Shown here: positions 1 to 13,836 of the stretch, piece by piece
Position numbering within the stretch: the stretch's first letter is position 1
Layout: each line of letters opens with the position of its first letter
DNA from: Candidatus Heimdallarchaeota archaeon
Lineage (GTDB): Archaea; Asgardarchaeota; Heimdallarchaeia; JABLTI01
Direction: 5' to 3'
Length of the DNA: 13,836 nucleotides
NCBI GenBank assembly: GCA_019058275.1
Contig: JAHLVW010000113.1
Coordinates: forward strand, 1 to 13,836
Program-made: the position numbers and the translations under genes
The notes under the pieces: model-generated
What the model saw: only the letters and a program-made list of their open reading frames with translations
The model's database searches: none
What the model was told of the DNA's origin: nothing

Positions 1-305
1 ATCTTTTCATATAATGAAATAGCATTTTGATTTTTTGCAGTAACTTCAAGCTCTACAAATTGGATATCTTCTTGGGTTGCGATATTAAAAGCATGATTGA
101 TTAGTTTCTTACCAAGTCCTTTTCCTCTATACTTTTCAAGTACACCAATTTTATCAATATAAAGAGTCTTTTCTGGAAGTTTAAAAGGTGGACCAAAACC
201 AAGTAACATGAGACTCGTTCTAAGTGATTTGATGATATTCATTTGCCTCAATAAGATCTTAATAGTAGATCCCAATGGAGCTCTTTTTCCTTTGGAAACC
301 AATTC
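1..305 (-). pseudogene. GNAT N-acetyltransferase, 5'-truncated fragment (runs off the left edge)
   Basis: Not in the ORF track. My translation: ELVSKGKRAPLGSTIKILLRQMNIIKSLRTSLMLLGFGPPFKLPEKTLYIDKIGVLEKYRGKGLGKKLINHAFNIATQEDIQFVELEVTAKNQNAISLYEK. It has the acetyl-CoA motif A (V..KYRGKGLG) and motif B (N..AI.LYEK). An in-frame TAA at 335-333 leaves no room for the N-terminal part of the fold. Confidence 0.8.
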
Positions 306-581
306 ATGATTGCTCTTGATAGTTCGACAGGATTAGTGAAAGGACTTCATTTTCGCGGTTGGGCACAAGGTTCCTGTAATAATTTAGCTGTAGATCTTGT
401 TCTTGACTATCATTATGAACTCTCTTCATACTCATTACCTCGCTTTCACTATGGCACTTTTCCCCAATCCCCGTATCTTCTTCTAACTATTATACCCTCA
501 GTATTTATCGTCCTACTTGTACCTTTACTGTTATATATTCGTAAGCGCAAGCGTAAACAAGAAGTAAATGTTGAAGCATAA
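306..581 (+). pseudogene. C-terminal fragment of a membrane-anchored surface protein (resembles the C-termini of Heimdallarchaeia 'choice-of-anchor S'-type proteins)
   Basis: Beta-rich segment, then a TM helix (LLLTIIPSVFIVLLVPLLLYI) and basic tail RKRKRK. No signal peptide, and an in-frame stop lies about 50 nt upstream. The family resemblance is from memory only. Confidence 0.55.
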
Positions 582-743
582 TTTCCTCTCCCAAAAACTT
601 GTTTATTGTATAAAAAAAGTAAAAAGAAGAAAGGGTTATTGCTGAGTCCTATCTGAGTAAAAGCATGGAAGAATTTCTACCTGAGGAAACAAGTAATGAC
701 GCTGACGAAACAACACAAATAAACAATAATTAGTAATATCATG

Positions 744-1097
744 TTACAATGCCTTAAACACTGTTTTTGGTCTGCCTATCTTACCATTCTTAAGATAGTC
801 AAGAGAAATCTTATCTTTCTGGACTAACTTCATTAACGCATCAAAGATAGTCGTTCGGGGTAGGTTGGTATATTTAGCTAATTGGTCTCGAGTAAGCCCA
901 CCAAAAGTAGTAAAGAGATCCAATAGCACATCTGGTAGAAAGGTAATCTTCTCTAATTCTGATTCTTGACAAAAGAGATACCCTACTCGTTCACTGATAA
1001 TTAGCTTCTTTTTTGTGAATTCAGTTGCTGGTTTACATTTGAGTATACTGATATTCTCTACCCATTTTGGTTGGGTAACAGTTTCCATTCGAATCAT
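744..1097 (-). CDS. Winged helix-turn-helix protein, TrmB-like
   Basis: GLTRDQLAKYTNLPRTTIFDALMKL HTH followed by a wing with GRPKTVF. Confidence 0.8.
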   Translation of the reverse strand: MIRMETVTQPKWVENISILKCKPATEFTKKKLIISERVGYLFCQESELEKITFLPDVLLDLFTTFGGLTRDQLAKYTNLPRTTIFDALMKLVQKDKISLDYLKNGKIGRPKTVFKAL

Positions 1098-1155
1098 TGG
1101 TCTAACCTATCTTGTTGTTCTTTTTTCGCTATTAAAACTCTCGAGATTTCTTGCG

Positions 1156-2559
1156 TCAGTTACGAATGATACTTGAAATTGTTATCAAAGCGATAGTCGG
1201 AAAGACAACCAAGACACCTATGTTTGAAATCGGCAAACTGGGTTCTTCTTGATTAGTATAAGGATACTTAGGACTGTAGAGATAACTCTCAGTTAAATCG
1301 TCAATAATATCATTATCAGAATCCATCCAACCTGTATGAAGAACTGTTCCACGATGACAGTACCATGGATTACTACCAGATTGACTGACACCAGATAAAG
1401 AAAGGCAATAAACAATATCATCTGTTGAACCGAAAATAATCTCAAACAAACCATTATTATCAATATCAACAACTAAAGGTGTTGAATGTATATAGTCATC
1501 TGTTTCATATTTCCAAATCATTTGTCCAGTACTGTCAATACAATAGAGATAATTATCACCTGAACCAATTACTAACTTCCATGAGTCCATCATTATCTAA
1601 ATCAGCAATAGTAGGTGAAGAAGCGATTTTCTCATCTGTTTCAAAAGTCCATTTCATTGTACCTTCTGAATTTATACAATGTATTTTGTAATCATAAGAA
1701 CCAATTAAAACTTCAGTCAAACCATCATTATCAATATCTGCAACTGCGGGAGATGAAAAAACCCAATCTTTTGTATCGTAAGACCAAATCTTCCTACCAG
1801 TTTGATCTAAACAGAGAACTTTACTATTTTCTGAACCCACAATGATTTCTAAAAAATCATCATTATTAACATCTGTGATAGCTGGTGATGAACGAACATT
1901 TCTCCAAGTATCGTATGACCATAATTCTTGTCCATGATAATTTAAACAGTAGATTTTGTTACCTTCAGAACCAAAGATAACTTCTAAGTAATCGTCAGCA
2001 TTAATATTTGCTATAGCTGGTGAAGAATATATACTATCACCTACTATGAATGACCATTTTAATTGACCGTTATTTGTTAAACAATACAGTTTGTTATCTG
2101 TAGAGCCAAAGATTATTTCAAATGAACATCTAAATCTATATCCGCTATTGCTGGTGAGGTAAACACATTATCTTTAGTTGTGTATGACCAAATTTCATTG
2201 CTTGCTATATCAAGACAATAAAGATTGCCATTATCAGACCCGAAGAGAATTTCAACTTGATTATTACCGTCAATATCCCAAATTGCTGATGAAGAACGAA
2301 CATCACTATTTGTTTGGAAGTTCCATATTTCGTTTCCTTGATTGTTAAGGCAATATAGTTTATCGTCAGTTGATCCAATTAGTATTTCATATTGCTTATC
2401 CTTTTCAATATGCAATATTGTAGGAGAGGATACTATATAACCATCTGTTTTATATGACCATTCAAGAGTAACTTCTATAGATTCTGTTTCAACACCACTA
2501 ACAAAACTAAACATTGAAGTTAAAATAATCGTTACTACTAACAGATTTTTTCCTTGCAA
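1156..2559 (-). pseudogene. Exported, membrane-anchored 8-bladed beta-propeller (PQQ-like/FG-GAP Ca-binding repeats), frameshifted twice
   Basis: ORFs 2113-2559, 1556-1840 (frame open from 2125) and 1156-1593 join into one protein of about 467 aa. One base is missing at about 2127 (GAT GT TCA for GAT GGT TCA) and one is extra at about 1574-1576. It has a signal peptide, eight ~45-aa repeats (W.Y.T...V.SSPAIADID.DG..EI..GS.D..LYCL...G) and a C-terminal TM helix. Confidence 0.88.
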
Positions 2560-2607
2560 CTTTCATCATCTCAAACCTCACTCAATGGTTTTTGTTTAAA
2601 AAGAGCT

Positions 2608-2622
2608 AAAAAAAGAAAAAAA
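2608..2622 (-). terminator. Oligo-T tract, putative archaeal terminator after the 2651-2995 gene
   Basis: The + strand reads AAAAAAGAAAAAAA, i.e. T-runs on the minus strand about 30 nt after the stop codon. Confidence 0.4.
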
Positions 2623-2650
2623 GTAGTTTTTAATTTTAAGAAAAATCATT

Positions 2651-2995
2651 TTAGATTCCAGAAGTAGCAAATAAGCCAATTACAATACTATGATATATTA
2701 TAACAACTAAGCTAAAAATGAACCCTGAAATACTGTATCTACTTCTTTTTTCACCTAAAGTAAAACTACCAATAATCAGATCAATAAATGCTATTGAAGC
2801 AATTATTCCTAAAATTATGTACAAACCATTTAATGATGGTTTTTGTGTAGCTGTAAAAACAATCATAAAAATAATCGAACTTGCCAATACACTAAACCCA
2901 ATGATGAAAATGATTTTTGCGAGAATATGATTATTTTTGAATTTTTTGAGATTATTTATATCACTTCCGTTTTCATTAATTGAATCATTATTCAT
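2651..2995 (-). CDS. Small membrane protein, 3 TM helices, function unknown
   Basis: Three hydrophobic segments. AAGGAG RBS at 3009-3004, and the start is 18 nt after the stop of the peptidase gene. Confidence 0.75.
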   Translation of the reverse strand: MNNDSINENGSDINNLKKFKNNHILAKIIFIIGFSVLASSIIFMIVFTATQKPSLNGLYIILGIIASIAFIDLIIGSFTLGEKRSRYSISGFIFSLVVIIYHSIVIGLFATSGI

Positions 2996-3013
2996 TTCTA
3001 AATCTCCTTTAAA

Positions 3014-4567
3014 CTAATACCCCCAATTAATATAAAATGTATATGTTCCCCAAGTACTTTGTATATACATCACTGATTCCTCATCTTCACTGTCATATTT
3101 ATCATCATACCAGTCTTTGATATCTGGACCAATATCCGTTACTGTTACTTGGCATGTTCCTTCATAAGCCACAGAAAAGAAAAACGCCATTTCATCTTTA
3201 GGTACCACCACTGTACCGCCTGAAATAACATCATGTCCCCAGCAATAGTTTGAATATGAGTCTCCATATACATTCATATAATGCTTTTCCCTAAATGACC
3301 AACTTTCTAAACATTCATTATGGTCACCAGAAGCAAAGCTATCTAAGCCATAGCCTTTACAAGCAGCTATCCAAAGCAAAACCTTAGTACTCTCAGATGT
3401 AATATCATCTATTAAATTCTCATATTCTGATAGCTTTACAACATTTGTCCACCATAGTCCGAGAATGTTATGTGATGTCCCAGTCATTGTATAATGGTTT
3501 CCACCCCATTTTATCCCATGACTATTAGCAAAAACGATAAGTTTCCCAGTAAGTCCTAATTGGCTATCAGCATAAGTAAGCATATTTTCAAGATTATTAT
3601 CATCTGTTTGAGTTGAGTTTCCATCCATGCAGTAAGTAACACACCAACCATAATCCAAGATACCTGCTTTGTATTCATCTGGTGCTGATGATCTTACACA
3701 TCCAAGGATGAAACTTCGGCATTCTATAGGAGGATAATCAAGTTTATCAGATAATACATATTTGAAGTTACTTGTACCAAAAATCACTGCCCACATACTA
3801 CTGCTACCAGTACCTGGTGTTGTGGTTGAGAAACTACTTGTACCCTTTCCTTTAATTTCGTATTCAGTGGCAGCATCTTCCAGAGCAAGCTCATGATTAA
3901 CTCCGCGAATTGGTATAATAATCTCAGTGCTACCATCAAAAAATGGATATAGCATCGTTTCAAAAATTAAGTTATCAAAAGATAAACGAAATTCTTCAAT
4001 ATAATGAATATTTGGTATATATTCCGGTGTTTCGTAGAATGTTCCATTAATTTCTGTTGTGATATTTTTCTCATACCCATAAGGACCACCACTGATATCG
4101 ATTATTCGCAGATAATAGATTCGTTCATCAGCTTTGACATACTCTTCATTAGTAAATCCAAAAGTCGATAAGTTACTATCCATAGTTAATCTATCTCGTT
4201 TATCACTAACAGATCTATCCAATGAATTATGGTTCTTAGACCAAATCATTTTCTCTTTTATCAGATGATTAGCTTTCATCAATGGTTCATTTGGTGACTT
4301 GTATCCCAAAGAAATTTCTAAATTAGCTGAATTATTGCATACTAAGTCAAGTTTGATTGAACTTTGTTGAAGCTCATGTTTTGTAAAATAAGCTTCTGTG
4401 TCCACCATTTTAGCTGTGCCTTTAACTATTCCTGGCACTGGTTTATCAAGTAGATATCCTGCTCTATATTTCTGGTCATAATTTATTAATACAACTGTTG
4501 AAGATATAACACTAAGTGATAGAAGTAAAATTACAACCCCTCTTAATTTTCCCTTCATATTATTCAA
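3014..4567 (-). CDS. Exported/membrane-anchored caspase-like (clan CD, C14/C13-like) cysteine peptidase with an N-terminal P-domain-like beta-sandwich
   Basis: N-terminal signal/TM and a Ser/Thr linker (TSSFSTTTPGTGSSS). The C-terminal domain has WAVIFGTSNF (first strand), LIVFANSHG (His350) and VLLWIAACKG (Cys403). Confidence 0.68.
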   Translation of the reverse strand: MNNMKGKLRGVVILLLSLSVISSTVVLINYDQKYRAGYLLDKPVPGIVKGTAKMVDTEAYFTKHELQQSSIKLDLVCNNSANLEISLGYKSPNEPLMKANHLIKEKMIWSKNHNSLDRSVSDKRDRLTMDSNLSTFGFTNEEYVKADERIYYLRIIDISGGPYGYEKNITTEINGTFYETPEYIPNIHYIEEFRLSFDNLIFETMLYPFFDGSTEIIIPIRGVNHELALEDAATEYEIKGKGTSSFSTTTPGTGSSSMWAVIFGTSNFKYVLSDKLDYPPIECRSFILGCVRSSAPDEYKAGILDYGWCVTYCMDGNSTQTDDNNLENMLTYADSQLGLTGKLIVFANSHGIKWGGNHYTMTGTSHNILGLWWTNVVKLSEYENLIDDITSESTKVLLWIAACKGYGLDSFASGDHNECLESWSFREKHYMNVYGDSYSNYCWGHDVISGGTVVVPKDEMAFFFSVAYEGTCQVTVTDIGPDIKDWYDDKYDSEDEESVMYIQSTWGTYTFYINWGY

Positions 4568-4971
4568 TCACATATAGTTGTAATATTAATTACAATTCCA
4601 AACTTAAAGATATTTTGTTTTTCTGTCGCTAAAGATTATTCATGCTCTAATTATGACTACAACGAGTTTTTTTGGTGTTTTTATTTGTTGATAATAACTA
4701 TCTTTTAGCTAATATTATTGCATTAAAGGTTACTCTCGAGATGACAACGAAAGAGGAATTTTACAGTTTCAAGAAACCACCCATTTATGATATACTATTT
4801 GGAATCTTTATCGTTAAATGCTAAACATATAATTTTAGAAAACGATGGAATGTCTTTGCGTTTACATTTAACTATAGCAATGCTATTCATATGATTCAAC
4901 CTGAAGATCACTTAATTATAGTCAATAGTCATTTCAATTTTTCAAGGTATTCTTTACTGAAAGTGTGAGTA

Positions 4972-4991
4972 TAAAGAGAATGTTTTTATAA
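4972..4991 (+). promoter_or_regulatory. Putative BRE/TATA promoter of the SPT-like gene
   Basis: Purine run (AAAGAGAA) then TTTTTATAA ending at 4991, 31 nt before the ATG at 5023. This implies a short leader. Confidence 0.45.
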
Positions 4992-5022
4992 CTCTTCAAA
5001 ACCAAGATTTTATGTGATATAA

Positions 5023-6243
5023 ATGGCATTCTTTGACAAATATAGAGAAAAAGCTGAAAATGAGTTGCTAGTCGAAGTAAGAATGGCTAAAGAACTCGGT
5101 TACTATCCTTATTTCAAAGAACTTTGTAGTGAACAAGGACCTGTTGTGGATATTTGTGGTAGAGAAGTAATTATGCTTGGCTCAAATAATTACTTGGGTA
5201 TGACAACAAATCCAAAAGTGAAAGCTGCTGCAAAAAAAGCAATCGATGAATTTGGTGTTGGCTCCACTGGTTCGAGACTGCTTAATGGAACTATGGAACT
5301 TCATGTAGAATTAGAAAAACGTTTAGCTAATTTCTTTGGCACAGAAGAAGCAGTAATCTTTTCAACAGGAATGCAAGCAAATCTTGGGACACTATCATGT
5401 TTCTTAGATAAAGATGATTGGGTAATCTCAGATGAACAAAACCATGCGTCCATAATAGATGGCATCAGACTAGGAAGAATTACTTCTGATCGAAAAAAGA
5501 TTTACAAACATAATGATATGGATGATCTCAAGAGATGTTTAAAAGAAATACCAAAAGGTGAACATGCACTAATTGTCACTGATGGTGTTTTCTCTATGCA
5601 TGGTGATATTGCTCCTTTGAATGTTATCACTGAATTAGCTGAACAATATGGTGCTGGAGTCTATGTAGATGATGCCCATGCTGTAGGCGTTATGGGATCA
5701 AATGGCAGAGGAACAGCACATCATTTTGGCGTTCAAGATAAAGTAGATATCATTATGGGTACTTTTTCCAAGAGTTTTGCTTCTATAGGAGGTTATGTTG
5801 CTGGCTCAGAATCCATTTGCCAATGGATTAAACATCGTGCTAGATCTTTAATCTTTAGTGCAAGTGCTCCACCAGCTTCAGTTGCTACTGTAATAGCAAT
5901 TCTTGATATCGTTGAAAAAGATGATTCTATTCGAAAGAAACTATGGTCAAATACAAAACGTTTGCGAGAAGGATATTTGGATGCAGGATTCGACATAGGC
6001 AGTTCAGAAACACCAATCATACCAATAATCGTTGGGAATGACATGCTAACATTTCAATTCTTCAAGAATCTTTTTGAAGAAACTCCTAGAAGCGTTTATA
6101 CTAATCCTGTTCGTGTTCCTGCAGTTCCACAAGGTGGTCAACTTTTGCGAACTTCTTGTCAAGCATCTTTTGAATATGAAGTTCTTGATGAAGCAGTAGA
6201 GATTATCACAAAACATGGAAAAGAACTTGCAATAATTAGTTGA
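5023..6243 (+). CDS. PLP-dependent alpha-oxoamine synthase (AOS family), most like bacterial serine palmitoyltransferase; BioF/KBL not excluded
   Basis: Motifs GSNNYLG, GSRLLNGT, NHASIIDG (His141), DGVFSM.GD, DDAH and GTFSKS (PLP Lys250). GYYPYF near the N-terminus and IFSAS.PP are typical of Bacteroidetes-type SPT. Confidence 0.9.
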   Translation: MAFFDKYREKAENELLVEVRMAKELGYYPYFKELCSEQGPVVDICGREVIMLGSNNYLGMTTNPKVKAAAKKAIDEFGVGSTGSRLLNGTMELHVELEKRLANFFGTEEAVIFSTGMQANLGTLSCFLDKDDWVISDEQNHASIIDGIRLGRITSDRKKIYKHNDMDDLKRCLKEIPKGEHALIVTDGVFSMHGDIAPLNVITELAEQYGAGVYVDDAHAVGVMGSNGRGTAHHFGVQDKVDIIMGTFSKSFASIGGYVAGSESICQWIKHRARSLIFSASAPPASVATVIAILDIVEKDDSIRKKLWSNTKRLREGYLDAGFDIGSSETPIIPIIVGNDMLTFQFFKNLFEETPRSVYTNPVRVPAVPQGGQLLRTSCQASFEYEVLDEAVEIITKHGKELAIIS

Positions 6244-6249
6244 AAGTAA

Positions 6250-6296
6250 TGATTAAACATACACTTTTGTGTGTTTAATCAACCACTACTTTTTTT
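6250..6296 (+). terminator. Hairpin plus T-tract after the SPT-like gene
   Basis: TGATTAAACATACA-CTTT-TGTGTGTTTAATCA forms a 14-bp stem with one G-U pair (6250-6281), followed by T7 at 6290-6296. Confidence 0.6.
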
Positions 6297-6359
6297 CTCA
6301 AAATTTATTTATACTAACATTTCATGTAGTTACATTACTTTGGATGTTAAGTTGATTTT

Positions 6360-7853
6360 TTGGTTTGGCGATTCATAATGGAGAGGAACAGTTCTTCTGA
6401 TATTACATCAGAGGGAGTAAAAGAACCAGAAGTAATAGAACTAGCAAGAGTAGATGAAGCTAAAACAACTAGTAAAAAAAACATTCTTTATTGGGCATTC
6501 TATGATGCTGCAGATACTGTTTTTGCTATGGCAATAATATCAATAACCTTGTTTCAATGGGGGGAACTTGCTGGTATGAAAGAGGGTTTTTCTTTCTATA
6601 ATGCCCATTTAATGGTTAGTACTTTCCTTATGATATCGAATATTCTTGTAGCGATTTTAATGCCTATTTTCGGAGCTCATTCAGATATAATTGGGAGAAG
6701 GAAACCTATAGTGCTTATTTTTGCTTCATTGACAATAATATTAACACCTTTAATTGTTATTACTCGGAAATTTGTTTTAGGTTTGGTTATTTTCACTATT
6801 GCAAATATTTGTTATCAAGCTGCTAATCTTTACTATGAATCAATGCTACCTTATATTAGTGATACCAAATCTCGAGCTAAGGTGTCAGCATTTGCCATAG
6901 CATTTGGTTACATTGGGACAATTGTGTCTGTAGTTCTAATTTTTGTTTTACCGATACTTTTTGGTGAAGCAACAGATGCTGATGATGTAATGAAATATTT
7001 TGTTTCTCGAGAATTTATTGAGCTTAATTGGGTTTTCTGGATGTTCATCTTTGCTGCTATATTTTACTTGCTTCTTGCAATTCCCTTTTTCTTTACAAAA
7101 GAAAGAGCTGCTAAATTCGAAAAAAGGGAAAACTTAAGTAAAGTTATCCGAAGCTCCTTTGTTCAACTTGGTAGAACTACAAAAGAGATCTTTAAAGAAA
7201 ATCGCAATATGGTTATATTTATTTTCAGCTGGTTTTTAATTAACGATGCAATCGGAACAGCAATTGCTGTTTTAGTGGACTACTTAAGAGAGGGGTTAGG
7301 TTTTCAAGAAAGAATTGCTGGTGTTATTCTAATTATTGGAATTATTGTTGGCATTGGTTTTCTTTACTTAATGGGTCCGACAATAGACAAGAAGGGTCCA
7401 AAATTTGGTTTAGTTATTACTGCAATAACTTGGGCATTAGGAATAATACTTATAGTTTTAGCTGGGATAAACAGTAAAATTAGATTCTTTGTTTACATTG
7501 GTTCCATATTTCTCTCTTTTGGAATGGGTTCTGTTTTTATTGTGGGACGACAATTTATCCTAGAATTATCTCCTCCAAATAAGATTGGCCAATATATGGG
7601 TTTCAAGAAAATCTCTGGGAAAGCTAGTGCTGCCTTAGGTCCTTTGATCTTTTCAAGTATTCTTGCATCAGGTAAGCTATTAGGTAAGACAATAGCATAT
7701 CAGTTAGCAATATCATCACTTCTTGGCTTCTTTGTAATTGGGGTTGTTATTGGATTATTTATCAAAAATTATCATCCATTGTACATAAAAGGACAAAGAT
7801 TCCCATATGCTGGTGAAAAAATAGAAAATGAAGGCGTTAAGGATAACGCCTAA
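6360..7853 (+). CDS. MFS transporter, ATG22/UMF1-like family (ATG at 6378 is the more likely start)
   Basis: About 12 TM helices. N-terminal WAFYDAADTVF, MFS motif A (G.HSDIIGRRK), YYESMLP..S, and second-half motif DKKGPK. Confidence 0.88.
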   Translation: MVWRFIMERNSSSDITSEGVKEPEVIELARVDEAKTTSKKNILYWAFYDAADTVFAMAIISITLFQWGELAGMKEGFSFYNAHLMVSTFLMISNILVAILMPIFGAHSDIIGRRKPIVLIFASLTIILTPLIVITRKFVLGLVIFTIANICYQAANLYYESMLPYISDTKSRAKVSAFAIAFGYIGTIVSVVLIFVLPILFGEATDADDVMKYFVSREFIELNWVFWMFIFAAIFYLLLAIPFFFTKERAAKFEKRENLSKVIRSSFVQLGRTTKEIFKENRNMVIFIFSWFLINDAIGTAIAVLVDYLREGLGFQERIAGVILIIGIIVGIGFLYLMGPTIDKKGPKFGLVITAITWALGIILIVLAGINSKIRFFVYIGSIFLSFGMGSVFIVGRQFILELSPPNKIGQYMGFKKISGKASAALGPLIFSSILASGKLLGKTIAYQLAISSLLGFFVIGVVIGLFIKNYHPLYIKGQRFPYAGEKIENEGVKDNA

Positions 7854-7860
7854 GATTGCT

Positions 7861-8493
7861 TCAACTTTGAATTAGTTTTAAGAAATATTCATGGAATCGG
7901 AAGTCGTGTGTTAATTCTGGATGGAAAGTAACTGCAAGGAGTTTATCTTGTTTGGCAGCGAAAATTTCTTCTGAATTCCTGCAGAGAACTTCAACATTCT
8001 TTTTCACTGAAGTAATTATTGGAGCACGAATGAAAACACCTGGAAAAGGTTTCTTTCCTAGTACATCGATTAACAATTCCTTTTCAAAGGATTCTTGTTG
8101 TCTTCCATACTTATTCCTAACTACTTCTATATCCATTAATTCAAGAAGTGTTTGAGAAAACTCTTTCACAACATTGTCTGATGAGGTTTTTGATAGCATA
8201 ATAGTTCCAGCACAGGTACCAAATATCGCCAAGCCATTCTTGACTTTCTCTTTTATTTTATTGATTAATTTGTCACCAAATCGCATTTCAGAGACAAGTC
8301 GACTCATGACTGTGCTTTCTCCTCCTGGGATTATCAAACCATCTAATAGCTCTATTTCTTCTGGTTTCTTAACCCAAATGGTATTAGGTTTATACCCGTT
8401 TTTCTTTAGAACTTCATTCATCATGTTAACATGTTCAAGAACATCACCTTGAACTGCAAGAACACCAATTGCTATACTTTTCTTCATTGACAT
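7861..8493 (-). CDS. pdxT: PLP synthase glutaminase subunit PdxT
   Basis: GVLAVQGDV.EH, IIPGGEST, GTCAG (catalytic Cys), RN.YGRQ.ESFE, FIRAP, FHPE. The start overlaps the pdxS stop (TAATG). Confidence 0.97.
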   Translation of the reverse strand: MSMKKSIAIGVLAVQGDVLEHVNMMNEVLKKNGYKPNTIWVKKPEEIELLDGLIIPGGESTVMSRLVSEMRFGDKLINKIKEKVKNGLAIFGTCAGTIMLSKTSSDNVVKEFSQTLLELMDIEVVRNKYGRQQESFEKELLIDVLGKKPFPGVFIRAPIITSVKKNVEVLCRNSEEIFAAKQDKLLAVTFHPELTHDFRFHEYFLKLIQS

Positions 8494-9467
8494 TATAATT
8501 TCGCACCTCTGTTTTGCATTTTGAATTTCATCTCAGAACCAGTAAGACCCATCATGGCTTTTTGTTCACTAACCATTTCTTGAGCTTCATAAACAACTTC
8601 TGGATTGTCCCAATAAGATGTTGCTAGGACAACAGCAGAAGCTCTTTGCATTGGATCTTCACTCTTGAAAATGCCTGAACCAACAAAAATTCCATCTGCA
8701 CCAAGCATCATCATTTGTGCTGCATCAGCGGGTGTGGTTATTCCACCTGCAGCAAAATTAACAACAGGTAAACGTCCTATTTTTGCTGTTTCTAAGACAG
8801 TATCATAAGAGCATGTCATTTCTCTTGATTTGAAAAGTAATTGCTGATAATCTTCAACTTCGAGAAGTCGCTTAATCTCATTGATTTCACCATTCACAAG
8901 TCTGATATGTCGAATAGCTTCAGCAACATTGCCAGTTCCGGGTTCGCCTTTTGTTCTAATCATAGCTGCCCCCTCATCTATACGACGAAGAGCACTGCCA
9001 AGATCTAAAGCTCCACAAACAAAAGGTGCTGCAAAATCCCACTTCCAAATATGTCTTAGCTCATCTGCAGGTGTTAGTACCTCTGATTCATCAATACAGT
9101 CTGCACCTGTTTCCTGTAAAACTTTTGCTTCGTAGGTGTGACCTAATCGACATTTAGCCATAACAGGGATAGTTATCGCTTCAAGAATATCGCAAATGAT
9201 TGGAATCGAAGCTGGTCTGGCAACACCACCAGCTCTGCGAACATCAATAGGTAACTTATCGAGAACCATTGCTGCAACCGAGCCCGCATCTTCTGCAATG
9301 TGCGCTTGTTCGACTGAGGTAACGTCCATAATTACCCCACCTTTTGTCATTCGGGCGAAACCTCTTTTCACTTTGTTTGTCCCCCGAGTAACTTTCTCAT
9401 CGGGAGTTAACTGTTGAATTGATAAACCGGTTTTCATGTATGATCTTTCTGGGAATAGATTTTTCAT
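8493..9467 (-). CDS. pdxS: PLP synthase subunit PdxS
   Basis: [68 protein letters not shown] at 9481-9487. Confidence 0.98.
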
Positions 9468-9487
9468 TTTTGAAAATCAACCTCCTC

Positions 9488-9513
9488 AATATACAAGTTA
9501 TAACTTGTATATT
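9488..9513. promoter_or_regulatory. Perfect 26-bp palindrome, putative operator in the pdxS/regulator divergent region
   Basis: AATATACAAGTTA|TAACTTGTATATT, located between the pdxS RBS and the TATA-like box. Confidence 0.75.
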
Positions 9514-9530
9514 AAGGTTGAAACATTAGC

Positions 9531-9540
9531 TTTTTAAATA
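9531..9540. promoter_or_regulatory. Putative bidirectional TATA box
   Basis: TTTTTAAATA reads TTTAAATA on the + strand (towards 9614) and TTTAAAAA on the - strand (towards pdxS; predicted TSS about 9505-9512). Confidence 0.5.
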
Positions 9541-9613
9541 TTGCTTGAAATATTGTTTTTTAGTAAACAGTAAAGGTAATAGAAATAAGAACGATTAATC
9601 CGGAGCGGTCTTT

Positions 9614-11059
9614 GTGAACGAAAAAATTATCTGTCAAAACTGCCAAGCAGAGCTTTATTCCTTACAACGTTCATTGACTTGTCCACAATGCAGCTCTAAT
9701 TCTGTTGAATTTTTATTTGATTCGCTAAATAAATATTTGAAAGTTAATGAAAAGGAAAAGGGAATCTGGAGGTATCGTTCATTTTTACCTAATTTTACAA
9801 AAACAATTACTCTTGGAGAAGGACAAACTCCTTTACGAAAAGCTCTTCATTTATTCTCAAATAAAATCGATTTGTATCTTAAAATTGAAGGTTCAAATCC
9901 AACTGGGTCCTATTTAGATCGAGTTTCACCATTGATGGTTTCAGATGCAATGAGTAGAGAAATGCAGTCATTAGTTTGTGCATCTGATGGCAATCTCGGA
10001 GCTTCCTTAAGTGCATATTGTGCAGCTGCTCAAATCAAATGCTTTTGTGTAACGCCAAAGAGCACATCACCAGAAAAACGAACTCAGATGTCAGCATTTG
10101 GAGCTGATGTTATTGATTATGGAGAAACCATTGATGATAGTTTGGATTTAGCTAAAAAAATGATTGAAAAGGGTCGTTATCAAGCTACTCCTGAATTCAA
10201 TATTCTTACAATTGAAGGGGCAAAAACAATTTCATTTGAAATTGCTGAGCAACAACAGACATTTGATTCAATTGAACAGCTTGATTATATTGTTGTCCCT
10301 ATGGGAAGTGGTGGTTTGCTTTACTCCTTATGGAAAGGATTGAAGCAAGCTAAGAAAATTAATTTAATCCCATCAAAGGCAAAATTACCAAAAATTATTG
10401 GAGTTCAAGTTAAGGGTTATGACACAATAACTAAATCCTTTGATTCTGGAGATCCTCTGCAAGATTCAACTAAAAAGAAACTTGTAAAAAACCAATTAGC
10501 AGATGCAATTATGGTTCGCAACCCTACATTTGGTGAAAAAGCAATTGAGAGTATTAAGGAAAGTAATGGAATAGCTATCACAGTTTCAGAGAAAGATATA
10601 ATATCTGCAAGCAAACTATTGGGGAAGAAGGAAGGAATTTTTGCTGAGTTGAGTAGCGCAACAGTTATAGCTGCAGTTGATAAACTAACTGAAGAAAAAA
10701 TTCTCCTTCAAAATTCATCAGTTTTGGCTATCATTACTGCAAGTGGTCTTAAAACTTCCAGAGCTTTCCAAAAAAGTACTACTCAAGATAAAAAGGTTGA
10801 ATCATTTAGAAGTATGGGAACAAAGGTAGAAATTTTACGAATCATAGATTCTGGTGAATCTAATTTTGGCTATGGAATTTGGAAGTCATTAGGACAATCT
10901 ATATCATTACAAGCAATTTATCAGCATCTAAAAGAATTGCTAAATACAACTCTAATTGCTGAACTAGAATCAGATGATCGACAAAAGAAATATGTAATAA
11001 GCACGAAAGGAAGAAGATTAATAGAAAAAATGGGAGAGTTAGAGGAGCTACTTGTCTAA
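9614..11059 (+). CDS. Threonine-synthase-like (fold type II PLP) protein lacking the Schiff-base Lys, fused to a C-terminal PadR-like wHTH; putative transcription regulator
   Basis: N-terminal CxxC...CxxC. ThrC motifs WRY..LP, LGEGQTPL, EG.NPTGSYLDR (K->L101), ASDGN, EGAKTI.FEI.EQ, VPMGSGG, EGIFAE.SSA, TASGLK. Residues 401-481 read IL.....GYGIWK.....SLQAIYQHLKEL...LI.....KKY.IS.KG. Confidence 0.85.
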   Translation: MNEKIICQNCQAELYSLQRSLTCPQCSSNSVEFLFDSLNKYLKVNEKEKGIWRYRSFLPNFTKTITLGEGQTPLRKALHLFSNKIDLYLKIEGSNPTGSYLDRVSPLMVSDAMSREMQSLVCASDGNLGASLSAYCAAAQIKCFCVTPKSTSPEKRTQMSAFGADVIDYGETIDDSLDLAKKMIEKGRYQATPEFNILTIEGAKTISFEIAEQQQTFDSIEQLDYIVVPMGSGGLLYSLWKGLKQAKKINLIPSKAKLPKIIGVQVKGYDTITKSFDSGDPLQDSTKKKLVKNQLADAIMVRNPTFGEKAIESIKESNGIAITVSEKDIISASKLLGKKEGIFAELSSATVIAAVDKLTEEKILLQNSSVLAIITASGLKTSRAFQKSTTQDKKVESFRSMGTKVEILRIIDSGESNFGYGIWKSLGQSISLQAIYQHLKELLNTTLIAELESDDRQKKYVISTKGRRLIEKMGELEELLV

Positions 11060-11105
11060 TTTTTTACTTCTCTAGATATTAAAAATAAGATGAATCAATG
11101 GAATA

Positions 11106-11555
11106 TCAGAAATAATCCATCATTATTTCTTCAACCCAAGAAGGCGTTTCAGCGTCATCAATCTTATCAAAACAAGCGAAATATGGTTTGATATCAACAA
11201 TAGGTGTACCATCTATTGCATCAAGTCCTTTTACTGTGAGTATATTATTTTTCACATTAATAATTTGCACTGAAGTAATTTCTATAGGATTTGGTCGATG
11301 TCTTGCTCTTTGAGCAAAAATATCTATTTTTGGTAAATCTAAGCGTCTTTTTGGATGATGTTCGAGATGTTTTTCCTTACTGAAAGATGCTTTGTGCATA
11401 AAGAAAATTATTATTGCATGAGTAAAATCCTCTAACCCAATTAAACCAGATACATAATTCTCATTAACAATTATTTCTGAAATAACTTTACCCCACTCCC
11501 TATCGTATGGATTTAATACTTCGTTTTTAACAAAACCAATAGGCTCTAAATTCAA
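11106..11555 (-). CDS. trmO: TrmO/TsaA-like SAM-binding protein (tRNA m6t6A37 methyltransferase family)
   Basis: L.PIGFV, GL.GLE.F.H...IF.MH, IFAQRARHRPNPI, V.GLDAIDGTPI.DIKPY, P.W. Confidence 0.88.
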   Translation of the reverse strand: MNLEPIGFVKNEVLNPYDREWGKVISEIIVNENYVSGLIGLEDFTHAIIIFFMHKASFSKEKHLEHHPKRRLDLPKIDIFAQRARHRPNPIEITSVQIINVKNNILTVKGLDAIDGTPIVDIKPYFACFDKIDDAETPSWVEEIMMDYF

Positions 11556-11589
11556 TTGTCAATCTCGAGTAAAAGAAGAGATGAATTAT

Positions 11590-12063
11590 CTAGAAATCTA
11601 TCTTAATACCGCCTGCTTTTAAGTGCTGTTTGTCATGTTGCCATAGGTCAAGGATTCTGTCTGTTCTATAAAATGATTTTTCATCCTCAACTGTTTCTGG
11701 GAATTTAATTAACTTTTCATATAAGGTAATTATTTTGTAACGTGTTTCCTTATATTTTTGCCTAGCTTCATCAAGTGTCAAATTGCTCATTTTTTCTAAA
11801 ACGTAATCATTCCACTCGACATAGTCCATATTCATCTTTTTGAACTCAAATTCACATTGATCTAAAGAATCATTCATTTTTCCTTCGCAAATTTTTGTGA
11901 ATTCATCATCCCAAGACCATAAATGCAACAGGAGTTCTTTTAATCCCCACCCATTAGGAAGAGAAAATGATACAGGTAAATCAAGAATTAGCTCGGTTAT
12001 TTTTTTAGTGTTTAGCATTTTTTGTTCTAAAGAAATCTTATTTGTCATAAGTAAACATGACAA
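11590..12063 (-). CDS. DinB/ClbS/DfsB-like four-helix bundle protein
   Basis: W.LKELL.HL.SWD, W-N, and a C-terminal HDKQH His pattern typical of the DinB superfamily. The start may be the ATG at 12048. Confidence 0.72.
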   Translation of the reverse strand: MSCLLMTNKISLEQKMLNTKKITELILDLPVSFSLPNGWGLKELLLHLWSWDDEFTKICEGKMNDSLDQCEFEFKKMNMDYVEWNDYVLEKMSNLTLDEARQKYKETRYKIITLYEKLIKFPETVEDEKSFYRTDRILDLWQHDKQHLKAGGIKIDF

Positions 12064-12087
12064 TAATCGCTATTGAGGATTTTGATT

Positions 12088-12130
12088 AAAAAAAAGAGAG
12101 AAATAACCTTCTTCCTGTTGGAAGAAAGTT
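12088..12130 (-). terminator. Hairpin plus T-tract downstream of ppdK remnant 1
   Basis: Minus strand AACTTTCTTCC-AACA-GGAAGAAGGTT (11-bp stem, one G-U pair) at 12130-12105, then T8 at 12095-12088. Confidence 0.6.
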
Positions 12131-12139
12131 TGTTTTCTA

Positions 12140-12307
12140 TTATTTTCTGGGTCTATTGTTCATTACTGCATGAGCAGCTGCTAAACGGGCTACAGGAACT
12201 CTTAATGGAGAACAACTGACATAATCCAAGCCAATTCGATAACAGAAATCTATTGACAATAACTCCCCTTCTTGTTCACCATAAATACAAATCTCTACTT
12301 TTTCGTA
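12140..12307 (-). pseudogene. ppdK: Pyruvate phosphate dikinase 3'-end remnant (copy 1)
   Basis: Not in the ORF track. Translates as [55 protein letters not shown]. No start codon, and the catalytic Cys of ICGEH is replaced by Tyr. Confidence 0.88.
12165..12250. repeat. 86-bp perfect direct repeat, copy 1 (copy 2 at 13354-13439)
   Basis: ACTGCATGAGCAGC...GATAACAGAAATC is identical at offset 1189. The flanks are homologous but diverged. Confidence 0.92.
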
Positions 12308-12475
12308 GCTATTATAATATTCGGAGAGAAGTAAAATCTATTTTAAAAAAAAGTAAAGATTATTTTTACAAAAATACTTGGTCATCTATTAGCATAGAAT
12401 AATACATAGAAAAATTTATAAGTTTACATAAACGTAATCAATATACGGAGAGGTAAATATTATTGAGGTGATTAG

Positions 12476-12706
12476 ATGGAAGTTGCATCAGTAAGACTAA
12501 CTGAAGAAGAAAGACAATTCTTGGAAGTATTAGTAGCAAAGGGTAGATATTCATCAATAAGTGAAGCATTGAAAGCAGGTCTATATGAATTAATGCAAGA
12601 AGAAAAGCTAAAGGAATTACCATGGAAATCGAGAGCTGAAGTAAGAAAATATTTCTCGAAAAGAAAAGTAAAAGGTCTAGAGGATTTGCATGATGAAGAA
12701 GATTAA
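12476..12706 (+). CDS. Ribbon-helix-helix antitoxin (CopG/ParD-like)
   Basis: SVRLT.....L..LV..GRY.S.SEA.K.GL..L with an acidic tail. GAGGTGA RBS at 12465-12471 and TTTATAA at about 12415. Overlaps the PIN gene by 17 nt. Confidence 0.85.
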   Translation: MEVASVRLTEEERQFLEVLVAKGRYSSISEALKAGLYELMQEEKLKELPWKSRAEVRKYFSKRKVKGLEDLHDEED

Positions 12707-13187
12707 ATGTTACTTGGAGAGCTCTTCCCTATGGAACCTTTATTATGAGGAAAAAGGAAGTGAAATAATCGAATATTGTCTTAATAATTCACAATTTGAC
12801 TGTATTAGCTCTGTCTGGAGTCAATTAGAGATTGTAAGAGGGATAAAAAAAAGAGAGAATCAAGAAGAAATAAATTCAGGTGAAGCAGAAAAATTACAGT
12901 TATTTATTGATACTGATTTAAAAAGGCTAATAAGCAAGAAAAAATTAACTTTAGAAAAGATTAAAGAAGATACTATTCTAATTGCAAAAAAATTCATCTG
13001 GCAATATAACCTTTATGCATCTGATGCTTTACATCTAGCAACAGCAACTTGTTTGAGCTGTAAAGTAATCCTAGTTGATGACTATCATTTTAAACGGTTG
13101 GATAAAACAATTATGAAAAAAGAAGGATTATTAATTTACTCAACGCTGAATACTATTTCTAATCTAGAGAAAAAAATAAATATTTAA
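12690..13187 (+). CDS. vapC: PIN-domain toxin (VapC-like)
   Basis: YLESSSL (the usual first Asp is Glu), LEI, LYASDALHLATA, and VDD..F acidic motifs. Confidence 0.85.
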   Translation: MMKKIKCYLESSSLWNLYYEEKGSEIIEYCLNNSQFDCISSVWSQLEIVRGIKKRENQEEINSGEAEKLQLFIDTDLKRLISKKKLTLEKIKEDTILIAKKFIWQYNLYASDALHLATATCLSCKVILVDDYHFKRLDKTIMKKEGLLIYSTLNTISNLEKKINI

Positions 13188-13328
13188 AAAATAAGGATTA
13201 CAAAAAAAATTTTAATCAGTTTATTATTTGTAGAATTAATAAAACCACTTTTGATAGTTAAAATGGAAAAAAGAAAGAAAGGAATCTTCCCTCTTATCCT
13301 TGCAAGAGAGATACACCTTTGTTTATAA

Positions 13329-13658
13329 TTATTTTCTTGGACCATTGGTGATCACTGCATGAGCAGCTGCTAAACGGGCTACAGGAACTCTTAATGGAGA
13401 ACAACTGACATAATCCAAGCCAATTCGATAACAGAAATCAATTGATTTTGGTTCACCACCTTGTTTACCACAGATACCTATCTCAATTTCTTTGTACCCC
13501 TTACGACCACCTTCAACAGTCATTTCCATTAGCTGACCAATACCAGCTTGCTCAATGGAAACGAAAGGATCTTCATCGAGTATTCCAAGTTCAAGATACA
13601 GACCAATAAATTTACCAGCATCGTCACGGGAGAACCCCATACCCATTTAGTGAAGATC
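13329..13658 (-). pseudogene. ppdK: Pyruvate phosphate dikinase 3'-end remnant (copy 2)
   Basis: [16 protein letters not shown]...DPF.SI.Q.G.GQL...[14 protein letters not shown]...[23 protein letters not shown] at 13649-13647 replaces the Gln of NDL.Q, ICGE has become ICGK, and homology ends at about 13658. Confidence 0.9.
13354..13439. repeat. 86-bp perfect direct repeat, copy 2
   Basis: Identical to 12165-12250. Confidence 0.92.
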
Positions 13659-13836
13659 GAATTATAACCAGAAGTAGTAGTGAAACTAAATGAGCTACAG
13701 AGGCAGAAGACTTCAATTTAGAAACAGAAAGGAATATCAGATTATTGGTTGTTAGAATAGACTATTTAAGTCTAAAATCCTGTTGAATTTTTTCAACTTT
13801 CGCCTTTTAGCATGTAAACCATTCGTTAACAAAATC

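Follow-up and report, generated by a model that had tools for sequence, protein, structure and literature searches.

The gene that lies divergent from pdxS-pdxT in the window (the whole 13,836-nt stretch of Candidatus Heimdallarchaeota archaeon DNA that was analyzed) probably encodes a one-component transcription factor that governs vitamin B6 homeostasis and uses a catalytically disabled threonine synthase (ThrC) fold. This reading rests on comparative genomics and models. An archaeal PdxR-like regulator of pdxST had been proposed in an earlier sequence-only reading of the same DNA, and the conserved linkage to B6 genes and a genome-unique promoter palindrome support that proposal. Of the refuting conditions named in that reading, all those open to computation were decided in favor of the proposal. 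The features of the locus are as follows.

7861–8493, − strand: pdxT, PLP synthase glutaminase subunit (TIGR03800, 204.8 bits; cut-off 105.6)
8493–9467, − strand: pdxS, PLP synthase lyase subunit, the presumed target (NF003215, 427.5 bits, cut-off 395; PF01680, 1e-89)
9482–9486, − strand: pdxS ribosome-binding site GGAGG, which reads CCTCC on the + strand; the pdxS ATG at 9467 follows 14 nt downstream
9488–9513, no strand: perfect 26-bp palindrome, the candidate operator, with a 22-bp core at 9490–9511 (TATACAAGTT-AT-AACTTGTATA)
9531–9542, no strand: TATA-like element TTTTTAAATATT, between the divergent genes, recognized from the sequence
9614–11059, + strand: gene of the putative regulator, GTG start, 481 aa, comprising a zinc ribbon, a ThrC-fold domain without the Lys (the presumed sensor) and a PadR-like winged helix
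9617–9721, + strand: N-terminal zinc ribbon, residues 2–36, with C7, C10, C23 and C26
9761–10744, + strand: fold type II (ThrC-like) domain, residues 50–377 (Pfam PALP and Foldseek), the presumed ligand-sensing and dimerizing module
9914–9916, + strand: TTA codon of Leu101, aligned with the PLP Schiff-base Lys of NPTGSFKDR in ThrC structures 6cgq and 2zsj
10745–10798, + strand: flexible linker, residues 378–395 (pLDDT below 50 for residues 378–400)
10799–11056, + strand: PadR-like winged helix-turn-helix, residues about 396–481 (AF2 model and profile)
10919–10927, + strand: YQH motif in the presumed recognition helix (residues 432–444); the C-terminal helix comprises residues 464–480

The span first given, 9468–11059, takes in the 146-bp intergenic region; the ORF, on the + strand, starts with the GTG at 9614, which agrees with the N-termini of homologs. 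The protein matched Pfam PALP over residues 65–375 (1.8e-70), and its AF2 model had a pLDDT of 85.5. The N-terminal zinc ribbon reported earlier was present, with strands at residues 2–7 and 31–36 of the model, and C7, C10, C23 and C26 were invariant across the family. Because the same cysteines occur in the genuine archaeal ThrC outgroup, the ribbon was inherited rather than added; it is ancestral to the archaeal ThrC subfamily, which has it in common with the window protein.

The identification of the C-terminal domain as a PadR-like winged helix-turn-helix was borne out by the model and by the family profile of the winged helix, which matched PadR structures with an E value of 3.3e-7. In this domain the YQH motif is invariant across the family, usually with Leu next to it. 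The C-terminal domain of homologs is assigned to PF03551 or PF14947 (PF03551 is precomputed on many of them), and in Pfam the winged helix of the window protein matched HTH_45 alone, below threshold (21.5 bits; cut-off 25.5). The likeness to PadR-family regulators (PDB 9qbc, 5dym and 4esb) covers the winged helix and the C-terminal helix at the profile level, but the PadR module here, ~85 aa long, is appended to an enzyme-derived domain of 380 aa. PadR proteins are dimers at palindromic operators. The homodimer prediction for the window protein scored 0.82, compared with 0.00 for the best of three controls. Of 30 proteins solved as pairs of one chain, 20 reached the mark applied; of 23 solved as single chains, 1 did. 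Agreement between runs was at least 63% of contacts, with a partner pLDDT of at least 84, and the predicted symmetric interface fell within residues 67–390, with the winged helices outside the confident interface. Because ThrC dimers have been solved, the high score may owe to resemblance to structures already known.

In the window protein the ThrC motif reads NPTGSYLDR. The replacement of the Schiff-base Lys by Leu, through a TTA codon at least two base changes away from AAA or AAG, had been noticed before, and the homologs upheld it. About 37 covering homologs at 50–94% identity have Leu at this site, apart from a few with Met, Gln or Phe, and Leu101 is therefore not a sequencing error. Among the 79 scored loci, the residue at the Lys site was Arg in 58, Lys in 13, Leu in seven and Ser in one. 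A compensating lysine was ruled out: the homologs had gained no new one, and the invariant lysines of the enzyme domain (K90, K155, K204 and K380) are all invariant in genuine ThrC as well.

The motifs that had been listed as kept, ASDGN (residues 123–127), VPMGSGG (228–234), AELSSA (344–349) and TASGLK (375–380), were all found, but ASDGN is an altered form, since ThrC has ASTGN at this place (Thr to Asp). Several ThrC-invariant pocket residues were exchanged for family-conserved ones, namely T125 for D/N, T128 for L, N192 for T and S194 for E; further exchanges were R199 for V/T/A/S and GNAGN for GSGG(L/T). At the STGNT loop, Asn-Ser, Arg and GNAGN loop positions, which we take from the Thermus thermophilus ThrC literature to bind O-phosphohomoserine, the window protein has SDGNL, T192/E194, T199 and GSGGL, respectively. 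N127, G231, G233, T375 and S99, which, going by ThrC structures, are PLP contacts in fold type II enzymes, were invariant across the family down to 35% identity.

These residues bear on whether the protein could still be an enzyme, possibly bifunctional like RbkR, that uses PLP without an internal aldimine or carries out another B6 reaction, the winged helix being an appended extra. Its fold is highly conserved and intact, the Lys is kept in some family members, and RbkR offers a precedent for an archaeal enzyme-regulator fusion (PMC8305020). However, the Lys is missing throughout the clade of the window protein and in most of the family, no lysine has taken its place, and the residues at the positions that bind the substrate phosphate in ThrC are gone. 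The 13 of 79 loci that do keep the Lys match the members without it in both the kind of operator and the transporter target, which argues for a shared family role independent of the Lys. We regard a surviving enzyme as quite improbable, and a regulator with a disabled ThrC fold is the preferred reading.

The possibility that the window protein is the threonine synthase of the cell was ruled out by the lost Lys, a score below the cut-off, the replaced pocket and the absence of pathway genes. The protein has the fold of ThrC (TIGR00260; PDB 6cgq, 2zsj and 1uim) at about 31% identity: Foldseek matched the window model to ThrC 6cgq_B with an E value of 9e-29 and a target TM of 0.86, and phmmer matched the protein to PDB ThrC at 1.6e-43. 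It differs from ThrC in the Schiff-base Lys, in the pocket, and in its extra linker and winged helix. Against TIGR00260 it scored 150.9–152.1 bits, below the cut-off of 167.1, and genuine ThrC from the loci of two relatives scored 369–372 bits. The family formed a clade apart from genuine ThrC in the tree (SH-aLRT 100). In five Bathyarchaeia relatives a PALP paralog (32–33% identity) divergently adjoins the gene, and both of the paralogs tested were genuine ThrC. The 92.8%-complete genome of the window gave no match to homoserine dehydrogenase (PF00742), no match above the cut-off to homoserine kinase ThrB (TIGR00191), and no other ThrC, although incompleteness may account for the missing pathway genes.

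The name "threonine synthase" is also carried by NF004170 (PRK05638), a 442-position model that spans the whole architecture of the window protein, including the C-terminal domain. The window protein scored 358.9 bits against it, under the cut-off of 421, with residues 5–473 aligned to model positions 2–441, and NF004170 was above its cut-off in none of 14 control genomes. This model is probably misnamed, an error that carries over to fusion proteins lacking the Lys. Genes of the family are labeled "threonine synthase," as the sequence-only reading had thought probable, or "pyridoxal-phosphate dependent enzyme." That reading had also mentioned similar ThrC-helix-turn-helix fusions in other archaea, and the fusion is indeed widespread rather than peculiar to this lineage: the family was found in 407 species-level genomes, including roughly a third of the sampled Thermoproteota and many Asgard lineages.

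The head-to-head arrangement with pdxS and pdxT is as first described, and both neighbors scored above curated cut-offs; because they overlap by 1 nt, they form one operon. Divergent pdxST was present in all seven close (Leu-clade) relatives, that is, in 8/8 loci with the window. In the distant relatives, which belong to Bathyarchaeia and other Asgard groups and have Arg, Lys or Ser at the Lys site, the downstream neighbor was an ECF S component in 59 of 68 loci, pdxS (with pdxT) once and pdxJ once. The S component had weak sub-threshold matches in NCBIfam; in the PDB profile search, a profile of 24 S components matched HmpT/PdxU2 (PDB 4HZU_S) at 4e-25 and RibU at 1e-6. HmpT binds pyridoxamine (PMC4860826). 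The linkage to B6 genes was thus conserved in both groups of relatives. The window's genome, which has pdxST, gave no PF07155 transporter match, and the genomes of five Bathyarchaeia, where the transporter is the target, gave no pdxS or pdxJ match. Judged from gene content, the presumed target fits each genome's mode of B6 supply, synthesis or uptake.

A palindrome next to pdxS passed a strict screen in seven of the eight Leu-clade loci, window included, and was degenerate in L025. The window palindrome was the sole exact copy in the 4.1-Mb genome. The only other site in this genome at up to three mismatches (C1:84262) was taken as chance because a scrambled control gave equally many matches; it also lies inside a 460-aa ORF. 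The palindrome with core AGTT-NN-AACT had 58 on-target sites, with 50 belonging to the R and K clades and seven to the Leu clade, and one off-target site in 1.02 Mb. It occurred once per genome in the six genomes checked (the window's and five Bathyarchaeia), and the scrambled control gave no site in the Bathyarchaeia genomes. The outer bases varied with the protein clade, being TATACAAGTT in L, TAGTATAGTT in R and TATTATAGTT in K.

In the distant relatives a related palindrome stands in front of the next gene, at the target promoter. Its center lies a median of 27 nt from the start codon in Bathyarchaeia loci and the palindrome a median of 36 nt after the regulator stop codon. In L047, where the target gene is convergent, the palindrome is on the far side, at the start of that gene, and so tracks the promoter despite the opposite strand. 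An A/T-rich BRE/TATA-like stretch abuts the palindrome in many Bathyarchaeia loci, unlike in the window, where the palindrome is ~18 nt from the TATA-like element; L019–L022 and L025 have a similarly placed TATA-like element. Fourteen of 72 distant loci had no site even at a looser screen (eight of 11 arm matches), among them the Baldr/Odin loci L026, L027, L028 and L051, whose neighbors are non-B6 genes. Upstream of the regulator gene itself, the Bathyarchaeia loci showed neither the Heimdall-type motif nor any enriched palindrome.

The position behind the regulator stop codon in Bathyarchaeia loci would be a possible place for a terminator, and the palindrome could then be a terminator-like hairpin, or another factor's site, in a coincidental gene neighborhood. 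This seems very improbable, however. In the window and its clade, no gene ends in the divergent promoter region that holds the site; in L047 it lies beyond the convergent target gene; its variant differs with the protein clade; and it is unique in each genome checked. A terminator hairpin was rejected outright as the explanation, since the arms are 0–2 nt apart and the loop is too short for a hairpin.

In the mechanism that we propose, two subunits would pair via their ThrC-like domains and present two PadR-type winged helices to the 22–26-bp palindrome, which lies between the TATA-like element and the pdxS ribosome-binding site. Read leftward, the TATA-like element would put the pdxS transcription start inside the palindrome. 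The window protein is predicted to bind DNA at this site, and the position of the site suggests repression rather than activation: the bound dimer would block recruitment of RNA polymerase and shut off pdxS-pdxT. With ~18 nt between the palindrome and the TATA-like element in the window, activation is conceivable but less likely. A B6 vitamer, most likely PLP, may control occupancy by non-covalent binding in the former cofactor pocket, which retains the PLP-contact residues but has neither the Schiff-base Lys nor the residues at the ThrC substrate-binding positions. Given the variety at the Lys site (K, R, L, M, Q, F and S), different clades could have different ligands.

The same operator could be served by a transcription factor whose signal is an amino acid or other metabolite rather than a B6 vitamer; threonine, O-phosphohomoserine or a PLP-amino acid adduct as in GabR are candidates, and B6 supply would then be matched to amino-acid metabolism. 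The sensor domain descends from an amino-acid-metabolizing enzyme, and the ThrC-like paralog adjoins the gene in five Bathyarchaeia loci, with two confirmed as genuine thrC. Q190, A191, T192 and E194, new and strongly conserved in the old substrate pocket, point to a specific ligand beyond bare PLP. On the other hand, the operator is at B6 genes and not at thrC, the target shifts between B6 synthesis and uptake by genome in the pattern of end-product feedback, the PLP-contact residues are invariant, and the window's genome has no detected threonine pathway to report on. We consider a non-B6 signal unlikely, and a B6 vitamer remains the preferred ligand.

In bacteria the gene of PdxR lies divergent from pdxST, and the protein responds to PLP in its control of B6 synthesis, B6 salvage and the pdxU transporter; MocR regulators are reported to be absent from Archaea (PMC5320631). 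The window protein resembles PdxR/MocR in joining a PLP-enzyme fold to a winged helix and in the divergent pdxST arrangement (8/8 Leu-clade loci). The two are not homologous: MocR has a GntR-type helix-turn-helix at its N terminus together with an aminotransferase-like domain of fold type I, whereas the window protein has no GntR or Aminotran_1_2 match and consists of a PALP fold type II domain with a C-terminal PadR-like helix-turn-helix. The fold type I domain of MocR keeps the PLP lysine. PdxR is an activator of pdxST; in the window the position of the site points to repression instead.

A parallel in design is found within the archaea. ThiR, the archaeal thiamine regulator, joins the fold of an enzyme of the vitamin pathway to a helix-turn-helix, and RbkR controls riboflavin genes with the same combination. 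The folds are unrelated to that of the window protein, and RbkR, a bifunctional regulator and enzyme (PMC8305020), retains its activity. The sensors of RbkR and ThiR come from the pathway that they regulate, whereas that of the window protein comes from a PLP-using enzyme outside the B6 pathway. No archaeal B6 regulator and no ThrC-helix-turn-helix fusion was described in the literature searched, which covered few subscription journals.

For the family as a whole we lean toward a broader proposal, namely that the missing B6 regulator of archaea, including Asgard archaea, is a family of ThrC-derived pseudoenzyme transcription factors that sense PLP or another vitamer non-covalently. The Lys-site residue (K, R, L or S), along with residues 125 and 128, which vary in step with it, would set the vitamer or adduct that is read, and the regulator would switch on pdxST, pdxJ or a PdxU2-type importer, whichever is present. 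If this is true, the ThrC-derived regulator would close the archaeal B6-regulator gap across much of the domain, and a widespread mis-annotation that distorts reconstructions of threonine prototrophy in uncultured archaea would be corrected. It would also be the second independent recruitment of a PLP-enzyme fold as a transcriptional sensor, in this case one of fold type II that lacks the covalent lysine. Finally, it would provide a testable 22-bp operator and a marker to tell B6 auxotrophs from prototrophs among Bathyarchaeia and Asgard archaea.

The candidate regulator, the vitamin B6 genes facing it and the palindrome between them were delineated as follows (nucleotide positions refer to the window and residues to the regulator).

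7861-8493 (-): pdxT, above the curated cut-off
8493-9467 (-): pdxS, above the curated cut-off, head-to-head with the regulator gene
9488-9513: perfect 26-bp palindrome, core TATACAAGTT-AT-AACTTGTATA, between the pdxS ribosome-binding site and a TATA-like element
9614-11059 (+): regulator ORF as called, 481 aa, GTG start
9914-9916 (+): TTA codon of Leu101, aligned with the Schiff-base Lys of Bacillus subtilis and A. aeolicus threonine synthase (ThrC)
Residues 2-36: zinc ribbon (AlphaFold model)
Residues 50-377: ThrC-like body (AlphaFold model)
Residues 65-375: full PALP domain (Pfam, 1.8e-70)
Residues 378-400: disordered linker (AlphaFold model)
Residues 396-480: winged helix with a long C-terminal helix (AlphaFold model)

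The AlphaFold model, built on the family alignment, was confident (pLDDT 85.5), and its ThrC-like body superposed on ThrC structures (Foldseek; 6cgq, target TM 0.86). The C-terminal winged helix gave a weak Pfam match to HTH_45 (2e-4, under the cut-off), and the C-terminal 85 residues matched PadR-family structures in a profile search (E 3e-7). The window's protein reads NPTGSYLDR where solved threonine synthases read NPTGSFKDR. Every element described in the sequence-only reading, among them the ThrC-like domain with its C-terminal winged helix, the Lys-to-Leu replacement and the divergent pdxS-pdxT pair, was recovered in its place. Databases label proteins of this family "threonine synthase" or "pyridoxal-phosphate dependent enzyme". 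Among the 120 homologs listed, approximately 37 at 50-94% identity covered site 101 and carried Leu or, in a few cases, Met, Gln, or Phe; these homologs came from Heimdall-, Thor-, and Prometheo-type Asgard MAGs. Mean column identity was 51% across 108 family sequences, indicating strong conservation. Judged from these sequences, Leu at the Lys site is neither a sequencing slip nor a sign of a decaying gene.

Several comparisons indicate that the window's protein does not serve the cell as its threonine synthase. It scored 151-152 bits against TIGR00260, for which the cut-off is 167. Furthermore, the pockets of 108 family members were compared with those of five ThrC-like paralogs encoded beside Bathyarchaeia relatives, two of which were confirmed as genuine ThrC. 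N127, G231/G233 of the phosphate loop, T375, and S99, which we take from ThrC structures to be contacts of the B6 cofactor PLP in fold type II enzymes, were invariant across the 108 members. The pocket residues invariant in ThrC were swapped in the regulator family for a different, equally conserved set, with STGNT replaced by S(D/N)GNL, Asn-Ser by T192/E194, Arg by T/V/A/S at 199, and GNAGN by GSGG(L/T). A compensating lysine, which would have pointed to an active enzyme, was not seen: comparison of the 108 members with the five paralogs revealed no new invariant lysine, and the invariant K90, K155, K204, and K380 are common to the family and real ThrC. The zinc-ribbon cysteines are also present in real archaeal ThrC, so the ribbon was inherited. 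In the family alignment (window's protein numbering), the Lys-site residue varied together with pocket positions 125 and 128, K pairing with N125 and H/Q128, R with N125 and L/M128, S with N125 and S128, and L with D125 and L128. This pattern suggests that the surroundings of the cofactor's C4' were remodelled in a coupled way and that vitamer preference may differ among clades.

No other ThrC, homoserine dehydrogenase, or homoserine kinase was found above cut-off in the window's genome (4.12 Mb, 92.8% complete). Because these genes were not found, there is no evident threonine pathway for the regulator to serve, and the gene content suggests threonine auxotrophy or an unknown route. The same genome encodes a cysteate synthase-like protein of 433 aa (G000 C11:58531-59490; L015:1387-2688, -; TIGR03844 490 bits, cut-off 325). 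Cysteate synthase is a ThrC paralog known from methanogen coenzyme M synthesis and is unexpected in a Heimdall-type archaeon.

When one genome was scanned for each GTDB species, 407 loci encoded a relative, and the best 80 were analyzed. The linkage to B6 genes on which the sequence-only reading depended proved to be conserved. In the Leu clade (61-94% identity), pdxS-pdxT lay divergently upstream in all seven loci, with 84-154 bp between naive ORFs, and B6-type neighbours were found in the distant clades. The latter comprised the remaining 73 of the 80 loci (36-42% identity), from Bathyarchaeia and the Odin, Baldr, Hel, Frey, and Prometheo lineages; the Lys site was Arg in 58, Lys in 13, and Ser in one of the 72 that could be scored. 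In 59 of the 68 distant loci with a callable downstream neighbour, that neighbour encoded an S component of the ECF type (PF07155), mostly in the regulator's orientation; it was pdxS-pdxT in locus L085 and pdxJ in locus L076, and upstream neighbours were heterogeneous. A profile of 24 of these S components matched 4HZU chain S in the PDB (4e-25) much more strongly than RibU (1e-6) or FolT (0.013), and 4HZU chain S is L. brevis HmpT/PdxU2, whose bound substrate was pyridoxamine by mass spectrometry (PMC4860826). L085 and L038 are filed under Limnocylindrales (Chloroflexota) and Desulfaltia, yet their regulator loci are Bathyarchaeia-type, and L022 is filed under Bathyarchaeia, yet the tree places it within the Heimdall-type Leu clade; all three are probably mis-binned contigs.

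The target agreed with each genome's route of B6 supply. pdxST is present in the window's genome, which gave no match to the PF07155 transporter. In five Bathyarchaeia genomes (G301-G305, two deposited as whole chromosomes), pdxS and pdxJ gave no match, and the candidate operator stands before the PdxU2-like importer gene. These genomes probably represent B6 auxotrophs relying on the importer beside the regulator, and this match of target and supply fits feedback regulation of B6 provision more readily than any threonine link.

The window's palindrome also occurred in L019-L024, with a degenerate version in L025 and a second, weaker tandem copy in L023 and L024 (L023:7859-7900 and L024:2509-2550, pdxS-regulator intergenic, TATACAAGTTACAACTTGTATA then TATTCAAGTTATAACATGCAAA). 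The distant clades carried a related palindrome, TAGTATAGTT-NN-AACTATACTA, immediately before the S-component gene, and this type also preceded pdxS in L085 and pdxJ in L076. L047 has its S-component gene convergent with the regulator, and the palindrome there lies at the far end, where the S-component gene starts; its position therefore follows the target promoter rather than the regulator 3' end. A fixed rule (AGTT-NN-AACT core, ≤1 mismatch, ≥9/11 complementary arm positions) returned 58 sites in expected promoter zones and one elsewhere in the 1.02 Mb searched. The exact palindrome was the sole copy in the window's genome; one extra site with three mismatches lay inside an ORF, equal to the control rate. 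Five Bathyarchaeia genomes (1.3-2.2 Mb) each had the palindrome exactly once at ≤3 mismatches, and none was returned by the scrambled control. Protein clades differed in the outer operator bases (L, R, and K consensus) and also in the residues that immediately precede the invariant YQH in the presumed recognition helix, a pattern that would be expected for a transcription factor and its cognate site.

The stretch between the palindrome and the TATA-like element (9514-9530, AAGGTTGAAACATTAGC / AAAGTTGAAACATTAAC) was conserved in L019-L022 and L025; in L020-L022 its equivalent resembles a second, widely spaced AGTT...AACT inverted repeat that overlaps the TATA-like element and is possibly a weaker auxiliary site. 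Elsewhere in the window, a class I/II PLP-dependent aminotransferase (406 aa) and an Atg22-like MFS transporter (497 aa) are encoded at 5023-7853 (+), immediately past pdxT and convergent with it, and no operator-like site was found ahead of these genes. A 105-aa ORF at 13329-13646 (-) matches only positions 234-291 of 293 of the PEP-utilising enzyme C-terminal domain and looks like a gene fragment or remnant. The ORFs at 3014-4567 (-, 517 aa) and 11590-12063 (-, 157 aa) had no Pfam match at E ≤0.01.

At many Bathyarchaeia loci, the palindrome directly adjoins an A/T-rich BRE/TATA-like stretch, with the start codon after it at a median of 27 nt from its centre; the window's palindrome begins approximately 18 nt away from the TATA-like element, toward pdxS. 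The transcription start would be expected inside the palindrome in either layout. A site over the transcription start is the usual spot for archaeal repressors that block polymerase recruitment, and repression is proposed for this reason. The homodimer prediction scored 0.82 (best of three controls, 0.00). Of 30 proteins solved as pairs of one chain, 20 reached the mark that it passed, compared with 1 of 23 solved as single chains. ThrC dimers are already solved, so the result may stem from resemblance to known structures. The runs agreed in at least 63% of contacts with partner pLDDT of at least 84, and the predicted interface was symmetric and within the ThrC-like domain. Modelling thus supports a homodimer.

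With the five ThrC-like paralogs as the root, a maximum-likelihood tree recovered the fusion family as one clade (SH-aLRT 100) and likewise the L/M/Q/F group (SH-aLRT 100). Because Lys occurred in two clades, Arg was widespread, and Ser was confined to one clade, at least seven changes of the Lys-site residue are needed. The sequence-only reading had held that homologs keeping the Lys and working as active enzymes would count against it; some homologs do keep the Lys, but operator kind and target are alike with or without Lys, and the shared family function therefore needs no Lys. The family is common. Among 301 sampled Asgard genomes, 185 matched at 1e-40 or better, a count that may include genuine ThrC, and the Leu clade was restricted to the genus and family of the window. 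Among 301 sampled Thermoproteota genomes, 104 matched the winged-helix profile at 1e-8, and most of the stronger matches end open frames of ~435-600 aa.

The known regulator nearest in function is bacterial PdxR (MocR subfamily), which is non-homologous and differs in helix-turn-helix family, its position, PLP fold type, and lysine status. MocR regulators are reported to be absent from Archaea (PMC5320631), and RbkR illustrates that Archaea make vitamin regulators out of enzyme folds (PMC8305020). The literature searched, including a survey from 2023 on bacterial and archaeal PLP metabolism (PMC9997740), described neither this family nor any B6 regulator from Archaea. Taken together, the comparisons point to an enzyme-derived and putatively cofactor-sensing transcription factor, a ligand-bound dimer of which, with DNA binding, ligand, and sign of regulation as we infer them, would repress the B6 supply genes.
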